In this document: positions 1 through 64,000 of the stretch, one piece after another | Layout of the letters: the number at the start of each line of letters is the position of its first letter | Numbering within the stretch: position 1 is the stretch's first letter | NCBI GenBank assembly: GCA_043228905.1 | Contig: JBHGNT010000010.1 | Span: 22,272,657-22,336,656, forward strand | Direction: 5' to 3' | DNA length: 64,000 nucleotides | Source of the DNA: Azolla caroliniana | Taxonomy: Eukaryota > Plantae > Polypodiophyta | Made by a program: the position numbers and the translations under genes | The notes under the pieces: model-generated | Told to the model about the DNA's origin: nothing | Seen by the model: the letters and a program-made list of their open reading frames with translations, nothing else | The model's database searches: none

Positions 1-589
1 GCATGAACAAAACTTACACTGAGCACTATGTTGGACTATTTGCCTTGTCATAATTATAGTAGCATGTGTTACTGTGAATGTATTGTAATAAGTATAGTAG
101 CACGTGTTATTGTGAAGGTATTATGCCATACTTCATTGTCAAATTTACTAGAACCAAGCAAGAGGGTTCCAAGTCTACAATGTTGCTTTCCTCAATTGAG
201 GCTATTAAGTAAGTACTCCACTCCATAAAGGGGTTAAAGAAATGATGAATTATACGAGAATTTGAGGTAATTCGTTTTCTTTATAAAGCATGTACATTCT
301 TCATAATACAAGTGTTTTCATTTACATGAATGGTTGCTTTGGCTCTAATTGATGTTCTTTGTTCTGAAGAATAATTGTACTTGCACAAGTTCACGCTGAT
401 TGATCGTAGAGGCAACACACTTGGATTCTTTATCTTTGGTACTCTATTGATAATGACCACTTTTACCATGGGAGAAACTTAAGGGTGCAAAACTAAATTG
501 GGAGCGAAGAATTACAGTCGAGATTTGGCGAGGTTGCTTACTTACCTAGGGCCAAGTTATGCACAGATTGACTTTATAGCATACAAGTA

Positions 590-709
590 AGCTCCAATGT
601 AAAAATGCAAGGTGTGATGTGTATGCGAGCACAATGGCTAGACTAGACTAGTATAGTATAGTAGTAGACACATATGCTAGGACATAGCTCCAATGTAAAA
701 ATGCAAGGT
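590..709 (+). repeat. 24-bp direct repeat AGCTCCAATGTAAAAATGCAAGGT
   Basis: Identical copies at 590-613 and 686-709. Confidence 0.8.
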
Positions 710-1748
710 AGTTGGTTCCATGGGCGGGACAACAATATAAATATATAAATATATATAAACAAACATATATGTATGTATGTATATAATATGAATAATGAGA
801 TAAAAGGAAACAAACAATAGAAGAAAGAACGCGAAATGTGTATGTATTATGTACTGTATCAGTATGTATGTATACATACATATGTATGTATATGTATGTA
901 TGTACATATTAGCCAAAAGAGAATATACACAACACTTTATTTATTTTCCCTCCTCTCGATTGCTCTGTCCGTCTGTCTGTCTGTCTCCAGCTGAAAGTAT
1001 GTCAGTTATTCAAAACTTCAGGCTCCCTTCCCTGTTTGGCAGCACCCTATCTTCTATACACTTCTTCTCAAAATATTTAGACTCAATTTTCACAACTGAG
1101 ATGGTAAGACCATTACATGTGCAAGTCTTGGGTTATGTTCTGATGCTTCTTTTCTTGTCTTCTTGTCTTCTTCTGTGACAATGAATGTTTAATGGATACC
1201 CGAGGGACAAAATCCTAATTTGCTTTGAACCATTATAATTTGAGTGTTCTGCAATTATAAGAATGTGATCACTACATATTGTGGCACTCGAAATTTCATC
1301 ACTTCCTATAATTACAGTGGTACACAATTTCCTGAAGTGTGACTGAAGCTCATTAAATTAAATGCCATATGATATGTTTGTGGGACTAGAAATTTCCTTA
1401 TTTCTCACTAATCCCGTTGTACAATCTCATCAAGTGTGATTAAAGTTCAGAGTGTGTATTTTACTTTACGGTCTTGACTTCGAGCTAAGTTTAATTGGTA
1501 TACATATAAACAAGCTCAACTATCTCTGGCTACCCTTTGGACGTATTATTACATGTAACAAGTAGCAAGTAGCATGTCGTATCACATTGATTAGTTTCAA
1601 TCTGACAAAGTGGAATATAAAACCTTAACAATTTCTTACCAAAAAGAGTCTACTGAAAACATAATGGTTAATGTAGGTATACATCTGTTTCCAAGACTCT
1701 ATTTGGGGGCTACGTAAGGATACAAATGTTCTGATTCCTCATTAAAGA

Positions 1749-4298
1749 ATGAGCTTTCGATTCCCACCTAGGAATTACTTTCAAATGTGGGATGGAAGTA
1801 ATTTTGGATTGGGTGAAGCTTCTACATTTACTGATATTAGAGAAGAAAATGAAGTGAGTCTATCACTTTATGCTCGATTTATGCTGTACTTATTTTGGCC
1901 TGCATTAGTGCTTATAACTTGTTTGAAACACAGAACAATGATAAGATTGATACAGGAGGAACCTCTAGATCTTCCGATCATGAACATACAAAGATAAGGA
2001 ACTCTTCTAAGGTGAAGTGGCATATTTTTGTCAGATTTTCATAATTATATTTTTCTGCTGGAGATTTTCAACCTTCGGTTCCATTGGTACAAAAGGTTCT
2101 TCGGCGACTTGCCCAAAACCGGGAAGCTGCCCGCAAAAGCCGGTTAAGGAAAAAAGTACTCTTTCTTTTAGGTTTATTTATTAATTCTCTCTTATGATGA
2201 TTTAAATGTTCACTACTTCTGGACGTTTTCTGACATAGAAAATAATGCAATCATAGGCCTACGTCCAGCAATTGGAAACAAGCCGTAGGAAGCTCAATCA
2301 GCTGGAACAAGAACTTCAGAACTTAAGGCAACAGGTAAAATTGCCCTCCATTTTCTAGGTTCTATGTTTTCACCTTTTGATATATGCTTACTTCCATCAA
2401 TGTACCACAGAGGATACTTCCAAGTGTCTCCTCGAGGGAAGGTCAGAGCCATCCAGGTATGTTGGTTTCGATTGCAAACATTAATAGTTTCTTTCTCACA
2501 TACCATTGCACAAAAACTTGCCTTTATGTTATCCGTGTCCACGGCCAATACCAATGAACTCTGGGCACTCCTGCAATTGTTTTCTTAAACAGGCATATTG
2601 TATGGCTAGCCATTGCTGACCATTATTAGGAATAAATCTCATTGTATATGGTTTTTAAGTGACAGGCCACTGTGTATAGGCATTCATATTGTGTGTCTGT
2701 TTACGTATGTGCACACAACAATGCTTCCACTAATTCATTCAGGCATGCATGCCATGTTTATATTATACATGTATGTCTATATCAGAGGCTGCTCTTTCTT
2801 CAATAGTTCAACCATTTTATAGATATTGTTGCCTTCAATATGGATTATACTCTCTGGGTTGAAGAGCAAAATCTGCATCTTTTCAAGCTCCGATCCGCCA
2901 TGGAAACTCACGCATCTTGTGTTGATCTACATGTTCTTGTGGAGAATGGTACATCTCTCTATGATGAGCTATTTCAACTCAAAAATAGGGCTGTGAAAGC
3001 CGATGTTTTCCACATTGTTTCTGGAATGTGGAAGACGCCAGCAGAACGCTGTTTGATGTGGATGGGTGGTTTCCGACCGTCTGATCTGCTTAAGGTATGC
3101 ACATCAATATCTTATCATGTGAGCATGCATGTGAGGTCATATGTAATCATGTGTTTGAAAAAATGTCCCTTGAGGGTAACCCTCCAAAACTTACCAGCCA
3201 AAAAGATCACTAGACTTCTGCATGCTACATAATACATATATCATCACAAAGATTTTTACGTATATGAGCATTTCTTACCTATATCCATAGATGATCTTAT
3301 TTGCTATGTTTACCCATAATATAGACTGACTATATTCCTATCTGATAAATATACCCATATTTATAAATATTATTGTCTGCTTTGTCTCTTAATTTTACCA
3401 AACCTTAATTATCTCAAGGTATTACTCTTGATTTCCTGTAAATCTTGTTGGCTGCATTTTTTTGATGCCCACATCATTTCTGTCTATTTCACCAAAATCG
3501 ACTTTGAATTACGATGAAGACAAAAGATGAGCAAAGGTTGATACACAAGTTCACTTTCTGCTGCATCTCAGGCTGTTGTGAATTCCTTACAATGCAGATT
3601 TTGATTCCCCAAGTCGAGCCACTTTCTGAGAATCAAGTGATAGCAATATTTAATCTACAGCAGTCTTCAGAGCAGGCTGAAGATGCACTATCTCAGGGGA
3701 TGGAAGCTTTGCAACAAAATTTATCCAATATCTTATGTACTAGCCTTCCGGCAACCTCCAATACCAATCACATGGAGCATATAGCTTTGGCAGTAGGGAA
3801 ACTTGGGACATTAGAGAACTTTGTGTGGCAGGTTGACACTCTTTAACTTTTGTTCAGTGTTCTAACATAGTTTAAATTAGCATGTCACATAAAATTTAGG
3901 CAGGAACACCAAAATACCCCAACTCGTTAGGTATTTACCAGAACACCCCTATGTTTTTCCAAACATTAGCAGAATAGCCTCTGCACTGTAAATTTTACTA
4001 TGCCATAGGTATATTTTGGCGATCTTTAAAAATGTTGGGGCATTTTGGTAGATGCACCACAAGTAAGGAGCGTTATGGCATTTTACCCTAGCAATATTTT
4101 AGGGGTATTGGTTTTATTTAATTGATTTATTTCTATCCACAGGCTGACAATCTCCGTCAACAGATGCTGCATCAACTCAATCGCATTCTTACAGTTCATC
4201 AAGCAGCTAGAAGCTTGCTTGCTATTGGAGATTACTTCTCTCGCCTTCGTGCTCTCAGCTCTCTCTGGGTAGCCCGACCCCATGAGAGTGAGATATGA
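1749..4298 (+). CDS. TGA: TGA-family bZIP transcription factor (bZIP + DOG1 domain)
   Basis: Exons ~1749-1853, 1934-2011, 2096-2155, 2257-2334, 2411-2456, 2823-3094, 3598-3831, 4143-4298, all GT-AG. They give VLRRLAQNREAARKSRLRKKAYVQQLE (TGA basic region), KADVFHIVSGMWKTPAERCLMWMGGFRPSDLLK and ADNLRQQ...RLRALSSLW. True start uncertain; a possible upstream exon lies at 991-1102. Confidence 0.92.
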
Positions 4299-4893
4299 AA
4301 GATTCACTCAATTCCGGAGCCATTGTATTAGAAGTGTATGACATAGCTTGGGGTCAATACAGCTTTTGGACAGCAAACCCCATCTGTCCTTTGCATAGAG
4401 TGTACTTACTTACAAGAGAGGAAGTGTAGATGTAACATTATTATCATTTGTACCAGAGACTTACACATTCCTGTACTCGGTTTAAAAGAACTTTACTTAA
4501 GTTTAACGATTTGCTGTGGTTCCCACACATGTATGTACAGAATACTTTTGTGGCATGATCTCATGTACAATGGAGGAATTTACTTTAGTTTAAAACATAG
4601 ATCAGGACTTTTATCCCCCCTGCCCCTATTGCCAGACATAGAAATTAAACTGTGCTCTGCCATTAAGAGAGAAGATAAAGTTAACCACTGAATCAAGTAT
4701 CAGAACATTCTTATTTCTTGAGATTCCCTATCCATTCATTTACATCAGATTATGATAGTTGTTACGGAGACACTTGCACATACATACATTCACTGGACAT
4801 ACGTACTTCAGGCTGTGATAATGTACTGATGTACTTGTTCATATTTCAGACTATCATGTCATATGCTAAACTGCCGTTAGTTGCACATATCGT

Positions 4894-4935
<42 letters not shown>

Positions 4936-5864
4936 GTACTAAAATACTTGCACACACTATCATATCACATGCAAAACTACCTTTCATCATTCCATTTAAA
5001 CCTTCTTGATTCTGTTACACATACTTCACACTGTCATATTACACGAAAATCCACATCGCATCTTGTATGAACCTCTATTGATTATGTGAATGCATCTATT
5101 TCAAACTGTCACTATACTATTCAATCAAAAGCATTGTTAACTATGTATGCCACACGCCAATCAGAATAATATAGTGTTATAAATGAATAGCTTGATCTTT
5201 GCACATCATAAAAATCAGGATTGATTATGCAAATGTGTCAATTTCATCCTTCTCCCTCATCATCAAAAACCATTAGCCATATCTCACATGAAAACAGAAC
5301 ATACACGCACATCACCTATAATTATTATTCAAAACACACAAATTTTGGGATTCCTGAGCAAAGGCTGCATACGAATGAAATGAAGATCGCTGAAAGTTAG
5401 CTTTGAGAAATGAATTTCTGACCTTCGATACAACTCACGCGAAAAAGAAAAAGAGAATGTCTCTGTTTCTCGTTTTCCGAACTTTGACAAAAAGAAAACA
5501 GAGAAAAGAAATAGAAGAGGCGGAATTGAGTGTGAAGAAGATGTGGGTGGCTCTTGATCCCTCGGTTTCTACAATAAACAAAGAGTAGGCTTCCGGATTT
5601 ATCTACATCTCTACAAACAAATCAACCATTTCTCTTTTCTTTTCTTTTCTTTTATTTTCTGTCTGTATGTCTTCATTTGATGGAGCGCGTGTTGACATGA
5701 AAGCCCCCAATTGGATGGATCCCATCGATTGCTCTTATGTTACCACTACAAAATTGCAAAGTCATAGACGTTGAAGTTTTTTTCAGAGTTTTAAGGAGGA
5801 AAGCAAGCACTTTGACCTTATCACATGCCATTCATTAGTAATAGTTAGTGGGGACACACACACA

Positions 5865-5911
<47 letters not shown>

Positions 5912-6767
5912 TACATATGTACAAAGAAAGGGCTGGCAATGCTTCCACATTGTCGTCGACACATCTTTCTTTTCCTTTTCTTCCTTCTTTTATTCGTATG
6001 CATGTACGGCAGAATGAGTTTCAACCTGTGATAGTGGCGCATGCATGGCCTTACAGAGTGTAATGAGCATATATATATGCACTCTACTCGATAAAATCAA
6101 CAAGATATGACTTTCCAATTCAAACCGACGAGATGAGAAGAGGTTTTCTTTTCATTCTTGCTTGCCACTTCTCTTTAGTACTGATAGGCTGAGCATTAGC
6201 CCATAAGTTGGAAAATCATGTCATAGACTAGGGGTTGTTCATAAATATGTAAAGGAATAATAGTGGATATCCATGAAACAATGGATCAAGCTATGGTGTC
6301 GAGTGTCTGTCGCTAAGTACCCCACCTTATATACCCTTTAGTCTCAGTATTAGTCCAAAGAAGGCTTAGACACACACGACCATAAGTTTAAGACTATGTG
6401 TTAAGAAATCCCGAAAGGAAATGGGGCATTTGATTATATGCATGACGCACACACGATCTCGAGATTGCAAGTTAACTTCATGCATCAGGGTTTGTTGAAA
6501 TTCGTCTCTTTCTTTCCATTCAAACATATGCAAACTTTGTGAATGCGATGTGTCACTGATCGATAAATTAATATCAATGGCACAAAAGCCACATATGTCT
6601 TCATAAATCATGTGTACTTTTATATATATATACTACATGTGCTTACATTGCTGGGAGGGGGATATTAATATACATATGTATACATATGTAGTCCACGCAC
6701 GTCACATGTACAAGCAAAGGTCCGGTCTGTCGATCGAATTGGGTGGGGATCATGAAAACACACAAAG

Positions 6768-6799
<32 letters not shown>

Positions 6800-7013
6800 A
6801 CACACACACACACACATATATGTACTTATATGTATGTATAGATGTGTATATACATACATATTTTAACATATAATGCGTGATGCACTCCACACATAACTCC
6901 TCAACATGACTTGGGATCCATCTGCATCTCCATCATCATCTCCATACGAATAAAATACATACATCTGGTGGATGGGCTTTTTATTTTTATTTTTGTGAAT
7001 AGGCCTGAGAATT

Positions 7014-7065
<52 letters not shown>

Positions 7066-7444
7066 TATTGTATTGTATTATATTGTTACTGTTCCTTTGA
7101 GAATGGGGGTGGTGGTAGTGTGTGTGTTTTAAGGGAATCTTCTTACTTATGTACATACTTAGTTACTGCTAATAAGTCAAACTTTGTGGTGGTGTCCACC
7201 TACAACACTCTCTGCTCCTTCTTACTTAGTACCTACTATTTATGTGTGCATGATCGATCGACCCACTCTGTTTCATTGCCCCCCCCCCCCTGGCTATGGT
7301 AGTCTTTCTTCATTCTTCTTAATAAGACCACACCTTGTGCACAATCTAGTTGATGGGCTGCTTCAATCTCCCTCATTTCCTTAGATCCCGTTGTTAATTC
7401 GATCCTTTTACAGTTTTGTGTCTTCTAGGGTTCAGCCATCCAAA

Positions 7445-10400
7445 ATGAGAGAGAAAGAAGGAAAGCTTGCTTCTTCAGATCAGAAGATGTCCAAGATGCT
7501 CCCCCAAGCTCTGGTTGCGTTCACTATGTGCTCGCTTTTCTTCTATCTTGGGAGTATCTTCTGCTCTGACAAGGATCTTGGATCTGGGAATATAGAATCT
7601 AGGGCTGCTGAATCTAATCTAGATTCCAGCTGCAGACCTCATATAAAAGCAATGGAGTTCAAACCATGCAACATTTCTCTTCAGGACTACACACCTTGTA
7701 CAGATCCTGCTGTAAGGCCTCCTAACCTCATCACCTCTTTTGCAATTCTCTATGTAATAGTGATTTCTAAGACATGCATTGCAATTCCCCAATGTGCTTC
7801 TAATACAACAAGATCATGAGGTGAGGCCCCTATTATATCATCAGATATTTTGTTATTTCTCTGATGTGTACTTGGCAAACCCTGACGAACTTGTAATACA
7901 ACGAGATCATGGGGTAACACCCCCAACATCATAAGTTCTTGGGTAGTTTCCATGATTATATGGTACATATAATATTAGCCGTAATGGACATATAGTGCAA
8001 AGGGTCATGGGGTAGGGTCCTTCATTCAATCAATTTCATAAGTTCTTTGATAAGCTACATGCAAACCCTTAATAAGATTATGAGATAATATCCTTAATCT
8101 CATCCAATCGTTTACAGTTTCAAACCTTAATGCAGTTTTCGTGGTACAGAACTCACGCAAATGCAATGAAATCATGGCCAAGAACCCTAATCTCATTAGA
8201 TCGTTTATAAAAATGTGGATCGATGATTTCTAATGCAATTTGAAACCCTGACGGGCTTATGTTGCAATGAGATCATAGGGATGGAACCGTAATCTCATCA
8301 AATCTTTTAAAAGTTCTATTAATAGATTCTTTCTAGGTTACATTGTGATCTTGGGTGAGCTTATAATGCAATGCAATCACGGATAAGAACCCTAATGTCA
8401 TCAGATATTTTTATAAGTTCCATGAATATATGATTTCTAGACTATACCTTACAAACCCTAATGGGCATACAGTGCAACGAGATGATGGTGTAAAGCCATT
8501 AATCTTGTCAGATGTTTAATAAGTTCCATGAATATATGCTTGCTACTGCTAGGGTATATTTTGTAATCCCTCATGTGCTAATAATGCATTATTAATCCAG
8601 AGATGGGGCAAATACGATCGGAATCGGATGGCATTTCGAGAGCGCCATTGCCCTCCTCCAACTGAGAGAATGGATTGCTTAGTTCCTCCACCCACGGGCT
8701 ACAAAGTCCCTGTCCGTTGGCCTCGTAGTAGGGATGAATGCTGGTACAGGTGAGATATTTTTGCCCTAACTTATATACGTATAGATCATGTCTCACTATA
8801 CGTCAAAAAAATCATTAAAGACAGAGATATGCTCACCTTGGAATTCGGATAGCAATGAATTGGATATAGACCGAAGGTTATGCTTTAAAGGAGTCAGTAT
8901 GGCCAGAATAAGGATACCTATGCTCTGGGCCTTGATCTGGTTTATATATTGAGGCTTATGGTAATCAACCCTAGATCTATGCCCAGACCTCGTCTATCTA
9001 GATTGTGACCATTCAAATGGTCATCCATGAACAATATAAACCCCACTAATCACATGTATGCTTGTAGGCTCATATTGTTCATGGATGGCCATTTGAGTGG
9101 TCACAATCTGGATAGACGAGGTCTGGACATAGATCTAGGGCTAATTACCATTAAACCTGAATTTATAAACCAGATCTATGCCCAGAGCATGAGTATCCGT
9201 ATTCTGGCTATCCTAAGGCATAACCTTATGTCTGTATCCAATTCATTGCTATCCGAATTCCATGGTCAGCATATCTGTCTTTAATGATTTCGTTGCCATG
9301 ACTATATATATTCTTATACCTGTCTATCTATCTATATTGCTTCAATTAACCATAGATAGATAGGTTTAACTATCATAATGTTCCAATTAACCGTAGGTCC
9401 ATCATGTTCACAACAATTGTCAATCGTAGGTATCCAGAATGGTGATTTTGGGGTAATGAGTAACATAATTTTACATTAGGGTTAGAGGTATGCTCTGTCT
9501 GGACATTTCTGATCTGGACGTAGATCTAGGGTGTAACAGATTTATAGAGGAATATCTACTTTGTTTTGATCCAGTATCTATGCCAATATCATACCTATCA
9601 TATGGTCGTCCAAATGTCCAAATGTCGCTTTGTGAGCTAACGAGCCTATCGCTGACCTTAGTGACTTCTTTAATGTATAACTATGCGTATACTCCTAAAG
9701 AGGGCTAATGAACATCATTCAATAATATTGTTCGGTTTTGATATGGTGTAACCCAACAAAGGACATAAATTTGAAGCAAAAGCAGAGGAAAACTTAATTC
9801 ATGGGTTGGAATCTGTGAACTTTAATGTAGTCCTGCTCTGTCTGGACATTTCTGATCTGGACGTAGATCTAGGGTGTAACAGATTTATAGAGGAATATCT
9901 ACTTTGTTTTGATCCAGTATCTATGCCAATATCATACCTATCATATGGTCGTCCAAATGTCCAAATGTCGCTTTGTGAGCTAACGAGCCTATCGCTGACC
10001 TTAGTGACTTCTTTAATGTATAACTATGCGTATACTCCTAAAGAGGGCTAATGAACATCATTCAATAATATTGTTCGGTTTTGATATGGTGTAACCCAAC
10101 AAAGGACATAAATTTGAAGCAAAAGCAGAGGAAAACTTAATTCATGGGTTGGAATCTGTGAACTTTAATGTAGTCCTGCTTGTGGCGGTTTGCAGGAATG
10201 TGCCTTATGATTGGATTACCGATATCAAGGCAAACCAAAGATGGATGCAGAAGGAAGGAGAGAAGTTCCTCTTTCCTGGTGGAGGCACAATGTTTCCTAG
10301 GGGTGTGGGTGAATATCTGAACCATATGGAAGAGCTCATTCCTGGAATGAAAGATGGAACTGTTCGGACTGCACTTGACACAGGCTGTGGGGTAAGTTCC

Positions 10401-12868
10401 TTATCTCTTAACAGACAAAAGCAGCCATTTCTACTGGTTCAATGCTGAAAATTTAGGTTGGTTTTTAGGTGGCCAGCTGGGGGGGATATCTCTTGGATCG
10501 AGGGATATTGACCATGTCTCTGGCTCCTCGAGATAATCACGAAGCCCAAGTGCAGTTTGCTCTCGAAAGAGGAATACCTGCCATGTTGGGTGTGATTTCT
10601 ACTCAACGATTACCTTACCCAGCTAATGCTTTTGATATGATTCATTGTTCTCGATGTCTAATTCCTTGGACCGACCATGGTGAGTTGCGTGTATAGCATG
10701 TAGTCTAACCCTGAATTACTCATTTTCTGAATTCCCATGTTGCAATCTTATATGCATTTTTTAAACTGCATACGTAGTTACAAATACTTATGGAGTTTGG
10801 GAAAAAGCGAGGGAGAATTAATAGTATTCTTTTTGTTTCTAAATAAACGTGTAGGTGGGGTTAATCTACTTGAAATAGACAGAGTTCTTCGTCCTGGAGG
10901 TTTTTGGGTGCTATCAGGCCCCCCAATCAATTATGAGGCTCATTGGAGAGGCTGGGATACTACAGAGGAAAAGGAGCGAGCCAATCTTAATAAGCTTCAA
11001 GACCTCCTTCAGCGGATGTGCTATACCCAATATGATATGAAAGGTGAAATTGCAGTCTGGCAAAAGCCTGTGGATGGTAGCTGCTATGATAACCGTGAAG
11101 AGGATACTGTTCCACCATTCTGTGATGATAGCATTAATCCAGATGCATCATGGTAATTGACGATAAGTTTAGTACTATTAGGCCATTCAGAAAAGGTTTA
11201 ACTTTTCCTTAATCACAAATTTCGGGAACCGAGGATGGAGGTGAGTTGTACTCCTAACCCATGGCTTACAGGGGAAGGGTGTGAACAAGGGCGAAGCCCC
11301 CAGAGAGGACTTTATTTCAGCAAACTGTTCCTTTGCCACTTTGTTTCAGTCCATTGATAGTTATTTTGGGACAATTTGCATTCTGTCGGATTACTCACTG
11401 GTCTCCTTTGTTTAATGATGCTTGTTATCAGGTATGTACCGATCCGACCCTGCATTGTGAAAACGAACTCAGCATTTCAACGACTTGGAGTCGGCCAGAC
11501 ACCGAAGTGGCCAGCGCGTTTGGAGGAAGTTCCTGAAAGAGTAAAGTCATTTTCGGGAGGCAGTGAGAATGATTTCAAAAAAGATACAAGAGTATGGAAA
11601 GATATTGTGAAATATTATAAGACTCTCCTACCAGATCTAGGGACCAACAAGATAAGGAATGTGATGGATATGAATACCAAGTATGGTGGGTTTGCATCTG
11701 CATTGATTCAGGATCCTGTTTGGGTGATGAATGTTGTATCATCATATGCAGCCAATTCTCTTGGTGTCATTTATGATCGTGGATTAATCGGGACCATGAA
11801 TGACTGGTTAGTTTTCTAATTGATTAATTTTCTTGTTTATTTTCTTTCTGGAATTAACCTATGGCTCAAATGGCAAGGCCGATTCACCAAGCCAACTTTC
11901 TCTTGTATTTGGAAATATCTTTAAAAGTGTCTGAGTTTCAGATTGTGGTATCTCTGACCTTTCCACTCCCTATTTTCAGGTGTGAAGCATTTTCCACCTA
12001 CCCGAGGACTTACGATCTGCTTCACCTAGATGGACTTTTCACTGCTGAGAGTCACAGGTCCTCTTGATGTAACCCATTGGATTAAAGCTAAGATTTTGCA
12101 TTTCTCATGTGGTAACCGGATGAAAGCCCTATATATTGCCGTTTCGTATATGCTTATCCATTGAAAGCTGAAATGCTGTGTTTTCTATATGCTGACAGTC
12201 CATTTGATGAAAGCCGAAACTTTGCATTTTCTAATATGCTAACCAAAAGTCTATTTGATGAAAGCTGATAATTAGCATTTTCTAATATAACCAAAAGTCC
12301 AATGGATGTTTTTTAACTTTATATGCTCATAGCTAACTGAATCCATTGAATCAGAAGTAGAAATTTTCTGTTTCTAATATTCTAACCAAAAGCTGAAATA
12401 TGGTAATGGTAACTTACTGGATGAAAGCTGAAATATGATAACTGTATGTCATCGGATGAAGGACGAATAATATGCTAACAAAAACTCCATTAGAAGAATC
12501 ACATTTTTAAATATGCTAATGAAGAGTCTGTAGAATGAAAACTGAAAATTTGCTATACTAATACGTTATTAATTTTTTTCAGTCTTGTGAACATACAATT
12601 GAATTGGGTTTTTCCTGCCTATTTATCTAAGTCTTTTTTTGGAAACAGATGTGAAATGAAATATGTGCTCCTCGAGATGGACCGTATCTTGAGGCCAGCA
12701 GGACATGTTATCATGCGAGATGCACCGAACTTTATTGAAGATGTATCAGCGCTTGGAAAGGCAATCAGATGGAAATGCAAGCAGTACCCAACTGAGAAAG
12801 CAGCAAATGGTGACAAGGAGCAGATTCTGATATGTCAGAAAACATTTTGGCATCTATCAGAAGACTAA
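7445..12868 (+). CDS. Probable SAM-dependent methyltransferase, PMT20/PMT21 (ERD3-like) clade, Methyltransf_29 family
   Basis: Exons 7445-7711, 8601-8749, 10196-10391, 10469-10679, 10855-11152, 11432-11806, 11980-12057, 12649-12868. N-terminal TM anchor. Motifs [87 protein letters not shown]. Confidence 0.95.
7700..8545 (+). repeat. Degenerate ~95-105-bp tandem array filling PMT intron 1
   Basis: Recurring blocks such as aaacccT-A...caaCgagatcatgg...aaccctaatctcatcaga...aagttccatga, about 8 units. Confidence 0.7.
8801..9300. mobile_element. Fold-back/MITE-like element (long inverted repeat) in PMT intron 2
   Basis: 8808-9042 is the reverse complement of ~9068-9290 (aaatcattaaagacag...tatgctcacc vs ggtcagcata...ctgtctttaatgattt) around a ~25-nt loop. 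ACTATA occurs at 8795-8800 and 9301-9306, a candidate target-site duplication. Confidence 0.75.
9491..10180 (+). repeat. Exact 343-bp tandem duplication in PMT intron 2
   Basis: 9491-9833 equals 9834-10176, with TGCT microhomology at the junctions. The ORF track shows the same peptide twice and two [11 protein letters not shown] starts 343 nt apart (9806, 10149). Confidence 0.92.
12070..12570 (+). repeat. Degenerate ~45-55-bp minisatellite in the last PMT intron
   Basis: Repeated gatgaaagc(t/c)gaaa...gcattttcta.tatgctaaccaaaagtc core. Confidence 0.7.
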
Positions 12869-13420
12869 TTTTGATAGAAGTTAAAAGAACCATTTTGTAT
12901 TGGTCCTAAACAATTGGCTCTATTTATTTCTCTAATAGTTGGTGATTTATGTACAAAATCCTGCAAGGAGCAGCTTGTCCCTTATTCTTCTATTTATTTA
13001 TTATTATTATTAACCCATGGATTTTGATACATGGCATGCACTTGTTTGTGCATATGAAAGTGGATCATGTTGACTGCAGAATGAGATTCAATACAAATCT
13101 AATGGACAACGAATTTCGTATTGACTTAAAATCAAGAAAGAATTCATTGCTTCTTTATTCTAGAAGATTTTCTCTAGATAATGTTGTTTTCTTAAAGTAG
13201 TTTTTCTTCGATATTCTCACTAGAGTATAGAAGTCTTTTAAAGTGAAATAGTATATCCTTAAGAGTTTGTAGTTTTGTTAAGAAGTGATATTGGATAGCC
13301 TTCCAACATCAATCTTACATTTATTCAATAGTAATGGAGATAATAATTTCTACTCTCATTTTCATCTTAATTCATTTTTAATCAAGCATAATTTGTATTA
13401 TGTACCTCAATGTGCAGTGA

Positions 13421-13830
13421 TTGATCTTATTATTCTGAGAAATACCTAGTAGAGAGAACATGTTTCGTTTAACATTGTTCAAGTATATAGTGAGACAATT
13501 ATTATTGTGGTTGATCTTATTATTCCTAGAAATACCTAGTAGAGAGAACATGTTTCATTTAACATTGTTCTAGTATATAGTGAGACAATTATTATTGTGG
13601 CTGTGCAATTAATTTGATGAGTTTCAAGAAACATCCCTAGTAGAGACAACCTTTTAACATTGTTCAAGTATATAGTGAGACAATTATTATTGTGGATGTG
13701 CAATTAATTTGACAAGTTTCAAGAAATATCCCTAGTAGAGACAATAGGTTTCTTTCAAACTTGATACATGTATAAGTGAGTCAATTATTGGTTGTGTGAG
13801 CAATTTATTTGTTTAGTATATAGTGAAACA
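13421..13830 (+). repeat. ~90-100-bp tandem repeat, about 4 copies, intergenic
   Basis: cctagtagaga...taacattgttcaagtatatagtgagacaattattattgtgg recurs at ~13445, 13535, 13636 and 13731. Confidence 0.85.
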
Positions 13831-15046
13831 ACAATTGGTGTCTACACTGAATTAAATTTCGTAAGTTTCTATTGCCAATTCATCCACAATTAATTTCATA
13901 GATTTGCAATTAACAATATGATCACCAAGATTTCCAAGTTTTGCTCCGTAAGGTCATTGGAACTTACACTCTAGATGCTACACAAACAACCCGAAATGCT
14001 TAAGAAACACAACCATGGTGCCCCCAACAGCTCATTGTAAATGCAACAATATGCTCAATAGCAAGTCACATTGAGAATAATGACATAAATTATTTGCTTT
14101 GGCATAAAAAGCTCACAATGTATCAAAGCATGCATACCACCTCTAGGTCATATAAACATTCCCAAAACTAGGGAGGCAAGTTCCATAGGTCCAAAAATCT
14201 AAACATCAGAATTCATCAATCACATGTCCATCCAAGTTCTTAACCATGTGAGACAACACTTTGAATCACATCCCTTCTAAGTGTCACCTCACATGATATT
14301 GGCAAGCATGTTGAGTGTTGGGATGCCCCCAACGTGTCATTGTAAACACAATAGCTTGTTCCAGACAATCGCAGATGCAGATGAATTACAGAATGATTTG
14401 CTTTAAACTTAAAAAGCTCACAATTTGCATAAAATCTGTAGGATAGGACAATACTGTAGTTGCAGAAATCCTGTTTCCCTTGTAGGACTGGGCAGTGGAA
14501 TTCATCAGCAAGAGAACCACATAATTATTATTATGTCCTGGCTATGCTGTTATCGAATGGGCTGCACATACTGGTAATATTCACATGACCATACTGCCTC
14601 ACATGGTGATGGAAAGTCTTATGTGTATCCTATTGCTAAGCCTAACAGATAATGATCTATTAGAAGCACTCACAGAGAAAAACTCCAGAGTCCAGTAAAT
14701 TGTAAAACATACACCAACCAGATGAAATGCATTAGTGACTGGAGAGAAATTAGTGGGTTAAGAAAAAAGAGGCCAGTATTCTGGGTGAACACATATTTAC
14801 TTGTGTAACCATTCAACTTCTCAATCAAAGATGGAATGACAATGCAATGTGAAAAAAGTAAGTAAATGTTGCAGGTAAGCAAGCATGTCCAGCATGAACA
14901 TAAGGAATACAAGCACATTATATTATATGGATTGAGCTTGAGTCATGCCATCAAATGCCATCATGATCATAAGCAACTTCAAATCTTTGCAGATTTATAC
15001 GTAAATAGCACACAAACTGGTTCCTTCAGGGTTGCATTTCTTGTCA

Positions 15047-16635
15047 TCAAATGCATCTTGTAAAATAATGGCCATTGATATATCCACCAGCCATTGATCT
15101 TTTAACATTTAGCTCAAATTGTTTCGGACTGTCTTTCAGAACTTCAGCAGCCTCTTTGTTGAGAGGGTCATCTGGATTGGGGTCCTGCATGTAAAAGAGA
15201 CAACAGCAGGTTGGTACTTATCATATGTTGAAACTTGAGCAAAGAGACCGAACAAAACTCACCAGAAACAAGAACTGCAATCCATAGATAATAGAATTTA
15301 TGCTCAAGACAGGTTTCCAATCTTCTCGAAGGATGTTTAGACACACATTACCTTCCAAATCTATATTTGGATGATAAACCTGCCATCGCAAAGTTACAGA
15401 AGATCTTACGCAGTCATGCTAAAACAGCTTTTTTTATGAGAAACCTTAGAATACCTTGGTCTTGCACTTCACTTTAGGAGCTTCATGAGGATAAATAGGA
15501 GAAATAGTGAAGCTGAAAACAAAAGTACCACCCCTAGAACAGAAGGAAAAAGAAAATCAGCAGTGTCAAATCCACAGTAAAAAGACAACACTGATAAGAT
15601 CTTACATGTAATAGCCTTCATCAGGTCGAATTGTGATCTCAAAGTTAAGAAGGTCATCCTTCCCATTTGGAAAAGAAATCGAGGTTGTCTTTGCCAGATT
15701 TAACTCACTTATATCTGAACAGTTTACAGGACAACCACTCATCAGAATCAGGGCCTCATTCAGAAAACTGTGGACATACCACTTAAACTATGCCATGATG
15801 AAATGTGATTAACAAGAAGATTCAATCACAAACCAAGATCAACAAATTTCAGACTAAGAATGGATTGAAGTTATATTATAAATAAATAACATTCATTAGA
15901 ATTCAATTCAGAAATCTATCTTTCTTGAAGGTAGCCAATAAATACATTAAAATTTTGCAAAAACCTTAAACTGAACCAACAGATCTATGAAAACATAGAT
16001 GCCTAAACCATGAAATTGAAGACAGAAAGTTTATACTAAGTCATAATCTATAAAACAAACCGACAAGAATTCTGTCCATTTAATGCTTTCATTGCCTTGG
16101 ACATGAAGACATCTCCAATTACCAACTCAGAGGGACAATCACTGCATGTGATAGTTTAATAATTGTTCTGCAGCATATTTCTAAGCTAAATTAAGACTTT
16201 GTAGATTGTGTAAATATAGACGTGTGGATAATGTTGATACTGTGACCTTTTGTCTAAAGAGCATTAAATATGTGATAAACCCTAGAATGTGTGCACTATA
16301 CTGATCATAAAAAGGATGTACAACAAATATATGTTACCAAAGGCATTGGTGTGTTGGCACTAAATGCATTCATATCATCTAGAAATAATTTTCAAGTAAC
16401 CAAAAGAGAAAACAAAAATCCAGGTTCTCAATTTTCAGTGCAATGTCAACAAGCACACCTAGGGTGCTACTCTGAATAGATATCATCATGTTGTGTAGCC
16501 CAGCAAAAGATGAGTGAGCGTCGTACCTTTTTGCACCCGAAGTTCTCCAGCACTCTGTTTTTTTATTGGTATTCTTCCATTTGCACTTTCTGCAGCCTCC
16601 TTTTGTTTCTGCTTTACACTGAAAAGCTTGATCAT
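15047..16635 (-). CDS. RCE1: RUB1/NEDD8-conjugating enzyme (UBC12)
   Basis: Exons 16635-16527, 15714-15606, 15533-15455, 15379-15263, 15184-15047. Protein [13 protein letters not shown]...[19 protein letters not shown]...[25 protein letters not shown]...YFTRCI*. Probable non-coding 5' exons near 16890-16924 and 19668-19760. Confidence 0.96.
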
Positions 16636-19600
16636 ATTCGCAGTTAAGATTCCTACACAAGGACAAAAGTTAGGCCTTATAAGCAGGACAGGACAAAACT
16701 CCATATTTTCCCTTGATTTAAGACCCATTGACGCTCTAACAAAAAAGCAGTTTTACAAAGTATGAACTGTTTCAAAAGCATACCCAGAACACAAACAAAA
16801 ACAAATAATGTTGCAAAGCTAGGAAAGAGAAACAGAGTCAACGTCATACTACCTACACACATCTCTTGGAGTTGTGCCAAACTCACTACCTTGTTCACCT
16901 GAATCTCTGTTCTCCAAATCTGACCTGCTTGGGAAGTAGATTTAGGGTTTTATGCTAATTTCTCCTACTAAATAGTAAAATATTAGGGCTTCAGCAACAA
17001 GGCTGTGGTTAGTTCTGATAAAGATTCACAGGTGTTCCTTGAAGCTCTTTAAGCATTGTACTGCCAGATTGTTTTCTATGGATAATATAAAGAAATATCT
17101 ATGGGGATACCAATCTTTATGCCAATCGTCTACTACGTCCATTTTACTCAAGTCTCAACTTGCTTCTGTAGATGAAAGCTAATTAAAATTAGTCATTCAT
17201 CAAGGCCAATTTCATAATTTCTCTTCTTTGAAGCAGCATGTATATAAGAATTCCACCTTGGCTCCATAGAAGAACAGCCTTCCGAAAAATGCTGATAGCC
17301 AATACATGTTGCTCAAGACTATCTGTGTCAAATGTCTCCCACCATAAAGAACTCTCAACCTTAAACATGCCTTTCTGTACATCTGCATGGACAATAAATC
17401 ACAAAACAATCTGTGTGCAAAGTATTGATCCCTAAACTTGCGTGTAATAACACACATGCTGGATACATCTCGTGTGTATACAAGATAAGTTGGATATTAG
17501 AAGAAGCAAGTTGCGATGATTTCACTACCCTTTCTTAGTTTCCATTTTTTCTTGAGGAGAACTCTCCCATGTATAGGATTTCAAGACTTCTAGAGCTCTA
17601 CGCAAATGGGCAAGAAGAAGCATCGTATCCTATAGTAGTGTTCCCAAGTAGACTCCACTCATGCATTAGGGATCATAATGCATCAAGGCTGTTTTTTATA
17701 TGATGGAAAGGGATAGAAAGCCCTGGACAGTAGTTCTTATTAGTATTTATTGTCTCAAGACAAGAAATTCAGCTCTCAATAACAGATCTCAAATATTTAA
17801 GTCAAAAAAGTGCTTGAAGAAGTACCACGATTTCTATATTTAGGAGCTAGGCTATTCATGATTAATTCCGGCAAAACTGACTATTGTTAATCTTTGTGAT
17901 GTCAACCAAGAAATTTCCATCTCACTATTGCGATTTTCAAGATGTTTTAGAAATAAATTACACGTTTCCCTCTAAAATATGGATAAAAAAGAGCACAGAT
18001 TGCAGTAAACAATTGAAAAAAAATGCAAATATATCAGAAAGGTATTTAAATAATAAATATATTGAAATTAATAAAAAAGAGTCAAATTGTTGCAGCAAGA
18101 TAAAGACATTCGCCATTTCTGTAAACAGAAAATTGTGTTTCATGCAACCTTCTTGTTAAGAACTACTACAAAAACGTAACTAAAGTCAGGCTACTAAAAT
18201 CCTTAATATCTTGCCTAGAGGTCGCTTTGCCTCTCAGCCCTAATATTCCAAAGGTGACCCATTATGCTACTTCTCCAGGATATTTTACATTAACTCATAT
18301 GCCCAAATGAAACAAAAGATATTAATAGAAGAGACAAATTAGCAACAATTTTCCAGACACATATCTTCCACATGGTGATTCCTCATATAAATAATCAGGA
18401 TGGGAGTGTACGGTAAAGTTTTATGTTTATGAACAAATTCTTAACATATCATCTCTTAATATAAACATTTTGTATGAATAGTCAATGTTTTCTACAATTA
18501 GCATAAAACACCTGCATGTTTAAAGATCAAGATCTACTCGAAACTTTAAGTAGCAATGATCATGAGATAGGTTTCCTGTAGTTTTCCCTAATTTTATGAT
18601 GAGTATGTGCGGGTTAATTCTGGATGGAATGAGGGTATGAAATGTAATATTCAATTCTACTGTGTGGGATAAATGTACATCGATGTTATGTGCATAACCA
18701 TAACTCATGATGAGATTGCTTTTGGTTATTAATGAAACATCCATGTGACATTTAAACGTTGATGATACAGAGTATAAAATGAAATCATAAGCCTTTTCAA
18801 GGAAATAATTTGCAGAACAATCATGTCCACCATGAGTCCTAGGTTACTTCATCTAAGACACACATATAAGGTCCAACAGCAATGCCGCATGGAAGTTGAA
18901 GGCACACGGATTGTCAATCAGATATTGAGGAGTATAAGTATCTACCTTAATCTTGAGATGGATCAAAGGGGAGCCTAACAGCATACTAGCACTGTAATTC
19001 AACTCAGAGATGGATTTGGATTCACAGACTAATGACATAATTCACCTTTTCAGTTCAATGAAAGAACCATATTTTAAGTCGATAATATTGTCACATTTAG
19101 TTCAAGAAAATACTTTCCATGTGGATCTTGTTCAATAGGAGCCGCTATATTCAATTTATATTAGCAGAAAATATGATGTGAGAGAGTAACGTCAGTAGTT
19201 TCATATATGTTTTTCTGACAGGAAAATTAAATCTTCACTTTCTTCTAGTTTTTGAATGTTTATATGTGGTGTATGAATGAATAGAAGCATCCATTCTTCT
19301 CTTTCCTTTTCGGTTGTTGAATGTGTACATAAGTAAGTTTTAAGGATATGTTCATTCTTCCTCAGAGAGGAAACCATATTTATAGTGCAGTGTGTTTAGC
19401 TTCTTTCCTCTTCCTTCGCATCTTGGTGAACACCTCTCGTTTCAAGAATTTCACAAGTGGCGCAGCCCTGTTTTTGAAAGATTTCAAGAGAGAAAGACAT
19501 ATGCAGCATAGAGATCGATTAAAGAAAAGACAAAATGAAAAAAAGACGAGAAGGAATGAGATAGATCGATTGAAGATAGGAATAAATAAATATGGAAAAC

Positions 19601-19779
19601 ACAGAAGTGAGAAGAGAGTAAAAGAGTTCTACAGAGAGTTGATGAGAGGGAAAGAACAGGTGCTAACCTCTTGACACAGCAGATGCTCCGTTCAGCGAGA
19701 TCGTAGAAACTCGAAATGGAAGAAAGGAATCGCGATACAATAGAAAGGCTGTGTGACACACAGGCTTATTATGCTCGTA

Positions 19780-20143
19780 TATACACACATATATACATAC
19801 ACATACAGGTTTGTGTAAACAGAGTGTCATACATATACATATTGATATATATATATATATATATATATATCATATATGTATATATATATGTACATACATA
19901 CAGATATTATGTACAGGAAAGCAAACAAAAGTGTATATGCCCCACACACATACGTATATGTACATATATATCGTATGGACTGCCGGACATACATGCACAC
20001 CTACACACAAAACAACAAAACGAACCAATTCCTTTCTTGTAATGAAAGACCAGCAACCATGCTATGTGCTTCCTCCTTTACATGCATATCATACATACGT
20101 ACATACATACGTACATACATACATACATACATACATACATACA

Positions 20144-20193
<50 letters not shown>

Positions 20194-20205
20194 TGTGTGT
20201 GTGTA
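19780..20205. repeat. Compound microsatellite field (AT, ACAT, GT, GA) upstream of RCE1
   Basis: Directly visible. Confidence 0.9.
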
Positions 20206-22281
20206 TTGGAATTTCAAAATGTATGCTTGCTTGCAAGTTGCAACATATCTATCATTCTCCATTCTTTAAAAGCATGTCTATGTGCACGGTCAATGGCTCC
20301 TTCCCAATGATGTGGGGAGTTAAAAGTTGAGTGGTATTTAATCAATTAAGAAATTTTAAAAGCAATAGTGTGTTAACACAATTAGTTTAGCGACGTTTGT
20401 ATCAAGATGTTAATGATCGCGGTTGGCAAAACCCATTTCTTTAACTATCGTAAACTTATCCTCATATAACCTTACACATACATGTATATAAATATGTATG
20501 TATGTGTTTCAACCATGTACTTAATGTTGATTTTCACATGATTAGGATCTTATTATACTTTCAAAATAAACAAGCATATCTTTTGAAATCCTACTACACA
20601 CACATATATTATAAGCATATTTTAGGGATCCCCCACCCATTATTATTATTATCAATAGGTGAAGGTATCATCATATACACTGTCACTTTAGAGATCCCCT
20701 TCAAATTATGCTTACATCAAGAAATAAAAATGTGAGTGGTAACAATAAGTGCTGCATATAGATAATCGCATGTAGAAATTCCCTTACTGATATCTAGAAT
20801 ATGAAAACTTGAAATTGACATATATGTATTCTTACATTAGTATGATATTCTCATTTTTTAAATCCCTACACCATTACTTGTATAAAGAACACAAAATGGT
20901 GATCTTGCATTTTACCTGAAATACTTAGACAATTATTTGATGGTAAGCAAAATCATAGTATGAACCATACAAACCATATGTGCATTCGCATTCGCGAGTG
21001 TTTCAATCGTTTGAGTATGGTAAACACCCTTGAAGAATGGTAAATACCATACTTTTGGATTAACTATTTATTATGAGGTAAATAAACCTAAAAAAAGAAA
21101 AAAATCTTAAAAAAAGGGAAAAAACAGAAGAATGTTTGAATAAACATTCGCATTCGTTTTCCGACATAGGAAAACGAATGTTATGCTAGACGAACACGAA
21201 TTTTACGTATTATGAGCAAAATAACATCAAGACCTTATGAATAATAACATAGTACACAAAATGAGAAGACAAAGTATGAACTAAATGCACATGTACATGA
21301 TAAAGGCTTATTGTCAAATAAGTATGTCATTCACATAAAATCAACACTAAGAAGTGTCGAACTCTCTTATAAAGTTTGTTGGGTCTAAAGAGTATGTTTC
21401 CATGAGATGTAACTCTCACATGGTAAGAACATTAATGAATGTTTTTGTATTAACTCACTCATATAGTTTATTGAGTCTAAGGGAGGGTGTGCTGATGAGA
21501 TGTTACTCGCATGTAAGAACATTAAAGAAAGCTTTTGAATTATAGCAAGATTTTAACCAAGGAATCAATGTTGGAAAATGAATGGTTCATATCTTTGATT
21601 ATTCATGTATGAGGATATTGTAGCACATCAGAAAATTGTCAAGATGATCCATTTGTGACATATTATATATCAAATATGAGGGATGCAACCAGATTGATGA
21701 GGAGAAGGGCTTATGGTTTGCAAGGTCAAAGAGGACAATGCTACAATCTTCTACTTCATAATGGCAATCAATAAATACATGGGAATACATCTTTCTGGGC
21801 AAAGACTAATGAGCCATTCAATCCAAGACAGACAAAGGCGTAAACTTGAATGAAATGGTGCATGTGGGTAATGTTATGTCTTTCAAAGATTCTGTACAAA
21901 AATCTACAAAATCCGTATCCCTGCCATGCTCTCTCTGAGGTTTCTATGACTCTCTTCGTGACATATACACATTGGCTATCAACCCCACGCTTAGCAAGCA
22001 AGTAATCCATTATATGCTTTATGACAAACAGAAAATATGTTTTTATAACAAATTGAACTTTTCTGGCATGTATATACATGGTGCTAAAACTCAAAACAAT
22101 AAGAAACAACTCTACACAACCTCACAGCAGTCTGCAAAAGTGGACCCACATGCAAAGGAGGGTGCACATACAATTGGAGGACTATGGTTTGTATATCAGA
22201 GTCGATCAGAAAGATGTACAAAGGTTTCTGATGGGTGTCAAATCTAAAGAATCAAACTCAAAAAAAAGATGCAAATACATT

Positions 22282-25200
22282 TCAGTGAGCCCCAAGTCCA
22301 TGCTGTACAAGAGATTTAGAAATCACAGCGCTTGATTGCTCACATAACTCCTCGGCATTGGTTCCTCGGATCGGTGGATGAACAATAACCTTTACTGTCC
22401 CTGGTCTCAGTGTACCTTCACAGCCATTTGGCATCAGTTTTCCTGTTCCGATCAAGCTTATGGGAACTACTGGGACCTTTTCTTTGGCAGCAATAGTAAA
22501 TGCGCCCCTCTAAATATAATCGCCACAAATGAGATAAAATTGGCATGAGAAAAGAGGGAAAATCATGAAAATAAACATGCAATAAATGCATTGTTACACA
22601 CTATAATGTATACCTTAAACTGGCCCATTTTCCCATCTCTTGATCGTGTGCCTTCCGGAAAGAAGAAAACTGAAACACCTTTCCTGATCAAGTTCAAGCA
22701 GTGCCTTAGGCATTCCTGGAATAAGGAAGGGCACAATCATATTCGGATCAAAGAATAAGATTGAGAGCTGAACTAAGTGCTCATGTATTGGATAAAAAAG
22801 ACTACCACTTGGCTCTTTGTATCCATACGACGCAACGGTACATGACCAGTGAGATACATTGACCACCCAATTATAGGTATCAAAAAGTTGCTAGTCTTGC
22901 TGATGAATTTAAAAGGCCTTCCAAGAAGAAATAAAGAATAGATATCCAAAAAACTCTGATGGTTTGAGACATACACTGCTGGCTCATCTGGTCCAGGTAA
23001 ATTCTCTAGACCTTCAATCTCTGCCTTGTAAAAGAAAAAAATGGTGAGGTTTGCCCATAGTTTATTAATGAAGTGCTGAGCCTTGCGCCTGTGCTTATCA
23101 AACACCAGAACAAATGGCTGTATCAACAACATAATAAAGAACAGTGGTATGGCAACAATATAGGTAGTAAAGTAGAAGCAAAATGCACGAACTCTTGGAA
23201 AAAAAGTTGGACCTGCACAAGCACATGTAAAGAATGCCTATCAATAACCATTAACAAGAAAGCTTCAAAAATCTTGATCAGAATCCTGAGCTTGAAATAG
23301 CGAAGCATGTTATTTACACATAGAATGCACATCATAGAATCTCCTTGATAAGTACCCCATTAGTAAAGTAAGCAAGGCTCTAGCAAGATCAGACTTGCAT
23401 TGCCCTGCACAATTATATTGTCTATTGCTTCAAGCTGCCATTGTATGTCATGGATACCTCTGCAATTGAATCCTCATTGCATTATCTATACTGGGAATTG
23501 ATAACAATCATCAACTTTGTACAGCTCATGATTCGTACGCATATGAGTCACTAACATATATAATTCATGACTATTTTATGTTTACCCTATTTTTAGGTGG
23601 ATTTTAAAAATATTCATGTATAAGACTCGTGATCTGTACTTACCTCTGGCAGCAAATTGCAATATATTCATAATTGAGAACAGATGCCCATTTCAATTTG
23701 TCATTATAAATCTCTCCAAGTTTTCCTGTCTGTTTGCTACTTATTTTGGATGACTGGAGCAATTGTTTTTCTTTTTCTTTTTGAAGGGCTGCTATTCATA
23801 CCGTCAGCGCTTGTTTCTTTCTTGTTCTCTCCTGCCTCCGTACACCAGGGCAAGAGAGAGAGACATTACCAAAAAGGTGGCGCATATAGAAAGAGGATAT
23901 GCTGTTGTGTTATGGATATTTTCTGGCATTCAATACAAATACCACAAGGGATGCTCGTGAGAGATTGAAGACCATTGGCTCACCTAATGAAATGCATGGG
24001 AAATTTATGCATTATATGAATCAGTGTCAGGTCAAGTCTGTGCCCCCTGCTGGCTCCCAGATGCAATGGGTAGTAAAATTGGGTGAAATAAGAATCCAAA
24101 CAGGATGTTATAATTCTAAACTCTAACCTCAGAATTTTTTATCTTATTATTCTATTCTTTCAAGTGGTACAAACCCATCTCCAAAGAGACAATGATCACT
24201 AGCTCACAGACGTTGCTGGTAGTACCATTGCCAAGCTCACAGATGTGGTGCTTTTTACCCAAAGGTAAATGGTGGGATGTTGGTTCTAACTATACAGGCT
24301 ATCTGGAAGTGAAATTGTGTACGTAACACTGATGTGGTCTCTATATTCTATCCTTGGAAATGAAATTATGTACAGAACCTTCCAGCTAGATGCACATTGT
24401 TTTTACGAGCATATTTCTTCATCTGCTAATTCACAAGTACAGACAAAAAGTTATCAGATCAGCCAGAGCTAAACATAGCACTCTTTTGCTTTCTCTGACT
24501 ACATTCTTAGCCCACTGACAGATCCTCTATGCACGCATTAAGTCTTCTCATGCTCATTTTCAAGATTTTGCTCCTGGTAATTGGAGTTTTATTTTCTGAA
24601 TCAATAACATGTAGACCTCAGTACTAAGCCACATTTCTCCAATACTCAGAAAGTGTGGTTTTCTTGATAGATAATGATTAAAAATATTCTATTCAAATAT
24701 CAGAAAGGCATCCCTTGTTGGATAATCAACATTATAGTCAATAACACAATAAATGAAAAATGCTGACAATGGCATACCTGAAGGTGTAGGTAAATCTCCG
24801 CTCCAATCTGGATCTGAGCCTTGAGACACTGGTGCAGTGGCACTCATTTCACATTTTAGCGGATTATACCTCCTATTCAGCTGCCAATGCTTTTTTTGAG
24901 ATAAACCCTGTTTATTACTAGCAAGAATATCCAGAATACCAGCAAAACAGGAAGAAAGACTTTGACTCTCATTACAGGAAATTGTAATACCTGGTCAGAT
25001 GAAAAGAAACAAACAGCACAAACCTTCACTAATCAACAATTAAACATCAAAACTATATACAAAATAGAAGCTTTCAGCACACAGCATGTCCTTTGTTGGA
25101 TGTGTGTGAATGACTTAACTAAAGGATTAAACATCAAAATTAACTGGTACATTCTTCTGACACTACATGAATGGTTCTACCGTTTTATCTGGTCAAATTC

Positions 25201-25834
25201 AAATGGAAAAGCACACCACGAACTCTCACTAGTCAAGTATTAAACATCAGGGTTACATTAAATGATAATTTCAAAAATAGGTGGATGACATTCAACAGCT
25301 TATCTGAGACTACTTGATGAAACATCAAGATTATACAAAAAGAATGACTTGTGGGAAGCGCCATATTAATTGTTGCATAATGTTTCTGGAAGGACTGGAT
25401 ATGAAGATTACGGGAATACTAAATAACAGCTCCTTCAAAAGTGCCAACCTCTTTCTTATCTGGCAATTAATGCTAAGATAAAGAATGAAAAGAAAGAGTT
25501 CACAAGCATATCACTAATCCTCTCGCAGAGCAAGGAATAAACATTAAGATTATAATAAATAAAATACTTTTGAGGAAGTGGCACATTCTTGGATATGGAC
25601 AACAAAATGCCTTAATTAATTTCTCACATTAGAGCATAACTCCCAAATAAATTTATTTTGTAACTGCTTATGAGGCTGACCTCTCTGAGAAAACCGGAAA
25701 GAAGCTCTGAGCCGTGGTCTGAAAGAAGAGGAGGAGGAGGAAACAGGGGCAAGGACTGATTGATGGCGGAGATAGGCAGCGGTGGGGATGGGTAAGTGAA
25801 GAAGGGGCTGCTGGTATATAGCAGCAGCATCCAT
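22282..25834 (-). CDS. LPAT1: Plastid 1-acyl-sn-glycerol-3-phosphate acyltransferase (LPAT1/ATS2)
   Basis: Exons 25834-25628, 24907-24778, 23212-22806, 22715-22614, 22509-22282. Ser/Arg-rich transit-like N-terminus. Motifs VYVSNHQSFLDIY, FISKT, FFPEGTRS, FKRGAF, VPVVPI. Confidence 0.94.
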
Positions 25835-27676
25835 GGTGACTACTGAAGCCGAAGTGGGTTGGTTATGGAGAGGCCAATCGCTTCAGAGGACAGGAGGGGC
25901 AGGATTCTTCGTACGTTCCTTCCTTCCTTCCTTTCATTGGAAAGACGCTGAAAAGTTTGGTAGTGGTTGGCGGCGGCAGCAGCATTGGATAAGAAAGACA
26001 GAGAGCAGAAGGAAATGAAGAGAAAAAAGAAAGAGGCTCTGCTCTGCTCTATGATTATCCATCCATCTCCCCCGGGAAGCACTAGCAGGCCGCCTCAATC
26101 AATAAGTAATATAGAATGGATGGATGGAGGCACACATAATAATACATTCACACACAAAGAAAGACCCAATGCCTCTCTCTCTCCCTCCCTCCCATTTTAC
26201 ATACATATTTAATGGTATGAGTTATAGAGAGGCTAGAGCTAGGGAATCCTCTCCTCTCTTCTCCTCTCCGCTCTTCTCTTCTCTTCTCTTCTCTCGATAT
26301 TTTACACGTCCAAAACCCCTCACTCGAAGTCTCTCAAACAAAATCTCATAGTCATCCGTAGTGGAAGAGGAGGTTGTGTCGCAAAATTCGGAGTGTGATC
26401 ACATAAAAGCATACAGACTCCTTTGGGGACACGTTGTGTTGATTGGAGACTAGATAGTTAATCCAAATTTCTCCCGGCCATTATCTTTACTAATCAATGT
26501 TTCGAGGAATAGCATGTCATAATGGAGAAAACAAAATCTTTGACTTAATTTGATACAAAATCAATACTTATCGTAGATGACCAGCATGGGTTTACACATG
26601 AGGTGTTCTCCAAGGGTGTTGTGGGCACAAACCTTAGGTAAGCCAAGGCTATTCTAATATTGGTATGTGCACAAGGCCAAGTATACACTTGATAAGTTAA
26701 TTTCTATGTCCCTTTTCGCGATCTACTTGACATTTGTACCAAGTCTAATTGGGAGTCTCCATCGCCATCATAGCAATTTTGCTTCTAGTTCTCACTACTT
26801 TTTGCTTCATTTGCATGTTTTTCATATCTCTAGGAAATTGTCAAGATGTTATTCACATTTTGATACCTAACATACTTTTGGCTTTTGATTTCTAAATCTC
26901 TCCTTAACTTTGCTTATGTTTTTGAAAAAAGTTTTTTAGTTTTTATGTTTGAAAAGGGTTTTCACAAGAGTTTTAATAGTTGTACATTAAGATGCAACAA
27001 AAATGACCAATATATATACTCATATGCATCAGGAAGTTTTTAAGTATGATTGCCTATTTACAAAACCTAAACATACATTATCAAAGTTTGAGGCTCCTAA
27101 TCACATGAAAAATAAGATAAAACACATAATTGATAATAATTAAATAATCATCATATGTCTTTGAGGATACACCTAATCAACATAAATATTAATTATTAAG
27201 AATCATATATTAACCTAATCATCATAATAATGTCGATTATTAGCTCCTAGAAGAAGTCGCTTAATAAATTACGTTCGTATTTAGAAACATTAAGCATCTA
27301 ATTCTCATTTGATATACCCCACCATCTAATTCATAATATAGCAAATAACAATTCTAATTTGATAGATCAAATAAATCAAGCTAGCTTTCTAACTGATAAT
27401 TAAATCTTGCAATTAGCAAAACTTGATTCCTACTTATTGTAAATTAATCTTTATAATCTCACAGAATTTGTTTCAATGTTTATTTATATATATGCTTGGT
27501 CAAAGTTTGGCTCACAAGCACATATGAAATTAAGAATGAACACATAATACATAATACACAATTTATTAATTTCTTATATGTACATATAATCATGTCGTGG
27601 TAATTTACCCTAAGATGAACTGATTAGAGCACATGCAATGGCTAACTTCTCACAATGGCTTCACAATAGCTCTTTT

Positions 27677-30042
27677 TTACTCATCTGAAATGGCATACCC
27701 TTGTGATAGTTTAGCATTAATGTTGTTTAGCCGGGCATACATATATGTATTACTATTATCAGCCCCATCAAATGAAGACATATCATTACCTGTGACATCA
27801 GTCCATTGAGAACATCCTGGACTACCCAATGCTTTATTTTTCACTTTCCAAGCTTCAATTTCATGGGCCTCTGTTTCCATGCCAGCAGCAGCATATATAT
27901 TTGCCATGGAGATATATGCACTGGAACACTTCTCATCTAGCTGTATTGATTGTTCAAAGGCCCATTGTGCAAGCTTCATATTCATCCATTTCCGACAAGC
28001 GTTGAGTATACCCAGCAACAATGGAAGATGATACGAAGGTTGCACCTTGTTCAGCAAAAGCTTGGCCTTTCCAAACTGACCAGCACGTCCAAATAGATCA
28101 ATCATACAAGCATAATGTTCTATCATAGGATTGAGACGGTAAATGGTCCACATATCATCAAAAAACTTTTCTCCCTCCTCCAGAAGACCAGCGTGACTAC
28201 ATGCTGTAAGTAATACAAGAAATGTGACCAGATCTGGCATTATGCCATCAGCCTTCATTTTTCTAAACAGGTCCAGAACCACATTTGCTTGACCTAACTG
28301 AGCATATCCAAACATTAGTCCAGTCCAGCACACAACATCATGTACTGTAAGAATGTCAAATACTTCTTGTGCTTTCTTAAGAGCACCACATTTAGCATAC
28401 ATATCTAGCAACGAATTGCCAAGCATAATGTCTCTCTGTAATAATCCTTGTTTCCTTAGTTCAACATCTATGTTTTCCCCGATTTGAAGAGATCCTATGA
28501 TGCCACATGCTTTCAAAACACAAAGAAAAGTTACTGGATTTGGCACAATTCTTTCATCCTGCATCTGTTTGAAGCACTTCAAGGCTTTATCAGCATTACC
28601 TTGTTGGGCATATCCTTCGATCATAGAAGTCCATGCCACACCATCACGGAATAGAAGTTGTTTAAATGCTTCTTGTGCTTTCTCAAGGGCACCACACTTC
28701 GCATACATGTCTACCAATGCATTTCCAAGCACCGAGTCTTTTTGCAAAAATCCTCTTTTTCTCACCTCAGCATGTATTTCTTCCCCAATCTTCATTGATC
28801 TTACAATACCACAAGCTCTCAGAATGCAAACATAAGTTACTCCATCAGGGAGCGCTCCCGCATCCCGCATGAGTTGAAAGCATTTCAGGGCTTCATCCCC
28901 AAGTCCGTATTCAGTGTACCCAGCTATCAATGCATTCCAAGCCACATTATCCCGTGATGGAAGTTGATCAAATACTTCTCGAGCTTTTTGGAGGGCACCA
29001 CATTTGGCATACATGCCCAGCAATGTTGTAGCAAGTAGAATGTCTTGTTGCAACAAACCACACTTTCTAATCTCAGTGTCGATTTCTTGGCCGAGTTCAA
29101 GAGATCTTATAACACTACATGCTTTCAGAACACAAATATAGGTTATCGCATCTGGACAAACACCCTCATCCTGCATTTTCCTGAACCATTTAATGGCTTT
29201 ATCACCAAACCCATGCTGGATATACCCAGCTATCAATGAATTCCAAGACACAACATCTCGCTTCGGAAGCTGCTCAAATACTTCTCGTGCTTTCTCAAGG
29301 GCACCACATTTCGCATACATATCAACCAAAGTATTGCCGAGCACAATGTCTTTCTCCAATAATCCTAGCTTTCTCACTCTAGCATCTATATCTTCTCCAA
29401 GGGTAAGACACTCTGCAATGCTGCAAGCTTTCAGAACACATATATAAGTTATTGCATTGGAGGATATGCCCTCGTCTTGCATCTGGTGGAAACATTTTAT
29501 AGCTTCATGACCATGCCCCTTCTGAGCATACCCTGCTATAAGAGCATTCCAAGCCACCACATCTTGTACACTAAGATTTTCGAATACTTCCCGAGCTTCC
29601 CTCAAAGCACCACATTTGGCATATGTAGTGAGAAGGGCAGTGCCCACATACACGTCTCTGGTGATCAAATCTTGCCTAACCATATCCTTGTGGATCTTTC
29701 TTGCCTTGCACAAATTCTTCTCTTTTCCACATGTTTTTATGAGGTTTAATAGAGAAGCCCTGTCTTGAAAGTGAAGGTTCGGTAGCTCTTCAGTCGGCAG
29801 GATTCCTTTCAATGTGAGCTCTATTGTAACCCATGGTGGATTGTGAAGACCATTTTTCCATAGAAGATCCCTAGTTTGCTTATGGACAAAAGTAGGGCTT
29901 CTCTGTGAAGATGAAAATTAGAGGGCTTGATTTGATTCAAATAAGAAAGAAAGAAGAACTGTATGATTACCTTGTTCTCGGGGTTGTGCCAGAATTGAGA
30001 AGGATCTCTGAAGAATTCCTTCCATAAAGAGTCTGTGTCCAT
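27677..30042 (-). CDS. PLS-class PPR protein (17 repeats, E1-E2, truncated DYW/E+) with an N-terminal OSB-type PDF-like motif, ~765 aa
   Basis: Exon 1 30042-29971, intron 29970-29903 (gtaatc...cacag), exon 2 29902-27677 in frame with the 711-aa ORF. Repeats run L-S-(P-L-S)x4-P2-L2-S2 (e.g. VLGNTLVDMYAKCGALEKAREVF, VVSWNSLIAGY), then E1/E2 and PGCSQWTD. No HxE or CxxC deaminase motif. Confidence 0.9.
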
Positions 30043-30699
30043 AGATTATATATGAATGATGCTGATGGTCTATCCTTATGCTAAGGATAGGCGAAAAAGC
30101 TTAAGAATTCCATTTGCTGAGCCATGAGAAGGGAAGAAAGAAGTTCTGATGATAACGAGAACCCATCAAGTAAATGAAAGCGAGAAAGTTGTTGATAATC
30201 AATCAGAGTCTTTCAAAGCTTCAAGGCAGCGAAGCTCAAACGACGGACAAGCACATACATAACACGCATACAACTTCTGATCTGACTGTCACACCAATAT
30301 ACTATAGTAACTATACATACTCCTTCCTCGTCACAAAAGAGCTTAGGCACATGGCCAAAGCAAGCTACATGTGAGTAAAACAAATGAGCATTCCTTAAGG
30401 CCCAACTGCCTACAAAGACATATATCATATATGTGTTCGTAAGATCTTTGAAACAACCCCTTAGTTTCTAATCCACTAACTACTACCTTATCACCTTCTT
30501 GTATCTTATGTTTTCAGGCTACGACACACAAAGTGGTATATACATATATTGGAATATTCATGTCTGTCTATCCACTGACAACACGTAAATGTGTAAAGGG
30601 CATGATCACTTGAAAAAGTCATCGATTTGCTGCTTCCAGGGCCAACTTTCCATTATGTGTGTGAATTAGGGCATATTAGTCCACAAATTCAAATAGTGA

Positions 30700-31700
30700 C
30701 AATTAGCTATTACCATAAGACATTAGTGGCCACATATCCCAAATTGAATTGGGACTCACCAGAGGGCCTAGTCCCATTTCCAAAGAAGGTGTCGCCTTGG
30801 TTTTGAGGTGCACCCAAGAAGTTCCAAGTAGAGTTGGGACAAACCCAAGCAATCCCAAACAAATTTGGGACAGTCCCAAGCAGTTCCAAACTCAATTAGG
30901 ACAGTCCCCGTCCCAACGACTAGCCACAAGGTAGCCCAACAACCACCTCCTGGCCTAATGCTTGGGGGAGCCCAACAACCACTTCTTGACCTAATGGCTA
31001 GGGTAGCCCAATAGTCGGCCTTTGGCCTATATATAAGGAGGAGCTTCTCCTCTTTTTGATTCATTCCTGATTTATGAGTTCTACTCTCCCCTTATAAATA
31101 TTGAAACTCTCTCTTGTCCCTCTACATAGTTTTGGGAGTTGTTCTGACTTATTTTGGTTGTCTCGATTCCCTGACTTGTCCCAAGCCCGTTTTTGGTTTG
31201 TCCCAAATTTGGGAGTATTGTAAGCTTTTCTCTTGGACATAATATAAATCTTCTTTTGTGTCCCAATCATGTTTTGTGTGCATTTCAAGACCCCCATAAA
31301 CTAGGGACAGAAATGTCCCTACTTTGGCTCAACTGGGAAAGAGTGCCAAAACTAATTGGGACTCATAAGGGAACCAATCCTAGTCCCAAAAGGGATGCCA
31401 CAATGGTTTGTCCCAACCCTATGGCCCAAGGGACTACCCAACGACTAATCCCAGTGGCCATATTTGGCCTTATATATAAGGAGTAGATAATTCCTCATTC
31501 CCGAATTCACTCATTTTGCTCGACGGAGTGTGGTGGTGGTTTTTGTCCCTCAAATCAGTTTTGTTCTAACTTGTCCCAACTCAAAATTTGGTTGAATTGG
31601 GACTTTTGTAATATATTGACTTGTGAATATAATATAAAAGGAAGGTTTAGGGTTATTCTATGCAATAAGTTTAACCATAATTTTGGGACATAACAATGTA
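30700..31700. mobile_element. Degenerate repeat/TE remnant, LTR-like fragments
   Basis: Dense GTCCCAA/TTGGGAC motifs in both orientations. The block tttggcct(t)atatataaggag occurs at ~31021 and ~31463, each preceded by cccaac...cta sequence. No intact ORF. Confidence 0.5.
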
Positions 31701-32270
31701 ATTGTCAAATTAACACAATGTAAAACTAGTGCATTTATGTAATAATAAAGTACTAAGAGTTTGATGTTCCACAAACGTTTTCTTTTATCCGAGGTGAGAG
31801 TCTAAAATAAGACTTTACTACATATTTTTCATTGCACTTGTCCATCATGCCCCAACGCTAACAAATGTTGTTCAATAAGCATGTCCTTTAAATATGTAAA
31901 TTACTTGGAGCTACTAAAAAGTGGAGAACAAGTTGTTTTCTATAGCCATATCATGTTGAACTATGAATGTGGAACAAGAATAGAGAGTAATCAGTATAGG
32001 ATACAAAATGAGTTTTGTGTTGGAGTGTGTGTGGTGGAAGTCTACCCCAAAGCTACAAAGAGTAGAATTTCCCACAAAGTTATAAGTACCCACCACATTG
32101 CTTTGCTTGCAGGGGATAACTATTTATATTATTCACAATTGTCGAACTGAAACTCGGACTCTTTCCTCTTACGGAATTCCCACCACCAACTTTGATGTTC
32201 ACTTGGCATCAAGAAGAAGCAGCAGCCCGCGACAGAGAGACAGATAAACAGACGAGAGAGAATCCTTCTT

Positions 32271-32301
<31 letters not shown>

Positions 32302-32417
32302 TCAGCTATTATATATGTATGTCCGCAGAGATGTATATTGATGATATCTAATTGAGCTGCCTGCCATTATTTCCTTCTGAGTTTTGGCGGTCTCAATCCC
32401 CATCCAGGGATTCAGGG

Positions 32418-34216
32418 ATGCAGGTCGCATCAACAAACAACAACAGAAGTATTCTGATCATCCTAACCTGCCTTCGACTAATGGGAGCACACTCCGCAAT
32501 TATATACTACATTCTCCTGCCGTTCCTAAGCCATGTCATGTATGCCGCCGCCGCCATTCCTGCTTCACAATTGAAGGTCTACGTGTATGAGCTACCGAGG
32601 AGGTACAACGAAGAGGTGGTGGAGAAAGATCCACGTTGCCTGAGCCACATGTTTGCTGCAGAGATCTTCCTTCACACATTCCTCATGTCCAGCCCGTCCA
32701 TCCGGACCATGAACCCTGGAGAAGCTCATTGGTTCTTTACCCCCGTCTACACCACCTGTGACCTGACCCCCAATGGGCTGCCCCTGCCTTTCCAAGCCCC
32801 TCGCATGATGAGAAGTGCCATCCAATTCATCGCCACACGTTGGCCCTTCTGGAACCGAACCCAGGGTGCTGATCACTTCTTCATTGCTCCTCATGACTTT
32901 GGTGCATGCTTCCACTATAAGGTACACACTTATTCTTAGAGAATACATACATATATGTATGGTGGCACAATCCCACCCCGCACAAATACTAGCTAGCTCA
33001 GGCAATATGCACTCCATGGAGAGGGAGTTTTTATACAAACTACTTACTAGCCCCATATTAATATATACCCTCCAAAAGAACCCACTTTCTCTCGCATCCT
33101 TAATTTTTTACACACATCTAGTGCCACATGCTATGAAGTGCAAGGTCTACACGAGGTTTTGGTGTTGCATTAGGTCTAGGCATGATCTTGTGTGTTATTG
33201 GTGTACACCAACCATTTTGAATGTGGGTTATCATGTTGTCAAAACTACATTTTGAACGTAAATTATGGTGCATGAACGTTTTCCTCAAAGAAAGTGATGC
33301 TATCTTGATTTTTATGCACCTCTTTGTTGTTAAGGAAGAGAAGGCCATCAAGCGAGGCATATTACCGATCTTGAAACGTGCAACGTTAGTCCAAACTTTT
33401 GGACAGAGCTATCATGTGTGCATGCAAGAGGGCTCTATTGTCATACCACCATATGCTCCACCATCAAGGATCATAGCCCATCTGATTCCTCGGAACACGC
33501 CTCGTTCCATTTTCGCTTACTTCCGCGGCTTGTTTTACGATCTCGAAAACGATCCTGATGGAGGTTATTATGCAAGGTACATTACATGCCTATGAAAATA
33601 AAAATGTGTGGTAGAGAGAAATTTGCAATGCAAGAGAGGTTTTAGATGGATGGAGAAGCTAAATCTTTTACTTTGTTGCGATTAACGCAGAGGAGCAAGG
33701 GCCTCTATATGGGAGAACTTCAAGAACAATCCTCTGTTTGATCTTTCATCAGACCATCCTATTACCTACTATGAGGATATGCAAAGGTCGATATTTTGTC
33801 TGTGTCCCTTGGGTTGGGCACCATGGAGTCCTCGGCTTGTGGAAGCTGTGGTGTTCGGTTGTATACCAGTGATAATAGCTGATGACATCGTGCTTCCTTT
33901 CGAGGACGCCATACCTTGGGATGACATTGGAGTGTTTGTTGCAGAGAAGGACGTGGCAAACCTTGACACCATACTCACTTCTATACCACCAAATGAGGTC
34001 TTCAAGAAACAAAAGGCTTTGGAGAATACGTCCATCAAACGCGCCATGCTTTTCCCTCGTCCATCCCTACCAAACGATGGCTTTCACCAAATCTTGAATG
34101 CACTCGCAAGGAAGTTGCCTCACAACCCCAAGATTTACCTTGAAGAAACCGGTACTACTCTACATCCACCTTTCAACTGGACTGCTGGTCCAGTCACAGA
34201 TCTTACTCCATGGTAA
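32418..34216 (+). CDS. IRX10: GT47 exostosin-family beta-1,4-xylosyltransferase, IRX10/IRX10L-like
   Basis: Exons 32418 (or 32481)-32921, 33335-33576, 33691-34216. Motifs LKVYVYELP, HMFAAEIF, TCDLTPNGLPLPF, GADHFF, YFRGLFYD, FCLCPLGWAPWSPRLVEAVVFGCIPV, NWTAGPV.DL.PW*. Confidence 0.95.
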
Positions 34217-34861
34217 AAAAGAAAAGAAAAAAAACAATCCATTTAATCAGATCCAAGATGGTGTGTCAGCCAAGGCCAACAACATTAACACTCACTCCCA
34301 ATTTATCATAAATGATTATGATTCATTTATTTTTGTTAACATACATTGTAGTATGTACATAAATTTATTTTTTTGAATAAGGATTTTAATACATCTACAA
34401 ACCTCCTTTGTATAATTTCATTTTGTTTGAAGATTGTACGTATGTGGGAGGAATTAGCCCGCAAGAGACAATTTGAGTGTTAGAAATACATACATTGAGA
34501 CTTGAGACTCTTCGTTTACACATGTAAACATGTACAATGTCGTCGTATACGGTCTAATTATAGTGGGTGGGGATGATGAGCGCCTCGTTCTGCCTAAATA
34601 AATGAAGCCCCGCTGCAATGGAAATAGATGAGATGGGTGGCTTTTGATTCTTCTTCGTGTTCTTTTTATTTTATTTTTTATCCCTATGCCAAAAATAGGC
34701 GAGAAGAAAAGGCAAAAAACGCGAGAAATTCGCCAAAGTATGCCAAAAATATGTAGCGAGCGACCTCTGTGGCACCTCACCTCCACACACCCTGCGATAT
34801 TATTATATTCTTGCTGAATCCTTTCTCCATCCTTCCCTCTGCACTTGCAGCAGCTTGTTAC

Positions 34862-35938
34862 ATGGCGATGAGCCCTCCTCCTGTCTGTGTAGATCTTGAG
34901 GTATCCATCACCTCCGCTCGTGATTTGAAGAACGTGAATTGGAAGCATGGCGATCTATGTGCCTATGCCGTGGCGTGGGTGGACGAGGAAAACAAGGTGG
35001 CCACACGTGTGGATGCATCAGGCGACACCAACCCATCGTGGGTGAAGCAGAACTTCAGCCTCCCTGTGAGGAAGCCCATCTCCGAGTGTGGACTGAGCAT
35101 AGAGATTTATCATGACAAGGCGGCCAATCCTGAGAAAGCGCTGGTTGGCTCGGTGTCAATCCCACTGCCAGAGATAGTGGATGCCGGAGGGTGCGATGAG
35201 ACCTTAGATTACAGCCTGAAGCTCAAGCGCCCATCTGGGCGGCCACAAGGTAAGGTTGATTTCTCGGTTCGAGTGAGAGAGAGGCGGCGGTATGTGTCCC
35301 CACCCCCTCCCGCCCCAGCCTCCTTCTCCTCCTCCATATACACTACTACTAGTAGTAGCAGTACGTCCCAACCACCCATAAGCCCTAGAGATGGGATTCC
35401 TACCTATACTTATCCACCTTCTAATTACCCCTACGTCCCTACCCCTAACAACAACAGAACGTCATCTTACCCCCCAACACCACCGCTTCCTGCTGCCCAA
35501 CCCTATAATATTGGCCAGCCTTACCCTGGCTATAACACCCAACCTTATGCTGCACCAGCACCTTACCCCACTTATAACACATCCCCTCCTCCCGCACAAC
35601 CTTATGCATACGTCCAACGCCCTTCGCCACCATCTTACGGTTCAGCCCCAGCACCCCAGTTGCTTGGCTACCCACAGGAAGCTCTCCCACTGAAGAAGGG
35701 CCCTCTTACTTCTTCTTCTTCTTCTTCTACTAGCCCATTTGGTGGCATGGGCACGGGTCTTGCCATTGGAGCCCTTGCAGGTGCTGTGGGCGGCCTAGCT
35801 CTTGACGAATTTGTACACCATGAGGAGAAGGAGGCAGCCGAAAGACAAGCCGATGAGGATGCAGATCGATATGCCGAATTAGATGCTGCCCGCGATGACT
35901 ATGGAGGAGATGACTATAGCTATGATGATGGTTTCTAG
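34862..35938 (+). CDS. Intronless C2-domain protein, SRC2-like
   Basis: N-terminal C2 (LEVSITSARDLKNVNWK...YAVAWV...GDTNPSW...LKRPSGRPQGK), Pro/Tyr-rich middle, GMGTGLAIGALAGAVGGLAL and an acidic DY tail. Start ATG at 34862 or 34868. Confidence 0.9.
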   Translation: MAMSPPPVCVDLEVSITSARDLKNVNWKHGDLCAYAVAWVDEENKVATRVDASGDTNPSWVKQNFSLPVRKPISECGLSIEIYHDKAANPEKALVGSVSIPLPEIVDAGGCDETLDYSLKLKRPSGRPQGKVDFSVRVRERRRYVSPPPPAPASFSSSIYTTTSSSSTSQPPISPRDGIPTYTYPPSNYPYVPTPNNNRTSSYPPTPPLPAAQPYNIGQPYPGYNTQPYAAPAPYPTYNTSPPPAQPYAYVQRPSPPSYGSAPAPQLLGYPQEALPLKKGPLTSSSSSSTSPFGGMGTGLAIGALAGAVGGLALDEFVHHEEKEAAERQADEDADRYAELDAARDDYGGDDYSYDDGF

Positions 35939-35994
35939 GTGGAGATTTGAAGATCCTTTGTTAAACTCGATGGTCCGAGATAGATTATAGAGAA

Positions 35995-36156
35995 TAATAA
36001 TTACTATGTCTATTTGAGGATTACTCAATTCACTCCATATAAGACCCGGTATAATATTATGCCCCCCCAATGGGGCCCTCAATAATTACTATGGCTATTT
36101 CATGATTGGTCATGTGCTCGATATAATCTACCGGTATAATATTGCGCCTCCAATGG
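35995..36156 (+). repeat. ~85-bp imperfect tandem duplication in the 3' UTR of the C2 gene
   Basis: aataattactatg.ctatt...ccggtataatatt...ccaatgg occurs twice. Confidence 0.65.
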
Positions 36157-37934
36157 TTCTTCTTAGCTTTAATCCTGGACTCTGTCTGGAGTTCAGTATA
36201 TATAAGTATTGTGTATAGCCTCTTCCCCACAATAATGCGTCAGAGAATTGTACAATCTACTTGCCTATATAGAGATTTTGGCCTTATATGGATGCATACA
36301 TGATTTTTCTAAATTGGTACTGGATTGTTTATAATGCATTACTACCAGATGAATGGCAATCTCTAATTATTTGCGTGTTTTGCAAATAGCGCTGTGGGTT
36401 CAAGATTTGATATGAGATTAGACTGATATTATCATATTTGAAAACAGTAATAGACGCCGCTAGGGCAGGAACAACGTCGAGAATATTCAATTATATATAT
36501 ATATATATATATAGACAACCCTGCATTGAGATCAAGCTGCATGCAGGCATTAGGCAGCGAGCAAGTACCAGCTTTGCATTAATGACATAGTTTAGTTGGT
36601 CTTGTATAACGAGTTGGCTCATGAAGGGAGTACTCCTACTAATTAATAAGTCTAGATACTATTTTACAAGAAGAATTGTGTACTTGCCCTACTTATAGAT
36701 GAAACGCATGAGATATATTATAAAGAGAGGATTTTGTTTCCATTCCATTGAATATAATACAAATACATATGTATATATAACTATCATGGGGGCTTGGCGC
36801 TGATCATGGATAGACTCCATGAATTATGCGCTTGACAGGACTCTTAAGAATCTAAATTAACACTAGCTCCGCCATCTCTCTGATGGTTACAACCAACTGC
36901 CAACGTTGAGGGAGGGTTCATAACTATTGCATTCTTATATTAAAAACCTTGTACATAATTTCATGTCTCTAACTAGCCCAGCATACCATAACTGCCAACA
37001 TTGATAAAGGGTTCATGACTATTGCTTGCATTCTTTTGTAAACAGTTTACATCATGTCTTAGAGATCTCCATATCATGATGCAATGAGCACTTGATCCTA
37101 CTCTCGCTTGAGTCTTTGATCTGATGCATTTAGGCGTGCTTGTAAATGTTACACATAGATAGACACCGCAACCTTTTACTTTCATGTGCCCTTCTAACTG
37201 GTAGATGATATATTTTCCACGCGTTGGCATGACTCTCTGGAGGTTCATTGTGACACCTTGTCATTGACAAAAGCTATTTGAGGTAGTCTAGACTATGTTT
37301 TAGCACTCCATGAGATTCACACACCAAGATTTAGTCATGAACACTCAAAGAAGAAATATGAACCGATGTACGCATCATATTATTTCCCCTTTCCACCTCG
37401 GACACGTGTGATGAATCTGCCACATTATCCCATGCAAAGTCCAAAAGAGGGTTACGGGAGGGTGGAGGTCACATACATGCTTTGTCAATTAGACCTCTTC
37501 TTTTGTAGTGTGAACAGGGGAGGGAGGGGGTCTCTAGAGTGAACCTCCACTTCCTTGTGCAATAACCAAACACGGATGCCAACTAGGAGTAAATGGAAGT
37601 CGAGGTATAAACGTTTTTACAATATTTAAATCAGTTTTGTAGAAAAACATCATGATCACACATAAAGAAATAATGTTTCAAGTGGACTTAGTAAGCAAGA
37701 GAACAAAGGCTATTGAATTGGGACGAAGGTTTGGACTAATGGTCAAGGGAAGATTGCGCTATCACTATCACGCCACCATACCCCCAAAGCCCACACCATT
37801 AGAAGTAGTAATCATCCATTAATACATAATATATATAATTGGTAAATGTGCACTTTGTGCTTGCTGCCTCCTTAATGTAATAGACACATATATCATAAAT
37901 AACAAAATAGTCATTGGACGTGGAGATTTCCCAA

Positions 37935-37967
<33 letters not shown>

Positions 37968-38266
37968 ATATATATATATACACACACACACATACATACA
38001 TATACTCATTACACATGCATGGGTAGTCTAATATATTAATTAATCGATGGCATGGTGCAAGGATGGAGTGCTTAATTATGATGAAGTGCCATTGTATTGT
38101 GCAAAATTCTGGTGAGCATATAGCAGCATCATCAATCAGGCCGGGTGAAGCAAATCAAATATATATACCCATAATTAATTCTTCTAAATCCATGCATTGC
38201 AATTAACACCATTCATCATCATCATCGTCGGAATAGTTACATTATATTTATCTTCCGCATACAAAC

Positions 38267-38315
<49 letters not shown>

Positions 38316-38461
38316 AACAACACATCTTAGGTCCCGCTGTGAGTAGGAGCCTTCAACATAAAAGTTATATGGATCGCTCCATGAGGAGCTAACGATGGTT
38401 TTATCATGCTGCATCGATGGCACTACCTGACGAATTAATAACCACCACATTTCTGTCTTAT

Positions 38462-39085
38462 TCAGTTTTTCTTTGCTTCGCCTCCTTCCGCTTCTTCTAA
38501 TTCATCAGTGATAACGTCTTTAAATGCGGATGGCGTTTCTTCTTCTCCTTCTCCTTTTTCAGATGCATTATTGGTAGTGATATTAGTAGGTAACACAGCA
38601 GCTGGTGGTTTAATTGCTACAGCTTCTTCTGTTACTCCAGTTGATTTGTTATCTGCAGTTATAACAACAGCTCTAAGTGCTGAATCATCATCATCATCAT
38701 GCTGAGTTGAATCTGATGACGGTGCGCCCCCATCACTAGCAGCAACTTCTTCTTCGCTACTGATCTCATCCTCACCAAGAATTTGCAGCTCCTTCACCGC
38801 CCGAGTCACAACTTCCTCATCGGTACTTATAATAGTACTGGTAGTAGACATGGTTGACGAAACAGCAGCTGGATCAATCGCGTCCTGGAAGTATTCAAAT
38901 ACAGATCAGGCTTATATGCATATAAATGTTCGCAGTCATCCCATTAGCTGTATTATTATACTATTAATGAAGATCAGGATCATCAGGAAGATATAATATG
39001 TTCAAACGCAAGAGTGAATCAGTTTCAACTCAGACTATTATGTAATTATTACCTCAACAACAACAACGTCGATGGATTCGGCCAT
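38462..39085 (-). CDS. Small acidic, low-complexity (probably disordered) protein, 151 aa
   Basis: Exon 1 39085-39053 (MAESIDVVVVE, donor gtaat), exon 2 38884-38462 (ttccag acceptor, phase 0, in frame with the 129-aa ORF). Rich in E/D/T/S/A/V. TATA box about 100 nt upstream. Confidence 0.72.
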
Positions 39086-39184
39086 GATCAAGGTATATGA
39101 TGATTGGATTAACTAAGGTTACCAGCTATGCAACGGAAATGCAAAATGTTGTGAGATGACTGATGAGGAAAGGATCCAGGCTGA

Positions 39185-39191
39185 ATTTATA
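39185..39191 (-). promoter_or_regulatory. Putative TATA box (TATAAAT) of the acidic-protein gene
   Basis: The minus strand reads ctcgctTATAAATtcag about 100 nt upstream of the ATG at 39085. Confidence 0.55.
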
Positions 39192-41243
39192 AGCGAGAAA
39201 AAGAGGCCAATTTTTTTTAGGAATCCCAGGTCCCCTCCCCGTCTTTCCCCTTTTCAGGACTGAGGACTCATTTACAATAGATTAAGAAAGTATTTACTAT
39301 ATAACGAACAGCCAGCTAGCCTAGCCTAGGAGGGTACATACTTATTACTGATGCAATACAGATACAAGTAACCAATTCATTGGCAAAACAAGAGGAAGGT
39401 ACGGCCGGCCTTTGCTTTTGTGCAAGATGCCTTCCCTTTCACCTCAATACGATTTATCAAGTTTTAGGCCTATTTCCAGGAATTAGTTGGTTAACGTAAA
39501 ATATCAGGAAATTATATAAATTATTGTCTTACCCATTTATGCTAGTCGGAATCATCACGCTAGTGATGATTGTCTTATGCATTTAACGATGATCAACTTG
39601 ATTATCCTAAGTTGTTATAAGTGTATACCACCTTGTATACTGCACAATTTTCAGTATAACATTGTGTCATAGTGCCAATTTTGTTCATGATATATATATT
39701 TGATATGCCGATTTGCAAATGTGCAGGTTATATACGGTGTAGATGTTTGCAAAGAGGAGACCATTCTCTTGCTGTGTGTCCAGCTGGAAAGGAAGATCTC
39801 TGTGGCTTCTTATCTACATCGCTATTAGAGAATCTGTCCGTAAAGAGAATCGGTAAACCCTAAACTTTTCAAATGACATTCAAAGATGTAAGTTTTTGCC
39901 ACGCCAAAATCAAAACAGCAATTCCCATTCCATCGTTTTGGTTTTCTTTCCAGAAGTTTTTGAAAGTCTGATACCATTAGCTGGACAACACCCACTTTTC
40001 CAGATGCCAAAGACACAGAATCACACTGTTACAAAAGTACAACACAAAGGCTGCCAACAATCCTATTACCCTAAACTATTCATTCATAATTCATCACTTT
40101 TGTTATTATATGTTAATCACTTTCTCTTATCGTTTGGGAACATTTTAGTACATATTCATTTAAAGCCTAAAATTAGAAGCACATGCCTAAGAACATCACG
40201 TCACCATTGATCCTCAAGCCCTTGAAAACTTCCGTTGCTTAACTAGAATTTAGTATAAATATCTAAATAATGAGTTGTTTCATTGTATTGTACTGGAATT
40301 TCATCAATATAAAGCAAGACACTCAGTGCAATAATACTGGCACTACTAATTTGTTGCAAGCTCACTTTCAAAAAGTATGCATAAGAAACAATGTATGCAT
40401 AAGAAATTGCTCAAATTTTCGTAGGGTCAGATATTTTACACGAGATTTGTAGTAACAATTTACAGTTGCTAGTATACATTGTAGGAATTGGAAACTAACG
40501 TTAAAATCAAAGCTGACATCCAAGAGTATTCATGCACACATGCTGCAGCAAAACTATTGAAGGTTAAAACTTGCCCCACGGGCACGTATCCAAAAGCATG
40601 TACTGTGAGAAGAGAAAATGTGTGATTTCCCAATCTATGTCAGATTGTTAAGTCTTGTCATTCTCTACCTCCATTTGTGCCAATTCACTCAACAGTTTTT
40701 CTTTGGCGATGCAAACCTTCAACAACATCCACACCAGCAATGAGCATGTCGTAGAGCCTATAGGTACGCAACTCCAGTTGACTCCATGAAGATAAATCAC
40801 TTGCTTTTAGTTCCAAATCCACAATTAGCTTACACCAAACAACTCACCACATATAAAAAGTGGCGGATGGGATGGACATCTCACAACCACGTGCATCATC
40901 ATAGTTGACTTCGTACTGACCCATAGCAAACATTCAGGTTTTCATTCAAATCTGTTTTACAAGCTTCTATGTCTCTAAGGCTATCTGAGTAAAAGAATAT
41001 ATGTGGCTTTTCTTTAAATATTTCTAGTCTGAAGGTCACTTTCCATCTTTTCCCACTGAACATAATTGTGTATAGACCATAGATGGATGTCCCTAAACAA
41101 TATCAGATAATCAGCTAGACTTCTCTGTATAACTAAGAAGAAAAAAAAAAAATGAAAATTGATTGAAAGGAAAGGAAACAATCCAAGAGTTAAATATGTT
41201 CCCAATTGAAAAGCCTACAGACAAAAACCAATGCCACAGTGTG

Positions 41244-44200
41244 TCAAGCGCACAATGCTTCAGCATGATGCTTTATATGATCCTCAACAAATGAAGCAAT
41301 AAAGAAATAGGAATGATCATATCCTGGTTGCAACCGTAGGATTAACGGTATCCCAGCAAGATTGCAGGCATCCTGGAAATTCTCTGGCAACAATTGCTTA
41401 TCATGTAAGAACTTGTCTGCATCACCCTGTTCCAGAGAATATGAAGTTTTATGCTCAAAAAATGCCATACCTTGAAGGACAGAAAAACCTACTCTTTTCT
41501 TATCTCAGCAATCATCAGAAATCAATCAATCTAAACAAAGACCAAAGACCAAAAACCAATATAAATAAAAAAAACATATCAACTATACCTGATCAATTAA
41601 TATGCTTGTTCTGTTCAGACCTTTGTAATTCTTCGCGAGTTCAGTCGCATCATAGTCCTGGGGCAATCGACATACGTATAACATATCACAAAATAAATTC
41701 TTTAAGCTCAGAAAATAATGGCAATCGATATGATTTAGTATATCATTTTCACTAATAATTTCTTTTTAGGATGAACAAACAAGAGAATCCAGGTAGTGCT
41801 AAGATTAATACATAGAAACATGGAATATGAAATAACTTCAATGGTGTGGTGATGAACAATCTCTACAACTGCTCCAGACAAGATTAGCTAAAAAAAGGTG
41901 ACAAACTAAGCTGCACCGAGAAACATTAGGAGCACATAATGTAAAGCTGAACAATAACTTTCTCGATGGAGGGGATGAGAGTGGTAGAGTGGGTAGAACA
42001 AAAAGAAATAGGACAGAAAGTGATATGTGGGTCCTCAACCATCATTAGGCTAAGAATCTAAAGAAGAACCATGCAACTCTTGTGAACCATGAAACAATAA
42101 TCAGTTTCCTAATACAGAGAGAAGAAAAATGTAGACAAACCTTCCACAAAGATTGATCAGAGCCCAAATATCCTGGAAAAGCCTTTTGTCCCCAAGGGCA
42201 AGCTATTGGATTACAAATTGGAGCAAAAGCTGAAACAGACTGAAACAGAAAACGAGATGTTGTGTTTTGCTTCATAAATAAATTAAGTCTAGAAAGCATA
42301 ATTGTGTTTGTTCAATCACCTTGTACTTATCTGAGTTTTTCAAAAAAATAGTGAGTGCACCATGCCCACCCATAGAATGTCCAAAAATTGATGCACGGGT
42401 AATATCAAGTTGTGGAAAGTTTTCATTCAAAAGCTCTGGTACTTCTTCTGTTACATAACTGTACATCTGCCAATTTTTCCATTTTGATTGTGTCGCATTT
42501 AAATAGAAGCCAGCACCTGCAAATTAGTTAAACATAAACTCAGCAAGCCTCATAACTTAAGGAATGCTCACGAGTGAGATTGGGTACGATACACTTTTAA
42601 CATCAAGTAACCAGCACCAAACTGTCATGGACATGAATACATCAAAATGCCACGTATGAACAATGCCTTCAGTTCATCTGTTATTCCCGTAAACCATATC
42701 ATCATCAGAAAGGACCATCTGCATGGTGTAAATGAATTAACTAGGGGATATAATAGAATGCAAGGACAATTGGAAGCCTACTTCTTATGGATCATGCATC
42801 AACCTGAGGGTTAATCCTAATAATCACTATTTACATATAACTTAAGTAGTTGTACCCTAAAATGGAGTAAATTATAATTTCAATGAAGCTGTTAAGACAG
42901 TAGCTGATGGCCATCGGAATCAAAATTATGGAACCTAATAAACCACTGTCCTATTGTCAAGACCTACAAAACAGTCTCATTTTACTTCAATAAGATTAGA
43001 TGTGCAAATAATACGTTTTAACCTTCAGATTTTAAAATCCAAATGAGGACATTTACAATTCAAAACATGCTGAAAAGCATGAACAGATAAATGTGAACAG
43101 ACTCGGGGTTAATCCTAATCACAACTATTTACATATAACTTAGGTAGATATACCCTAAAATAGAGTAAATTATAATGTCAATGACGCTGTTAGGAGTCAG
43201 GACAGTAGCTGGTGGCTATTGGAATCAAAATTGTGGAACCTAATAAACCACTGTCCCATTGTCAAGACCTACAAAACAGTCTCATTTTACTTCAATAAGA
43301 TTAGATGTGCAAATAATACGTTTGAACCTTTAGATTTCAAAATCCAAACAAGGACATTTACAATTCAAGATATGTTGAAACACACGAACAGATTAAATAC
43401 GTACACACCCTACCTACACCAAAGTCCCAACTGTCAGCCTCCCCTTCCACATTCAGTCCTCCTGTAGGCACAGGCACACAATGCCAGCAAGTCAATAATT
43501 AATTATATAAATAATGCATGAGATACATTCACTATGCATCACAATCAATAAATTGGAACATTTTAAGTATTTCTCTTACATCCAAAGTCAATTGCAACAA
43601 TATTTATTGCTAAATCAACAAGGTGATAAGGTGTTATTTATCAGCATCTTGGGACACACACAGCTCAACAATACTCATCAACAAAGGCTTCCACCATCAC
43701 TATCACATCCCTTCAGTCAATCCATGTAGTATCAGTGGAAAAACATATCTTGTCAAGTAGCACACAAATCTTTCACCAAAAAAAGAAATCATCAATTCTC
43801 TGATCCATCCTTTTTCAATGTATTTGGCCAGAATTAGAACAACATGTAAATTGAAACCATAATGAAAAGCTAGAATTTTGAAAAGTGAAAAAAAATGAAA
43901 ACATAGAAATTTAAAAAGTGAAAGAAAAATGAAAAGTTTGTGGGAAATTATCATGATCATCAAAAATGCTTTTCTAGCTTATGAGATCTTGAAATTATGT
44001 AGGAAAGTTCAATTTTACGAAGTTACTTGGAGATGTGTCAGTGCAGATGAGGGCAACGCCCTCCTTTGCCGCAAATTTCTGTGCTCCTGACTTTATAATA
44101 AAATTTTCATCTGAGCAAGTGAGACCAGATAACCAGTACAGTACCTGTCAAAAACACAGGATATCATCATGAAGGACTCTCCAATTGTAAAAACTGTAAT

Positions 44201-47075
44201 TCATATTTGAATCATATCAGCCAATTTTCATTTCAATCTTTTGATGATCAGGCCAACTTCCCTTATGCACAGACATAGAGTATACTGGCCAATGACATAA
44301 ACCAAATTGAATAGATGTGTAAGAAATATATAGCTTGATAAAACCAAAATAATCTGATCTCACATGTAGAGTGTGATACAGAAAGAATCATCCCTAAAAT
44401 ATGCACTCACATCTCTGTTCTCATCAATAAATAACTGTCATAAAACTCTTGCTCCCAAAGGAAAAGAGACCAAGGTGTAAGAGCAGGGCGAATTCAAGGA
44501 TAACAATGAGTGAGAATAAGTGCATGCAGTCCCAAGGAAAGGTGTAAAAAGACCAATGACTGGCAGCGTGCGACTGGATAGTAAGCACATAAACCAGCAT
44601 GATATGCAGAGAGGTCCCATCGAAGCAAACAAAGTTAGCTATGATATAGAATTGAAAAATCATGATTTTGACACTCAGGTCAAGAGACATGAAGACGCTG
44701 GATTGGCGAGCAAACTCAGCCATGGTATTAGAGTGATTTGTGAGTCACCATTATTTATTTCAGAACTTGTTCCCATCGTTATATGGATGTAAACATTGCT
44801 GCATGTGTATATAATGTGAGAAGCTTGGTACTGCGGTAACCTCTATGTTAGTGTCAACCAAACCTGTGTCACTAGTGAGGGAGGAATTGGTTCAGGGAGC
44901 TCTACTATGCCGACAAATGAGAGCATGTCAAATGCATCCCCTCAACAAAGGGTGGTGAGCATGTGATTACCCAGGGCATTGATCAACACCTGTTTCTCAC
45001 AAGCCAACCTATTCCTACCACTGCTTGACACTCTGGAGATCCTACCAAGGTGGCATAGACGTCTCTAGCAACCTACTCACTTCGAGGAATTGACAATGTT
45101 TTGTAACCAGAGAAATCAAAGGGCAAATAGCATGAGGTTGTGAACAAAGTTCCAGCGCGGGCATGCCGAAATTGTGGATAGACAAAGATATTCAACACAC
45201 AACAAATGCAGTGACCAAACCCTTTCATGAGATGGAAGCTGTTAGAAGATCTAAGAAATATGCCACACTGGAATGTCATCTCAAAGCTCCGGCCTGTAGG
45301 TGTTCCATACCATGTAGAATACCTGACTGACAAGTAGGGATCCAAATACAGCAAGACCAAACTGCAACTGTAAGAATTTTGGGGGTGCAGAAAGAGATTC
45401 CGGGGCGCCTAAACTAGAACCCGTAGGATAGGGGATCAGCACCCTACATCCTGTCAACCTAAGGATGATGGACCCTATTGTATCTGCTCCTACGGTCCAC
45501 GCTATGCTTAGGGTGTATCAGCTTGGCAGCAGAGAATAGGTTGCCTACTAGGCCATGGGAAGAAGAAGCCATTAGTCCCTCCAATCAAAACAACTGTTGG
45601 CACTACTACCCAACTTCTGAGGATTAGTGAATCCCCAGCTAGGTTGGTACTAATACAAAATGAGCAACAAAACAAGTTGTCCATATTTATGTAGCAGGTC
45701 GCAAGACTGGTGGGTAGGATGAGCATCCCCACACTTCCACATCAACCGAAGTTCCACAAGTGTGGATGAAAACGAACACTAATATAAGAACTATTGTGTA
45801 AATTTCTATGATTATATATAACGTAGAAGTGGTTATATAAACCCTTCTTAGAAAACCATGGCATGGGCAGGAAGTCACTCCCAAGAAAATAAAAAATAAA
45901 TAAAACAAAAACGATCATAAAAGAAGAAAATACATGGCATGACATTTGATTAGGACGTTTATGTGATTCTAGGGGCCTACAAACGCCCAAAGCCCCATAC
46001 CAAGTTGGATGGCACCTGAAAGGATAAGAAAAGGAACCTCCAACCTATGTTGAGTGAGCCTACTAGGAAGCCAACCTGAGGTAGAGAAACTACGTGCATG
46101 AAGCTGCCAGACAGGAAAGACTAATATTTGAATAGGGTCTCAAGAAATGAAAATAACTAATGTCAGAGAGTGGAATAATGGTCAACAGTGAAGCATAGAT
46201 CATAATCCTGCTGATGGCAGAAAGGGTGCAGAGTAATGTGGGTGTGGTCTGGGCACCAAATACAACCGCAATAACGCTGATCAACTAGGTACCTGCAAAG
46301 GAATCAGAAAAACAACTTGACCCAGACCACCAAACCCTCCAGCACAGAACCTGAGATGGCCTGAAGCAAAAGTAGGCTCAAGGGAACAAAACTGGACCTT
46401 GATGACAAAACATCACTGTTGATGGGCAGGACTACCCCACAATGGCCTGTGAACCAACAATAACAACACCAGAGACTTGTGAAATTTAGGGTACCAAGCA
46501 GACACCGTGGAGGATAAAAGTCGGACCACACCAAGCAACAGCACACACCCCAAGAGTGGTACAAAAACAATGTAACCTAAACTGATAAGAGATAGCAGAA
46601 CACGTTGTTGAATGCATTGGAAATATAGAAAGCAGTACACTGACTTCTGGAGCGTATCAAGGTCACACTCCTTATCAAGGGCATGAAGTTTGGAAATTCT
46701 CCAATATGCCAAGTGCTGTCTAAAGAGCAAATGCAAAACATGTTTCTACCAAGTGCAGCCAACTTCATGCTTAAGGTAACTGTTTTGAATATTAACCTTC
46801 AGATATAGAAGCTATACCGGAACTTTCTTGGTGGCCGCAGCAGGTGGAAAGTATATACTCAGATTCATTTCAGAGCCACACACAGAGCTTTGATGCTTAA
46901 ATCTCTTGTTGAATCCATCAAACATCTTTGAGCTGCTTATCTCTGTGACTCTCTTTGATTCATCTGCCATCGTGCTATACCTGGCAGAAGGACAATGAGC
47001 TACGACTTGTTTGAAAACTTTGGGGAGGCACTTTAGGGAACGGACAGCAACTGTAGCCACCAACCACCCTGACAT
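41244..47075 (-). CDS. SFGH: S-formylglutathione hydrolase (esterase D) with a 35-aa N-terminal extension
   Basis: Exons 47075-46818, 44144-44027, 43461-43414, 42516-42320, 42239-42141, 41657-41589, 41426-41244. Motifs [67 protein letters not shown] likely non-coding first exon ends near 47754. Confidence 0.96.
42806..43398. repeat. ~300-bp tandem duplication in SFGH intron 3
   Basis: 42806-43092 resembles 43106-43398 (gggttaatcctaat...ggaacctaataaaccactgtcc...gattagatgtgcaaataatacg...gaacaga), with scattered substitutions. Confidence 0.9.
44400..46780. mobile_element. Probable decayed retroelement sequence in the long first coding intron of SFGH
   Basis: GC content is higher than in neighbouring introns, and there are broken Trp/Cys-rich reading frames on the minus strand. 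No diagnostic motif could be confirmed. Confidence 0.3.
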
Positions 47076-49719
47076 TCAACACTGCAAACCACTGGGAGTT
47101 AAAGAAATTTAGAGAAATACAAAGAAAATGTCAAATTGGTCATCATCTAGAATCGTCTAGGTTGACATACTTTGCAATTGTGAATTGATAGAGCAAAATG
47201 GGCATACATGAAACCTCTGAGAAATCACACATAAAGGCAATATTATTAACATTTTATCCAGGTGCTAATATCCCACATACCCAACACAACAGCACTTCTT
47301 GCTCAACAGAGAATGAAGGCATAAGACGCCACTGGAGGGAAAAGATTTTCCCCGAGGAACATACTAATAACACGTGTGGCATGATCATTAGACAGAATTT
47401 GATTTTAAGTATATCCTCTCAGGAGAAATGTGTTCGTTTTGGATTTGGATCGATGTACATGAAGGAAGGAATGTTTATATGCTCATGCATATCCTGGAAC
47501 AAGAAGTAGTTGATTGACGAACTCGGATCTTCTCACTTCCTTGACCTCACCTTACCATTTCATGGTGTCACAATGTTATTGAACAGATCTTTAACCTTTC
47601 CTAGAGTAACACTGTTTTTCGTTTCGATCCTTTCTGCTTGCTTATGGGTTAGTAACATCGTTATGCCTCTAACGCAGATCACAGAGACAGACCTCCGTAC
47701 ACAAAGCTTAAATGATGGGCCAAAGAGAAACGGGAGGAGGAGGCATACCTTACCTAGTCCACTACCTCTGCTTATCACCGATTTCGACGATCTCTGAGAA
47801 AGGGTGAAACGACTAGGAATAAAAGACGCAGGCCCAAGGGGATAGGTACCACCAGCCAATGGTAGCGAACTAAGTAAATATTTTGCTGTAGCAGCCGCCG
47901 ATGCTTTGTTCCAATCACTCGGCTAAATAACACATAAACTTCAACGTTTCAACTTTCATATACATATATATATGTATTCGAGCTTAACTATATACTCCAT
48001 TTATTGCCGCCCTCTTGCGTAGAGAGCGGCGGTCAAGCCATAATTGATTAAATTAGAAGCTCCATTTGCTAATTATACTGAAAATTAAAAGCATGTGTGT
48101 AAGTAAGTTTGCTTGTATATAACAGCTTAATATGCTAATTGGGTCCTTCCTTTTGATATTGATTAAGTTTGCTCGTAAATAAAAGCTTAATGAGCTAACT
48201 TGATCCTTCCATTTGTTTTTTGATTGATCAAGATCTTTAGCCAAGTGAATGAAGCAAATAAACATTCATTAACGTATGGTTATTGGGTGGATTAATTAAG
48301 TGTATACATTTTTACATATAATGCTCCTTTTGTCATAGATGATTTACCCTAATTTAATTCTTAATCTTGTCTATAATATATTATTCGTCTTAATCTTGTC
48401 TCTTGCATCCTCCCTAAATTTTCCTCGAGAAATCGGTCTCCCACGAACAATAAAAAGATATCTATTTGTCTACCAAGCATATTTAAGCATACTTTTAAAT
48501 TCCAACAAATACAAACATATTTTGGCAATCTTCCCTTCCCAACTTGCTATATTAGATGAGCCCCATGACACCTCGCTTTCTTTTAGTGAGTAGTGGAAAT
48601 GTCTCTAAGAGAAGGATGGAGCAACAACTTTTTATGCTTCATCACAAGAAGTCACCCATAAGAATGTACATTGGTCCTTGATGGCAATGGAAGAAATGAC
48701 AATTCATTTGTGTATGTCATCATCCACAAATGGCAAACCAACAATATAGCTCTCATGTAAATTTCAAATACAATGGAAGGGGAATTTTAAGTCTCATCAT
48801 AAATGACTATCAAATGGATGTCCAATGCAATGGAAGGGATACCTTAACTACCATCCCCAATAACTATCAAATGCATGCCAAATACAAAGTCGGTGTCATC
48901 CTTGAATGGATCAGGTGCTCTTGATATACAAAGTTCCTAAGAGTCTCTAGGCTTTGATGCCCCGCTCTAGGATGAGAATATTGCTCCAAGTGATGGTAAT
49001 TAAGCATTGAACTTGCTCTATAGATTAGATTTTAAAAGCATAAGAATAATGAGCCTCAAAGGTATGGATGAAACACATTCCAATGCACTGTCACTTAGGT
49101 ACCATATGAAAAGATAGGACTGCGGTAAGATTTGAGGATAAATAAGGTGCAAATCATACAAAGGTGTAGACTCGGATGTAATAATAGAACAAATCGTTCT
49201 CAGCTAGAGCTTCCCAATGCAGAGAGTGGGAGGGGATGCTGCCACATATAAAAATGAGGTATACATTTATCTGCTTATCTGCTAACAAAAAACTAAAGTT
49301 TAGTTATGGTTAACTCAAACATTCACATCAATGCTCAATTGATATGATGAATACATCCACATTCATGATCGTGTCTTTCTCAGTGCCCTGAAATTCAAAG
49401 GATGGTTAGGAATAATGACAGATGGGGAAATTGAATATGGCCCCAGAAAATAGAAGCATTTGCCATTGTCTAAAAAAAACCATTGTGATGAGGGAATATT
49501 GGTAGTAATTACGCCAGGTATCTCTTAATGATAACATCAGGGAACACAATTGGTTATCTATGTTTCATTGAAACTTTGTCATCAGGTTTGCCAAGATATT
49601 GGGTGGGTTTTACCTACTTTGCAGCAGCTCACTTGCAGATACTAAGTATAAACGGCATTTAGTGGATTGAGCGTAGCATCAACCCCTCTTGACGCATATT
49701 TACTACATGATTTATAGCA

Positions 49720-52700
49720 TCATTGCTCACCAATGAGATCTAGACCAACCAGGAGGAAGGACATCCCTTGAAACAGAAGAAAGTAGAAATGAACACCTTG
49801 AACTGACAACAAGCTTCTTGCTGATGCAGTGAGTAGAAGAAATGCAATCGCGAGTTCCTTGCGATAGATACGATTCGTCTTTCTCTTCCTCGCTTGAACA
49901 CTCTCATTGTTATGTTCACTCTTTTTAACATCTATGTCTGCAACAGACACACATTGATGATGCTCTGCCTCTTTGGCAAAGCCCGTTAAATCCGTCTCCG
50001 AAGCTCTACCAACTTTCTTGGTCACAACCCACTCATAGGTGCTTCCAAGCTGAAGTAAACCCGAGATCATAGCATTGAACTTGGTTACTGACATAGTGTT
50101 TTCGAAGAGAAGGTAAGGAACAATAAAAGGGAATGATTTTGGTGCGGGTAAAACATTCAAAAGCGACATCAGTGCTGGTACATAGCACACGACCCATCCA
50201 GGCAACTGGGCCTCAGGAATAAACATGGTCATGGGAAGAATTATGCAGAACAGAGTGAATGAGTAGAATGGAAGTATGAGCTTCCTAAGCAAGAAAAAAA
50301 GGAATATCAAGTTCCCTTTCTTCCAAATCGAGATCTGCAAAGAGAAACTGTTAGAATGACATCAATGGATTGAAATTATCCATAAGGACTGCTTTTATAT
50401 TGCAAAAGCCATCCAGACCTTGGATGACATGATATCTGGAAGACAAAGACGAAATAGCTGCATCGGTCCTGAATGCCAGCGATGCTGTTGCTTCCGGTAT
50501 GCCTCATAGCATTCAGGCAGTTCACAAAGACACTGGATCCAGAAATTTTATATTATAATATTGCAAACATATTCATAAGCTATGCATATATCTCTAAACC
50601 AAATTAAGCTGTACATTTTACGTGATATCGGACAATCTTCTGCATACCTTCACATCGTTGAGAAAAATGAACTTCCACCCTTTTAGATGAGCTCGGACTG
50701 CAATATCCATATCTTCCACAGTGGTGCGCTCCAACCATCCACCTGATTCTTCCAAGGCCTTGATTCTCCACACACCAGCAGTTCCATTGAAACCAAAGAA
50801 GTTGAGGATTACACCATTTACTTGTTGCTCAACTTCAAAATGGTAACAAAGATTCATATTCTGAAGCCGAGTAAGAAGGTTCTCCTCTTTGTTTATGAAC
50901 TCCCATCTTGCTTGAACCAGGCCCAATTCATCATTCCCCTGCATAATTTGGCGATTTTAAGTCAAAATAGGATTACAATGGCAAAAATCAGAGAGTCTCC
51001 ACCCTAGCTGCAGTACAACTTCCAAGCTCATTCAATGCAACTCAATTGAATATCATGCATTACTAATTTAGGTAGACAGCATGGTACCTTAAAATGAATG
51101 ACAGTGCGCTTCAAAAAGTCTCGTGGTGGCTGAAAATCAGCATCAAAAATAGCTACAAACTCATAATCTTTGACATAATCACAGCTCATTGCAGACTTAA
51201 GATTTCCAGCCTTGTAGCCCGTTCGATCAATGCGATGCCGGTAAACAATCCTGGTACCATTCTGTTGCCATTTGCAAACTTCATTGCTTATGAGGATCTG
51301 CACTTCTACATCACTGGAATCATCCAACACTTGAATAAGAATCTTCTCTTTGGGCCAATCCAACTGGGCTACAGCAGAAATGGACTGCTGATATACCTGG
51401 GACATAAAGCTCTATTTTTTAGACATGGATTGCCGACCTTTTAGTTTTTCATGCTGAGGCTGCAGCCTAGTGGTAAGCCATGCTTTCATTCACTTCTATA
51501 CCTGGATTGAAGTCCAAAGAATTTCACTACATATTGGTGGGTAATGTAGGGAGTGGGAGGTTTATCTCTATCTATTTGTCCAGTATCCATCAATCTATAC
51601 GAGTTAGATATATACATATGTATACATTCGTATATTATATACATATCTAGCTGTCTATGTAAGTGAACCAATGCATCATCCATATCCATCCATCCACATA
51701 TATTTCCATAAATATGTTGATGAAGAGAGCATTTGGGAGCATACCTCTCTTTCATTACACATAGGGATCTGGACAAGGACCATCGGATAGCCTGCATCTG
51801 GATCCTCTGTGTCCCCGCAGTCTAAAGTCTGAGCTGTTGGCATAGGCTTGATTTTCCGCAGGTTTACCCAGGCAGCACCCAGGAACTGGGTCACCCTATC
51901 TGCCGACTGCAACAAGAACATAAAAATGCAAGCATTGGCTAAGGCTTGCAGAGGGGGGCCCAAGTAGTTCTCACGGACATAGAGCCATGAGATATATAAA
52001 GCATGAAGGAGGCTTTGCATGGCATCAGGGGAAGCAATGACGATGAGATGCTGACTAGGGATCAATGGATACTGAGCCCAGCCTTTAGAGTGAGCAATGA
52101 GGTCAAAGGCGAGCATGAAGATGGCAAAAGCAAGGAAAGAGACGATGAATCTGTAGAGCTTCCCCTTATGCAAAGACTTGAGTCCGGAGGAAGGAGGAGG
52201 CAGAGATGAAACAGGAGCAGTGTAGGAGGATGCTGTGTTCTGGTATGTCGAGGGACGCCTTTGAAGGGCTGAGAGGAGGGTCCACGCGCCCTGCGCCATC
52301 CAAGCTAAGCACCCTGCTGCCCTCTGGGCTTTCAGGAGAAGGACCCACGTCAGCTGCTTACCATTCCTCCCTCTCCTATTCTTCTTCTTCTTCTTCGTAG
52401 TTGTCGCCATCATCATCATCTTCTTCTTCTTCTTCTTCTCCATCTCCGTCTCCGTCTCCATCTTGTGTAGCAGCAGAAGACGATGGCGGCCATGCTGATC
52501 GGTCCTCCCTAATCCTCCTCCTCCTCCTCCTCCTCCTCCTCCATCATCTTCTTCTTCTTCTTCTTCTTCTTCTTCAACTCCTTCTCCTTCTCCTTCTTCT
52601 GTGCTGTGCATGTCCAGCAGGGACCAGTTAGGGTTCTCCATCTTCACCACCACTGAGGTTCCCTGGTGTGAGGAGGTGTCCTTACCCCACCAATCCACCA

Positions 52701-52731
52701 AATAGGAGGAGGAGGAGGAGGAGGGAGGCAT
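49720..52731 (-). CDS. CSLC: Cellulose synthase-like C (xyloglucan beta-1,4-glucan synthase, GT2)
   Basis: Exons 52731-51745, 51396-51088, 50938-50648, 50532-50419, 50334-49720. Motifs [71 protein letters not shown]. Confidence 0.96.
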
Positions 52732-52749
52732 CCCCTCTCAGAGACAGAC

Positions 52750-52784
<35 letters not shown>

Positions 52785-53290
52785 CTCCCTTGAATGACCC
52801 TCTCTCCTGGGTTAAGCTGTGATTGCGAAACTCTGATGCAAACAAAAATGTGAATATTTAAATTTATGTTTGTATATTCATATGATTGGTATTACCGTAT
52901 TACTATTATTAGTTCATCAATTTAGACCATTTCAGTTATGCGCAGTCCACGTCGGACAAACAGACAGACAGAAGATCTAAGAAGAAGAAGAAGAAGAAGA
53001 AGAAGATCTAAGAAGGGAGAAGTGGGGGGGGGGAGCGTATGAAGGAGGGAGGAGGCCTACGGAGTCAGTCAGTCAGTCCGCTCAAATCTCATTCGTGTTA
53101 TTATTACTAATTCAATACAAATTCGTTATTTATTTTATATTAGGCTTGGCTTGGCTTGGCTTGGCTTGGCCTGGCCTGGCCAGGCGGTGAGTGAGTGATG
53201 GATGCTCTCTATTTTATCATCATCATCATCATCATGTAGGAAGAGGAAGAGGAAGAGGTCTGAGACTTGAGTAGGAGTAAATGTGGGTGT

Positions 53291-53293
<3 letters not shown>

Positions 53294-53370
<77 letters not shown>

Positions 53371-53375
53371 CGTGT
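53294..53375. repeat. (GT)n-(GC)n alternating purine-pyrimidine tract upstream of CSLC
   Basis: About 68 bp of GT repeat running directly into GCGCGCGCGC. Confidence 0.9.
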
Positions 53376-53675
53376 TGGGTAAGTGTGAACTTTGAAGGGA
53401 GAGGGTGTTAGAACTTAGAAGGCCCTTGGGCCCTTCCCTTCCTCCCCCCGCCTCCCCTTTTTCTTAACGTTACGTGTAACTACTTATGTTTAGCTTGCTG
53501 CAGCTAAGACAGGATATACAGTCTTTTAAAATGGCCAAATGGCTTGTATGTATGTACACAAATAAAACCACCAGAGAGAGAGAGAGAGAGAGTGGGTAAC
53601 CATACTCCATTGTGGCATCCATTGTAGTAGTGTTTTCCACACACATTTTATCAATATAATTGTCTCTTCTCAACA

Positions 53676-53714
<39 letters not shown>

Positions 53715-54837
53715 TTTCACATATTAAGTGAGAGAGAGCAGATGTGTGTGTGCATCCCCGCGCCTTGTTTTGTTTTCCCTATTCAAAAAGTGAGGTATCT
53801 ACATACTATCTACTAGTCGTTGCTCCCAAACCACAAATCTTAGTTTCGATACAATAAAAAGGTGCGAGAGAGGGTGGCTATGCTATACATATAGCTTTTT
53901 CTTTGTAAAAAAGTGTATAACATATATGGGTGTGAGCAAGAACGAGCACATGGGTAAATTTACGATGATGGTTGCACATGTAGCACTCATTCCTTATTGG
54001 TATTATACAAGTGTCACAAAGGGCACACCAACATTACCATTGGATTTTGATTGGCTCATGAGGGACAACTTTGCCCCAAGCCATGGGTTTCACTTCACAT
54101 ATTGATATAGCTATAGAATCTGGATAACAATATTTAGTACGGGGTTGAAGAGTTTTCTTAGAGTCACAAATGAGGCCTGGAGAATCACATCTTCTCCAAT
54201 AGAGGCGTTTATGAATAGAAAAATGTAGAATTTGGTGATTTAATAATAATGATGATGATTGTTCATAAGCACAACCTTAAAGTGCATAAATGTCCTCATA
54301 GGAAAATTTATTATTATCATTGGTAAGGACAAATAACATATGCTTTTTTATTAAATGTTTGGATGCAAGTATTAATTAATCCTTGGAAGTTGGGCCATTT
54401 GTAGTGCTTAATAGCATTCACATTATGTATCTATCATCATATCCATCGGTATTCACATTTCTGGCAAGCTAAAGCCTTACATGTATCCCACTTGTGTTTG
54501 AAGTTGAGCCTAATAATGTATTGGAGGTGTGATCAAGGCCTTAACTCTACCTTTGAAGAAGCTTGATGTAAATGCATTCATAATGCTACAATTTAAGAGT
54601 AGCGGTGTGGCTATTTTCTAGTTTCTATGCATAAGGTGAGGTATCACCATGCAATTGTTACAAACTATTTGTTTTGCTATTTGCAAGGGAGGCATTAGAA
54701 ATCAAATGAGGAGAAATGCAGGACCCTAAAACCAATATCACAATTTCCAGATTTTCTTAAGAGTTAATTATGGCCATAGCTAGAAAGGTACAATCTTGAA
54801 TGATCACCCAAATATAACTGAAGCAGGGATAACCTCC

Positions 54838-55185
54838 ATGCACTAGCCATAACTGGGTTAATGATCTAACAAAATCCTAAATCACCACCAAGTGCTAGCT
54901 AGAAGGACGACATTGCCTCTACAATGTGAAATATACATGTCATATAGCCTAAATCTTTGTTTTAATCTCAAGTATGCAACAACATTTTCAAAGTAACAAA
55001 CACCATTGCGACAAGTGGATGCACTAGCCATAATTGGGTGAATGAACTAACAAAATTCTAAACCACCACCAAGTACTAGGTGGAAGGACAGTATGGTCTC
55101 TACATTATGACAATTTTACGTGTCATATAGCCTAAATTTTTGTTTTAATCTCAAGAATGAACAACATTTTTCGAAGTAACAAACT
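54838..55185. repeat. ~180-bp tandem duplication downstream of ARL8
   Basis: atgcactagccataa.tgggt.aatga...gtcatatagcctaaat.tttgttttaatctcaag...aagtaacaaac starts at 54838 and 55019. Confidence 0.85.
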
Positions 55186-55486
55186 GCTTGCCCATCGCAA
55201 CAAGCTGATGAACATAATGTTCATATATTTATCATTTGGTAAGGGTATAAACCTATCTTCATCATTCTTGTGTCTTTCTTCACATTGTATCGTTAGAGAA
55301 TTAGTGAGACATTTGACCCTAACAAATGCTTCTATTGGATATCACACTTTGTTATTTGATATGAAATGGAAACCCAAGATGACCGACCAGAACAACTACC
55401 CTAGTTTTATAGCCATCCCCAAGGTTTCACACAAGTAATAGACTACACAATGGGATGACAAAGTCATCTTCACCTATGCTATCTAA

Positions 55487-57367
55487 TTAACTTTTAATTT
55501 TTGAATGTTTTACAAGCCAATCAATCACAACATCAATATTTGTTGAATTTTTGCAGGAAATCGTGTAGCAGCAAACTTCACGATCAGATAGAGCCGCAAG
55601 ATTCCTGCAGATTTTAGAAGAAAGAAAAAATGAGATATCGTAGAATATGTTTATTTATGCGAGTTAAACTGGGAACAAACTGAGAATGGATGGTAAATTG
55701 TCACATTTCAGCAATGAAAGCTTGCTTGGATAATGCTTCAGATTGCTTATCGATTTTGTTTCCAAGCACAAGGAGTGGAATTCCAGTTAAAGAAGGCTTG
55801 CTTAACAAATCATGGAGCTCATTTCTTGCAATTGATATGTTCTCCCTATCTGCTGCATCGACAACATATCTGGAGAGGGGGGGAGGGGTTATGGCAATAA
55901 TATATATCAGGACATTCTTATATTTAATGACATAACAATATGTATGATGATTCTGTTGTTGAACTTCATAGTGCGTTACTTACACAATAGCTGATACACC
56001 CCGGCAATATCTTTCCCACATGCTTCTGAAGCGAGGTTGACCTCCAAGATCCCAGAGCTTGATAGTAACATTTCCTCTAGTCACTTTCCTCATGTTAAAT
56101 CCAACCTGCAATGGAACACTAATCCTTGAGTCTTGACAAGAATCATAGGTAAGTTATGACAGCATCTTAGCAAAGTTATGACCATTGAGAGAGAGAAGAA
56201 CGATGGATATATTCATGTCTACTAGAGGCCAAAATCGACCCATGAGACAAATTGTGATTGCAAACATCTGCGGATTCTTGCTATCTATACCTCAGCAAAA
56301 ATAAAAGCTTTAGGTTTCCTAAAGCTCCGTGATCCTGATCTTAATGCATGTGGTGGAAGGAGTTTTGGAGATGGTTTACAAGCATGAAACATATAACTAA
56401 TATGTGTGCCGACTGAGTAGCGGTGATTGGACATCGTATCCGAGGCTGTTGGTGCAGTAGAACAGGCTATGCTGAAGCTCAACAAGTGCATCTAGGTTTC
56501 CTCTAGCAGATCAAACATGGTGAGAAATTATCTCCATGATCTGGTGTTGCAATGGCACATGTGCCTTATATCCTGGTACACAAACGCCTTTGTTGTCATC
56601 AGCGTTCCTCTGCTTTCCCAAGCTGACCTCTCAGCACGTTGTCAGTGGAGCTATGAAGCTATGGCAGAAATCATGTGCGACATTGCTTCCCGTATGCTAC
56701 TACAAGATTCATTTCATTTACTCATCTAGCTGTCAAGCATAAATCGTTCACATCTGATATTTTCCAATTAATAATCTTGCTGTATTTATTTGTTGATTTA
56801 AGAACTTTCAGATAATATATTAGATATAAAAACAAAGAATTGAGGCCCATCACAACATCTTGGATGTCCAATAGAAATCAATCCTCTTGCACACAATGTT
56901 TACAATTCTGTATATTATTTGTGCGTGACAGAAATTTTCCTAATGTTTAATTTCCCCATCCCTGATGCAAGATGGTGCAAAACTAATTTACAAACTAACC
57001 CATCCCTCTTCCAACCCTTCATATAGTCAAATTACATTAAACTTGTGAGGTATAGCAAGCTCGAAACTGCCTATTAATTAATTTCTCTCTCAAACCGGCT
57101 TTAGTTTTAAACAGATTATCACCAAGCTTTTAAACAAGGGTAAGATCTTACCGTAGGAATCATGTCCTCACTATATCCACAAGTCTGCAAATACAATGTC
57201 CAAAACATGTCCATCATAATCACTCCAATTATTGATGTATTAAATTCAAAACTTCATCCACTAACGTTACCGCTATCACATTCACCAAAGATGTCTTTCC
57301 AGCATTTTGTAACCCAATTAAGGAAAGCTCCATTTCTTGCTTGAAGAAAAAGCTGTGATTATCCAAT

Positions 57368-57425
<58 letters not shown>

Positions 57426-58303
57426 TGTCGTTTAGACGCACATATATGTGAACTCTATACTATGCACTGAAAACTATTAAAATAATTAGAAAAACTTGCA
57501 AGTTCTGTGCTAACTAGTACGTGCAATAACTGAGACCAGTATTTTATGCAAAATAAAAGCAATGAAGTTACAATCGTCTGCTTATTGAGTAGTTGTATAA
57601 TAAAACTTTAGGATCAAACAGCATGGGATGAGAAAGAGAAAAAATATACACCAATTGGTTTCCATGCCCATCATTTGAAAATAAAAAGCATAGCACAATT
57701 CTCAATTATGCTGCAAGTTGCAACAAACACGTTCATTAATTTCTTGCTCAAAACTTGTGTCATTTAGATTTATCCTTCAATGTGCATGCATCATCGGTTA
57801 CTATACATATATTTAAGATTTTATCGAATTGTATTGTGTTTTTGCTCCTTGCATTTGAAATAAATTGGATAGAATTTAGTATCTCAAAACTAGTCTAAGA
57901 GCATTTTAATTAGTTCAAAGCTGAGAAGGGGGTGATGACCAAGAAACATATAATCATCCACATTTGAAAGGAAAAGAAAAAACTTCTCCAACAAATTGAC
58001 TATTAAATATTGAGCAGAATTAGTTGTTTTTTCTATGAATTTCCTCTTCTCTCTCTCAATGTTACCTATTCTACATGTTTCATCACTCGTTTTCCCCTCC
58101 CTCTTTCACTAGCAATGTCACCATGACGATGACGAAAGAAGAAATCATGGAGATTCGATTAATTTCACAAAATGTCTGCACTCAGATCTATTTATGCTGC
58201 ATCACGTTATGCAAGCAATATTATTCATAAACAATTTAACACATACTAGAATCAATTATACATACCTGCGCAACCAATTGAGGAAGTTTTCCCAAAGACC
58301 CAT
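55487..58303 (-). CDS. ARL8: ADP-ribosylation factor-like GTPase 8 (ARLA1 type)
   Basis: Exons 58303-58266, 57352-57271, 57184-57152, 56105-55984, 55869-55705, 55604-55487. Protein [34 protein letters not shown]...[12 protein letters not shown]...[16 protein letters not shown]...GNKID...DWLVKHSK. Confidence 0.96.
56280..56740 (+). mobile_element. Probable decayed LINE reverse-transcriptase fragment in ARL8 intron 3, antisense to the gene
   Basis: Frameshifted reading [30 protein letters not shown] resembles the plant LINE 'LxKxxGGLGxxxLxxxNxAxxxKxxWR' segment. Contains multiple stops. Confidence 0.4.
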
Positions 58304-58545
58304 TGTTGTTGTGGGAGATGAAGAAAACACACAGTTAGGGGGAGATGGGCAGATAGATTAGATCAGTTGTGGCTTTGACGTGCGTGCTTATATGCACGTG
58401 GTTTCTCGAAAGCATTCAAAATTAGTGAATCGCCTATTTTAACGTAGTTTTAACAGTCACGATACTGAATTGCAAAGATAGCCAAGTAATCCTGGAATTG
58501 CTTTCTTTAATGCGATTATACACTACATACATACATAGATTGCTT

Positions 58546-58579
<34 letters not shown>

Positions 58580-59648
58580 CAAAAACGCAATTCGTGTTGG
58601 TGTTGGTGTTGGGGAGGGGACCTCTTCTCTTTTTATATTTACTTTTCAACGTGGTACTTAGTACTTACCGGTGTCCAAACGCACTAAGCCCATTGGGGAT
58701 GATGGATGGGTGTTGTTCCCATGCCATGGCTTGTTTGTTGAACTAGAGCATTCATCCCCCCTCACTCACGACCAAGCTTGACCCCCGCATTATCTTTGCC
58801 TACCTTTTTTACTTAAGTAATTATACTTACAATGATTGCCATTTTTAAACCCATGCTCTTCATAACTTCAATGTGGTTAAAGTTCCAACACACACACACA
58901 CACATTGCTCGAAAGGCTCTTTACATTTAAGGTGGACGTACACCTACTATTCTCCCTAAAAGCTATAAATAACAATTTGAAGGAGAGTCTAAACTTGTGA
59001 TGCCTTGATACCAACTATAAAGTTTCAACCATAACCACGGGTGTGGCATTATGAAACAAATCGACTGAAAAAGGTGTCGGTGGTACTCATTTAGAGAGTG
59101 ATGATGCTCCCCCCCGAACCACTACATGTCCTAAGGAGTTGGCTATATAAACGAGATAATTCGTAGATTTCTCAGAGATGAGTATAAAAGTCATCTAGAA
59201 GAAATTCATAGAAAGGAGTTGGCCTTTGTAGATTCGATTGAGTTGAGTGTGTAAGTCATGTCGACAAATTTCCCCTCATTAGCACAAGGGCATTTAGTGT
59301 TGTGTTTGCAAGTTTTTGTGCTTGTATTAACTTGGGTATGACTTTTAAATATGTTTGTGCAAAGGTGCATGATTATGTGTGTTTGTGCGAGTGCATACAA
59401 GTTTTGCGTTGAATGGTGTATGTGTATGTATATGTATATTGATATGCTTATGCCGGTGTTTTTGCTCATTGAAGGGTGTGTGGTCACACGTGTGAGAATA
59501 TGAATGTGTGAATATATTATTGTGTTTAAGTTGGAGTCTACATATGTATTGTGTCTCTCCACGGTTCCGTGGGCCTCCCATCCTGCTACTGCTAAGGTTT
59601 GCGCTGGAGCTTCATCACATTCATCTTCGACAGTTAGGCCTGACCACC

Positions 59649-59649
<1 letters not shown>

Positions 59650-59704
<55 letters not shown>
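59650..59704. repeat. (CTAT)n tetranucleotide microsatellite
   Basis: Directly visible. Other SSRs lie at 4897-4933 (AT), 5855-5907 (CA/CT), 6768-6816 (CA), 7017-7059 (GA), 32264-32299 (CTT) and 57373-57422 (CT). Confidence 0.9.
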
Positions 59705-61218
59705 GATCATTGATAAGGAGGCCAGATAGATGCTCTTCATCGAACCTCCAACTTCTATGCTCTTTGCTTACTTACCATCACCCGCCAATTGGGAGGTCTA
59801 GGCCTCGGGGGTGACTCCACTTTCATTTTGCTCTTTATTGCCTAAGTGACTCAGACTTTGAATGTCCTCTTCCTGTGGGCTATTTTTCTGGTTGAGGTGG
59901 TTCGAGACTTCAGCCCAATCTATGAGCTTGTACATCTCTTGTCAATCAGTTTCCACCAAGAAGATATGCTCTTGATAACCCATTTAAACAAGTAGGACAG
60001 GGTGCTCTTCTCAATCTCATTTTTGGCACACAACAATTAAAAATATAACAGCCTTACATTCATTGGTTGCCAAAACCTATAAAAAGCATTGTATAAACCT
60101 TCATTTATAGAAAACATGACATACTGCAATTTAGAGTGGTCTTGCTTTCAACTTTTATGTTTACCATTGTCGTCCACTTCTTGTGTTTTTGGCATGATTG
60201 ACATCCTGTGATAACATAACTTATAGAGGTATTCTTTACAAAGGCTGGTTTAGCTTGGAGTTGCCCCTTCAATTATTTGTTAGAGAGAAATAGTTATTTT
60301 ATGACTTCTGTACGTGTCAGATGTTCTCACCATGCCAAGCGTTCAGCAATTGGCATGTCCTATTTCTAGTACATCAAGACGACATACTGGTGGGATTGGT
60401 AGATAAAAGGTGTCAATGATGATTTGGCATATGAATAGCCACTATTTTTAACCAACGCTATCATATCATCATCACATCCATGTCCTCGCCATCATTCAGA
60501 AAGATTCCTTCCACTGTCAAAGCCTTCAAAACTACTACACTATGTAATAAATTATTTAAACCTTTTTTTCTGATACGTTGAGGTGCTTAGGAATAAGCCG
60601 CAAATGCTTAGGAGTATCGTAATCCACGCCTTTTGATTCCTTATATGCATGCAACTAAGCTTTATACATCTAAAGAGCAATGCAGCAAAAAGTAACAAAC
60701 ACAAGTACAAGCAGAACCAGACACTGTCTTACCACGTATCAGTTTATGTAGCATTAATTAATCAAAAGACAACTCCACAGAATGTTGTGCTTGTATAAGT
60801 TGTATATTACAAAATGAAGAGATATTATTCTCTTGCTATCATTCATATTTCACATGCTGATATGCCTAAATCTTGGATGTTGCTGTGAAACAAATTTAGA
60901 ACCACGCAGTAACAGTAAAAATGGCAATCTGGGTAATATCTGCTTGCTTGTAAACATAGGGAGGAATTTGTTACAAAGCCAAAAGCTAGATCATACATGA
61001 TTTGGGCCTAAATCTTTGAGATTACCTGGCGGTCATCATGAGCAACGCTTGTCCTAGTATACCTTGCCGTATAACTTCGCCATTCTGATATCTCACGATA
61101 TCTCACAGTAACAACACTACATATATTGCATCCCCAAACTCCCTTTCATGGATATACTGCAAATTATACATGTGGATAAGTGACACATATATTGTATTGC
61201 GCATTTAAGAGTGTTGCA

Positions 61219-64000
61219 TCATCGTGGTCCCGATAGTTCAACTGCCTCGAGTATCAAAGAAGAGTCTTCAAGGACATCCAAGTACCGATGAGGTATAATT
61301 TCTACACTCTGATTATGCCTTCGCTCTACCTCAGCCCTTTGCCATGCTTCCCATCTTTCTACTAGGCCATCTCCTTCCAGCATGCGAAGCACTTCCGACA
61401 TCTTTGGCCGGTCAACAGGATCGAACTGAGTACACAATAGAGCAATCTGTACCATCTCTTCTAGTCCAACTGGCACAAACTCTTGTTTGAATTCTGAATC
61501 CAGAAGCTCATTCAATTTCTTCTCTTGTTGGAGCTTTTTCACCTGTAAAAAAATTAAGACATGAGAAAACATCAACTAATGATTAGGCGGCTAGCTAGCT
61601 AACCCTTAGGCAACAAGTAAGAACATTGCATCTCACCCATTCCAAGAGGACTAGGCCTCTTTGGTTAGATGAACGTCCAAAATCGATAGCTCTTTGTCCA
61701 GTGATAAGCTCCAGCAGAAGAATCCCAAATCCAAAAACATCAGTTTTCTCTGAAGATTGCCCTGTAAACAAGTATTCCGGTGCAATATGCCCAACAGTTC
61801 CACGAACGGTTGTAGTGACATGTGATTGCCGATGGTCTAAGAGCTTAGCAAGTCCAAAGTCTCCAACAACCGCCTCAAACTCCTCGTCCAAAAGTATGTT
61901 GGCTGCTTTCACATCCCGATGAATAATTTTTGGATCACATTGTTCATGTAGATAGAGCAGTCCACGTGCAGCACCTATGGCAACACGCTTCCGAGTTGGC
62001 CAATCAAGAACAGGCTTTTCTGCAATTTCATCATGTAGATTAGATGCCTATTCATTAGAAACCAGGTCTGTAGCATAGCATTCTAAGCAGAACCACTTAC
62101 AAATTCTCACCTTTCAGGCGAGAAGCAACACTACCATGCGGCATATAAGGATAGACAAGTAGACGTTCAGTTGGTGTTACGCAGTATCCTATCAAGCGTA
62201 GTATATTTCGATGCACAGCAAGACTGATCATTTCAACTTCCATTTGGAATTGGACCTCCCCGCCTGCAGCATTCATGTCTTTCAGCCTCTTTACTGCAAC
62301 AACCGTGTTATCAGGTAGAGATGCCTTGTATACATTGCCAAATCCACCTCGTCCAAGTATGTTACTGTTGTTAAAGTTGTCCGTTGCAACCTGCAGCTCC
62401 CTGAACGAGAATCGTTTGAGCTGCCCCAGGCACACTTCAGATTCACCACGTTCTGAAATTTATAAAGATATGCCAAACTTCAATGATGATATTGTATGCA
62501 CCGAGAAGAAATGTTTTATCTTTCTTATACAACAGACTCTTTCATTACTCTTACCTGTATCAAAGAAAACCTGCTGATTATGTCGCCGTCGCCAAACCCA
62601 GAATACACTTAGTGTTAGCAATATTGATAGAATAGAGCCAGCACCTGTCCCAATCGCTATAGCTTCAACCTTTGATCGCCCTTGTGTTCCTTGTAAGGGA
62701 GCTGACACAAGGTTGAAGATTATCAATGCTTTTCTAAAGAAGGTATGATAAGGTCTACTGTCCATGCCAATCCAAGCTAAACGGTAAGATGGATGCAAAC
62801 CTGGTGGTGAATCTGTGGGTAAAGACAAAGACACCGGGGGTTCACCAGGACAGACACGAAGAGAGCCATAACCACATAACAGTGGGTTTCCAACCACACT
62901 GTAAACAACAATAGCCATGTCTTTATCAAGTGATGAAAGCAGAGAAAAACAGATTTAATCCCTTTCCGAATATTTTTACTTGAAGGTTGTAGGTGACATA
63001 TGTGGCACACGTCCACTCAAATTATTGTAGGAGAGATCCCTGAAACAATAGTTGGGAATGTGAAAGTTGATTTAGCTTCTTCTCTTTCTCTGAGTAGTTC
63101 TTTTACTTATGAATACAAAGATTTGAAATTAGATTTCCCAACATTACTCTAGAAGCATTTATAGCTTATTTATACAGATTTCCATTTGCAGGAACAAGTT
63201 ACAAGGTTTTGAAAATATGTTACACAACCAAGTTGTATCCACAAACCTGCAAAGAAAGCTCACGTCTACCACAAATTCCCTTTACTCTATTAGCAATAGT
63301 GGGTATGATGGAACGTGATAATTTCAAAGATAACTTGAATCGTTTTCATGACACATTACCATATGAGGTAAGATGGGTTATTTGCACCATGACATGCTTC
63401 AGAGGAGAAGATTCAGACACTCACATTATAGACTAAATAAAATAAAATAAAGTGATCATCTGAAAGGAAATGTGGCCATCACATTAACAACAAATTCGAT
63501 GAGAGAATAATACAAGAATAAGCTGTGAGAGAGATGGAGACTGGAGATTGGAGATTGGAACAACCCCAGCATAAAAAATCATTGATTGGATGGCTTGCTT
63601 GACTCTTTGAAAGTGCGGAAGTAAAACTTGCTATTTAAATGAAAATATAGTGAGGGACAGATAAAATACATTGGTTGAAAGTGAGTATTGTGTAATTGTA
63701 TTGTTTGTGTTCTGACAAGATCAAAGCCTCAAAATCTAAATATATTTTCAGTATCGCATTGCCACAGGTATCCATTACTCTTGATACAATCATAGAACGA
63801 GATGGGAATTCTTACAGATAGTCGAGAACATCAATATCAGAGAACCATGTAGGAAAAGTTCCAGATAGACTGTTATTGTTGAGTCTCCTACAACGATGCA
63901 CAGCAAACACTCAGAAAAAAAAGTATATATGCTGTGGTTTATTCAGAGGATAGATACTTACAGATAATTTAAACTCCGTAACTGTCCCATAGATCTGGGT
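61219..64000 (-). CDS. LRR-II receptor-like kinase, NIK/CIK-type (SERK relative); 5' part lies beyond the window
   Basis: Exons >64000-63962, 63887-63816, 63039-62980, 62898-62801, 62701-62555, 62452-62111, 62019-61637, 61542-61219. LRRs ([24 protein letters not shown]), GNPLLC cap, TM segment, [55 protein letters not shown]. Confidence 0.94.

What the first reader, a model, noticed from the sequence alone, without database searches (positions are those of the whole stretch)
27677..30042. OSB-type PDF ssDNA-binding motif fused in frame to a PLS-PPR RNA-editing-type array
Seen: removing a 68-nt GT-AG intron (29970-29903) joins MDTDSLWKEFFRDPSQFWHNPENK to RSPTFVHKQTRDLLWKNGLHNPPWVTIEL and continues without a break into the 711-aa PPR ORF. 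The ORF track splits and hides this. Known: the ~50-aa segment follows the PDF motif of plant Organellar Single-stranded DNA Binding (OSB) proteins (LW..FF.NP..WWDNR..K...PDFKHK.T.EALW......P.WV). That motif binds ssDNA and normally follows an OB/SSB-like fold, whereas PLS-E PPRs are organellar RNA-editing specificity factors. Inference: this is a PDF-PPR chimera that could tether an editing factor to nucleoid ssDNA or transcription bubbles, or use PDF as an extra RNA-binding module. I am not aware of a functional description of this architecture. The motif is diverged (PDF to PTF, WWDNR to FWHNP).
Basis: partly seen in the sequence, partly recalled or inferred. Interest (0 to 1): 0.8.

Follow-up and report, generated by a model that had tools for sequence, protein, structure and literature searches.

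The report
Fern PPR gene, worn PDF domain
This fern-like gene for an RNA-reading PPR protein really does begin, across a small old intron, with the short 'PDF' domain known from plant organelle DNA-holding (OSB) proteins. The pairing is an old gene family that I found described in no paper. This copy is worn at both ends, and what the domain does here is untested.

Summary
Exon 1 (30042-29971), a 68-nt GT-AG phase-0 intron (29970-29903) and exon 2 (29902-27677) read in frame into a PLS-class PPR array with E motifs.

An HMM built only from PDF motifs of OB-fold (OSB) proteins hits exon 1 (21.0 bits, HMM positions 5-27) and the start of exon 2 (16.9 bits, positions 31-57). These are collinear and are the only hits in a six-frame scan of the 64 kb.

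This is not a one-off chimera. Canonical PDF motifs sit in front of PLS-PPR arrays in ferns, a clubmoss, peat mosses and a liverwort. A profile built only from PPR-linked motifs retrieves named OSB1 and OSB3 proteins. The same phase-0 intron splits the motif in Calypogeia and Sphagnum.

This copy is eroded. Four near-invariant PDF residues are changed, three residues are deleted, there is no leader peptide, and the DYW deaminase is destroyed by a frameshift, two stops and loss of its end.

Function is inferred only. No paper I could search links PDF and PPR. The scan has already noted at least eight other such genes in this genome. The joined exon product was not searched or folded; each exon was handled separately.

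The parts
29971..30042 (-). Exon 1: ATG plus 23 codons, carrying the first half of the PDF motif (the LW..FF.DP..FW.N...K part). An in-frame TAA lies two codons upstream of the ATG.
   Evidence: OSB-only PDF HMM: 21.0 bits, HMM positions 5-27. Six-frame scan E 4.1e-5.
29903..29970 (-). 68-nt GT-AG intron, phase 0, after the conserved Lys (HMM position 27) of the PDF motif.
   Evidence: A phase-0 intron sits at the same place in Calypogeia L006 (135 nt, annotated) and Sphagnum L001 (156 nt), and L004 has an acceptor at the same spot.
29816..29902 (-). Start of exon 2: the second half of the PDF motif (P-T-F-V-H-K ... LW ... NPPWV..EL). Three residues are missing relative to the HMM (positions 28-30).
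   Evidence: OSB-only PDF HMM: 16.9 bits, HMM 31-57. 19.2 bits in the six-frame scan.
29765..29815 (-). Short linker (about 17 residues) between the PDF motif and the first PPR-like helix pair.
27983..29764 (-). PLS-class PPR array: L-S, four P-L-S triplets with a 102-residue period, then P2-L2-S2.
   Evidence: Pfam PPR_2 2.2e-88 and PPR 1.1e-77. Repeat anchors every 102 residues.
27809..27982 (-). E1/E2 extension motifs.
   Evidence: Pfam E_motif 29.4 bits, residues 641-698 of the exon-2 product.
27677..27808 (-). In-frame start of a former DYW domain (PG-box region), ending at the stop codon 27679-27677.
   Evidence: tblastn alignment with the fern DYW-type PPRs P0106 and P0001 runs up to about 27686.
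27607..27681 (-). Frame-shifted DYW remnant (the HxE region, read as ..HCEKLAIACAL..) with two stops. The rest of the DYW domain, including the CxxCH zinc site, is absent.
   Evidence: tblastn against P0106: 60% identity, E 1.9e-4, in a different frame.

Best explanation
The locus is a member of an old family of land-plant PLS-class PPR genes that I found described in no paper. In this family the protein starts with one or more OSB-type PDF domains placed 12-20 residues ahead of the first PPR repeat.

Shown: the PDF homology, the PPR-E anatomy, the recurrence of the architecture in four non-seed plant lineages, and a phase-0 intron at the same codon of the motif in a liverwort, a moss and this window.

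Inferred: PPR tracts bind single-stranded RNA with their N-terminal repeats on the 5' side. In OSB1 the PDF motif is reported to suffice for binding single-stranded DNA. The PDF domain in this family therefore most likely acts as an accessory, sequence-unspecific holder of single-stranded nucleic acid at the 5' edge of the PPR footprint. The same roughly 15 positions are conserved in OSB-linked and PPR-linked copies, which suggests the same biochemical constraint.

This particular copy is eroded. W20F, D22H, R24P and D34T replace near-invariant residues, three residues are deleted, only five residues precede the motif (no targeting leader in this model), and the DYW deaminase is broken and truncated. 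At best it is a site-recognition factor that needs a deaminase supplied in trans. It may equally be a paralogue on its way to becoming a pseudogene.
For: Gene model and domains.

Canonical PDF motifs in front of PPR arrays: Adiantum P0029/P0051/P0055/P0003, Diphasiastrum P0085/P0164/P0226/P0239/P0254, Sphagnum P0069/P0035/P0180/P0283 and Calypogeia P0097. They score 58-73 bits each against an OSB-only HMM.

Reciprocal test: a profile built only from PPR-linked motif halves (A1) found 414 proteins at E<=1e-3. These include Populus 'protein OSB1' P0188 (4.7e-12), Anthurium 'OSB3' P0172 (4.9e-13), and Amborella, Lupinus and Chenopodium OSB3. Of the best 150, 61 carry the OSB OB-fold and 11 carry PPRs.

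Fold: an AF2 model of a Sphagnum PPR-linked PDF has pLDDT 87.6. It superposes on an SSB-family plant cluster (TM 0.80, rmsd 1.9 A) and on three PPR/DYW clusters (TM 0.83-0.87).

Intron. Conservation table. DYW decay.
Against: There are no transcript data for the junction. Adiantum and one Sphagnum PDF-PPR gene are intronless at this site, and Populus OSB1 has no intron there, so the intron is conserved only within part of the PPR-linked set. No nucleic-acid binding by any PPR-linked PDF has been measured, and reviews say OSB proteins prefer ssDNA over RNA (PMC4166229). The intact 741-codon ORF argues against a long-dead pseudogene, whereas the lost invariant residues, missing leader and broken DYW argue against full function, so the copy's status is open. 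The motif tree does not resolve whether PPR-linked PDFs have a single origin.
Confidence: 0.75

Rival explanations
1. This copy is a pseudogene, or close to one. The PDF-PPR family is real, but this paralogue is no longer made into a working protein, and its long ORF is intact only because the decay is recent.
For: Four near-invariant PDF residues are replaced and three residues deleted. The PDF score is about 38 bits summed over both halves, against 58-73 bits for canonical copies. The DYW domain is destroyed by a frameshift, two stops and loss of its C-terminal part. There is an in-frame stop two codons before the ATG and no leader peptide. Other fern relatives show a gradient of motif decay: P0003 23.7 bits, P0078 6.2 bits, and the P0019 locus unrecognisable.
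Against: The 741-codon ORF is uninterrupted and has well-kept PLS repeats. Splice sites, phase and start codon are intact. From established knowledge of E/E+ PPRs, PPRs truncated at the DYW domain work in angiosperms with trans deaminases.
Confidence: 0.35
2. Exon 1 is not used. The 68 nt is not removed, translation starts further down in exon 2, and the PDF-like halves are only relics.
For: No expression data are available. The motif is degenerate. Several relatives are annotated without the first half (P0035, P0003, P0001).
Against: The first ATG inside exon 2 lies about 73 codons in and would cut into the first PPR repeats, yet the frame stays open right up to the acceptor. The donor and acceptor are canonical and sit exactly at the intron position annotated in Calypogeia and evident in Sphagnum. 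The truncated annotations of relatives are explained by ORF callers that cannot see the intron.
Confidence: 0.1
3. In this family the PDF domain is not a nucleic-acid holder. It might be a protein-protein contact, an oligomerisation or nucleoid-anchoring module, or a cap for the N-terminal end of the PPR solenoid.
For: The predicted fold (helix-strand-helix-strand-helix) has no solved relative that would fix a mechanism (Foldseek E>6, VIA Z<=3.6). It always abuts the first PPR repeat with a short linker.
Against: Reviews citing Zaegel 2006 say the OSB1 PDF motif suffices for ssDNA binding (PMC6963530). The conserved positions are aromatic and basic residues, and they are shared between OSB and PPR copies.
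Confidence: 0.2
4. The resemblance to the PDF motif is due to chance or composition.
For: Each half is short (23 and 29 residues) and individually scores only about 17-21 bits.
Against: The two halves are collinear and adjacent, are the only hits in the 64 kb, and fit fern PDF-PPR copies closely (a shared WKEFFRDPS stretch with P0051). The exon-1 half was not part of the profile used to collect the OSB proteins (that profile covered only the second half), so its match is independent.
Confidence: 0.02

Closest known systems
[quoted passage not shown]
   Same: The same ~50-residue motif. The same near-invariant positions are conserved (W10, P17, W20, D22, R24, K27, P-D-F, K38, L-W, P50, W52, L57). 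The predicted fold is the same (TM 0.80). The motif occurs in 1-3 tandem copies in both groups.
   Different: In OSBs the motif follows an SSB-like OB fold at the C-terminal end. Here there is no OB fold, and the motif is N-terminal and precedes a PPR array. Populus OSB1 encodes both its motifs in one exon, with no intron at the PPR-type position. The window's copy lacks W20, D22, R24 and D34.
PLS-class PPR-DYW / PPR-E RNA-editing factors (for example Physcomitrium PPR56 and PPR65; Arabidopsis E+ factors that use DYW1, DYW2 or MEF8 in trans)
   Same: P-L-S triplets, P2-L2-S2, E1/E2, and the start of a DYW domain. The best homologues are fern PLS PPRs.
   Different: It carries an extra N-terminal PDF domain that was not mentioned in the PPR literature I could search. 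The DYW deaminase here is broken, and no targeting peptide is present in the model.
Other PPR domain fusions (RRM-PPR, MORF-PPR, PPR-SMR, PRORP)
   Same: A PPR tract combined with a second nucleic-acid-related module. A kingdom-wide survey of such fusions exists (PMC13386178).
   Different: That survey lists RRM, MORF and RanBP2-Znf fusions and does not mention OSB, SSB or PDF. PDF has no Pfam model (no family found for the motif), so domain-based surveys would miss it.

Membership tests
PDF motif (domain defined in OSB proteins) | About 50-residue segment recognised by a profile built from OSB PDF motifs | tested here: met
   OSB-only HMM: exon 1 scores 21.0 bits (HMM 5-27) and exon 2 scores 16.9 bits (HMM 31-57). 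These are the only hits in the window. The exons were scored separately, not joined.
PDF motif (domain defined in OSB proteins) | Signature residues: W..(F/L)F..P..WWD.R..K, then P-D-F-K-H-K, L-W, P.WV..L | tested here: not met
   About 11 of 15 near-invariant positions are kept. W20F, D22H, R24P and D34T are changed, and HMM positions 28-30 are deleted. The motif is recognisable but degenerate.
PDF motif (domain defined in OSB proteins) | Binds single-stranded DNA | not testable with these tools
   Reported for OSB1 in reviews (PMC6963530, PMC4166229). The primary paper (Zaegel 2006) is not held.
OSB protein family | SSB-like OB-fold domain upstream of the PDF motif(s) | tested here: not met
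   Pfam finds only PPR/TPR-type families and the E motif, with no SSB domain. The motif lies five residues from the start codon. It is therefore not an OSB protein; it only shares the PDF module.
PLS-class PPR RNA-editing factor | Alternating P, L and S repeats ending in P2-L2-S2 | tested here: met
   102-residue period with five WN/WT P-starts, five YAKCG S motifs and four LKAC L motifs. PPR_2 2.2e-88.
PLS-class PPR RNA-editing factor | E1/E2 extension | tested here: met
   Pfam E_motif 29.4 bits against a cut-off of 27.3.
PLS-class PPR RNA-editing factor | DYW cytidine deaminase with HxE and CxxCH zinc sites | tested here: not met
   The ORF stops after the PG-box region. The HxE region survives only in another frame with two stops, and the CxxCH and DYW end are absent.
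PLS-class PPR RNA-editing factor | Organelle targeting peptide | tested here: inconclusive
   Only M-D-T-D-S precedes the motif, and an in-frame TAA lies two codons upstream. A further upstream exon cannot be excluded without transcripts. No predictor was run.
PLS-class PPR RNA-editing factor | Specifies a C-to-U (or U-to-C) site in an organelle transcript | not testable with these tools
   No organelle transcriptome or genetics available.
PDF-PPR family (no published description found) | PDF motif(s) directly N-terminal (12-20 residues) of a PLS PPR array | tested here: met
   The window has a linker of about 17 residues. The layout is the same in P0029, P0051, P0069, P0097 and P0035.
PDF-PPR family (no published description found) | Phase-0 intron after the conserved Lys (HMM position 27) of the motif | tested here: met
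   Window AAG|gtaatc...cacag|AGA. Calypogeia AAG|gtaaac...tgcag|GGA. Sphagnum AAG|gtaagt...aaaag|GTG. L004 has ...gacag|AGG. The intron is absent in some members.

The most novel reading that the evidence does not exclude
In non-seed land plants, a whole subfamily of PLS-PPR editing factors uses an OSB-type PDF domain to hold single-stranded DNA or nascent RNA at the nucleoid, so that site recognition for RNA editing is coupled to transcription or to DNA maintenance. Seed plants lost the arrangement. The window's gene would be a decaying witness of that system.
Probability: 0.15. Interest if true: 0.8.

Novelty: new variant of a known kind. Interest (0 to 1): 0.55.

Why it matters
PPR editing factors are usually described as a targeting peptide, a PPR tract and E/DYW domains. 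A conserved extra domain at the N-terminal end, borrowed from or shared with organelle DNA-maintenance proteins, would add a part to that picture. It is present from liverworts to ferns.

The idea is directly testable. One could measure binding of the isolated domain to ssDNA versus ssRNA. One could also run editing assays in E. coli or moss with and without the domain. Published heterologous assays of PPR56 cut away the N-terminus, so an effect of an N-terminal domain would have been missed.

The work also shows that the PDF motif is a mobile module with no Pfam model. It therefore escapes domain surveys, and it is not strictly limited to green plants.

This particular locus adds little beyond being one more, eroded, member. 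It also shows that the domain and the DYW end can both decay while the PPR tract stays open.

Tried and rejected
- **Word search, window N-terminus.** The word search restricted to the first 45 residues of exon 2 found nothing. The motif here is too diverged for 5-mer words.
- **Word search aimed at OSB-sized proteins.** Using a 300-residue Sphagnum reference restricted to its PDF half returned only Sphagnum PPR fragments. I therefore used the full HMMER search. Its profile kept only 32 positions (the second half of the motif), because the first-half rows were exactly half of the alignment.
- **Primary paper.** Zaegel et al. 2006 is not held, by DOI or by PMC id, so statements about PDF binding rest on two reviews.
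- **Adiantum loci.** DNA could not be fetched because the file is too large. Only the gene spans were usable.
- **Intron position in a second OSB gene.** Amborella and Lupinus OSB3 products are not on record, so Populus OSB1 is the only OSB compared.
- **Single origin of PPR-linked PDFs.** The tree of 192 motifs (58 columns) shows clustering (9 label changes against about 35 when shuffled) but does not resolve monophyly. The AU test did not finish.
- **Fold searches.** Searches of PDB (Foldseek, VIA wide) and of viral models gave nothing above noise.
- **Kinesin-PDF fusion.** The Coptis protein P0190 also contains an OB fold, so I read it as a merged gene model and not as a third architecture.
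- **Joined product.** The joined exon1+exon2 protein was deliberately not built, searched or folded. The exons were treated separately by reference.

Full report
**What is in the sequence**

On the minus strand an ATG at 30042 opens 24 codons that end with AAC AAG at 29971. The next 68 nt (29970-29903) start with gtaatc and end with tcttcacag. They are U-rich and contain a CTAAT branch-like site. At 29902 the frame resumes (AGA AGC CCT...) and stays open for 741 codons, to the stop at 27679-27677.

An in-frame TAA lies two codons upstream of the ATG. In this model, therefore, only five residues precede the motif. The first ATG inside exon 2 is about 73 codons in and would cut into the first repeats. 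The frame nevertheless stays open up to the acceptor, which is what one expects if exon 1 supplies the start.

Each exon was handled by reference on its own.

**The PPR part**

- Pfam gives PPR_2 at 2.2e-88, PPR at 1.1e-77, and the E motif at 29.4 bits (cut-off 27.3) on residues 641-698 of the exon-2 product. It reports no SSB or other non-repeat domain.
- Repeat anchors recur every 102 residues, which gives L-S, four P-L-S triplets, P2-L2-S2 and E1-E2.
- The ORF then runs about 43 residues into what was a DYW domain and stops.
- tblastn with fern DYW-type PPRs aligns the main frame up to about 27686. It then picks up the HxE region (read as ..HCEKLAIACAL..) at 27681-27607 in a different frame, with two stops (60% identity to Adiantum P0106, E 1.9e-4). 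The CxxCH site and the DYW end are gone.

The 'PLS-E' protein is therefore a PPR-DYW whose deaminase has decayed.

**Is the N-terminal segment a PDF motif?**

Pfam has no model for the motif, so I built the test in two directions.

*From PPR to OSB.* Among the 120 best whole-protein hits, all of them PLS PPRs, a pattern scan showed textbook PDF motifs in front of the PPR array. The best hits overall were ferns, at no more than 56% identity. The motif-bearing proteins were four Adiantum proteins, one Diphasiastrum, two Sphagnum and one Calypogeia.

I aligned only PPR-linked motif pieces, taken by reference from fetched loci and from the window (A1). I then searched 1.84 billion representatives with the resulting profile.

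- The profile kept 32 positions, covering the second half of the motif.
- It found 414 proteins at E<=1e-3 and 73 at E<=1e-10.
- Hits include Populus nigra 'protein OSB1, mitochondrial-like' (P0188, 4.7e-12, with a weak Pfam SSB match at 74-167) and Anthurium 'OSB3' (P0172, 4.9e-13). OSB3 of Amborella, Lupinus, Cajanus and Chenopodium also appear.
- Of the best 150 hits, 61 carry the OSB-type OB fold, 11 carry PPRs, and the rest are mostly short fragments.

*From OSB to the window.* I built an HMM from 117 motif instances taken only from the OB-fold proteins.

- Window exon 1 scores 21.0 bits over HMM positions 5-27, ending exactly at the exon end.
- Exon 2 scores 16.9 bits over positions 31-57, starting at its first residue.
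- A six-frame scan of all 64 kb (2793 pieces) finds only these two pieces (E about 4e-5 each). The next best piece scores 6.8 bits.
- Canonical PPR-linked motifs score 58-73 bits against the same OSB-only model. PPR homologues without the motif score about zero.
- The exon-1 half was not represented in the profile that collected the OSB proteins, so its match is independent of that step.

*Fold.* An AlphaFold2 model of the Sphagnum PPR-linked motif (70 residues, 29-row alignment) is confident (pLDDT 87.6, pTM 0.73). Its layout is helix-strand-helix-strand-helix.

- In the ESM Atlas it superposes on three PPR/DYW clusters of 127, 63 and 57 members (TM 0.83-0.87).
- It also superposes on a plant 'single-stranded DNA-binding protein family' cluster (TM 0.80, rmsd 1.9 A over 63 residues).
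- The Atlas's own model of Adiantum P0029 gave the same picture.
- No solved structure resembles it (Foldseek E>6; VIA-align Z<=3.6), so the fold itself does not suggest a mechanism.

**The intron**

The window's intron sits after the conserved Lys at HMM position 27, in phase 0. Related loci compare as follows.

| Locus | Junction | Intron |
|---|---|---|
| Window | AAG\|gtaatc...cacag\|AGA | 68 nt |
| Calypogeia fissa, annotated gene (L006) | AAG\|gtaaac...tgcag\|GGA, same codon | 135 nt |
| Sphagnum contig (L001) | AAG\|gtaagt, with an in-frame acceptor | 156 nt |
| Closest relative's contig (L004) | second half of the motif starts right after ...gacag\| | acceptor only |

Other members have no intron at this site: Adiantum P0029 and P0051 and Sphagnum P0069 all have gene spans equal to their CDS length. 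Populus OSB1 encodes both its motifs in one exon.

A shared position and phase in a liverwort, a moss and this fern-like genome is good indirect support that the 68 nt are spliced out. It is not a substitute for reads.

**How worn is this copy?**

I aligned 156 OSB-linked, 21 PPR-linked and 15 dinoflagellate motif instances to the HMM. The same roughly 15 positions are at least 80% conserved in both plant sets: W10, P17, W20, D22, R24, K27, P33, D34, F35, K38, L44, W45, P50, W52 and L57.

- The window keeps 11 of these.
- It changes W20 to F, D22 to H, R24 to P and D34 to T. These four positions are 94-100% conserved in every set.
- It also lacks HMM positions 28-30.
- Other fern relatives show the same slide: P0003 at 23.7 bits, P0078 at 6.2 bits, and the P0019 locus barely recognisable.

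Taken with the missing leader and the dead DYW, this copy looks like a paralogue under relaxed constraint at both ends. The intact 2.2-kb ORF and intact splice signals show that it is not long dead.

**Mechanism (inference)**

- PPR tracts bind single-stranded RNA with the N-terminal repeats on the 5' side. This is established for the family.
- According to two reviews, the PDF motif of OSB1 suffices for ssDNA binding, and OSBs prefer ssDNA to dsDNA or RNA (PMC6963530, PMC4166229).
- In PDF-PPR proteins the motif sits 12-20 residues ahead of the first repeat, and it keeps the same aromatic and basic conserved positions as in OSBs.

The most economical reading is an accessory, sequence-unspecific grip on single-stranded nucleic acid at the 5' edge of the footprint. 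A protein-contact or solenoid-cap role cannot be excluded. Nothing here measures binding.

**Novelty**

Full-text searches found no paper that links the PDF motif to PPR proteins. I searched for 'PDF motif' together with PPR or pentatricopeptide, for the motif's signature strings, and for 'organellar single-stranded DNA' together with DYW.

A 2026 kingdom-wide survey of editing-factor domain fusions lists RRM, MORF and Zn-finger fusions. It does not mention OSB or SSB. PPR56 work in E. coli removes the N-terminus.

The library is incomplete. Zaegel 2006 and several PPR surveys are not held, so 'undescribed' means 'not found'.

Within this scan the architecture has already been noted and followed up at eight or more other loci of the same genome. 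Those notes agree with what I found independently here, including one copy that had also lost its DYW end.

**Verdict**

- This member is degenerate.
- The function is open.

Noticed in passing
P0144 (Effrenium voratum, 730 aa) and P0148 (Cladocopium sp., 534 aa): Dinoflagellate proteins carry 6-9 tandem PDF-like repeats with the same invariant W, D.R, K, PDF, LW and P.W positions. Reviews describe the motif as restricted to green plants. Whether this reflects transfer from a green alga, contamination or greater antiquity was not examined.
   Followed up: partly
P0138 (Kingdonia uniflora, 1160 aa), P0139 (908 aa) and P0141 (743 aa): Proteins with up to 13 PDF repeats. P0138 also has a weak SSB match at 935-1023. 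These may be tandem OSB genes merged into one model, or real poly-PDF proteins.
   Followed up: no
P0190 (Coptis chinensis, 1526 aa): PDF motifs and an OB fold lie upstream of a kinesin motor domain. This is most likely an OSB gene fused to a neighbouring kinesin gene by annotation.
   Followed up: partly
P0149 (three copies); P0085, P0163, P0164 and P0226 (two copies each): Some PDF-PPR proteins carry two or three tandem PDF motifs ahead of the PPR array, mirroring the 1-3 copies seen in OSBs.
   Followed up: no
window 32352-32939 (+) and 34769-35938 (+): Neighbouring ORFs match the Exostosin GT47 domain (1.3e-29) and a C2 domain (6.4e-10). This shows ordinary gene-bearing plant nuclear DNA beside the PPR gene.
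   Followed up: no
L005:630-800 (contig of P0019, a 52%-identical relative): The position of the PDF second half is occupied by a barely recognisable relic, followed by a run of about ten Asp residues. This is an example of complete motif decay in a close relative.
   Followed up: no
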